Positions 1 through 52,428 of a stretch of DNA of 52,428 nt are shown piece after piece (the stretch's first letter is position 1; each line of letters begins with the position of its first letter). Source of the stretch: Tubiluchus corallicola (taxonomy: Eukaryota; Animalia; Priapulida). A program made the position numbers and the translations under genes. The notes below the pieces were generated by a model. That model searched no databases. It saw only the letters and a list, made by a program, of their open reading frames with translations, and was not told the origin of the DNA. Location of the stretch: positions 1 to 52,428 of the forward strand of contig JAQGDQ010001247.1 in the NCBI GenBank assembly GCA_030141605.1, read 5' to 3'.

Positions 1-1611
1 TTAATAGTTGTGTTCTGCTGTCATTAGCGTTTTTTGTTTATTATCTTTCTGAGAAGGCTGGTTGACTCGATAACCTTTGGTTTTTCGCCACCCTTTCTCC
101 TATGTTTGTTTGCATTTTTGTGTATTTTATTGTAAATTTATGAAAAAAAAAACAAAAAAAAAAATTACTAATTACTAAGTATTTTAAAATTCCCTTTTCC
201 CCTTTAAGTAATTCATGCCAATCATAGACGAGCATCACAGGTCCTTAAAGTAAAAGAGGCCCTAATATTAAACTGCAGGTCAAAAGAATCTGTTCTTTAA
301 AATATTGAAAGGGAACATACTGTTTTACCTTATGGCTTACGTGAAAGAATTATTACCACACAAAGACAATTTCACGTTCGCGCCACTAGTTCTTCACTGT
401 TACATGCATTTCGCCATTCGCTAGTTAGACGGGCACTAGCCCCTGCGTTTCGAAAGTGCTGTGCCTCTCATTTCAGATGTGTTCGTTTGTGACGTACTGC
501 ACAAGTTCGACAGTTCATGCGTGAGTACAGCGGTAAATTTGAAATTTTATCTTAAAACTTGCCTAGTTTTAGCATGACACACTAAATCTGTTGCAGTAGC
601 GCTGTACTTCAATTTTTGCCTTCACAAACACGTGGAACATGCTCATGGAGTATTTGTGATGTTGAAAATTATGTTAGTTTGTGATGTGATCATCATTTGG
701 GCTCGCCCGCCGTTAACTAAGATGTTAAACTATTATTTAATTATCAGAAACGCCTTGCATTATTACTGTTGTTAAAATGTACACTTTTTGCCGTAATTGA
801 AAATGGGGTAGTATATGAAAATGGGGACAGTATCATCCTGTCTTCCCTTAAATGCAAAAAACAAAGAACGTATTTCTAATAGGTTTCTTCCCTTCCACCC
901 AACAAAGTGTTAGACAGGATTAGTAAAATGGTTTCTTTTGTTGAGAAACGTGTGTCTTTAGGAAGCTATAAGTCTCGCGAGAAACGTGAGAAAGCTATTT
1001 GAATCCACTGTCACTTGCTCCGAGTCGAGCACACCCCCCCCCCCACAATCTACCGCCTCCGTTTCCTAAAGCAAGCACTCAAACATAAACTGTTTGCATT
1101 GTGGAAATTAAATATGCTGGGCACAGTTTTGTTTGCTGCTAAGAAAATTCGTCTCGGCTGATCGAATTAGCACAAACTCTAAACTCAATAGAATACAAAC
1201 TCGAGGGTTTCACCTTTTGTGCAACGTCGCTTAGAAGTTGCGAAGCCACTCATGTCGCCGTGACGTCATCGCCTCGTGAAGCCGGTCACGTGGACTGCAT
1301 AAAGGTGAGCAAACAGAAAGCAAAGGTGATGAGCATTGATGAATTAAATTTCCCACCTATGGTGTGTCAAACACAAAGGTGCACTTTCCTATTCTATGCG
1401 CTAATAGGTTTTGACGTTACGTGACGTACGACTCATACGGGGTGTTCTGAAACTTTGTCCAAATATTGTGAATGTTGATGGACCTAAAGGTTAGAGTCAA
1501 CTAAATGCAAAAATTGGAAGATAATAGGGCTCATTATATCTGCAGGGCGACAGAAAGAGAGGGTCGGGGTCGGTGACCTTAAGTTGGGTTCCTTGAAACT
1601 ACAGCAGTTAC

Positions 1612-1784
1612 ACCAGACGGTATAGTCTAGTGGTAACGCGCCCACTTTCCATCTCGGAGGTTACGAGCTCGATACTGCTGCCGGGTAATACAAAAGACTT
1701 TAAAAATGATGTCTACTGTCACCCTACTTGGCGCGTGGTATTCTTGTGCTGTCTATTGAACTTAAAGCCTACTTTAAATAAAGG

Positions 1785-1790
<6 letters not shown>
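1612..1790 (+). mobile_element. tRNA-derived SINE, Meta-domain-like, with (TTA)n tail
   Basis: Box A-like TAGTCTAGTGG and degenerate box B GAGCTCGATAC. Then caaaagactttaaaaatgatgtctactgtcaccctacttggcgc, which resembles the MetaSINE central domain as I recall it. Ends in aaataaagg plus (TTA)n. Confidence 0.6.
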
Positions 1791-1883
<93 letters not shown>

Positions 1884-1885
1884 GT

Positions 1886-1967
<82 letters not shown>

Positions 1968-2047
1968 ACTATTACTATTACTATTACTATTACTATTACT
2001 ATTACTATTACTATTACTATTACTATTACTATTACTATTACTATTAC

Positions 2048-2124
<77 letters not shown>

Positions 2125-2545
2125 ATGACTGAATGAACGAATAAGCGAATAAATGAACAAATAAATGGAATGAACGAATGAATGAATGAACGAATGAATG
2201 AATGAATAGACGAATGAATGAATGAATGAAATAATGAATGAATGGACGAATGAATGAATGAACGAATGAACGAATGAACGAATAAACGAATGAATGAATG
2301 AACGAAAGAATGAATGAATGAATGAATAGACGAATGAATGAATGAATGAATGAACGAATGAACGAATGAATGAATGAACGAATGAACGAATGAATGAACG
2401 AATGAACGAATGAATGAATGAATGAATGAATGAATCAATGAATGAATGAATGAATGAATGAATCAATGAATGAATGAATCGACGAATGAATGAATGAACG
2501 AATGAATGAATGAACGAATGCATGAACGAACGAACGAATAAATAC
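1788..2545. repeat. Compound microsatellite (TTA)n/(CTGTTG)n/(CTATTA)n/(TAA)n/(GAAT)n
   Basis: Directly visible. Confidence 0.95.
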
Positions 2546-3365
2546 ATAAAGAAATGAATAATTAAATAAATAAATGATTTAACAAACATGAGCTCGAATA
2601 ACATAAACAGTCTCAAATCTTAAGATGGCTACATACTTCACTGCACTAAATGTCATGCATTTGCATCTAATGATGTAACTGCATGTTTTAAGGCCATTAT
2701 GCACATCGTTAGGAATCACTTATTTTCCCCGAAGTATTTAGATGTCGAATCCACAGTGAGGGAACTAAGATACAAAAATACCTTTTATTCCTACTACCCA
2801 ACGAATGTGAATTGCTTTGTCTGGTATTACGACGTCTGGAACTATTATTAATGTGCAATGGTTCATTTTAGCTTTTATCGAGCACATTGTAGAGACAAAT
2901 ATAGCAACGATAGGCTAGAGAAATAAGAGATATAATGAAGTTTTTGCACTGAATGCTCCGCGAGCACTGGGACTCAAGACAAAGAATAGATTAGATACTT
3001 TGCAATGTAGCAGCGTATACCTGTAGGGTAAACAAACATGGGAAAGGCATTAACATCACTCACATTTGTTGAAAATTACCTAGTGCTAGACTCAAAATTA
3101 ACACATGTAATTTATCAGCAGCACAAAAATAATCACCATCCCCGCTCATGGATCTGCCCTCATCGCTGTCTTCATCAGCAAACGCAAGACATCATTAGAG
3201 AAACAGCTTTGTCTCTCAAAACATCCGCTGTTTTCAGCAAATGGACACTTGTTTGGTAATTAGTGTGGGTCCAATACAAACTGATGAGTAGTGAAATATA
3301 AAGAAAGGCGAGAGGACATTATGGCTGTGATTATGTTTGCCATAAATGTAGTCACATTAATGACT

Positions 3366-3488
3366 GACTACGAGACAGGTTGATCACGTTGAAAACACCG
3401 GTTCTCGTCTGATCACCGAAGTTAAGCAACGTAGAGCCTGGTTAGTGCTTGGATGGGTGACCGCCTAGGAATACCAAGTGCTGTAGGT
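3366..3488 (+). rRNA. 5S rRNA-derived sequence (SINE head, probably not a functional 5S gene)
   Basis: ...cacgttgaaaacaccggttctcgtctgatcaccgaagttaagcaacgtagagcctggttagtgcttggatgggtgaccgcctaggaatacc..gtgctgtagg matches metazoan 5S including boxes A and C. No T4 terminator follows it. Confidence 0.8.
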
Positions 3489-3871
3489 TTGCGGGATGCC
3501 CACACTGTATCGACACTAGGCGAAGGAGCTGTACAAGCAGCCAACGGCTAGAGGGCGGAGGAGGTCAAGTGACCCAACGGCCATGTGTAGAGGAGTAAAC
3601 CTTCCAAATCAGGAGTGGAGCCCCGAAGGCGGACCAGTGCAGCATGCTCACTGACTCAGCAGCTCCTGCAGCCAGCCTGGTGCCAAACGTATCGCTCCGC
3701 TTTCCTTTGGACTACACCAGGGAGGAAGAGAGAGGGTTCCTGTATAATGGGGAACTCAGGACGTCCATACACCTTGCCCGGGCGTGCGCCCTGGAGACGT
3801 TCAAGCATCGGACTCTCTTGGCGCACATTCCATTGTCTTCCGAGACAGAAGGATGCCAACAACGCAACAAA
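3366..3871 (+). mobile_element. 5S rRNA-derived SINE (SINE3-type), full-length copy with TSD
   Basis: 5S head, ~380-bp GC-rich body and CAA-rich tail. Flanked by the direct repeat AGTCACATTAATGACTGA (3350-3367 and 3872-3889). Second copy at 6585-7144. Confidence 0.9.
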
Positions 3872-4224
3872 AGTCACATTAATGACTGAACACATGACAG
3901 CTCTTGTGCCGAGACGTGTTACAGTTGCTATGACGAATAGGTGCGGTTGCTAGGGCAAAATGTGTGACAGTTCTTCAAAGCCTCATTCCACCTATTACAG
4001 GTATTGAGGCATCAATATTTATCAGAGTATTCCACCCACTTCTTCTACTCCTAAAGACATATTTGGTTGAAGCAATTGAACATCTTTATTCATCTTAGCT
4101 ATCCAAGTTGTTCTAGGGTTTGCCAGGTGATTTTTTGGGAGGTTTAACGCTTCCTTTAAAGCAATTCTTACTGGTACTTCATTTGGTAATCTTAGAAGAT
4201 GTCATAGCCTTGGATTGCACTTGT

Positions 4225-4625
4225 GTGATAGTTGCTACGGTAAAACATGTGGCGGTTGCTATGGTCAAGCATGTAACAGTTGCTATGGAAGACGTGTGAT
4301 GGTTGCTATGTAAAACAAGAAACTGTTGCTATTATAAAACGTGTGGCAGTTGCTATGGCAAATGTGTGATGGTTTCTATGTAAAGCATGAAACTGTTGCT
4401 ACGGTCAAGCATGTAACAGTTGCTATGGAAGAGGTGTGATGGTTGCTATGTAAAGCAAGAAACTGTTGCTATGATAAAACGTTTGGTGGTTGCTATGGCA
4501 AATGTGTGATGGTTGCTATGTAAAGCATGAAACTGTTGCTATGGTCAAGCATGTAACAGTTGCTATGGAAAACGTGTGATGGTTGCTATGCAAAGCAAGA
4601 AACTGTTGCTACGGTAAAACATGGC
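4225..4625. repeat. Degenerate ~21-23-bp minisatellite (GTTGCTATGG core) with higher-order period
   Basis: Recurrent gttgctatg units. Confidence 0.85.
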
Positions 4626-4848
4626 ATTTTACCATAGCAACACAAAAGCTTTGGGAAGGGGGAAATTGAAGGAAGCCCTATAAAAATAAAGAAATGTAAG
4701 AAAAAATGGCTGACATTGAATAAAAATCAATACAGAGGAAAATAGCAAAGGTGATACTTTTCTTTCCATTTCCGTTTCCGGCCTCCAGCGGGTAGGTTTA
4801 GTAAAAAATTCTGTTTATTCTTTTCTTGCATTGCCAACTTTTGTTTGG

Positions 4849-4900
4849 CACAGCATATGGCCACTCACCCAAATACTAACCAGAGCTAATGATGCTTAAC
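4849..4900 (-). pseudogene. Degenerate 5S-derived fragment
   Basis: Reverse complement gttaagcatcattagctctggttagtatttgggtgagtggcc resembles the 5S box A-IE-box C region. Confidence 0.4.
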
Positions 4901-6012
4901 GATGGGAAACCGTGTCTTAGCAAAGCCAGCATTGCATTGAGTCCTTTGCAAATGAAGTCTGAATATTATGTAACGTGATAGAGAAAAGACTGTAATAACA
5001 AAGGGCACACAGCGATGCGCAATATTTAAAGTAAATTCAGACACATTTTAAATAAATGAAATGCTTCTCAGCTGCTAATATATTTGCACCTTATCACTTT
5101 ACCGCTTCAGTACACAAGAAAACCATGAGAAGGGAAATAAATGAAGTCCACGGCAGGTGCTCGTCTTCCCAAGCATGGCGGATTCATTCACGTTTCCCCA
5201 AGCATGGTGGATCCAGCCACGTCGCGTCGCTATAGTAATACAACCCAAGGTAAAAAAATGCAAAAAAAAATTACGGACAATAACCAAAAATTCCATAAAG
5301 GCACAACGGGCATTTTCGATTTCGACCAATTGATTCTAAGCCGCAGTAGAACAAAGGTCGTTCATGGTGCTGCCATCTAGATTAGACGTGGTTTCGTGAA
5401 GAAAATTAAAGGAAGCTGTGGCTTGGAAATTATCCTTCTTATTACACGTGTGAGACTGTAATTATAGGCAAATGTCTGCTTATATGATCCATTTCAATTT
5501 TTATGGGCATAATCAGTGGCGAATCGATTACATCGCGGCCATAATCATTTCCTTAGTATGAGCTGCATTGGCGTCACGTGACCATCGACGTCACAGTGAC
5601 GTTTACCTTGACTCGTGAATTTTTTGTAACCCGTAAACGTCATGTCTAGGCAACACAAGCCTCTGGGGTTGCCTTAATCTTTTTGACTTGGATCCAGGCG
5701 TTAAAGCAGTTACAAGAATATCATCAAAGAAAATTGGTTTCCTTTTCTGAGAAAAGAATCTCTTTTGCCTGGAGGTATAGCTGTTTTCAATTAGTCACCC
5801 TACCAGCAACATAATCTATTTGTTACCTCAGTAAATGTAGACGCAGATTGCTTGAAAATTAGGATCACAGGCGACGTATTAGCACGAACGTTTAAAAAGT
5901 AAGCTATGTTTTAATAAATCCTTTTTCTCAGAGCACAAGAAAACTCTTTACTTACATAAAGCTAAAAAAATCGTCTCGAAATTTTGTATTATATACATGC
6001 TGTTTTTTAGTT

Positions 6013-6584
6013 TGTTATTATTATCACATTCAGTGCAATATAATGACATTAAGCACATAGTGACATCAAAATTATTACGTCATACTGTATTAAATTGTTA
6101 TGTTTCATACACCCTCGTTATCATAAAAGAATAATTGTACTGCAGTGGGCTAGAGAAGCAAAGGCTTGTATAAGCCCACTGTCATGTGAATCTGATAAAA
6201 AAGAATGGATGAGTGAACAAAAAAAGAACTGGGAGAAAGGTTAGATCACACAGGAAGGGTAGAAGGATGTGTTAGTGGAAATGGTAGGAAGAAAGATAAT
6301 AGATTGTGCTATGTTGACATCAGCTCTAAAGATTTATCAATGATGCCTTGTTTTGCATAATCTGTACCAAGATTGTGGTATGACTGCTGCAGTAGGTGTA
6401 GGATATTAGGAAGTGTTGTACTTGTTGAGAATCATTGCTCTGTATTTCTTTTTAAATTTTTGAATCGGCTGAACAGTTTCTAATTCTTCATTTATGTCAT
6501 TCCAAAGCCTTGGACCAACATTTGCAATGAATTGCCCGTGCCACGTCTGTTCTGCAGAAATTTACGACAAACTCATTCATTCTG
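6013..6584 (-). mobile_element. LINE (CR1/L2/Crack group) 3' fragment
   Basis: Minus frame reads IANVGPRLWNDINEELETVQPIQKFKKKYRAMILNKY, the typical WN..(P)...FK C-terminus. The 3'UTR is shared with 14196-14520. Confidence 0.7.
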
Positions 6585-7144
6585 GTTGCGTTGGCATCCT
6601 TCTGTCTTGGAAGACATTGGAGTGTGCGCCAAGAGAGTCAGTTATTGATCACATTGATGGAGCTGCAGCGTCGACTGTGGCTGAGCAATCCGATCCTTGA
6701 ACCACTGTAGTGGCATCTCCAGGGCGCACGCCTGGGCAAGGTGTATGGAGATCCTGAGTTGCCCAGACAACAGGAACCCCCTCTCTTCCTCGCTGGTGTA
6801 GTCCAAAGGAAAGCAGAGCGATACGTTTGGCACCAGGTTGGCTGCAGGAGCTGCCAGAGTCACTGAGCATGCTGCACTGGTCCGCCTTCGGGGCTCCACT
6901 CCTGATTTGGAAGGTTTACTCCTCTACACATGGCCGTTGGGTCACTTAACCTCCTCCGCCCTCTAGCCGTTGGCTGCTTGTGCAGCTCCTCCGCCTAGTG
7001 TCGAGATACAGTGTGGGTATCCCACAAGCCTACAGCACCTGGAATTTCTAGGCGGTCACCCATCCAAGTACTAACCAGACTCTACGTTGCTTAACTTTGG
7101 TGATCAGACAAAAACCGGTGTTTTTAACGTGACATGGCCGTAGC
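6585..7144 (-). mobile_element. 5S rRNA-derived SINE, second full-length copy
   Basis: Reverse complement aligns along the whole of copy 1 and carries two internal segments that copy 1 lacks. Confidence 0.9.
7027..7144 (-). rRNA. 5S rRNA-derived sequence (SINE head)
   Basis: Reverse complement reads gctacggccatgtcacgttaaaaacaccgg...gatcaccaaagttaagcaacgtagagtctggttagtacttggatgggtgaccgcc...caggtgctgtaggct. Confidence 0.8.
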
Positions 7145-7847
7145 GTTCTGTCAATAATGGTTGCGCAATGCCGATTATTTGGTTGGACTGGCTTATTCTA
7201 CAAAATGTCAGTATAAAAAATAACCAGGGTATACGTCGCACACTTCACTAACTAAGCAAAAGTTCAAATTACTTTTATCTTGTCAACATGATTAAAATTA
7301 ATTGTGGTTTTTGGTGAATCAGTGTTGCACACTGGGAAGGCGAGTTGCGGAGACTTTGCCAGTTGGCGCGTACATTTTAAATTATTCAAAAAATTTGTTT
7401 TCCAATTACATAAGTTTTCCACGCAGGTAAGCGCAATGTTAAAGTAATATAACTTTGTACGAAAAGTTTTTTGAAATATAGAAATGTACGTGAAAACTGC
7501 CTTTCATCAACATTAAGTAAAGTCTTGACATCAGTTGCTTTTTAAGCCTTTTTTTCATTTTACATTTTTCATTACTGCCCGACAATTGATGCAAATCTTC
7601 CGAGGGTCACCTGAACTGATTGTTATAGGCGCAGTCGTCGTCTACTAGTGACACCTGGCGCTCACAAAATGAACGAATCAACGTCATGTTTTAGCGAATG
7701 CTGGTAATACGGATTGTTATTTAAAATCAAAACAAATCATTTTTCCCATCACCAATTTAATTTTCTTATTATAATAATGTCTTTAGGGTTTCTTTGAGCA
7801 TAATTTTGTTTCTAGGTTCTGATAAAAGTGATACGCAATGAAAAGTC

Positions 7848-8079
7848 AAATGCGTGTCAGTGTTGGTTACGCATGCACTACATTCAAAACGCTGCACAGT
7901 TGACATCAATAATAGTGAGCTACGCGGAATGTTCGCGCATTATTGACAGGCGGTCTTATTGATATTGAGAACAGATAAATGCGTATCAGTGTTGGTTACG
8001 CATGCACTACATTCAAAACGCTGCACAGTTGATGTCAATAATAGTAAGCTACGCGGAATGTTCGCGCATTATTGACAGG
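7848..8079. repeat. Tandem duplication, ~129-bp period x2
   Basis: aaatgcgt.tcagtgttggttacgcatgcac...cattattgacagg occurs twice. Confidence 0.9.
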
Positions 8080-9545
8080 AGATTTACAATCTGGTGATCT
8101 AATCATTCGTGTTAGTAAAATATACGTAGAGTGACGCAATAGTACTTTAAAATGTTTTATATTATTTTCTGCACTCATTGCGACATACCACGCACTATTA
8201 TGTGCTATGCGATGTTGAATTGGACACGTTTAACACAAACATGTAACTTGCAACAACGTAGCTGCATCATGGTGCACCCACCAGTCGTCACTGACGCCCC
8301 AACTCTCCACGTAGTGTTCACAACACAGCATGTCAGCATCTAGCTGGACAACATCTTCGCATACACACTATCGTCAATAACGCGCGCACAATCCACGTCT
8401 GTGTTTCCCTCCGTACGCGGATGGAGTCTACAGGGCCACGTGGAATCAAATCAGCCTCGTAAATTCTCATCCAGGATCAGCAGCTAATAGGATAGATCCC
8501 CCGGGATGTCGCATCACCGGCAGGGGATTGGGCAGCTTATAATCACGTCAATAAGATGATGCGGATGTAAATTTTCTGCTGCAGACCAGATTCTCTTGGG
8601 ATGATATAATACGGGAGATTACATGAGCTTAGCAGCTTTGAGCAAAATGATGCTAAAATAAACTTTTAATAAACTGGTTATAGCATGTTATAGCTCGTTA
8701 TATTACTAGCTCGCTTATAATGGAATATTTTACACAGCTGATTACGTGGGAAAGTAAGTAGGATTTTAAGCGTTTTGTTAAGGTCAGTTTCTGGCCTTAA
8801 CATGTAGGTGGCAGCACCTATGTGAACTTACCTGTAATTTTACCTGTGAAGTTGTAAATTAGGTTGTGCCTCACTAAACACGCCCACAGAAGCCTCAGTA
8901 AACGCTAAATAATGTTTAGGTAAATGTTCAAGTAATTATTTGTAGCGTCTCTACCTGATTTGCTGTAAATCAGTATGACTTTCCAAGGATCTATTAAGTT
9001 GTTATAGCCGCACGATGCGAGTAATATTTACTTTATTATCTTAAATTATAATAATTAGATCATTATACATTTGTAAGCAGTGAAAAGCAGTCAAATTTAT
9101 TATTTTCATTTTTTTGTATATACAGAAATAAAGATTTCTGAGAACACCATATGCTATGAATGTTCCCGTCACACGTTTGTTCAGACTAGACTAGACTCAG
9201 CTAGACTCAGACTAGAAACTAACCATGGCTTGTTTTTTAATGAGTTTTAAACGTATTGTATATATTTAATTCCGAATAATATGCGACACATCGCTCAGGG
9301 CTACGTAAGTCTAGACGGTATTGAAATCTGTGTTAAAAATAATCACACGTATCTTGGCCATGTACTTTCTAATGACCTTTCTGCTCATTTAGACATAAAT
9401 AACTAGAACCGTTTGTGCTAAACGCAGGATCTAATATGCTATTAACTAAATTTATTTCTTGTTCAAAAAATATGCTATTTTGTTCGTTCTTCTTGAGGAT
9501 CTTAAATATCCTGTAATTTAAAACGTTTTTTTATTATTTTCTGTA

Positions 9546-9733
9546 CATATACTGTAGAAGATGGCGTATCATAAGCACAACATGTGAAAAACGTGTGAAG
9601 AACAATGGTGTAAGTGACGAGGATCTTAGTTAAACTGCATATACTGTAGAAGATGGCGTACCATAAGCACAACATGTGAAAAACTTGTGAAGAACAATGT
9701 TGTAAGCGGCGAGGATCTTAGTTAAACTGCATA
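9546..9733. repeat. Tandem duplication, ~92-bp period x2
   Basis: catatactgtagaagatggcgta...gaggatcttagttaaactgcata occurs twice. Confidence 0.9.
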
Positions 9734-10650
9734 CTTTGAAATTAACCCATAAATGATTGAGTACATCTTGTTACTTGATTACAAGATGTACTGTAATCAT
9801 TTATGAGTTAATTTCAAAAAAATTATCAGCAGTTGCAAAATGAAGCACATTTTATGCTTCCATTGAATCCCAATGTATCCCGTGGGATACAGGCTATATT
9901 TAACACACGGGTACAGGTAGAAAAAAATAATTATTATGTGTAAACAAGATTGACATGCTGAACAAAACTGCCAAGCCAATATTTTTTTTTATTATTAAAA
10001 AAATAATTTGGGACTGAAAGGGTTAAACGTAAACAATATGAACGTATACGATTCTCAGCTGGAATTTATCTAAGCTTAACGTACCTCCCTCTTTCAATAT
10101 ACAAAGTAGGCGAACTGATTCCCAGTTTTCTAAATCTTGTTATACATATATTCGGAATGACTAGAAAGTACTGCAGTTAATATTGTTTTTTGAAGGTTCG
10201 ATATGTTCGCAATTTGTTTTGTCTATCATATCTCTTCGGCCTGTTTATTTTTCCATCAAAGTTTATGGAGAGTTTGTCAAATTTCCCAGTAGCTTGACTG
10301 TCTTTCAGTAATTGCACGTAACCAAAAATTTTACTACGAACTAAGACTTTCACATGACTTGAGCCCTTCTACTAAAATAAGTCGAAAATGGTACATGTGT
10401 CATAGCATTTGTCCAATGATAACCACCTGGACACGTTCGATTATAGTTGTTCTATTTGCCGTTTCATTTCAATGGCACGTATTTTCGCTTTGATGTTCTA
10501 GGAAGTAAGAAAGGTAAAGGAAATCACATACTTTAAGTTTGAACTGCGCATGCGTTGCAGAAGTGCGACTGGTGTTGGTGATGGCGGTGATTGGACGAAT
10601 GATTTGATTAGGAGATAATAAACAGACGTCTCTAGAGGACAAGCAAGAAT

Positions 10651-10752
10651 TTATGCGCTAGTAAATAAATATTCACTGTTGATTGACATCCCACCGGGAG
10701 GCAAAATGGTTTCCACATTGAAATATGGTGATTTCCTCACGGATGGAGGCAG
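10651..10752 (-). CDS. Putative terminal exon of unidentified minus-strand gene (LPPSVRKSPYFNVETILPPGGMSINSEYLFTSA*)
   Basis: Acceptor atcttgCAG, open frame to TAA, phase 0 matching the upstream candidate exon. Confidence 0.5.
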   Translation of the reverse strand: MPPSVRKSPYFNVETILPPGGMSINSEYLFTSA

Positions 10753-10794
10753 CTGCAAGATATTAAACTCTTACAACACGGAGAAACAAAAATA

Positions 10795-10805
10795 AAGAGA
10801 AAGAG

Positions 10806-10863
<58 letters not shown>

Positions 10864-10954
10864 AGAGAGAGAAAGAAACGTAGACAGAGACAGAAGAGAG
10901 AGAAAGAAAATGAGAGAAAAAAGACAGACACAAAGGCAGAGAGACAGAGAGGGA

Positions 10955-11036
<82 letters not shown>

Positions 11037-11180
11037 GAGACAGAGACAGAAGGGAGAGAAAGAAAATGAGAGAAAAAAGACAGAAACAGAGGCAGAGAGA
11101 CAGAGAGGGAGAAAAAAGACAGAAACAGAGGCAGAGAGACAGAGAGGGAGAGAAAGAGAGAGAGAGAGAGAGAAGGGAAA
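10795..11180. repeat. (GA)n-rich microsatellite
   Basis: Directly visible. Confidence 0.95.
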
Positions 11181-11755
11181 GGAAAAGATGGAAAGAAAAA
11201 GATAAGTGAGAGATCAACATTTAAACAAATTTTAGGTGCTTGCATCCCATTTGAAATTGCTTACCTTCAAGCTCAATTAAGGATTATTGGCAGCTCTTAA
11301 CAATGCCAATCTAAGTAGAAATTTAAAATACAAGGTCCATAGTGAAAGGTCAAGGTCAAATTAAAGGCTGGAGTAATACACTCAGACGCTCCTTGTGACA
11401 ATGTTAATGAACTTTGTGGAGTAAATGAACTTATCCTTTCCACAAGAACGATGAAGAGACACAAATGGAATTACAATTCAAGTCAACTGAATTTATTATT
11501 TCTAAACCGTCACATTTACTCATATTGCAAAACCCAGTAGATTCACGGTTCAGACGAGATGGTAATGACGTCTGTGGCTGGACAATCTGAAGCAAAATGA
11601 ACAGTTAAATTTATGATGACGCGGGGATACTCAAGAAACGCATGCTATCAGCTTCCGCAACTCCCTGAACTAATTAAGCATCAAGTAGTCTTCGTTTTAA
11701 TCAGTTTATTCTTGTATTTTAGACGGCGCCCAGTTGTTCTTGCCTAGAAGCCAAA

Positions 11756-12331
11756 CTAAGAGTTTGTAACATGGTGGATGCAGCATACATCGTGTATACT
11801 AGAAGCAACAGACTGATGTACAGTAGGAAACCCACTACTAAGAGTTTGTAACATGGTGGATGCAGCATACATCGTGTATACTAGAAGCAACAGAGTGATG
11901 TACAGTAGGAAACCCACTACTAAGAGTTTGTAACATGGTGGATGCAGCATACATCGTGTATACTAGAAGCAACAGAGTGATGTACAGTAGGAAACCCACT
12001 ACTAAGAGTTTGTAACATGGTGGATGCAGCATACATCGTGTATACTAGAAGCAACAGAGTGATGTACAGTAGGAAACCCACTACTAAGAGTTTGTAACAT
12101 GGTGGATGCAGCATACATCGTGTATACTAGAAGCAACAGAGTGATGTACAGTAGGAACACCACTACTAAGAGTTTGTAACATGGTAGGTGCAGCATACAT
12201 CGTGTATACTAGAAGCAACAGAGTGGTGTACAGTAGGAACACCACTACTAAGAGTTTGTAACATGGTGGATGCAGCATACATCGTGTATACTAGAAGCAA
12301 CAGAGTGATGTACAGTAGGAACATCACTACT
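11756..12331. repeat. 82-bp minisatellite x7
   Basis: Unit ctaagagtttgtaacatggtggatgcagc...gtaggaaacccacta. ORF track repeats at 82-nt offsets. Confidence 0.95.
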
Positions 12332-12510
12332 CATCACCCTGAAAAGCACTAACGTGTGGCGCCATCTATGTTAAGCTATCTTAAATGTTACCCTTATAGC
12401 GATATTTACAGAGATACGTTTGAAAAAAAGGGTAAACACATTATAGAGACAACATTGAGTTGAGCCTCAATGGGATAAGAAGGACCAGAGCATGTAGGCT
12501 ACTGGCTTAC

Positions 12511-12574
12511 CTCATACTGACGTCTCTTTATTAAACAGTGCCATGTTCGACCATGTTGGTAACGTGAAGTGCCT
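12511..12574 (-). CDS. Putative internal exon (R-GTSRYQHGRTWHCLIKRRQYE)
   Basis: acacttAG acceptor and strong GAG|GTAAGC donor. 64 nt, phase 2 in and phase 0 out, compatible with both neighbours. Confidence 0.5.
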
Positions 12575-13429
12575 CTAAGTGTATTTAAACGAGAATTATA
12601 AACATTACTGAAGTTTAACATTATTAAAGTTTAACAAGTTTCTGATGGTCTACTTGTCTCTTTAAACCGTGTTTGTGGTTATTAGTTTGAAACCTCAAAA
12701 CAGTTCAAATGTGTTAACAATGGTTTTCAACAAATCTTTAGCGCTTTTGCTAAGTCAAATGTGGACACATGTCAAGTCAAATGTGACATTGGTATCTCAA
12801 ATTTGGGTAGGTGTTAAATCACGCATCACCAAAGTCACATTTGAGTTACCAAAACACATGCGGAAAAAACGTTCTAGCGGCGCCTGGTGGGACTCTCGGA
12901 AGGAGATATGTAGCTCTTTAGAAAGAGAAAGAACAGGGCTACACGATGATGTGGGCTATATTTTAAAACACATCCACCAAAAGGAGTACCGACGAGTTAA
13001 TTATATGTTCTATTTTTGGCAATTTTCGCTTGGAAAACTGCTGACGCAAAGGCATTGTTCAGACGTCATCCATTATACTATGTCTATAATCTTATAGCTT
13101 TAATTCAGTAAAAGCTGCCGCTGCTGGCTTTGCGTTAGATAAACAGACAAACATTAGGTAGGATGCTCGCGTATTTTTGATTATACGTGTAAATTTATAC
13201 GCAAAATTTTTTGCGGGGCCTTTGCTAGTTAAATATTAATACTTTACAATATTGCAATAACGAAGTAGTGACATTGTATCTTAGTAGAAGTGACGGTTTT
13301 AACGTTGATGTTAACTGTAAAATTTCTTGATGTATTCAAAATTACCTTAGGAGAACTGAACGTTTTAACGTGATCAGACCTTAGGTTTCCTTTTAAACAT
13401 TTTTTTCCTGTAAATTTTAAGACAGTTAT

Positions 13430-13682
13430 TGTTATTATTCAATTGTTATACTATTCATTGTGTCACATCTGCTAACATTGCATGTATATGTCTTTGTTTA
13501 CATGTATTTGTATGTATGTTTATCTATTTGTGTTTGTTTGTGTTTATTATACTTTATTCGTTATGCTATATTCATCTGCACTTCTGCCTGCACATGCACT
13601 TGCACGGTGAGGATTCATGTGTCAGTTTTTAAAACTGTCTAATTTGAACCCAATAAATAAACTATGTTTAAACTAAACTAAA
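13430..13682 (+). mobile_element. LINE-like 3'UTR remnant
   Basis: T-rich UTR ending ggtgaggat...aaactgtct...aataaactatgtttaaactaaactaaa, similar to the tail at 22072-22144. Confidence 0.45.
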
Positions 13683-14046
13683 GGAAAGGTCAAGACTTCT
13701 GGGAAATTAGGTTTATCTTAAAGTTCGCGAAAAGTGGTAGAAGGATTTAGTAATGAAAGTGTCATAAGCACACCTCGTGTAACTAGTGAGATTATTGCAA
13801 AGACGCAATCATTTGGTGCCATTTTGAGCGGCTTTTTTTCCACCAATGACGTCATTCATCGGCTGAAGTAGAAAACATCGCACAATCAATTTCCGTCGAA
13901 AGTGTAATAAGATTTTAAATAAAACAGAGATAGTAAGTTTTGTGATATTTTTGACTGAAGCTGCAGAAGTTTGAGTTACAGTAAGCAGGGCACGTTTACG
14001 GAAAGCCACGATGCGCTTACGAAAAGACACGAACTCCACCAGTTAC

Positions 14047-14083
14047 CTCATAATTTTCAAGCGAATGGCGGAAACCATGGCGC
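14047..14083 (-). CDS. Putative internal micro-exon (AMVSAIRLKIM-R)
   Basis: TTTTCAG acceptor and GAG|GTAACT donor. 37 nt ending in phase 2, joining the 12574 exon in frame. Confidence 0.4.
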
Positions 14084-14195
14084 CTGAAAATTTCTGCACA
14101 ACCATTGCGTTTTACAGTCAGTTTTTTGCAATTTCTATTTTTCTAAGTTTAAGTGATAGCAGTAAAATTAACCCAGCAATCAATGATTTATCAAT

Positions 14196-14680
<485 letters not shown>

Positions 14681-15526
14681 CATGTTAAGTGACTTGTCAT
14701 TTCAAGCAGAAAATATGCCTTATCTTAGTTAGTTGAATTGGAGCAGTGAATTGCATGTTTCTGGGCACTTTGCGATCGTGTATCTTGCAGCTAATATCAG
14801 CGTCTATAATTTTATAATTTTACAAAACGTCTTGCAGTTACTGATGCTGAAGCAAGTAACTTCCTCTCTTCGTCTGCACTGCCTATTATAGATAAAATTT
14901 ATGACTGTTCTTAAACACCGAACCGAGAAATTTAAACGGATTGTTTGGTGTAATTGCTAGTTGTAAATTTGCCACAAGTTACCAAGGTGCTGCTGCTGCA
15001 GCTTGCGCTATTTATGTCATAATTGCCATGACACTGCCGCATGTGGGATGAGTAACCTAGGCAACCATGAAGAAGGCAATCATTGTAAGATTTGCATTAC
15101 ATATAAGTACCTGTGGGCGGTTGAGAATGTCTATTATCAGAACGCAACTAAATCCTTATCAAATCATCAGATGATAAAAGACGGTATCCCCTCAAAGCCA
15201 CTTCCGTGAAACGAGTCCTTCAACATAACTATGGTTTGCAATAAGAACTGTCTGGCTTTGCTAGTCCTGGGGATTCTAAAATCTCATTACACAACGCGTC
15301 ATAATTAATTATAAATTTGCTTATCAGGCACGCCGTGAGTAGTAAAAAGACTGCTGGCCAGACCGATTTTCATAGATGTGTCAGTGAATATTAAACAATG
15401 ACATTTCGAGTCAAGAAAACCAAGATATTAGACGCTCGAGACACGATAATCTCTGTGTTAACTACACCACTTTCCACTTTTTTCTTCCTGTAGATGTAAC
15501 TCAACTCGCTGAAGACAACTTCTCAA

Positions 15527-15800
15527 CGCAGGTGTACCTTAAGGATCGATCTTTGGACCTATATTTATCAGTGAATATTAAACAATGACATTTCGAGTCA
15601 AGTAAACTAAGATATTAGCAGCTCGAGACACGATAATCTGCGTTAAGGGTAGTACCGTAGCGCTGAAATTATATGAAACATTATTTGAAATTACGCCACT
15701 TTTTTCTTCCTGTAGATGTTCACCAATTCGCTGAAGACAATGCAGGTGTACCTCAAGGATCTATCTTTGGTCCTGTATTTTTTATTGCCTATATTAATGA
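15527..15800 (+). mobile_element. Degraded LINE reverse-transcriptase fragment, locally duplicated
   Basis: GVPQGSIFGPVFFIAYIND (15743-15800) is the CR1/L2-type RT motif. Partial duplicate at 15527-15570. Confidence 0.65.
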
Positions 15801-17119
15801 TAGTTATAGTAATTATAATTATAATTATGATAAAACAATATCCTCCTATTATATACTCCTAGCTAATAGTAACGACCACGCTCTCTTTTAGATACTCTCT
15901 ATATTATCAAGTGATACTGCATAGAGCGATATTTGAGTGACACGATACTAGGACAGCCTTGAAATTTTCCGAATTGGACTGATTAACAATTGATTTTACT
16001 TCAGTTAAATGAACAGAACATAAAACGTCTTGTGATATCCTTTTTGCTGTTCAGTTTTGCTAGCAAACCTCAAACCGAGACCGAAAATGCAAAGACGACA
16101 AGCAATTAAACCTTTCTTCCCCGTATATCGAGGCCCTAACAAACATTCAATTTGAAAACCATGTCACGTGGTACGAAAACCTATTTATTCCTTTATTTTT
16201 CTCCTTCTACCAACCTGCGGGCTCGTCATCAATCTAATTTTCCACCCAGAAAGCCAGCGACATCTGCGTCTAAAATCGATTACACTTTAACAGGCTTCAA
16301 TTAGAGGCATTAAACCCTTGCGGGCAGGCACAGCGCTTTCTGTAACTCCAACACGCTTTGAGTAGGGACTTGATCGCGTCATCTTGCATGTTATTGATAA
16401 TGTAAAACTTTAATGCCAGTAAGATTGCATGACACGAGCAGGCGTGCACAGCTCTCCCGCGATTAACAGCCGAATTTCCCGCTTAATTGATTTGTTTGAA
16501 TGTATGGTAGCGTTCAATGGCCACCGTATGGTAGCCTTCAATGGCCACCGTATTATATACGCAACTATCGCGCTGCGTTTCGATTGCGATTTCTGATTTC
16601 AGGAAGTGGATTCACCGTGGATGAGTTCTTTAACTTCCGGCACTTTTGTCCAACAAAACCCAAATTAACTCCGTGTTAACTGAAGTGGAATAAAACGTCA
16701 ACTCCATTAGCAAGGAAGAGACTGGAATAACAACAGACACAAGTTTGGTTAGTGATTTGCAGGTTGCAGGAAGTCAGACCGATTTTATCTTATTCGGAAC
16801 CGGAAGTTTGTTTACATCTCAAAGGATGTGCAACAAATGAACAAAATCTTTGTATCCTTCTTGCGAAATGAAGCCAAACTCTTCTCGATTAGACTAAAAA
16901 CGATGGATTTCCAGCCAATGTAAATCAGCAGTTGCGTTGTTTGATACCCGAGAGATAAACCGTCGTGGCACGAAACTTTTTTATTACATATTTGAAAGTC
17001 AGACTTAATAAAATTATTGAACTGTTTGTGATCATCCGAGTTTACTTGTAATATTTCACTGATTTAAAACAAAGTAACTGTAAAGGATTGAGTTTACAAT
17101 TCTAAACACATTTTACATA

Positions 17120-17224
17120 CCCTAACCCTAACCCTAACCCTAACCATAACCCTAACTCTAACCCCAACCCCAATTCTAATCCTAACCCTAATCCTAATCC
17201 TAATCCTAACCTTAACCCTAATCT
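17120..17224. repeat. Degenerate (CCCTAA)n tract
   Basis: cctaaccctaaccctaac... flanked by the inverted motif gagtttacaattc / gaattgtaaact. Confidence 0.8.
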
Positions 17225-17545
17225 ACTCGACGAACTTAAATCTCGTGTGAAGGGAATTGTAAACTTTACCCATTTTACATATTAATTATTCTTGTTGGTG
17301 TTTATACATTATATTAAAACTTAATGATTATAGAATTGTAAAACTCATCAAACTATATTTCGGATTAACTAAAACTACCATTGGGAACAAATTGCTAAGG
17401 AATCAGTTCAATTCAATTCAAATTTGTTTAAACGTTCGTTCAAATTAACGATAAGTTTCAAAATATCACAGAAAATGTTAAAGACAAATGCAACAGATTG
17501 TTCATCATAATAATTAGACAGCTTAAGGATCCCAACAATGTTACT

Positions 17546-17792
17546 TCACTCGCTCGCTCGCTCACTCACTCACTCACTCACTCACTCACTCACTCACTCA
17601 CTCACTCACTCACCCACTCACTCACTCACTCACTCACTCACTCACTCACTCACTCACTCACTCACTCACTCACTCACTCACTCACTCACTCACTCACTCA
17701 CTCACTCACACTCACTCACTCACTCACTCACGCATGCACGCACTCACACACTCACTCACTCACGCACGCACGCACGCACTCACTCACTCACT
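17546..17792. repeat. (CACT)n microsatellite
   Basis: Directly visible. Confidence 0.95.
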
Positions 17793-18328
17793 ACAAATAC
17801 TTGAAAGATCGAAACAAATACTTTACTATGATAATCTTGCACACGGTGAAAGCCACGGTTGTTTTTACTAGCGAACAGAAAGGGTTAAGGTCTTTTACCT
17901 AACATTTCCTCCCCTAATCGAAGCGTTTTCAGATAAAACGGACAAGTTTTCATTGTCACGTGATGAAGTGTGCAAAACGAAAGCGCGAATCCTTATTTAC
18001 TATTGCGAATAAACCGTAATTGAATGACAAAGTAACAGCAGTCGATGGCACTTTACGGCTACCGTAATTGGGCTTTCTTGTCTAGGTAGAGCGCGAATGA
18101 GGCGCGAAATGCGTTCGACTTCAATTTGACTGTCAGAAGGCCATGTGCATGGGTGGAAAATGCCCCGCAGCCACTGTAAATTATGGTTCGAAGAAAGGTC
18201 AGCCAGAAGAAGCCAAAAGAAAGAAGCCAATAAAGACCTGGCTATGAGAAGCTTGTCTTAAAGCTTTCTTGATTGTTTTTTTTTTAGACACTAACAAATT
18301 TATGCCTGCAAGTAACCCTTTGTTCACA

Positions 18329-18384
<56 letters not shown>

Positions 18385-18419
18385 AATAAAACTTTTGTTC
18401 ACAACAAATATATAACTCA

Positions 18420-18890
18420 ACTCTGCTCAGAACTATAACTCTGCTCACAAGCAAAGTTCTGTCCACAATCAAAGTTCTGCTCACAATCAAAGTTCTGCTC
18501 ACAATCAAAGTTCTGCTTACAACCAAAGCTCTGCTCACAACCAAAGCTCTGCTTACAACTAAAGGTCTGCTTACAACTAAAGCTCTGCTCGCAACCAAAG
18601 GTCTGCTCGCAACCAAGTTCTGCTTTCAGGCAAAGCTCTGTTTACAACCAAAGCTCTGCTTACAACTAAAGCTCTGCTCACAAGCAAAGCTCTGCTGACA
18701 ATCAAAGGTCTGCTCACAACCACAGTTCTGCTCACCACCAAGTTCTGCTCACAACCAAAGCTCTGCTGACAATCAAAGTTCTGCTCACAACCAAAGTTCT
18801 GCTCCCAACCATGTTCTGCTCACCACCAAGTTCTGCTCACAACCACAGTTCTGCTCACCACCAAGTTCTGCTCACAACCAAAGCTATACT
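18420..18890. repeat. ~18-bp minisatellite (ctctgctcacaaccaaag)
   Basis: Directly visible, degenerate units. Confidence 0.9.
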
Positions 18891-19687
18891 TCCAACAAAC
18901 ACAAACCACAACTCACAATCAAATCTAGACTCATATAAGGAATGAAAACCTTTCTCAACACCAAAGCTTTTGTTTAACAAATCACTCCTATCACCAACTT
19001 TTACAAACAGCATTAAAGAGTACACGGCTACACCGATGGGTACCTCATAAACGTGCATTTTTTGCCCCAAATCGATTTTCCCGGCGCTGAAAAACCAAAA
19101 GAGGCGAGAACAAAACCGGTGAAGCCATCGCTACCTGAAAAGCGTCTCTAAGTGTTTCAGTGAAGCTTGCATTTTAACTCTCATTCGAATCAATGTCATG
19201 GGAGCCTATACAAAATTCAACAAAACAAAATCCATGCGTGAAGTTTGAGAAACATTATATGTCAGCCACTCTCATTGATTTATAGGTCTCTCACTGGGGA
19301 AACTCCAAACGTTGGTGAAGTTACTAAGACACGCGCAGTTGGAGGTGTTGAAATTCTGATACCCGATTTTCAAAAGCTTGAAAACATTTTCATGAACGTA
19401 ATGAAAGGGAAGCGAAACAGGAAAGCGAGGCACAAGAAAGCAGGAAGAGAGCAGGAAGCAGGACTAGGACCATTAACTAGAATCCAGGTAAAAAAACACA
19501 CGTGTAAAAAAGTCAAAGGAAAAAAGTTACAGCAAAAAAAAAATTACAGAAAAAAGGCATAAAAAATAAGTAACCCGAAGCCTGACCCTAATCCTAAGCT
19601 TAAGCCTAAGCCTAAGCCTAATCCTAAGCTTAAGCCTAAGCCTAATCTCTACCAAAATTGTGACCTCTTTCCTGTGACTTTTTCCCT

Positions 19688-20980
19688 AGCAGAGGACTAA
19701 AATGATACGTAGTGCTGACCCTGGATGCGCTCCAACAGAAGACGAAATGACACCTGGTACTGATTCTGGATGCGCCCCAGCAGAAGACTAAAATGACACC
19801 TGGTCTGATTCTAGATGCGCCCCGGCAGAGGACTAAAATGACACGTGGTACTGACGCTGGATGCGCCCCAGCAGAAGACTAAAATGACACCTGGTCTGAT
19901 TCTGGATGCGTTCCAGCAGAAGACTAAAATGACACTTGGTACTGATTCTAGATGCGCCCCAGCAGAAGACTAAAATGACACCTGGTACTGACGCTGGATG
20001 CACTCCAGCAGAAGACTAAAATGACACCTGGTCTGATTCTAGATGCGCCCCGGCAGAGGACTAAAATGACACGTGGTACTGACGCTGGATGCGCCCCAGC
20101 AGAAGACTAAAATGACACCTGGTCTGATTCTGGATGCGTTCCAGCAGAAGACTAAAATGACACTTGGTACTGATTCTAGATGCGCCCCAGCAGAAGACTA
20201 AAATGAACCTGGTACTGACCTGATGCGCCCCAGCAGAAGACTAAAATGACACGTGGTCTGATTCTAGATGCGCCCCAGCAGAAGACTAAAATGACACGTG
20301 GTACTGATTCTGGATGCGCCCCAGCAGAAGACTAAAATGACACCTGGTACTGATTCTGGATGCGCCCCAGCAGAAGACTAAAATGATACGTGGTCTGATT
20401 CTAGATGCGCCCCAGCAGAGGACTAAAATGACACGTGGTACTGACGCTGGATGCGCCCCAGCAGAAGACTAAAATAACACCTGGTCTGATTCTAGATGCG
20501 CCCCAGCAGAAGACTAAAACGACACTTGGCACTGACCCTGGATGCGCCCCAGCAGAAGACTAAAATGACACCTGGTACTGATTCTAGATGCGCCCCAGCA
20601 GAAGACTAAAATGATACGTAGTGCTGACCCTGGATGCGCCCCAGCAGAAGACTAAAATGACACCTGGTACTGATTCTGGATACGCCCCAGTAGAAGACGA
20701 AATGACACGTGGTGCTGATTCTGGATGCGCCCCAGCAGAAGACTAAAATGACACCTGGTACTGATTCTGGATGCGCCCCAACAGAAGACTAAAATGATAC
20801 CTGGTACTGATTCTGGATGCGCTCCAACAGAAGACGAAATGACACGTGGTACTGATTCTGGATGCGCCCTAGCAGAAGACTAAAATGATACGTAGTGCTG
20901 ACCCTGGATGCGCCCCAGCAGAAGACTAAATGATACGTGCTACTGATTCTGGATACGCCCCAGCAGAATGACACGTGAGT
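19688..20980. repeat. 45-46-bp minisatellite, ~28 copies
   Basis: Unit gcagaagactaaaatgacacctggtactgattctggatgcgcccca. Confidence 0.95.
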
Positions 20981-21075
20981 ATTGATTGGAAAAGTAGCTC
21001 AGTCTTGGCACCTGGCGTGAATCAGTGAGCAACACTCAGAGACCATTGATTACTCTGGGAATATTTGTTCTCTAC

Positions 21076-21180
21076 TTAAATGGACATGTCACGGATACGG
21101 TTAATGCAGTAGAGCTCATCCATCCCGACTGCCTTGTTGCCGTGATACGACCATGTTCCGAGAGAGGCGTCGGGAAAAGC
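21076..21180 (-). CDS. Possible exon (AFPDASLGTWSYHGNKAVGMDELYCINRIRDMSI*)
   Basis: Good acceptor ttttcctgTAG, GC-richer protein-like open frame. No partner exon or homolog recognised. Confidence 0.25.
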   Translation of the reverse strand, partial: AFPDASLGTWSYHGNKAVGMDELYCINRIRDMSI

Positions 21181-21230
21181 CTACAGGAAAACGACGGTTT
21201 ACGATGGAATGAAAGCAAACGGACCATTAA

Positions 21231-21695
21231 AGGACACGACAACACTTTCTTCACAGACTTACAAAGTCATCTTGAAATTTTGTATAACCTACATACTGCC
21301 TTGAAGCGTACAGAGCTTGAATTACTAGTAACAGTGTAAAAAACTTGACATTTGAGCTCCCGTGATGATTAATTATTGATTTATTGATTTTAATTTGATG
21401 ACCGCTAGGAGCAGCCATTTTAACGGTAAATCTTTTGAAACAAGTTTAGGCAAATTTGCGTAAAGTTTGAATAAAAAACGAGAGCATTCACAGCACACTC
21501 TCCACACCAACTATGCAAAAGTGTACACCACTTTCAATAAGATTAAAAATACGTTTTTAGGTGAGTCAGTGGTGCACACTGGGAAGGTGAGTCAGTGACG
21601 TTTTACCGGTTGACGCTGAACATTTTAAATTACTAATTGTTTACTTTTCTAATTTCATAAGTGTTTCAAGCTGCTAAGCATAATGCTAAATAATT
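21231..21695 (+). mobile_element. Dispersed repeat, probably a non-autonomous DNA transposon (TTAA|AGG terminus, Kolobok-like)
   Basis: Core ggtgaatcagtggtgcacactgggaagg and flanks recur at 7230-7445 (+) and 24220-24545 (-). Confidence 0.45.
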
Positions 21696-21699
21696 TTTT

Positions 21700-22144
21700 A
21701 GAACATTTTTTGTTGCACTGCCCATTGTATCAACAAACTAGGGTTGTTATGTTTGATAAATTAAATGAAATACTTCTGCCCGAAAACCTTAATATAGCTG
21801 CCTTAGGAAATAATGATCTGTTGAAGTTGTTATTGTTCGGAAAAGATGAATTTAACTATGTTGCTAACTGTAACATATTCCAATGTATACATGACTTTAT
21901 ATTACATACTAAACGCTTCCGGTAGTTTCTATCTGATATGAAATGCATCATTCTTAAATAATCGTACATTAATATTTGTTAACCGTCATCTTCTACTAAA
22001 GTATATTAAAAACTAAGTATAGTTTATTCTTACTGTAAATGTTCTTGTAAATAGTGTATAAAGTCTGTTGTGGTGAGGATCTTAAATCATGTTGTGCAAA
22101 CTGTCTGATCCAATCCTAAATAAATTATGTTTAAACTAAACTAA
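21700..22144 (+). mobile_element. Non-LTR retrotransposon 3' end (copy 1)
   Basis: EHFLLHCPLY...LLFG...N..IF...FI..TKRF* C-terminus, then 3'UTR and (CTAAA)n tail. Second copy at 41820-42300. Confidence 0.8.
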
Positions 22145-23239
22145 ATAATATAACCTAACAGGAAAGCTTCTAGGGTATAGGCTTACTTTAAAATTCTAAG
22201 TTCTTCCTGTTTATTTATGCACAGTTAAGTTACTGCAGCCGTCTCTAAACTCTGCGGCGAAAAAATTTAGTGAATAAAATTGTTAGTGCTATTTTTTATA
22301 TTATCTTTGGCAGGTTTTGAAATTATTGCATTGTTTCTACAAAGAAGCCAAAGAAGCCACGAGGATAAAGAAGCCAAAGAAGCCAAAGAGGCCTTCCTCA
22401 GCACTCTGAGCAAAACCCCAAATTTTCGAGAACTTCCAGCCATGACTGCTGATGTATGAGATGAAAGTGGTTAATCCATTATGAGATTTGTATACTGAGT
22501 TTCGTATACTGAGTATGAAAGGAGGTTTGCGTTTCACGGCTATAGTCTGTTTGATACATGATCGCTCCAAATGGAAACTTAATATAACTTGAAAGCGTTA
22601 TACGCTTAGTAACAATGCGGGAAACCTTTTGCTTTCAAGTATTGCCAACGTCCACTGCTCGTTGTGGTTTTCTTCCCCGCATAATGATGGTGTGAGTTAG
22701 AATATTTTAACTTTGTATACGCATCGCGAACGCACCAGGAAGCTAGAAGCTTCACAGAAACCTGGAATACTCCCCAAAAACGAAATATGGGAAAACTAGA
22801 CAACTGTGGCGTTTTGTTTAGCGTCACGGACACGCCCTATAGGCGCATAGAAATTATGGCTTTCAAACAGACACGCCCCAACTGATCCCATAGTCGTACA
22901 GTCCTTATGGCTTTTAAATAAATGACCATGGCGATGATTACCCGTATTGCCCTTCCGTGCCTTTATTAACACTCGGGCTGGGTATAATTACGGCCAAGAA
23001 TGTCATAAATTTATTAATTTTGTAGAGAAGATCTTTGCGTGCACAGCTGCACACATCCTATCGGCAGGTAATGTTGCACTAAATTGATAAATACATTTAT
23101 GGCGACCCGCTTCTGTCGTAAAAGAAAATTATGGCGCTTCGTCGGATCTTTAATACTCGACTTTATGATAAGAGAAAAACGTCATCAAATAAGAGTAAGA
23201 ATAAGATACTGTGTTGCAGGTGCAAAGGTTTTGGTCCAT

Positions 23240-23656
23240 TACCCCTTCCCAAGGTAGTATATGCATTAGAAGCCACAATATATTAGACTGTAGTTCAACA
23301 AGCTAGACTCCCCCTTCTCAAGGTAGTATATGCATTAGAAGCCACAATATATTAGACTGTAGTTCAACAAGCTAGACTACCCCTTCCCAAGGTAGTATAT
23401 GCATTAGAAGCCACAATATATTAGACTGTAGTTCAACAAGCTAGACTACCCCTTCTCAAGGTAGTATATGCATTAGAAGCCACAATATATTAGACTGTAG
23501 TTCAACAAGCTAGACTGCCCCTTCTCAAGGTAGTATATGCATTAGAAGCCACAATATATTAGACTGTAGTTCAACAAGCTAGACTACCCCTTCTCAAGGT
23601 AGTATATGCATTAGAAGCCACAATATATCAGACTGTAGTTCAACAAGCTAGACTAT
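23240..23656. repeat. 69-bp minisatellite x6
   Basis: Unit accccttctcaaggtagtatatgc...caacaagctagact. Confidence 0.95.
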
Positions 23657-24922
23657 TTTTTCTACTCTGTCATTGCATAGGTGGAACTTGTTATGTACAC
23701 ACGTCTCTGTTACATTTAAATTTGACTTATAATTATACTGATACCTTTTACTGACATTCTGGCTTTTTCTCGACTCAATATTGGACCAACAATGTATGTA
23801 TGCATTCTAGCTTTTCAGTGTAACGTAGTAATCTGTAGCACTTATTTTCCTAGCACTTATTTCAGTAGATTTGTTGATGTAGTAATTGTAGACTACAGAA
23901 AATTTGTATTTTTGCAGAATAAACTACATAGATATGGGAACGCAACTTTGGTTTGAGCGTATACATTACATCCTGGATAAATCCCAGATTACTTATCAGT
24001 TACAACACCTCAGAATGGGGATTTCTCCTTTAAAGAGGAAGAAAAGGGAATTTAAGGTATACCCCATATAATCCCTATTCCTAATTCCCTAGGTATATCC
24101 CTATGCAAAGTAATATTTTAGCGCTGTGCTTATCTGTTTAAAAAAACTCGGGTAATTGGAAAAGATAATTCTTCATAATTTAAATTGTTCGTTCCAGGTA
24201 AAACATGGCTTCATCGCCATCCCAGTGTGCACCACTGATTCACCAAAAACACATTATTGATCTTGATGTTATCTAACTGACAATGAGACTGACACTGACA
24301 TTGAGACTGACAATATAAAGTAATTTAAACTTTTGCTTAGCTATTGTAGAGTGTGCCACTAATGCTCTGATTATTTTTCAAACTTTACACAATGTTGTCT
24401 AAACTTGTTTCAAAAGACTTACTGTAAAAATGGCTGCACAACACAGATTAAATTTACAAGTTTTACGTATCGCTAATGTCAAGACCAGCTCTGTAAGAAA
24501 GCACGCAAGTCATATAAAATCTCAACATGAACTTTTTAAACTTTATTTAAAAAGAATGATTTCTTGCGCTTAGAATGTGGACAAAACAACGCGAACGCTA
24601 AGTCATATTTTCTTCCTTCACAAATGGTCAGCTAATTCATGGACAATTTCTAAGGCACAAATAATGTAAGCTAAGTATTAGTGCTGCTTGAACTTAGTGC
24701 TGCAAGCTTACTTACACATACACAACATCATTGACCACACAATGCTACAAGATACGACTAGGTTCTTCAACTCACAGATCTATATAATTCATACCAGGAG
24801 ATTTACACAAGCCACAGTGCCACAAGTGTACAAAACAGCAACAAGCATACTACAACCATTGCAAGTGGTTACTTGGGTAACGAATGATTGCCAGACACAA
24901 TGTCTGTTTAGAAATAAATAAA

Positions 24923-25019
24923 TTGTTCTTGTTGGCATCCTTCTGTCTCGGAAGACAATGGAGTGTGCGCCAAAAGAATCAGTTATTGACCACATTGATG
25001 GAGCTGCAGCGTCGACTGT
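24923..25019 (-). mobile_element. 5'-truncated 3' end of the same 5S-SINE family
   Basis: Near-identical to 6590-6678 (gttggcatccttctgtctcggaagacaatggagtgtgcgcc...gctgcagcgtcgactgt). Confidence 0.85.
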
Positions 25020-25429
25020 AATTTATAAGAAACACATCTACATACATCACGGTGTTGATTTAATACATCTATTCCTAGCAAAATTCATTCATACCTCTTA
25101 ATTTAGAATCACTTATAGTTTAAATTTCATGCCCATAAAAATGTGTTAACTTGCGCATCTCCACTTTTGTTTAAATATATAAATTGATCGATATCACGCA
25201 AGAATGGAAAGCAATATTAATAAAATAGTAATGAGCAACATAATCTGCTAAGTAACTGCCAGTAAAATTGATCGTGTCACACACAGTTCAGTGTTTTGGT
25301 CACTCTTTTGAATGCACCCCCTTTGTACTTCTCCGTTTACAAATCATCAACATGGTCAAGGAGAATCGAAATTCGAAAGAGAATAGAAATGTTTTAAAAT
25401 TCGAAAAAATCAACATCAAGCCTCTTAAT

Positions 25430-25700
25430 TTACCACTGGACAAAACAGAAGGGAGCATCAAATCTGCATCCATAAGTCTCTTAACTGGACAGGGAATCTA
25501 CAAGCATTTTTTGTATAATTTAGGGCTAGCGGAGACTATCACATGTGAATGCGGCACCGAAATTAAAACACCTGAACAGCTAATATACAGCTGCAACAAA
25601 GTAGATGCTAACCGAAGAAAGCACCTATCAGAAACCCTACAGGAGGAAACATAACCAGCGTATTTTTAAAAAAAGAAGAATTAAATAAAGTTGTAGTTAA
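25430..25700 (+). mobile_element. Degraded LINE C-terminal zinc-knuckle fragment (R1/I-group-like)
   Basis: LLTGQGIYKHFLYNLGLAETITCECGTEIKTPEQLIYSC resembles the LTGHG...C.CG....T..H....C motif. Confidence 0.55.
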
Positions 25701-26195
25701 TTTTGCGAGGGACGTATTTTATCTTATCAGTTTGTAAAGGAATGTAAAAGGGTTAAATGCATAATATAATATAAATTGTAGCTCATGCACACATATGTAT
25801 ATAGGTTTATATACACATATGTATAACTCAAGCAAACTTTATTCTGGTTTTATCGTAAATTTTAGCAAAAGCCCTTGTTTTTATATATTTGTAAGTAAAG
25901 CTGTTTGAAAAAAAACGTCTTTTTTAATACTTTCATAATAGTGTGATCTAAATAATCCCAGCGAATGAACTCTGTTATTATGGACCTTAATAATTAACTC
26001 ATTAAACTCATTGTTAAGAAGTTTTATAAGCAAGTTTGTGGTACATGTATTAAGGACATATAGTAATTATAATGGACCTCAAGTGTTGTATATATACTCT
26101 TCTATCATGATACAGTGCAGATTTATTGGTCTGCAAATAGAGGCGTTGCAAGTATATACATATATATATATATATAGTGCAAATAAAGATTTATA

Positions 26196-26202
26196 ATCAT
26201 CA

Positions 26203-26238
<36 letters not shown>

Positions 26239-26277
26239 TCATCATCATCATCATCATCATCACCATCATCATCATCA

Positions 26278-26309
<32 letters not shown>

Positions 26310-26365
26310 TTCATCGTCATCATCATCGTCGTCTTCGTCGTCGTCGTCATCGTCATCGTCATCAT
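26196..26365. repeat. (TCG/TCA)n microsatellite
   Basis: Directly visible. Confidence 0.95.
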
Positions 26366-27291
26366 CCCCTTTTTGCACTATCAGCTTCCTCCGGTGGTGA
26401 ACTTTGTTCTGCCACTGCGCAAGGCAGTACCATGTACTAGTTGACATTATCTCAGTAAATACACTACGTAGTAAGGATTCGCAACTTCCAATTATTAAGA
26501 TTACGAATTCTTTTATTAGTTTATTTTCCATATAGGTACTTTATAAGGTTTCTTATTAAATGCGCCTCCCACTGCGTTTACCCAGGCTATATGATTCCCA
26601 TTTACAGGATTGATATTAAATCTTCTGCCCAGCAAACCCATTAAATGACCGCAGCTTTTGTTATGCAAACTGGCGTTTCGTGAAAACAAAATTTATTGCT
26701 AATCCATTCACGAAACCGTCGTACGTTTTAGCACGCCATCTGTGGGTCATAAATTCTGTCGCACGTCAGGGTTGCGAAATGCGGGTGCCCCTTCCTAAGC
26801 TGCACACCGGGCGCACGAGTGCCTCGATACTCTCTACGTACTGTATCGTTAATGAGTTACTGAAGCCAAGTTTACAGAGAGAAGCGTTGCAGTCTCTTGA
26901 CGACACAATTGCTACATTCTCTATGTTGACGGTAATTGTCCTCCTGGCTTCGCTCTCTTATCTCCTGCTGCCAAACCACAATAAGTCACTTCGTAAACAG
27001 ATCGGCCAACTGGGGTTAATTTCGCAGTTGTGTGGACAGCATTACTGTATCAGACACGTAAACGAGTCTTTGTTGCATCACATCGCAGAGTTAGGCCTAC
27101 ATACAGGGCGGATTATCCTGTAGCCTAGTACAGGCTGCAGATTAGGGTCCCTCAAACTTAGGTAGCCCTAAGACTTTGGTAACATTTAGTAAAAAATCTG
27201 TTTTTCTCTACAATTGTGTTGAAATATGTGCTAATTTGGTTTGCAATAACTAGTAAAATAGTGGTATTTATTAGTTTATTTTTTATTATGA

Positions 27292-27905
27292 ATTCTTTAT
27301 TTGTCATTAAAATGGTTCACTCATTATAATAAAATTGAGTAAGCCTCAGCGTAATGTTAAAATAACCACACTGTTTAAGACAAATGCGTCCAGTACATAT
27401 TAAAAAAAAAACTAACGTGCAAAACTATATACAATAAATGAACATATTTACAAACACCATATTAAAATATTTTTACAAAACAATATTACAAAAAAGTACA
27501 TTAAATTTTACATGACATATTTTACACTATATATACATTTGACATGACACAATTAACAGAAACATGCTTTACATTACATAAATTTCACTCATTACATTTA
27601 TACTATTTATACATTTGACATTACAAAACTAACATAACACGTATTACATTACATAATTTTTTAAAAAAATTTCATTTCCAATCGTTATGTGGAGTCAGGG
27701 GCGGGGGTAGATGAAAGTTGAGTCTGTGTAATTAGTATCAGATGCACAATGTGGAAGTTGAAACCTGTTATATTGATATTCTTTTAATTTCTTTTTAAAG
27801 TGGTGAAGAGATTCTATTTGTTTTATTTCACTGGGTAGTAAGTTCCATAAATGTATGGCCTGTTTTGATATAGATTTATTTGCAAATTTATTGTTTACTG
27901 TAATT
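27292..27905 (-). mobile_element. LINE (Crack/L2-like) 3' end, copy 1
   Basis: Minus ORF QAIHLWNLLPSEIKQIESLHHFKKKLK...PRP* plus a ~400-bp 3'UTR repeated at 37020-37483 and 48716-49100. Confidence 0.75.
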
Positions 27906-28128
27906 TGCTTTAAATTTAGAGAGGTCATTAGCTTGGTCATTTAGAAAGAAAAACTGGCAAAAAGGTAAGGAAAACGTAAAACATATATTATTAATATTTT
28001 ATTCTTGATTGTTTTTATTCATATACATATATGTGTGTTTTATAAACATAAACAACTGTTTTCAAAACTTAAAAACATAAGAGCAACAGTGCTCAAAAAC
28101 ACAGTAATAGCACTAGTAACACTTTCAG

Positions 28129-28589
28129 CAGGGGTGTGCAAATTGCAGCCCGCGAAGAGATTTGTCAACCTAATGAAAGTGCCGCCCGGGCGATTAATTG
28201 AGTGTATCCAGCTGAAGTCCGTGCCATGATCCCAAAGATAGTGTGGGTAGTTTTTTGTACTAGATCGGATGCCATTAACCCTTACAAGACGGTTGTAGCT
28301 TAATGTCACTGTACTACACAGACTGTGTGATACACATTACTAATATGCATTGTAATGAAATTACCACTACCTGTCCTGAAAGTAGAAATATATGGTTTGT
28401 AATATAAATTTTAATAACTTTTAAAATAGTTTCTTGAGTGTAGTAGTAATGATGTACGCAGGTAGGATGCAAAAAAAATCGTTATTAGGCCTTTCTGTAC
28501 TTGGGTCCTTGATCAAACTGCCTGTGGCCTGCAGGAATTGCGGGAAAGTTTAATGTGGCCCGGCTAGTCAGGTAATTTGCACACCCCTG
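28129..28589. mobile_element. hAT-like MITE
   Basis: TIRs CAGGGGTGTGCAAATT / AATTTGCACACCCCTG and 8-bp TSD ACTTTCAG / ACTTACAG. Confidence 0.85.
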
Positions 28590-29279
28590 ACTTACAGCAT
28601 AGAGAGAAGAGAAAGGAAAAAGAATTTAACGAGTAAGTTACTCCCATTTTTTAGATAAACTGTTTAAGTCTACTCTTAACAGAAGCTTTAATATCGGTTC
28701 TAGAGTAAATGTGGTCACCGTTGACGCTTTGCACATGCGCAGTGTTGAGTTGTTACAGCACAGAGAGTGAAGAGAAAGACAAAGCATTTAAACAGTAAGC
28801 TATTCCCTTATGCACTATTTTTGGATAAGCTATTTAATTTTAACAGAATCGTTAATATCGTTTCTACAGTAAAATTAATGTAGTCATCGCTGACGCTGTG
28901 CGCATGCGCATAGCGATGAGCTGCGCATGCGCGCAGCTGATTAGCTTGCAAAAGCTGTTCAAGTTCACACAACAAAATTGCTGTAATCCTAGCACAGTGC
29001 GTAATATATTATTATCAATCCCCTGCATTTTGCTCTAATATGCGTTATTAGGGCTACGAGTTTAAGCAAATTGTGTTCTAAAACCTTGGCGTGTCCTTGG
29101 AATTAATTAAACTTGCAAACATGTATGGAGAATGAAAGCAGTAAATCACGCTGAAAGTACGGTGACACTTGACAGAGGGCGCTGAAATTCAAGGAGAATG
29201 AGAAATATAGTAAAATGAATACAGAACTGTGCTAATGTTGTTTATTGCGCCCGGATTTGCTGAGTAAACATTAAGGTAT

Positions 29280-29630
29280 GAACCATTCATGGGATTGATC
29301 CTTCTTGGAATTCATTACCGACATCACTAAAACACAACAGCTCTTTATTAATATTCAAGTCTAAATTAAAAAAACATTTAATGACTCGTTTTGAATATCC
29401 GACATACGAACACGATGATACTTTCATCATAATCATATCATATCATAATTTCATTTTTCCTAGACCTTACTAAACTAGTTTATATTATATTTTTGAATTT
29501 CTAGTTGCACTTATAGTTTAGCTTGCACCAGACGCATTTGCCCAGAACAGTGTACGTTTTTATATGAACTAACACTGATTGTCTGTCTTTTATTATGATG
29601 GTCAATGTTTTTAAAATGGCAAATAAAGAT
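29280..29630 (+). mobile_element. Related LINE 3' fragment
   Basis: SWNSLPTSLKHNSSLLIFKSKLKKHL...PRPY* followed by UTR and aataaa. Confidence 0.55.
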
Positions 29631-29632
29631 TT

Positions 29633-29633
<1 letters not shown>

Positions 29634-29708
<75 letters not shown>

Positions 29709-29751
29709 GCTGCTGCTGCTACTACTACTACTGCTGCTGCTGCTGCTACTG

Positions 29752-29797
<46 letters not shown>
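29634..29797. repeat. (CTA/CTG)n microsatellite
   Basis: Directly visible. Confidence 0.95.
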
Positions 29798-30667
29798 CTT
29801 CATTCTTGAAATTGTCTTGAACTGGCGTGCGTTCGTTGGCACGCTTGGCTGAACGCTGAAAGCAGCATGGAACAGGCATAAGTACGGGAAAGATTTTCTA
29901 AAAATCACATGAGTGGTTTTGATTTGGCGCTCTCGAAAATAATTGCCAGAGAATCCATTTCGGCCTAACACAGAAAAAAAAGATGATGTAGAAAAAATCA
30001 GGAAACGAGGCAGCAAAACAATCGGGATAGGCCTCGAATCTCTTGCTAACCGTGGAGAACGCATGCGCCTAAAATATCTCAACAAATCGATAAAAAGACT
30101 GTCCTCTACTGCCAATCACGAAAACTACCGGCAGAAGAGGAACACAGTTTATAATAGAGTTAATCGGATCCAACAAAATTTCTATATGGCAAAAACATAC
30201 ATTCTATTAACAAAACCATTTTTAATATTTTAGTATCTATAGTACTACTTTTCCATGTTTTATTACATCTTGTGACAGTAGCTGTCCTTAAAAATGAACT
30301 ATTTCTAAATCTAAATCTAAATCTAAACCTAATTTCTTTTCTTACTGACGCTTTTTTGCTCAGGGTAGAAGGCTCACCAACAAAGAGGTACTATTTCGTG
30401 CTCAAAAATACGGCATTAGTTCCTCAAGTACACATAAGTAATCGACCCTTTGCCAAAGGTGAACTGAACTCAAGCTTAAAAGATCCTCCAGCACACCATT
30501 GCCATTGTACTTCAGTCAGTCACAGCTCAAGGACTTCATTGGCAGGAGAAATCTCAAAAGTGAGGGAGGGAGAGAGAAAGAGAGGAACCGAGATGAAGAG
30601 AAAGATGGAAATAAATAGAGAGGGGGAAGAAAGAGAAATAGAACACACGGAGGAACAAAGAAAGAGA

Positions 30668-30669
<2 letters not shown>

Positions 30670-30741
<72 letters not shown>

Positions 30742-30870
30742 TGGAGGGAGAGAGACAGAGGAGAGACAGAAAGAAAGGAGAGAGAGAGAGGAGAGAGAGA
30801 GAGACAGAGAGAGGGGGAGAGAGAGAGAGAAAGAGAGAGACAGAAAGAGAGACAGAGAGGGAGGAAGAAA
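30670..30870. repeat. (GA)n-rich microsatellite
   Basis: Directly visible. Confidence 0.9.
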
Positions 30871-31039
30871 GAGAGTCCCAAACTTTCAAATTTTAAAGAA
30901 ATCTAATAACAATCATTACCTCAGATAAAAATCACTGAGTGTTATTTTAAAAAAGTAAACCTGAAATTTTTGCAATTATAGCATTGTTTTGGCTCAGTTT
31001 TTCAAAACATTCGAGAAATGGTTTTGCTGTTAATATTCC

Positions 31040-31234
31040 AGTAAGCTACGCAGAGACATTATTACGTCATGTTGCCATAGTTACGGTACAGCATTGTGTA
31101 TTGTTAGTGACCCCTGACATTCATCATAAGCATTCTAATTCTTGCTCAGTTGAAACTTGTGTCTCCTACCTTCAATATCCTTTTCGAAGTCAGTTAAGCG
31201 TAACAACTCAACTTGTTGACTTGTTTACAATAAG
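31040..31234 (+). promoter_or_regulatory. Conserved upstream/5'UTR block shared by both LRR paralogs
   Basis: Aligns closely with 35380-35580 (for example gctcagttgaaacttgtgtctccta and gcgtaacaactcaacttgttgacttgttt). Contains a bZIP-like TTACGTCA/TTACGTCG motif. Confidence 0.55.
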
Positions 31235-31892
31235 ATGGAAGCACCTAAAGTTTCTATAATCCTTTGTAGTGCATTTATTATTGTTGTGATGTGCATTCAG
31301 CCAGGGTTTGCAGACTTCTGTGAAAAGATTGACCATCACTTATGCTTCCACATCACACAGCATTACACTGGAGACAATTGTAGTATAGTCTGCAGACCAA
31401 ACGGTCAAGAACCGAAGTGCTACCCCGGAACACCATATGAAGGTTATTGCTTAAAACCTGAGGATATTCAGAATATAGCTGATAAGCTTCCTCAACCCAT
31501 ACGTAGCCTGGATATCGAACATTTCATAACCGACGAATCCGCAGGTGGAGATTCTTTCAAAATGAATTTTCCTGGCAAATCAGTGGGTACATTATCTATA
31601 GAGTTAAGTAAATTCACTACCTTGCGTGCTAATGCTATTGTAGGTACCGTTGAGCGTCTTACAGTCGCTTTTAATGATAAACTCTTGTACATAGACCCAC
31701 GGGCTTTTGCTAAAGTAACTGGTCTACAAGAAATAAAGATTCACTTTGGCAGTCGAGATTTGAAGATTCCTGCCTTGGATTTGACTCAACAGCCAAACTT
31801 TTCTCACTTGAATGCTATGGGGGTGGAGAGCATAGAGAAACCTCAGCTACACACAAGTCGTTCCCCTTCTGAAGTTTTTATAACGGTTGGAG
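31235..31892 (+). CDS. Secreted LRR-like protein paralog A, exon 1 (219 codons + 1 nt): signal peptide, Cys-rich N-cap, degenerate LRRs
   Basis: ATG at 31235 is followed by a hydrophobic signal-like N-terminus ending GFA|DF and 6 Cys after it. LRR-like strands are IRSLDIEH, VGTLSIEL, VERLTVAFNDKLLYIDPRAFAKVTGLQEIKI and FSHLNAM. Donor is G|GTAAGT at 31893. Colinear, gap-free paralog at 35581. Confidence 0.9.
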
Positions 31893-32373
31893 GTAAGTTT
31901 CATCTTTGGCAAATAGAAGTGACAAGATGACTAAACATTAGAAAATCTCCTTTTTAAAAAGATCCTTACCTTTAGAAACCATAAAAAACAAATCTATTAT
32001 TAGGTTAGTAAACAGTTATTAAGTTCCTTAGACCGGATTAGCCAGAATTCGTGTGGGGGAGGTTTGAAACATCTAGTTCCCCCCCCCCCCCCATAAAAAC
32101 TTGCAGATTGCTTTTTTGTTTGCAGATTGTATTTTTTGCTTTACTTACTCATAAATCTACAACTAATAAATGTTTGTAAATTTATGCATGTATTTTTTAC
32201 TGCTTAACTCAAAGGGTGAACAACAAAGCTCCATCTAACAGGTTTCGACTAAGGAAAAAGTCGAAGAAATTAATAAAACCAAATTTTGCAATTTTTTGTT
32301 CTGAACAAGCTTTCAAAATGCTTCACCTGGCGGAATGTTTTATTAAAATTACTCATTACTCAAATGCTAGCAA

Positions 32374-32864
32374 CATAGGCGCACGAGAGGAAGTTTGACA
32401 AGTAGGAGGTATAATAAATTTGCCCTGAAAATTTTCCAGGTTGCCCTAATTTGAGGGGGGGGAGAGAATCAGCTCCTGACATCACACCAAATAGCAATTG
32501 TAATCGTAATAGTAAATAAAAGCAGGAACTCCGAATTATAATACCAATCTTTTACTAAGAAATTACTAGTCAAATAAGACACAAGCCAAAGGTTTGCATT
32601 TTCACTGAACAAACACGCAAATACTTTCACGATACTTTTTCTAACGTTTGACAATTTCAAAAGAAATAATGGTGACGGTTAATGTTTCCCTTTTGCAAAC
32701 TTGTCTATGACTTACTTTCCCAGCATACCGAGGGAAATGTGCTTAGTAAGTGAAGAGTGGACTTATGAGGTTTAGTGAACTAAAACTGATAGCAGGTACT
32801 ATCACAACTTTATAATTACTAAAACTTATATACAATTCGTTTCGCAAAGAACTCTTTAATTGCG

Positions 32865-32945
<81 letters not shown>

Positions 32946-33028
32946 AAAAGAGATAGAAAACGAGAGGGAGACAGAAAGAGAGAGGGAGAGAGACAGAAAG
33001 AGAGAGAGAGGGAAAGAGAAAGACAGAA

Positions 33029-33101
<73 letters not shown>

Positions 33102-33257
33102 CGCAAGCAATCATTGAAATCTTATTAAATTCTGAAATTTTAAAACAGAATTATTTACCCCTCAAAATAATTAGCTTTAGCCCTGAAAATGTACAATTCT
33201 TTTGCTGTGGGAAGGCAATCGCCCCACCCCCTTAACCCCAAGCATCGTACGCCTATG
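32374..33257. mobile_element. hAT-like MITE in the intron of LRR paralog A
   Basis: TIRs CATAGGCGCACGA / TCGTACGCCTATG with flanks GCTAGCAA / GCTAATAA (6/8 match). Absent from the paralog B intron. Contains (GA)n. Confidence 0.65.
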
Positions 33258-33281
33258 GCTAATAAGGATTTTCTTTTCTAG

Positions 33282-33436
33282 GTATGTGGTTGGTCTGCGA
33301 CAAGCGTCTACTCTGGTCTCTCAAAGACGAGTGGAAGCATGTGGACTTAAAATGCGGTGTGCCGAATCCTAGGCGTGTTATTGGAAAACAATTCAAAGAA
33401 GCATGCAAAGTGCTTGAGTTATGCCCAAAGGATTAG
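33282..33436 (+). CDS. Secreted LRR-like protein paralog A, exon 2 (LRRCT-like cap, stop)
   Basis: Acceptor TTTTCTTTTCTAG. The phase-1 join gives GMWLVCDKRLLWSLKDEWKHVDLKCGVPNPRRVIGKQFKEACKVLELCPKD*, matching the LRRCT pattern W..CD..L.W...C..P..(L)G. Homologous exon at 37581. Spliced product is 270 aa. Confidence 0.85.
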
Positions 33437-33696
33437 GCTAAAATTTTTGTCTAAATTTTGGAGACCCTTTCTATTAGTTGTTTTATTTTCAAGAAAAATT
33501 GTTTTTTTCTTACAAAAACCATTAATTTTATCCGTTGTTGTTTATTTTACAAATCCATTTATTTGTAATAAGAAAACTTCAGTCGTCTAAATCCATAACG
33601 TATTCTAGTATTCGAATTATATTGACTTACTACTTGTGTTTAAGAAATTTAAATTTTTATTTTTTAGCATTTTCGCTTGTATGCTTTAATGTTCGA

Positions 33697-33702
33697 AATA
33701 AA
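33697..33702 (+). promoter_or_regulatory. Putative polyadenylation signal of LRR paralog A
   Basis: AATAAA about 260 nt after the stop, conserved at the homologous position of paralog B (38011-38016). Confidence 0.5.
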
Positions 33703-33897
33703 TTTAATTAAAACGTCTAAAATGTTTTAAATGATTTTGTGATATAATTGTACACAAGTCAATGATGTGTACAATTACATAATTACATTACAATTAGAAT
33801 TCGGTGATACTTATAATTTTCCTTTTGTAAATTTTGTTAACTCTTCCTATATTGCTGTTGTCCTGGCCATGCCCGGGCAGTTTTGAGAGCAACAGCG

Positions 33898-35181
33898 ACC
33901 AAAACCAGAATCTTGGCCAGGTTCCTGTTGAAGTTCTAAACCAGAATCCTGGTCAGGTTCCTCCCGACGCTTCAAAACAGAATCCTGGTCAAGTTCCTTC
34001 CAACATTTGAAACCAGAATCCTGGTCAAGTTCCTTCCAACATTTGAAACCAGAATCCTGGCTAGGTTCCTCCCGACATTTGAAACCAGAATCCTGGTCAG
34101 GTTCATCCCGACGCTTAAAAACAGAATCCTGGTCAGGTTCCTTCTGACATTTGAAACCAGAATCCTGGTCAGGTTTCTCCCAACATTTGAAACCGGAATC
34201 CTGGTCAGGTTCCTCTCAACATTTGAAACCAGAATCCTAGTCAGGTTCATCCCGACGCTTAAAAACAGAATCCTGGTCAGGTTCCTTCTGACATTTGAAA
34301 CCAGAATCCTGGTCAGGTTCCTCCCAACATTTGAAACCAGAATCCTGGTCAGGTTCATCCCGACGCTTAAAAACAGAATCCTGGCTAGGTTCCTTCTGAC
34401 ATTTGAAGCCAGAATCCTGGTCAGGTTCCTCTCAACATTTGAAACCAGAATCCTAGTCAGGTTCCTCTCAACATTTGAAACCAGAACCCTGGTCAGGTTC
34501 CTCCTGACATTTGAAGCCAGAATCCTGGTCAGGTTCCTCTCAACATTTGAAACCAGAATCCTGGTCAGGTTCCTCTCAACATTTGAAACCAGAATCCTAG
34601 TCAGGTTCCTTCTGACATTTGAAGCCAGAATCCTGGTCAGGATTCTCCTGGCATTTGAAACCAGAATCCTGGTCAGGTTCCTCCCAACATTTGAAACCAG
34701 AATCCTGGTCAGGTTCCTCTCAACATTTGAAACCAGAATCCTAGTCAGGTTCCTCCCAACATTTGAAACCAGAATCCTGGTCAGGTTCATCCTGACATTT
34801 GAAACCAGAATCCTGGTCAGGTTCCTCCTGACATTTGAAACCAGAATCCTGGTCAGGTTCCTCCCAACATTTGAAACCAGAAGGTCAGGTTCCTCCCGAC
34901 ATTTGAAACCAGGATCCTGATCAGATTCCTCCCGATGCATAAAAACAGAATCCTGGTCAAGTTCCTTCCGTTACTTGAAACCAAAATCCTAGTCAGGTTT
35001 CTCCTGACATTTGAAACCAGAATCCTGGCCAGGTTCCTCCCAACATTTGAAACCAGAATCCTGGTCAGGTTTCTCCTGACATTTGAAACCAGAATCCTGG
35101 TCAGGTTCCTCCCGATGCTTAAAAACAGAATCCTGGTCAGGTTCCTCCCGATGCTTAAAAACAGAATCCTGGTCAAGTTTC
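33898..35181. repeat. 36-bp minisatellite, ~35 copies, between the two LRR paralogs
   Basis: Unit ccagaatcctggtcaggttcctcccaacatttgaaa, with variation concentrated in a short central segment. Confidence 0.95.
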
Positions 35182-35580
35182 ACAAAACTGCAATGCATTA
35201 CATCACATTTATCAACATTAATAATAATTTGACAATCATTACTCCACTTACACTATATCATGAAATTCGCCACAGTTAAATCTATCATTTTTGATGAATT
35301 GATAAGAATATATGACTACTAATTTTTTAAAAAGAAACCTTTTCGTTTTGGCGTTGTTTTTAATATGCGAACATATAATATTCTAATAAGTTACGCAGAT
35401 ACATTATTACGTCGTGTTGTCATAGGTACGGTACAGCATCGTGAATTGTTAGTGACCCCTGGACATTCCTAATAAATATTGCAATTTTTGCTCAGTTGAA
35501 ACTTGTGTCTCCTATCTTCAATGTCTCTCTTGAAGTCAGTCAAGCGTAACAACTCAACTTGTTGACTTGTTTGCACTAAG

Positions 35581-36238
35581 ATGGAAGCACCTAAAGTTTC
35601 TACAGTCCTTTGTGGTGCATTTACTATTGCTGTGATGTGCATTCAGCCAGGGTTTACAGATTTCTGTAAAACGATTGACCATCAGTCATGCAGTCATGTC
35701 ACACACTTTCACAGTGGAGACAATTGCACTATATTCTGCAGACCAAACCGTAAAGAACCAAAGTGTTACCAGGGAACAGCATATGAAGGTCATTGCTTGA
35801 ATCCTGGAGACATTCAGAATATAGCTGATAAGCTTCCTCAACCTATAGACAGTGTGTATATTGAACAGTTCGTAACCGACGAATCCTCAGGTGGAGAGCC
35901 TTTCAGAATGAATTTTACGGGCAAATCTGTGAAATTCTTACATATAATTTTAAGTACATTCACTTCCTTGCATGCTAATGCTATTGCAGGTACCATTAGA
36001 AGTCTCGTGTTCTCCCATAATGCCCAGCTCATGCACATACACCCACAGGCTCTTGCTAAAGTAACTGGTCTACGAGCACTGAAGATTCGATGCAACCAAC
36101 CTGACATGACGATTCCTGCCTTGGATTTGACTCAAAATCTAAAGTTTGATTTCTTGTTTGTACAGGGCGTGGAGAGCATACAGAAGCCTCAGCTACACCC
36201 GAGTCGTCCCCCCTCTAAAGTTAGGATTGTGGTTAGAG
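35581..36238 (+). CDS. Secreted LRR-like protein paralog B, exon 1
   Basis: Same length and donor position (G|GTAAGT at 36239) as paralog A. About 63% aa identity (137/219 by hand count). All N-cap Cys are conserved. Confidence 0.9.
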
Positions 36239-36664
36239 GTAAGTTTCCTCTAATCTTTGGCAAATATAAGTGACAAAATTTCGAAAAAAATCTCTAATAA
36301 ACGATGGTCGATCTCCTTTCAAAAAAGCTCTCTCCCATTGACAAGTTGTAAAAAAAGAAAAAACTGTCATCAGGTTGCTAAACACTCAACAGCCATTAAA
36401 GGCTTAGACTGGTTTGGCCACGATTTGTATGGGGGAGGTTTGAAACAGTGGGGGAGTTTCTTTCCCTCTCCCCCTCCTGCTGCGCTGGCCGCTGACATGT
36501 CTTATTGCACTTGAGTATCTTGGGCATTATACACCCGTACATTTATAGTTTTTCTTTTATGGATTGCACTTTTTGCTTTATTTACTAATAAACGTTTGTA
36601 AATTTATGAGTGTATTTTACAGCGGAACAAATTCTGCATTTTTACGTAGAAATAGTTTTGTAGG

Positions 36665-36960
36665 AAAAATTAGTTTCTTTAGCATAAAGACTAAAGCAAT
36701 AAACCTGGAATACATTGCAGGCTTTGCATTTACTTACAACAGAAAACATTAATTTGTAAGATAAAAACAACGAAACAGAAAAATTTAATGGTTTTGAAAG
36801 AATAAACGTTTGTAAAACAACAAACAATAAAATTGTTTCTAAAAATAAAATAACAAATAATAGAATAATTCTCTAAACATAAAATAAAAATTTTACCTTA
36901 ATCTTTTTGGACATATGTCAAGCATTTTTCATGCTAGAGTTGTGAGTTCTTTTCCAGAAA
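36665..36960 (-). pseudogene. Inverted, diverged copy of LRR exon-2 3' end plus 3'UTR inside the paralog B intron
   Basis: Reverse complement aligns to 37671-37967 and translates as SGKELTTLA*KMLDICPK versus SGKEFTTFACKMLDICPK (TGC>TGA). Confidence 0.85.
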
Positions 36961-37019
36961 CTTTTAGTTTATGGTTAATTATATATATATAATTATTCTT
37001 TATATTATATATATATATT

Positions 37020-37483
37020 AATTCTTTATTTGTCATTAAAATGGTTCACTCATTATAATAAAATTGAGTAATCCTCAGCGTAATGTTAAAATAACAACAC
37101 TGTTCAAGACAAATGCGTCAGGTGCATACTAAAAAAACGAAAGTGCAAAACTATATACAATAAATGAACATATTTACAAACACCATATTAAAATATTTTT
37201 CTAAAACAATATTACAAAAGTACAGTAAATTTTACATGACATATTTTACACTATATATACATTTGACATGACACAATTAACAGAAACATGCTTTACATTA
37301 CATAAATTTCACTCATTACATATTCACTATTTATACATTTGACATTACAAGACTAACAAAACACGTATTACATTACATAATTCTTAAAAAAAAAATCATT
37401 TTTAATCGTTTTATGGAGTCAGGGGCGGGGGTAGATGAAAGTTGAGTCTGTGTAATTAGTATCAGATGCACAATGTGGAAGTT
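37020..37483 (-). mobile_element. Same LINE 3' end, copy 2 (in the paralog B intron)
   Basis: Near-identical to 27292-27760. Confidence 0.8.
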
Positions 37484-37580
37484 AAAACAATTCTCAACAA
37501 GTTTTTAAAATCAGTCGTGCTGCAGATGTCTCGTTAAAATTGGTCATTACACGATTGTAAACGAGGATTTTGTTATCTAG

Positions 37581-37732
37581 GTCCTTGGCTGATCTGCGAC
37601 AAGCGTCTGATCTGGACTCTGGAGGACAAGTGGGAATTAATAAGCTTGATATGCAGTTCACCTGAGCGTATTTCTGGAAAAGAATTCACGACTTTTGCAT
37701 GCAAAATGCTTGACATATGCCCAAAAAATTAG
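37581..37732 (+). CDS. Secreted LRR-like protein paralog B, exon 2 (LRRCT-like cap, stop)
   Basis: Acceptor TTTTGTTATCTAG. The phase-1 join gives GPWLICDKRLIWTLEDKWELISLICSSPERISGKEFTTFACKMLDICPKN*. Spliced product is 269 aa. Confidence 0.85.
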
Positions 37733-38010
37733 GGTAAAATTTTTGTTTTATGTTTAGAGAATTACTCTATTATTTGTTATTTTATTTTTAGAAAACAATT
37801 TCATTGTTTGTTGTCTTACAAACGTTTATTATTACAAACCATTAAATTTTCATCGTTTGCTGTTTATTTTACAAATGAACATTTTCTGTTGTAAGTAAAT
37901 GCAATCATGTAAAGTCTGCAACGTATTCAAGGTTTATGCTTTAGTTTTTATGCTAAAGAAATTATTTTTTTGTGTTTTTAGCGTTTACGTTTGTACTTTT
38001 TAATGTTTGA

Positions 38011-38016
38011 AATAAA
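38011..38016 (+). promoter_or_regulatory. Putative polyadenylation signal of LRR paralog B
   Basis: AATAAA in the same context (ttgaAATAAAttt) as in paralog A. Confidence 0.5.
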
Positions 38017-38097
38017 TTTTAATTAAAAAGTCTAAAATGTTCTAAACGATTATAATCGATTTGGCATTGATTTTTAAAAATATCAATACAACAAAAA

Positions 38098-38710
38098 TCA
38101 TAAGATAAGATAAGGCAAGGCAAGGCAAGGCAAGGCAAGGCAAGGCAAGGCAAGGCAAGGCAAGGCAAGGCAAGGCAAGGCAAGGTAAGGTAAGGTAAGG
38201 TAAGGTAAGATAAGGTAAGATAAGATAAGATAAGATAAGATAATATTTATTTTCATCGGTATGATATAAAACAGTACATATTTGTAAAACATGAGCTTAA
38301 AGCTCGTAAACCGATATCAAACATGATGTATATCAGCGATAACATGGTAATAATATGTACTTCTTAAAATCTTTTGGATGCCACCAGAGGCATTGGTACA
38401 ACAAAACATTTATAACTACATGAAGACAGTAAAAATTTGAGACAGTAAAATTTTCGCAAAAAACTATCTAGGTCAATAAAAATTATTCCTGCCAACATAT
38501 TCAGCATTTAATTACGACTTAACAAAATTGGGAAGTTTGCTGAATTTACAAATGGCACATTTACATGATACACCAGTCCATGAGTTAATTAGACGTTTAA
38601 ATTCCCCAAGATTTTCGGCCATTCGGAGGCAGTTTGGTAATTCATTCCACAATGTGGCTCCGTAATAGGAGAAACTTTTCTTGCCATATGTAACACCATC
38701 ATATGTAAGG
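38098..38710 (-). mobile_element. CR1-group LINE 3' end with (TCTTA/CCTTG)n tail
   Basis: YGKKSFSYYGATLWNELPNCLRMAENLGEFKRLINSWTGVSCKCAIC, then UTR, aaataaa and a pentanucleotide tail at 38100-38242. Confidence 0.75.
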
Positions 38711-38950
38711 TGTTCTGCAGTGTTCATTTTTCTGAGGAAGTAGATGGATTCATGGATAATTTAATGAGAAATTCTACTTTTCTGCTTCCTTATACAACAA
38801 AAATATCGGAAGCCATTACGGGTTTCTTCCTCTTTGATTATGTGAGCAACATGGCACACCTTGAGATGGAAAATAGTAGAAGAGCCGTAACAAAAATACA
38901 AAAAGTGTCTTTGCTACGACCAGCATCACCACCACAGAAATCACAATAAC

Positions 38951-39436
38951 CAGGCTGCATAAGATTATGGATATCCATAAAATAAGACCAAAAATCCATA
39001 AAATGAAATTTGAAAAATCCATAAAATAAGAAATGCATAAAATAAAAAAATTTTTTTGTGATTTTTTGTACAAAATAAGGCAATCAAAACTGAATACAGG
39101 CATTGGGTCGGAAACTTCAGCCTAGAGGGCATTCTACATTCGTACCAAATAGACGAATTATTTGAACTGAAGTGATGAATTACAAGGCATTGTCTCGTAA
39201 AATTTGATTAAATTTGAAGTGATATGAAACCGATAAAATTAAAACTAAGTCCTCCGTGTTTAAAAACACGTTTCAAGCACTCCTGTTTTTACTTTTTAAT
39301 TGATTTCCCCCTGGGCATCTCGTTCCAGATATAGTCTATTTCTTATTTTATTGATATCCATAAAATAAAATTTCAAAAATCCATAAAATAAGCTATTTTA
39401 TTTATTTTATACATATCCATAATCTTATGCACCCTG
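38951..39436. mobile_element. MITE (hAT or P superfamily-like) with subterminal ATCCATAAAAT repeats
   Basis: TIRs CAGGCTGCATAAGATTATGGATAT / ATATCCATAATCTTATGCACCCTG and a perfect 8-bp TSD ACAATAAC. Confidence 0.9.
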
Positions 39437-40149
39437 ACAATAACCTTAGACAACCACAGACTGCATAGATAACAAACAAGTATACACATAAATCATAATT
39501 TTGCTGATATAACCATCAGCTATCTACCGAATTTTTGGATATAAATTATTAATGTGCCGGGAGTGATCCAAATCTTTTTGATTATTAATCTGAGAGCAAT
39601 CAAATAATTCTTTATGTAAAGTGCCTCTTTTGCAAAGGACAAATAAAGATGGAAGAGAAAGACTAATAGGCGCGTTCGAGATGGGGGTCATTATGTCTTA
39701 GACCCTGAATCTTGAAGTTATTTTTAATCAAGAATTCTAGATACCTATAAGTACGAGATTGGTGCTAAAATTGCAGAATGTGCTGTAATTTTCTCATCTC
39801 CATTTGTTGATAAATGCATTTATAATAAGCCTTTTCTTAGCTTCGTTGTGCGCACGCGCAGTTGCTGTAGGTCAAAGGTTAAGTGTACCACACTAAATTC
39901 GTCACGTGACATGTGGGTAGCGCAAAACATTAGTTCAGTACATTCAGTTGTTTTACATGGACTTTACTTAATCATGCATTAGTCTGTGCGTAGAGTGATT
40001 TACTAGCAGGATCTTGCTTAAGAGCAAGAAATAGGCAAGGCTAGCTAGCTGTTAAAACTGTTACTATTACAATAGCTTAGGCTGCGAAGCGTTGTCAAGT
40101 CAACAAAAATACGTTGTCTGGAACAGTTAACCTTTGTCATTTCCACGAT

Positions 40150-40480
40150 CATCATCAATCACTGGAACTGTGAAAAGGCTTATTACATTAGAAAGTTTTA
40201 CCTAACACAACAGAACCAGAAAAGAACACAACATGGTAAATAATTAGTCCAAATCTAAATAATGAAGAACAGCAGCTTTTCTACATTTGTCTCCATTTCT
40301 TCCGTTACAACCTCGTTTATTTATACAAGTTGAATTTTAATCTGTTGTTTTATAGTTTCACTTTGTGACTTTGTATCATTAATGCATGATTTATTCGTCT
40401 TTTTTGGCTTGATTTATAGTTTGATAATGGCTTTAGTAGCCGAAACGATCGTCGCTCATGAGTCATAAGTCATTTATTTC
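40150..40480 (+). mobile_element. Possible Penelope-like element 3'/pLTR remnant
   Basis: Broken RLITLESF...SPNLNNEE (GIY-YIG C-terminus-like), then a T-rich tract, then tTGATAAtggct-ttagt-agccGAAACg (degenerate minimal hammerhead). Confidence 0.35.
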
Positions 40481-41539
40481 ACCTTACACATTTACAATGG
40501 TTACATATACAATATCTAGTGAAAGGGCCTACAATGGATATAATACAAATAAGAAATACTGCACAGGAAAAGCCTCAAACACTGTTCACTTATATACGAA
40601 GGTAAATGTGTTGCGGGCAATCAAAAAGCAGGGCTTGTTAGTTTGTCCCACACAGTGATAGAAAAAACTAATGGAGATAATCTGAAATTTTAAAGTGAGT
40701 CGTGATAAAAAAAACATTGGTGCTTAAAATGGAATGATGTAATGAATGAAGCTCATATATGGGATGATATAAAAGATAGAAAGACTATTATTTGTTAATA
40801 GTATGTAAAATTAAAATAACTTGATTAAACAAACAAGCTCAATAAAGATGTATGATTTAACAGCACTTCTTCCCGCAAAAATTTCAATTCTTATTTAGCC
40901 TTAAGATACATAATGGTTTTCCTTGTCCCTTACTGACCCTTTTGGAGTTAAATGTCGTTTGTTTCCGCATTATTTCAACGCGACTATTTGCGCATGCGCC
41001 GCCAATTGGCTACCCAACTTGTAACATCGCGCAAATTCGTGACCGTGCGGGCATCGAATTAACTGTAATCACAACCCTTGCAACGTGGCCAATTACATGA
41101 CACGAAATCTTTTCTGGCACTAATTGCCATTGCGTTGTGTAATTCACTAGCATTTCTGGTGTTTGCCATTCATTTCTAGTTCAAATAACTCTCACCTACA
41201 CATCCCTCAACCCTCAAACGACGCCATTGTAGGTTCTTTGTTGCCCGGAAATTGTAGTACCCATACAATATGTCAGTAAGTTATGCACTTATTATTACTG
41301 TGTATGAATTGTACTAACACGTTATAAGCATATCAATTTAATGTCATTCGTAACAATTTAGTTTTTATTACAAGCAGTACTAACACTAATACACTGTAGC
41401 ATAGCGCCTATTAAAAATGTTCACTGACCAAAGGGCAGCTGACTAGATGACCAATTGGTCTTTCGCTGCCCTTTCTTCACATTTTTGTTACCAAATTAAT
41501 TCTATTACAACTGTGCGTGTGCTAAAAGATAAATAAAAG

Positions 41540-41622
<83 letters not shown>

Positions 41623-41819
41623 GATAAACATTGTGCGCTTGTTTACCAGTATTGTAAATAGCAAACAAGGAATAATGAATAAAAAACAGCACTAGAGCAA
41701 GTAATCATATAGAAAATGCTTTTTTTGATAAATCATTTCAAGATGGTCCCCACTTATCGTCTGTCATCTTGCTACAAAAACTCATTCGTGATCACCACTT
41801 TCTAAAGAGTAAAAAGTGT

Positions 41820-42300
41820 TGAACACTTTTTGTTGCACTGCCCATTGCATCAACTAGCTAGGGTAGTTATGTTCGATAAACTAAATGAAATACTTCTGCC
41901 CGAAAACCTTAATATAGCTGTCTTAGGAAATAATGATCTGTTGAAGTTGTTATTATTCGGTAAAGATGAATTTAACTATGTTACTAACTGTAAAATATTC
42001 CAATGTATACATGACTTTATATTATGTACTAAACGTTTCCAGTAGTTTCTATCTGATATAAAATGCATCATTCTTAAATAATCGTACATTAATATTTACT
42101 AACCGTCATTTTTTACTAATGTCTAATGTATCACTGTAGTAAAACTTTAGTATACTAAAGTATACTAAAAACTAAGTATAGTCTATTCTTACTGTAAATG
42201 TTCTTGTAAATAGTGTATAAAGTCTGTTGTGGTGAGGGTCCTAAATCATGTTGTACAAACTGCCTGATCCAATCCTATAATAAATTATGTTTAAACTAAA
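41820..42300 (+). mobile_element. Non-LTR retrotransposon 3' end (copy 2)
   Basis: Highly similar to 21700-22144, truncated at nearly the same 5' point. Confidence 0.8.
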
Positions 42301-42444
42301 GAGCACTACGCTGAGCCTTGACGTATTATGATCTCTTCTAACATTTTACTAGAATAGCTAAGAACATATCGAAAAAAAAACAGGCTGCCTTCAACTTTCT
42401 GGAAAACTAATGAAGTTTTGCTCTTCTTTTACAAATTGATATTT

Positions 42445-43505
42445 CGATTTTGGGGCGAATCTCCTGAAAGCCTCGTTCCCATTACAAACTTTCGTAAGTA
42501 ATCATTCGCTGAATACCAGGCCATACGATATGCAGTGGTCAAATATCAACTAATGAGGAGGTTCTAGATCTTAGCGGGTACCTATTTGGGGCGTACCTCC
42601 TGAAAACCTCGCTCCCATTACAAATGGGTCGTCATTCGTGGAATACCAGACTCATACTTAGGATATGTAATGGTCAAATATCGACTAATGAAGAGCTTAT
42701 AAATCTTTGGATGTACCTATTTGGGGCGTACCTCCTGAAAACCCCACTCCCATTACAAATGGGTCGTCATTCGTGGAATACCAGACTCATACGTAGGATA
42801 TGTAATGGTCAAATATCGACTAATGAAGAGCTTATAAATCTTTGGATGTACCTATTTGGGGCGTACCTCCTGAAAACCCCACTCCCATTACAAATGGGTC
42901 GTCATTCATGGAATACCAGACTCATACGTAGGATATGTAATGGTCAAATATCAACTAATGAGGCGGTTATAGATCTTTGGATGTACCTATTTGGGGCGTA
43001 CCTCCTGAAAGCCCCGCTTCCATTACAAATGGGTCGTCATTCGTGGAATGCCAGACTCATACGTAGGATATGTAATGGTCAAATATCAACTAATGAGGAG
43101 GTTCTAGATCTTAGCGGGTACCTATTTGGGGCGTACCTCCTGAAAACCTCGCTCCCATTACAAATGGGTCGTCATTCATGGAATACCAGACTCATACGTA
43201 GGATATGTAATGGTCAAATATCGACTAATGAAGAGCTTATAAATCTTTGGATGTACCTATTTGGGGCGTACCTCCTGAAAGCCCCGCTTCCATTACAAAT
43301 GGGTCGTCATTCGTGGAATACCAGACTCATACGTAGGATATGTAATGGTCAAATATCAACTAATGAGGCGGTTATAGATCTTTGGATGTACCTATTTGGG
43401 GCGTACCTCCTGAAAGCCACACTCCCATCACAAATGGGTGGTCATTCGTGGAATGCCAGACTCATACGTAGGATATGTAATGGTCAAATATAAACTAATG
43501 AGGAG
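42445..43505. repeat. 129-bp minisatellite x~8
   Basis: 43-aa periodicity in ORF 42624-43493 reflects the 129-bp unit. Confidence 0.95.
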
Positions 43506-44654
43506 ATTATCTCATCCCGGGCTGTTGAAACACAACTCCTGCGTACTTTCACTGATAGAAATAATTTATACAGACGGAAATTCTCACAGTTTTCGGGTTT
43601 TTAATGCGCAATATTTGCGCGCCATGTTTTCTATTTCAGTCTCAACAAACTGCTGTGATATTACAATTCATCTGACTGAAAAGCGCGGATTTGTGCTCGC
43701 AGAAGAAGAAGAAAGTTATCTCACCCCGCATCTTCTGATGATGAAGAATGAATGTATGGTGATTAATGATCGCAAGTACAACGTGAAAAGCTCAAGTAAA
43801 GAGCTTCTCTGGTGAATACTAATCGTTCAGAGTATTTGCAGCGTCCATCCGCATTGGCGAAATTGATATGTCAAGCGAGAATATAGCTGCTGGTGTTGTC
43901 TGTCCGCTTGTTTGTCTATCTGTCTATCAATATCTTGTAGCAGACGGGAAACTGATAATTCTAGTACCGTCGATCCGAGTAAGTTTATTTAACTTGAAAT
44001 CTGCTGTGACAAATCTATGGAGAAAAAGGCATGATTGTCGACATGAAAGGTCAAAGGTCAAATTTGTAGCAAATTGGTCTTTCGTACATGTGAAACCGTA
44101 TCTAGAATACAGTATCAGCTCCTGCGAAATTGGATAACTTAATAAATAACATGCGAACAAAATACACGAAAGGCAAAGACAAAATCATAATGAATCACAT
44201 GCGTATATGTTTGTTTGCGAACCGTTCGCCTGTTTGTTGTTAATTTGTTAATGTAAGTTATAAGTTAATGTCCTAGCTAACGGGCACGAATATAAATACG
44301 GAAGTTCAAAGGTCAACGTCACAAAATTTTTTAACTGTATATTTTCTTTACTTGTTTGTTTATGAAGCCAGATTAGTATGTAAAAAAGCAGAAGCTAGCA
44401 ACACCAAACCAGGCAGTATTCTCTTTATCAGACACCCGTCGTAAAAATAAAAGATTAAGGTCACGGTTCAAGGTCACTGGGCTGGTAATCAAAGTCTGGG
44501 ACTATGAGCGTTTCAGTCGCTATTAGTCATTTCACAAACTGCTAAGCTTACAACACAGAACTACTGAAATATTGATGCAGTAATAAAACAATCGTAAGGC
44601 AGTGGTAGCATTTATAAATTTTTGATTAATCACATGCAATTATGTGACAGAACA

Positions 44655-45120
44655 CTCGAAGATGTCCGCCATTGTCAACCATACCGTTAAACGCATGTTT
44701 GATGCAGTTAGCGACCCTATCACTTTTTCCATTTTTAGTCTGTCATATTGCAAAAAAAAATTGTTTTAGGCTGGCTTATATTACAAAGTTCAATAAGAAA
44801 TCTTCAACATTCGAAGATGTCCGCCATTGCCAACCATCCCGCTAAACGCATGTGTGATGCAGCTAGCGAGCTTATCACTTTTTCCATTTTTAGTCCGTCA
44901 TATTGCAAAAAGAAAATTGTTTTAGCCTGGCTTATATTACAAAGTTCAATAAGAAATCTTCAACATTCGAAGATGTCCGCCATTGCCAACCATCCCGCTA
45001 AACGCATGTGTGATGCAGCTAGCGAGCTTATCACTTTTTCCATTTTTAGTCTGTCATATTGCAAAAAGAAAATTGTTTTAGGCTGGCTTATATTACAAAG
45101 TTCAATAAGAAATCTTCAGC
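44655..45120. repeat. ~156-bp tandem repeat x3
   Basis: tcgaagatgtccgccattg recurs at ~44657, 44811 and 44967. Confidence 0.9.
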
Positions 45121-45649
45121 ACTTTGCTGCTTCCTGCCTTGCAACTCTCTTTACATGCAAATAGAGTGACTGAAATTGTTTCTATGCTTTGACGGTGCGT
45201 CCCTGTATGAGTAATTTCCGCTCAAGACTCCTATAAAATTCTCCCCCATTTCAATATGTTGTACAAAGATATTTGTCCACAGCATACAACTTATCAGGTC
45301 AGAATCAATAGGCGAACGTGGAATCAAGAGTCTACAGTTACCGATCAAAGATGAAAAGAGAAAGCGAAAAACTGGAAAATTCACGGAAGCATTTTGATAA
45401 ATAATTCAGCTGCTGCCTTGTAGCTATAGAGGCTTAAGCCTTGTTCACACGTGCATGCCGGTAACGGCGATTTCACTGTAGGTCTATTAATAAATGAATG
45501 CTTTCAAGCACATCGGGTTAGGCATCTAAATCCGAGTTGTACGGCAATTTAGCGGTTGCATAATGACTATCGTGTCGTACTGGTGACCGAAAATAAAGTC
45601 GACAGAAGAAAAGTCACAGGAAAAGGAATTTTGCCTGTTCACTTCTAAA

Positions 45650-46592
45650 TGTCCAGTTCTATAACCTGTCCAATTCTCTACCTGTCCAATTCTCTACCTG
45701 TCCAATTCTCTACCTGTCCAATTCTCTACCTGTCCAATTCTATAACCTGTCTAATTCTCTACCTGTCCAATTCTATAACCTGTCCAATTCTCTACCTGTC
45801 CAATTCTCTACCTGTCCAATTCTCTACCTGTCCAATTCTCTACCTGTCCAATTCTCTACCTGTCCAATTCTCTACCTGTCCAATTCTATAACCTGTCCAC
45901 TTCTCTACCTGTCCAATTCTCTACCTGTCCAATTCTCTACCTGTCCAATTCTCTACCTGTCCAATTCTATAACCTGTCCAATTCTCTACCTGTCCAATTC
46001 TCTACCTGTCCAATTCTCTACCTGTCCAATTCTCTACCTGTCTAATTCTATAACCTGTCTAATTCTATAACCTGTCCAATTCTCTACCTGTCCAATTCTC
46101 TACCTGTCCAATTCTCTACCTGTCCAATTCTATAACCTGTCCAATTCTCTACCTGTCCAATTCTATAACCTGTCCAATTCTCTACCTGTCCAATTCTATA
46201 ACCTGTCAATTTCTCTACCTGTCTAATTCTCTACCTGTCCAATTCTATAACCTGTTCAATTCTCTACCTGTCCAATTCTATAACCTGTCCAATTCTCTAC
46301 CTGTCCAATTCTATAACCTGTCCAATTCTATAACCTGTCCAATTCTATAACCTGTCCAATTCTCTACCTGTCCAATTCTATAACCTGTCCAATTCTCTAC
46401 CTGTCCAATTCTATAACCTGTCCAATTCTCTACCTGTCCAATTCTCTACCTGTCCAATTCTATAACCTGTCCAATTCTCTACCTGTCCAATTCTATAACC
46501 TGTCTAATTCTCTACCTGTCCAATTCTATAACCTGTCTAATTCTCTACCTGTCCAATTCTATAACCTGTCTAATTCTCTACCTGTCCAATTT
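45650..46592. repeat. 16/17-bp minisatellite (acctgtccaattctct / acctgtccaattctata)
   Basis: Directly visible. Confidence 0.95.
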
Positions 46593-47429
46593 TATTACAA
46601 TGGACATATGATCAGTGGTACATTCAAGGGATTACGCAGGGTGACAGAATTGTCCACCTCAAGCTTCATTGTCATACAATTACCGACAATTACAGCTGCA
46701 TGATACTTACTCCACCTACATTTTTAGCACTAGAAGCCTATGATGATGATGATGATGACGATGATGATGATGATGATGGCGATGACGATACGATGACAAT
46801 GGTAATGGCGATGACGTCGATGGGGATGACGACGATGATGATGAGATGATGATGACGATGACGACGACAACGACGACGACGATGATCATGATTTCGAAAA
46901 CATTTCCGCTATCACTATTAATGCTTACGCCTCGTGTACATCGCTAAGGATTAAACTACTTCGTTCCTGTAACACAACACGCAAATCAATTTACGTAATG
47001 CCTGAGCTAGTCACTAACGCACGCGCCTTCCCCTTCCCCTCGCCGCTACACTTGGTTTCATCGTCATCATCATCATCATTATCCTGATTAGAAGTTTATC
47101 TTTGTACGTTCATTGGATGCCTTTGTAGGCGGGTTCTTTCACTAATAAGCTACAGGCTGCTGGGTAATCAACTTTGTTCACGGAATTCTTGCTCGGCGAA
47201 GCTTTTGATGTGGCTTCTCAGACGTGTTTAGTAGCAAATTTGCGTTTCCCCGCGAGAAGCAAAAGACGCTTTAAAGTGTTGAAAATACTCACAGATAAAC
47301 TGCCGAGAAAAATTAAATAAATGTACGGATAAAGATGGGTTCACATTTTTTCACATGGTGTAGTGTAATTAAAGATAGAGAGTGCAAACAAAGATGGGGG
47401 TTGAAGCGGTTTGTCGTAGAGTTAGGGGG

Positions 47430-48010
<581 letters not shown>

Positions 48011-48569
48011 AACACGGAGCTTAATCGTTTTGAAGTAAAGTTAGAGATAAAGATGGAGTTAAGGTAGAGATAATCACGAGGTTTATATGTTTTCAAGTAA
48101 AGTTCAAGATAAGATACTAATTGGATTAGGTCAAGGTAGAAGTTAGGTCAGTCATTTGTGAGATTTCAGATTAAGACCTTTTATAGGATTTATGTTGTTT
48201 CAAATGTGCTAAGTTGACTTCATGGGACCTTGAAGTTAACTTTAACCGATTTTGGCATAGAGCAGCACTCGAGTTAGTAGGTTTGTCTATTAAAAAAACT
48301 TAATGACCTTGGATAAAAATTTACAAGGTCATGCGCATGCAGAAATGCTTGAAAGTATGGCTTCTGTGAGAGAAATGTATCTACAGTTCCTCTAACAATA
48401 TGGATAATGATAGTATATCGCCTATACTAATCCAGCATATATTTTGCCTTCATACATAACGTGTCAAAGAGCTTTTAATTATTAATGGTCTACCCAGCTG
48501 ATGTACACAACCTTTACTGACAGGAGTTTGGAAGACCATAGTGTAGTACCTTGGAAAAAAGAAATTAGC

Positions 48570-48616
<47 letters not shown>

Positions 48617-48632
48617 TTATACTATATATATA

Positions 48633-48671
<39 letters not shown>

Positions 48672-48715
48672 TATATTAATAATAATATGTATACATATAT
48701 AATATATATTATATT

Positions 48716-49100
48716 AATTCTTTATTTGTCATTAAAATGGTTCACTCATTATAATAAAATTGAGTAAGCCTCAGCGTAATGCTAAAATAACAACACTGTT
48801 CAAGACAAATGCGTCCAGTGCAGACTAAAAAAAAACTAAAGTGCAAAACTAAGGCCTAATTATATACAATAAATGAACATATTTACAAACACCATATTAA
48901 AATATTTTTACAAAACAATATTACAAAAATACATTAAATTTTACATGACATATTTTACACTATATATACATTTGACATGACACAATTAACAGAAACATGC
49001 TTTACATTACATAAATTTCACTCATTACATTTATACTATTTATACATTTGACATTACAAAACTAACATAACACATATTAGATTACATAATTTTTTTAAAT
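48716..49100 (-). mobile_element. Same LINE 3'UTR, copy 3
   Basis: Near-identical to 27292-27665 and adjacent to (TA)n. Confidence 0.8.
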
Positions 49101-49425
49101 TTTTACATTTTAAATAATAATAGTTAAATAATTTACTAATTATTTCAATGAAGCACAATAATTGATTCAAACGGTAGGCCTATCGCCAGTTTGTAAAGAA
49201 GTTTATTTAACAAGATTTCCGGCATTGCTTACAATGGCTTCAACGTGGTGTGAGTTTTAGTTTTCCGTGTAACTCGACGCGAATTAGAGCACTTGAACAG
49301 TAACGTGGGAAAAGTTAACATATTGACTTAATACAAAGAAAACTAAACACCAGAGGGCGCGACGAGACGATGAAAAACAGTGGCTATTCAAACGCGAAGT
49401 TAACAAATGACGCTGTTACTTCAGC

Positions 49426-50152
<727 letters not shown>

Positions 50153-51610
50153 CTTCAGCAGTCCCCGAAGCCGAGTTATAAAATGTGGTAACTAGACCAG
50201 TAGCCCAGTTCCATCAGGCGATAGATCGCCGCTTATTCAAGTATAAAACTAGCAATAATTTTAATAGTGATTAAATAAATCAGCCATGTTTTTCCCTCTT
50301 TGGTAGCCACCCCCTCTTTGTTATTTATCGCAATACCGCTTTGAAATTGCCTTTTTAGGAGCCCATTAACTGTACAGTAAGCCAACAAGCGTCCTTGGCA
50401 ACGTGCAATAATACAGATAAGGATTACTCAAACAATGATATTTACGAAAGGTCAGTAGGCCCGCTACTCCATACAGACCACGCTGTGTACATAATTATAC
50501 AGAGAGAGAAGCCAAATAAAATATCCTCCCCGCCTGCAATGTCTATTAAATAATGCAAGGTGTGCAGCTATCAGAGTGGAAGCCAAACCTGTAGGTGGCA
50601 AGTCCAGTCTAATGGCTTCTAGATGAGCTCAGTAGCAATTTACACCTGCCTGGAATTGGCTTACCACAATAGAACGCAACATCCAAATAAATTCTAGACG
50701 TCATTCAGCGCGTCATGCGTATTTTACGTGAGTGTCTTATTTCGCGCGATACGCCGCTTAGTGCAGGCTATCAGAATTGATGAAAAAGAGAAAATGGTGT
50801 TAATTACTAGTCCTGGATCCGCCCCTAATTGCTGGCCGTACGGTAATATTATTCCTGCCCATGTTTCTATAATGGCGTATCGTAGCAATTACGATCCAGC
50901 GACGCGAGGCTATTCACCATTTTCTATCTCACGTTGCTCAAATTGACGACGATGGCAATCATTATGACGATGATGATGGCGATGACAATGACGATGATGA
51001 TGATAGCGATGACAATGACGATGATGATGGTGGCGAGCAAAATAAAATGAGACTGAATAAAGTCGAGAGATGATTCTATTCTTTAGTGGAGCTGTTAGAG
51101 TGTTACAGTTAACAAGACACTAAGAAAATGGTCCGCAAAATGATAGGTCAACTAGTTTGGTTTTATCAAAACACTTTTAATGTTTCAAAGAGTTACTGTG
51201 CAGGGTTTCCAATATGATGCAACGTCGATTAGATTGCTTTATTTTCATCTCCAAAAATACATATAAATTTGTATACGTACATTTTCATAAATAAAAATGA
51301 CAAAATTAAAGAAAAAAAAGTAAAAAAAAAGGAATTTAAGATAGGAGAAAGGGTGTTGAATTAGTTATCGAGTCAACCACCCTTATTTAGTAAAGATCAA
51401 TTTTTAGACGTCACACGGTCACAGCGACATAGTACTGTTTAGTGGTGGCAATCAATTATCACTTATAGATGGAAAATCGATTTTTTTCCATTGATTTTCG
51501 CACAAATACAACACAAAGTGAATTTTTTGCGTCTATTATTCCATCGATAAAATAAATGATTATCACCACGGGAAATCGATACGGTCTGAGCATCGAAATC
51601 GAAATCTATG

Positions 51611-51765
51611 TGTTATTTCCGGGATTTTTACTGAAACCTACTTCAGGTACTCCTGTTATTTCCGGGATTTTTTCTGAAACCTACTTCAGGTATTCCTGTT
51701 ATTTCCGGGATTTTTTCTCAAACCTACTTCAGGTACTCCTGTTATTTCCGGGATTTTTTCTGGAA

Positions 51766-51768
<3 letters not shown>
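51611..51768. repeat. 43-bp tandem repeat x~3.5
   Basis: Unit tgttatttccgggattttttctgaaacctacttcaggtactcc. Confidence 0.9.
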
Positions 51769-51801
<33 letters not shown>

Positions 51802-51947
51802 TTGTACTGTTATTTTATTTATTTATGTATTAATTTGCATGTGTTGAGAGGAGGTGTTATAATTATTGTATGTCTTGTAATTATTGTACGTTATGTGTTC
51901 TATGAACCTGGTTCGAAATAAAGAGTTAAATCAAAATCAAATCAAAT

Positions 51948-52069
51948 CTCTCTCTCTCTCGTAAATTGCGAATTTTATTTTTCTCGTATTTATTTTTTAT
52001 TTTTCTATTTCATTTGGCGCAACCAAATTCACTTCGCCTAGGGCCTCCAATTACCTAAGGCCGGCCCTG
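51948..52069. mobile_element. Right end of the same MITE family
   Basis: (CT)n-gtaaattgcg...ccaaattcacttcgcctagggcctccaattacctaaggccggccctg matches 50055-50152. Confidence 0.8.
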
Positions 52070-52428
52070 CTGCATTGGATCATAACAAATAAAACTACAA
52101 AAATTTGCTTGTCTAAACCGAGAAAAATGAACGCCACTGATGTGACGTCACTGTCACGTGATTTACGGTCGATCAAAACATTCAAAACACTCAGCCGCTC
52201 TCAGTAAGAAAAAACTCTCGCTAAATTACTTAATTACATTATTAATGAAAGCACATAAAATCATGAGCGTTTTATGGTGTTGCACAAGCGATGCTGTAGC
52301 CAGCTCAGTTTTAACGTAGCTGCTTTTTTACTTCCGCTTCAGTGAGAAAGTCAGTGATAAAACGGTCGTGGAAAAACGCAGAAATTACTGCAGGAAGATT
52401 TGCATCGTAGCAATATTAAGGCAAGCAC

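What the first reader, a model, noticed from the sequence alone, without database searches (positions are those of the whole stretch)
31235..37732. Tandem pair of secreted LRR-like proteins with hypervariable predicted concave face: candidate invertebrate variable-recognition family
Seen: two intact two-exon genes with identical exon-1 length and intron phase. Each has a signal peptide, a 6-Cys N-cap, ~6 irregular LRR strands and an LRRCT-like cap, and neither has a TM or obvious GPI tail. Exon 1 differs at 82/219 residues by hand count with no indels. Framework stretches are nearly invariant even at the DNA level (attcagaatatagctgataagcttcctcaacc, gctaaagtaactggtctac, attcctgccttggatttgactcaa). 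The x positions of the xxLxLxx strands change radically: RSLDIEH/DSVYIEQ, GTLSIEL/KFLHIIL, ERLTVAF/RSLVFSH, QEIKIHFG/RALKIRCN, SHLNAM/DFLFVQ, EVFIT/KVRIV. Known: in lamprey VLRs, plant PGIPs/RLPs and mosquito LRIM/APL1, these concave-strand residues determine ligand specificity and evolve under diversifying selection. Inference: this is a rapidly diversifying soluble recognition family (immunity, allorecognition, gamete or symbiont recognition, or secretion/venom). I do not recognise it as a named family.
Basis: partly seen in the sequence, partly recalled or inferred. Interest (0 to 1): 0.85.

Follow-up and report, generated by a model that had tools for sequence, protein, structure and literature searches.

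The report
Fast-evolving secreted LRR gene pair
Two neighbouring intact genes of an unidentified invertebrate encode likely secreted proteins with a predicted leucine-rich-repeat fold, and their predicted binding face has changed several times faster than silent DNA, so they likely bind different foreign molecules; the pattern is familiar from immune receptors, but this family has almost no detectable relatives.

Summary
Two intact two-exon paralogs (270 and 269 aa) have equal 658-nt first exons differing at 82 of 219 residues. AlphaFold models match LRR solenoids (best Z 9.9 and 11.6), with no specific family. At the 30 strand x-positions 23 residues differ, against 34 of 109 elsewhere in the repeats; dN/dS there is about 5.6 (interval about 3-12) versus 0.86 elsewhere. 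It stays above 1 against neighbouring codons (3.2, p=0.009) but is not significant on those 30 codons alone (2.1, p=0.28). Two claims fail: the framework is not near-invariant (dN/dS about 0.9), and APL1 is a poor precedent. One relative was found (P0001, 32% identical), sharing framework but not face residues. New here: an inverted, decayed piece of a B-like copy lies in gene B's intron. No genome or RNA was available, so family size, expression and ligand are untested. Best reading: soluble germline-encoded binders diversified for foreign ligands. The scan noted the same pattern before in another animal (e1-7393971), with no sequence look-alike.

The parts
31031..31234 (+). Upstream region conserved between the two genes; holds a bZIP-like TTACGTCA motif at 31062 (motif label recalled)
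   Evidence: 179 matches, 25 mismatches to 35376-35580; motif scan
31235..31892 (+). Gene A exon 1: likely signal peptide (about 1-26), 6-Cys N-cap, six irregular LRR-type strands
   Evidence: homology to P0001 E=4e-14 pairwise
31893..33281 (+). Gene A intron, GT..AG, phase 1, 1389 nt (predicted, no RNA)
33282..33436 (+). Gene A exon 2 coding part: four-Cys LRRCT-like cap and stop
   Evidence: matches the cap of P0001, E=2e-6 pairwise
33437..33736 (+). Likely 3' UTR of gene A, poly(A)-type hexamers at 33697 and 33707
   Evidence: similar to B's 3' region; hexamer scan
33902..35179 (.). 36-bp tandem array (35.6 copies) between the two genes
35376..35580 (+). Upstream region of gene B, paralogous to 31031-31234
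35581..36238 (+). Gene B exon 1, same layout as A; extra Cys171 on the fourth strand
   Evidence: AlphaFold model pLDDT 76-96 per block over the six strands
36239..37580 (+). Gene B intron, GT..AG, phase 1, 1342 nt (predicted, no RNA)
36665..36960 (-). Inverted, decayed piece of a B-like copy (end of exon 2 plus 3' UTR) inside B's intron; carries a premature stop; complementary to 37671-37970
   Evidence: 262 matches, 29 mismatches to B and 204/58 to A; translation; inverted-repeat arms
36990..37488 (.). Dispersed repeat of about 500 bp next to the inverted piece; further copies near 27265 and 48700
   Evidence: about 92% identical copies
37581..37732 (+). Gene B exon 2 coding part: four-Cys LRRCT-like cap and stop
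   Evidence: matches the cap of P0001, E=1e-8 pairwise
37733..38051 (+). Likely 3' UTR of gene B, poly(A)-type hexamers at 37841, 38011, 38022

Best explanation
The two genes are tandem duplicates encoding likely secreted, predicted LRR-fold proteins whose predicted concave face has changed faster than silent sites, most likely because selection drove the copies to bind different foreign or fast-changing ligands, as soluble pattern-recognition proteins would. Shown by sequence: duplication, intact frames, kept cysteines, excess amino-acid change at strand x-positions, and a face net charge of -3 in A and +4 in B. Predicted: splicing, secretion and the solenoid. Inferred: that the face binds a ligand, that the ligand is microbial, and that the motifs between strands, which are shared with the distant relative, hold the fold or dock a constant partner. 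The diversity is germline (gene duplication and point change), not somatic assembly.
For: Fold: 47 of the 50 listed VIA-align rows for gene B's exon-1 model are proteins I recognise as LRR proteins, 2 are cyclase-associated proteins, 1 is unnamed; best Z 9.9, rmsd 4.6, 155 aligned; P0001 best Z 11.6, rmsd 2.9, 149 aligned. All six motif-defined strands fall in DSSP strands of the model. Selection: face dN/dS 5.6 vs 0.86, LRT against 1 p=3e-8; interval about 3-12 under two codon-frequency models; 3.2 (p=0.009) and 3.4 (p=0.0006) when the rate is set only by interleaved or flanking codons; 17 of 30 face codons differ at 2-3 bases vs 25 of 237 others; register shifts of 1-4 give 11-18 differing residues vs 23. 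Function kept: in neutral simulations 0.4% keep an open frame and 0.36% keep all ten cysteines. P0001 is identical to both copies at 1 of 29 face positions and 32 of 101 others (p=0.0013). Precedents read as passages: x residues of xxLxLxx under positive selection in plant NLR paralogs (PMC3113787); concave residues of amphioxus Bf66946 needed for bacterial binding (PMC4731796); secreted LRR-only LvCD14L binds microbial patterns (PMC10178686).
Against: Only two sequences; the 30 face codons alone give dN/dS 2.1, p=0.28. The rest of the protein is close to neutral (0.91, p=0.68 against 1), so constraint is weak overall. Foldseek found no match at E<=0.001 for either model, Z values are in the range the tool calls common for repeats, and both caps are low-confidence in the models. 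Nothing here shows an immune role: many secreted LRR proteins use the same face for the animal's own partners (PMC4361550).
Confidence: 0.5

Rival explanations
1. Same fold and same selection, but the partner is a fast-evolving molecule of the animal's own species (gamete, mating or self/non-self recognition).
For: The selection signal does not identify the partner; conspecific recognition proteins also evolve this way (own knowledge).
Against: No tissue data. The invertebrate secreted LRR-only proteins in the passages I read were characterised as microbe binders, though those searches were worded towards immunity.
Confidence: 0.2
2. One burst of change after duplication re-aimed one copy at a new fixed partner (an enzyme to inhibit or a subunit to scaffold, like the 35-kDa LRR subunit of Oplophorus luciferase); there is no continuing arms race and no repertoire.
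For: A pair cannot separate one episode from continuing diversification. The Atlas ranks Oplophorus-subunit-like clusters first for P0001 (0.94, 160 of 256 features). B's odd Cys171 could link it to a partner.
Against: P0001 differs from both copies at 25 of 29 face positions while sharing framework, which fits long-running face turnover; a further decayed copy piece exists. 160 shared features is below the tool's 170 guide for same-family hits.
Confidence: 0.2
3. No positive selection: exposed positions drift under weak constraint, and gene conversion has evened out the rest, making the face look fast.
For: Non-face dN/dS about 0.9; face codons alone not significant; silent differences are somewhat higher near strands (4 of 17 core and 2 of 7 face same-residue codons vs 13 of 110 elsewhere).
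Against: Face nonsynonymous difference 0.57 per site vs 0.22 silent elsewhere and 0.12-0.22 in flanking non-coding DNA; the excess remains against codons interleaved with the face codons, which a conversion tract would share (p=0.009).
Confidence: 0.1

Closest known systems
P0001 (unnamed 272-aa Logan protein, single-member cluster)
   Same: 32% identical over 113 aligned residues of exon 1, similar length, hydrophobic N-terminus, same between-strand motifs, cap matching exon 2.
   Different: Fewer N-cap cysteines, a canonical CxC cap start, about 20 extra residues before the cap; no name or function on record.
Amphioxus VLR-like Bf66946 and agnathan VLRs (PMC4731796, passages read)
   Same: Small LRR-only solenoid with Cys caps; concave face as the variable or binding surface.
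   Different: No 24-residue LRRV consensus (spacing 28, 22, 25, 25, 22), no hydrophobic tail, cap lacks CxC, complete genes in the DNA.
Invertebrate secreted LRR-only pattern-recognition proteins, e.g. shrimp LvCD14L (PMC10178686, passages read)
   Same: Signal peptide, N-cap, six or seven LRRs, no signalling domain.
   Different: LvCD14L lacks an LRRCT and has a hydrophobic tail; no sequence link was found; ligand binding is shown for it and untested here.
Mosquito LRIM1/APL1 (PMC4361550, passages read)
   Same: Secreted LRR paralogs in tandem, described as polymorphic and positively selected.
   Different: They carry a C-terminal coiled coil, are confined to mosquitoes, and their differences spread over both faces.
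Arthropod 'Oplophorus-luciferin 2-monooxygenase non-catalytic subunit-like' LRR proteins
   Same: Nearest Atlas clusters for P0001 (0.94 and 0.92) and 0.88 for gene B.
   Different: Those clusters are 100% Pfam LRR_8 and about 350-365 aa; here LRR_8 scores 15.2 bits (cut-off 27) in B and is absent in A and P0001. Function of the Oplophorus subunit is itself unknown (PMC9491549, one passage).
Plant NLR paralog clusters (PMC3113787, passages read)
   Same: Ka/Ks above 1 only at x residues of xxLxLxx, diluted over the whole protein, as here (whole exon 1: 0.92).
   Different: Intracellular multi-domain plant receptors; same pattern, unrelated family.

Membership tests
LRR solenoid superfamily | Parallel-strand solenoid with alternating inward aliphatic residues | tested here: met
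   Models and VIA-align lists dominated by LRR proteins; Z only 9.9-11.6 and no Foldseek hit at E<=0.001
LRR solenoid superfamily | Canonical LxxLxLxxN sequence repeat / Pfam LRR above cut-off | tested here: not met
   No strict motif in either protein; relaxed motif at 2 (A) and 4 (B) places; LRR_8 15.2 bits vs 27. The repeats are degenerate.
VLR / VLR-like | LRR-only protein with Cys-rich N- and C-caps | tested here: met
   Six and four cysteines; cap similarity to P0001; caps poorly modelled
VLR / VLR-like | 24-residue LRRV consensus (as quoted in PMC4731796) | tested here: not met
   No match; spacing 22-28
VLR / VLR-like | C-terminal hydrophobic region (stalk and GPI anchor recalled) | tested here: not met
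   Last 25 residues hydrophilic
VLR / VLR-like | Somatic assembly from flanking LRR cassettes (recalled) | tested here: not met
   Both genes are complete in the DNA; tblastn shows no loose exon-1 cassettes in the window; the rest of the genome could not be searched
LRIM/APL1 | C-terminal coiled coil after the Cys-rich region | tested here: not met
   Both proteins end within the ~50-residue Cys cap. A coil-less LRIM cluster appears in the Atlas list (0.91, 142 features), so this excludes only the coiled type
LRIM/APL1 | Restricted to mosquitoes (PMC4361550) | not testable with these tools
   Organism not identified; unchecked scan notes suggest a non-arthropod
Oplophorus 35-kDa subunit-like LRR proteins | Sequence homology with typical LRR repeats | tested here: inconclusive
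   Atlas feature similarity only; no such protein recovered by HMMER searches
EPCIP / C21orf62 (PF15137) | Match to the Pfam family model | tested here: not met
   Atlas lead 0.91, 174 features for gene B exon 1, but no PF15137 hit in Pfam scans at E<=10; described as vertebrate-specific (PMC10487028)
Secreted LRR-only pattern-recognition proteins (functional class) | Binds microbial surfaces or patterns; responds to infection | not testable with these tools
   Needs RNA data and binding assays

The most novel reading that the evidence does not exclude
These two genes and the decayed piece are the visible corner of a large, lineage-specific germline repertoire of soluble antibody-like LRR binders in a little-studied invertebrate phylum: the concave face varies between members to read different microbes, while conserved motifs on the far side dock one constant effector, an independent VLR-like solution without somatic rearrangement.
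Probability: 0.15. Interest if true: 0.7.

Novelty: new member of a known kind. Interest (0 to 1): 0.38.

Why it matters
If right, it adds an undescribed, sequence-orphan family of degenerate LRR proteins to the short list of soluble variable binders in invertebrates, and gives a ready test pair: two proteins 63% identical over exon 1 whose predicted binding faces differ at 23 of 30 positions and in net charge. The evolutionary pattern itself is familiar from plant NLRs and VLR-type proteins, so a specialist would be interested rather than surprised unless the family proves large.

Tried and rejected
No whole genome is held, so paralog number could not be counted. Sequencing runs: none was listed for 31100-32000; no evidence either way. 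Homology: word-indexed search with gene A exon 1 found none among 75 candidates; full HMMER scan of 1.84 billion representatives found 1; a three-sequence profile found only P0001 among 2171 candidates; the longer-protein search found none among 7062 candidates, weak evidence; metagenome contigs gave 261 pattern matches, none confirmed. PDB sequence search: nothing below E=0.7. Pfam CLIP_SPH_mas (0.098) and QSregVF (0.16) hits treated as chance. A hidden middle exon (suggested by about 20 extra residues in P0001) was not found by tblastn or intron-to-intron tblastx. Neighbouring acceptor shifts of -3 to +3 lack an AG. The inverted piece as an assembly artefact was rejected because it is 10% diverged from B. 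Ten literature searches (listings and abstract starts seen) showed no paper on this family; the library lacks most subscription journals and no supplements were opened. No complex prediction was run: no candidate partner.
Full report
Observation. Gene A runs 31235-31892 and 33282-33436; gene B runs 35581-36238 and 37581-37732. Both first exons are 658 nt, end at GTAAGT, and join in phase 1 to an exon that follows an AG; the predicted products are 270 and 269 residues. Exon 1 aligns without gaps and differs at 82 of 219 residues and 139 of 658 bases. About 200 nt upstream, the first 180-210 nt of the intron and about 300 nt of 3' sequence are also paralogous, differing at 12%, 22% and 18% of aligned bases, so this is a tandem duplication of a whole gene. 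Ten cysteines are common to both; B has an eleventh at 171. Hydrophobicity peaks only at the N-terminus. Splicing and secretion are predictions: no RNA run was listed and no signal-peptide predictor was available.

Relatives. A full HMMER scan of 1.84 billion representatives with gene A exon 1 returned one protein, P0001 (272 aa, E=2.9e-5), unnamed, seen on one 1250-nt contig. It carries in one chain a part like exon 1 (32% over 113 residues) and a part like each exon 2 (E=2e-6 and 1e-8 pairwise), which supports the two-exon model independently. Profile searches at near and longer lengths added nothing, nor did metagenome contigs. No genome is held, so family size is unknown.

Fold. Pfam gives only a sub-threshold LRR_8 score for B (15.2 bits, cut-off 27), and no strict LxxLxLxxN motif exists in either protein. 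AlphaFold with a three-sequence alignment models B's exon-1 product (residues 26-219) at mean pLDDT 74.6, low over the N-cap and 76-96 per ten-residue block from the second strand on; P0001 models similarly, with both caps poor. Foldseek found nothing at E<=0.001. VIA-align against 48,161 chains ranks LRR proteins throughout: 47 of 50 listed rows for B by my recognition of the entries, best Z 9.9, and best Z 11.6 for P0001. The top rows are tied among TLR3, hormone receptors, chondroadherin and LGI1, so the result gives a fold, not a family. The cap in exon 2 is LRRCT-like but lacks the usual CxC.

Selection. I set six strands by the aliphatic register (starts 89, 117, 139, 164, 189, 211; spacing 28, 22, 25, 25, 22) and took the five x positions of each as the concave face, following the xxLxLxx convention (PMC3113787, passages). 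Of these 30 residues 23 differ, against 34 of 109 other repeat-region residues (p=1.4e-5) and 24 of 63 polar ones (p=7.5e-4); 17 of 30 face codons differ at two or three bases against 25 of 237 others. A pairwise codon model over 267 aligned codons (start codon and three gapped exon-2 codons left out) gives dN/dS 5.6 on the face and 0.86 elsewhere, p=3e-8 against 1, with an interval of about 3-12. Controls: with the rate set only by codons interleaved with or flanking the face codons, dN/dS is 3.2 (p=0.009) and 3.4 (p=0.0006); on the 30 codons alone it is 2.1 and not significant (p=0.28); picking the best six windows anywhere in permuted data reaches the observed 49 differences in 1.2% of 1500 trials; shifting the register lowers the count to 11-18. 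The whole of exon 1 gives 0.92, so the signal is local. P0001 agrees with both copies at 1 of 29 face positions and 32 of 101 others (p=0.0013). The face has net charge -3 in A and +4 in B.

What does not hold. Purifying selection shows mainly in the open frames and cysteines: 0.4% and 0.36% of 5000 neutral simulations keep them. APL1 is not a good precedent: its paralog differences map over both faces (PMC4361550, passage).

A further copy piece. Gene B's intron holds, on the minus strand at 36665-36960, a piece matching the end of exon 2 and the 3' UTR: 10% diverged from B and 22% from A, with a premature stop. It ends beside a dispersed repeat of about 500 bp. It is either the remnant of a third gene or a local inverted duplication from B's lineage, younger than the A/B split (A vs B 18.5% over the same stretch). 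In B's unspliced transcript it would pair with B's own last exon (duplex -324 kcal/mol against -72 for a control pair in A), looping out the acceptor; any effect on splicing is inferred and untested.

Mechanism. Most likely the proteins are exported, fold as short capped solenoids and bind ligands on the concave sheet, and after duplication selection favoured different faces. A foreign, changing ligand is the most likely driver (0.5): amphioxus Bf66946 binds bacteria through concave residues (PMC4731796, passages) and several invertebrate LRR-only proteins act as pattern receptors (PMC10178686, passages). A conspecific recognition partner (0.2), a single re-aiming to a fixed partner (0.2) and drift with conversion (0.1) remain. 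Nothing here tests the ligand.

Comparison and novelty. It works like a germline VLR-type or LRR-only binder but fails the VLR tests (repeat consensus, tail, cassette assembly within the window) and the coiled LRIM test; Atlas leads to Oplophorus-subunit-like proteins and EPCIP were not confirmed by sequence. Ten paper searches showed no description of the family. Unchecked scan notes suggest the animal is a non-arthropod, possibly a priapulid, and record the same pattern in six secreted LRR paralogs of another animal, with no sequence look-alike. Verdict: real, statistically supported for a pair, a new member of a known kind; interest 0.38.

Noticed in passing
window 36665-36960 and 37671-37970: Inverted 90%-identical copy of gene B's exon-2 end and 3' UTR inside its own intron; would form a long duplex in the unspliced RNA around the acceptor at 37580.
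   Followed up: partly
window 33902-35179: 36-bp tandem array, 35.6 copies, open for 326 aa (+) and 332 aa (-); Pfam hits were below cut-off with no significant single stretch.
   Followed up: partly
window 42527-43510: 135-bp tandem array, 7.3 copies, open for 326 aa; Pfam hits have no significant single stretch and look like summed repeat noise.
   Followed up: partly
window 27265-27764, 36990-37488, 48696-49110: Three copies of a dispersed repeat of 400-500 bp, about 92% identical; likely a non-autonomous mobile element.
   Followed up: partly
window 3384-3797/6716-7132, 6012-6361/14194-14532, 21701-22140/41821-42300: Further dispersed repeat pairs, the first two inverted, 86-93% identical.
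   Followed up: no
window 25256-25654: 132-aa open frame with a Cys/His pattern that recalls the C-terminal end of non-LTR retrotransposon proteins (recalled); no Pfam hit.
   Followed up: partly
window 17119-17221 and 19571-19645: Short internal arrays of two telomere-like hexamers, ACCCTA and AAGCCT units (telomere label recalled).
   Followed up: no
window 31062 and 35407: TTACGTC(A) motif kept upstream of both genes, resembling a bZIP site (recalled); a match is no evidence of function.
   Followed up: no
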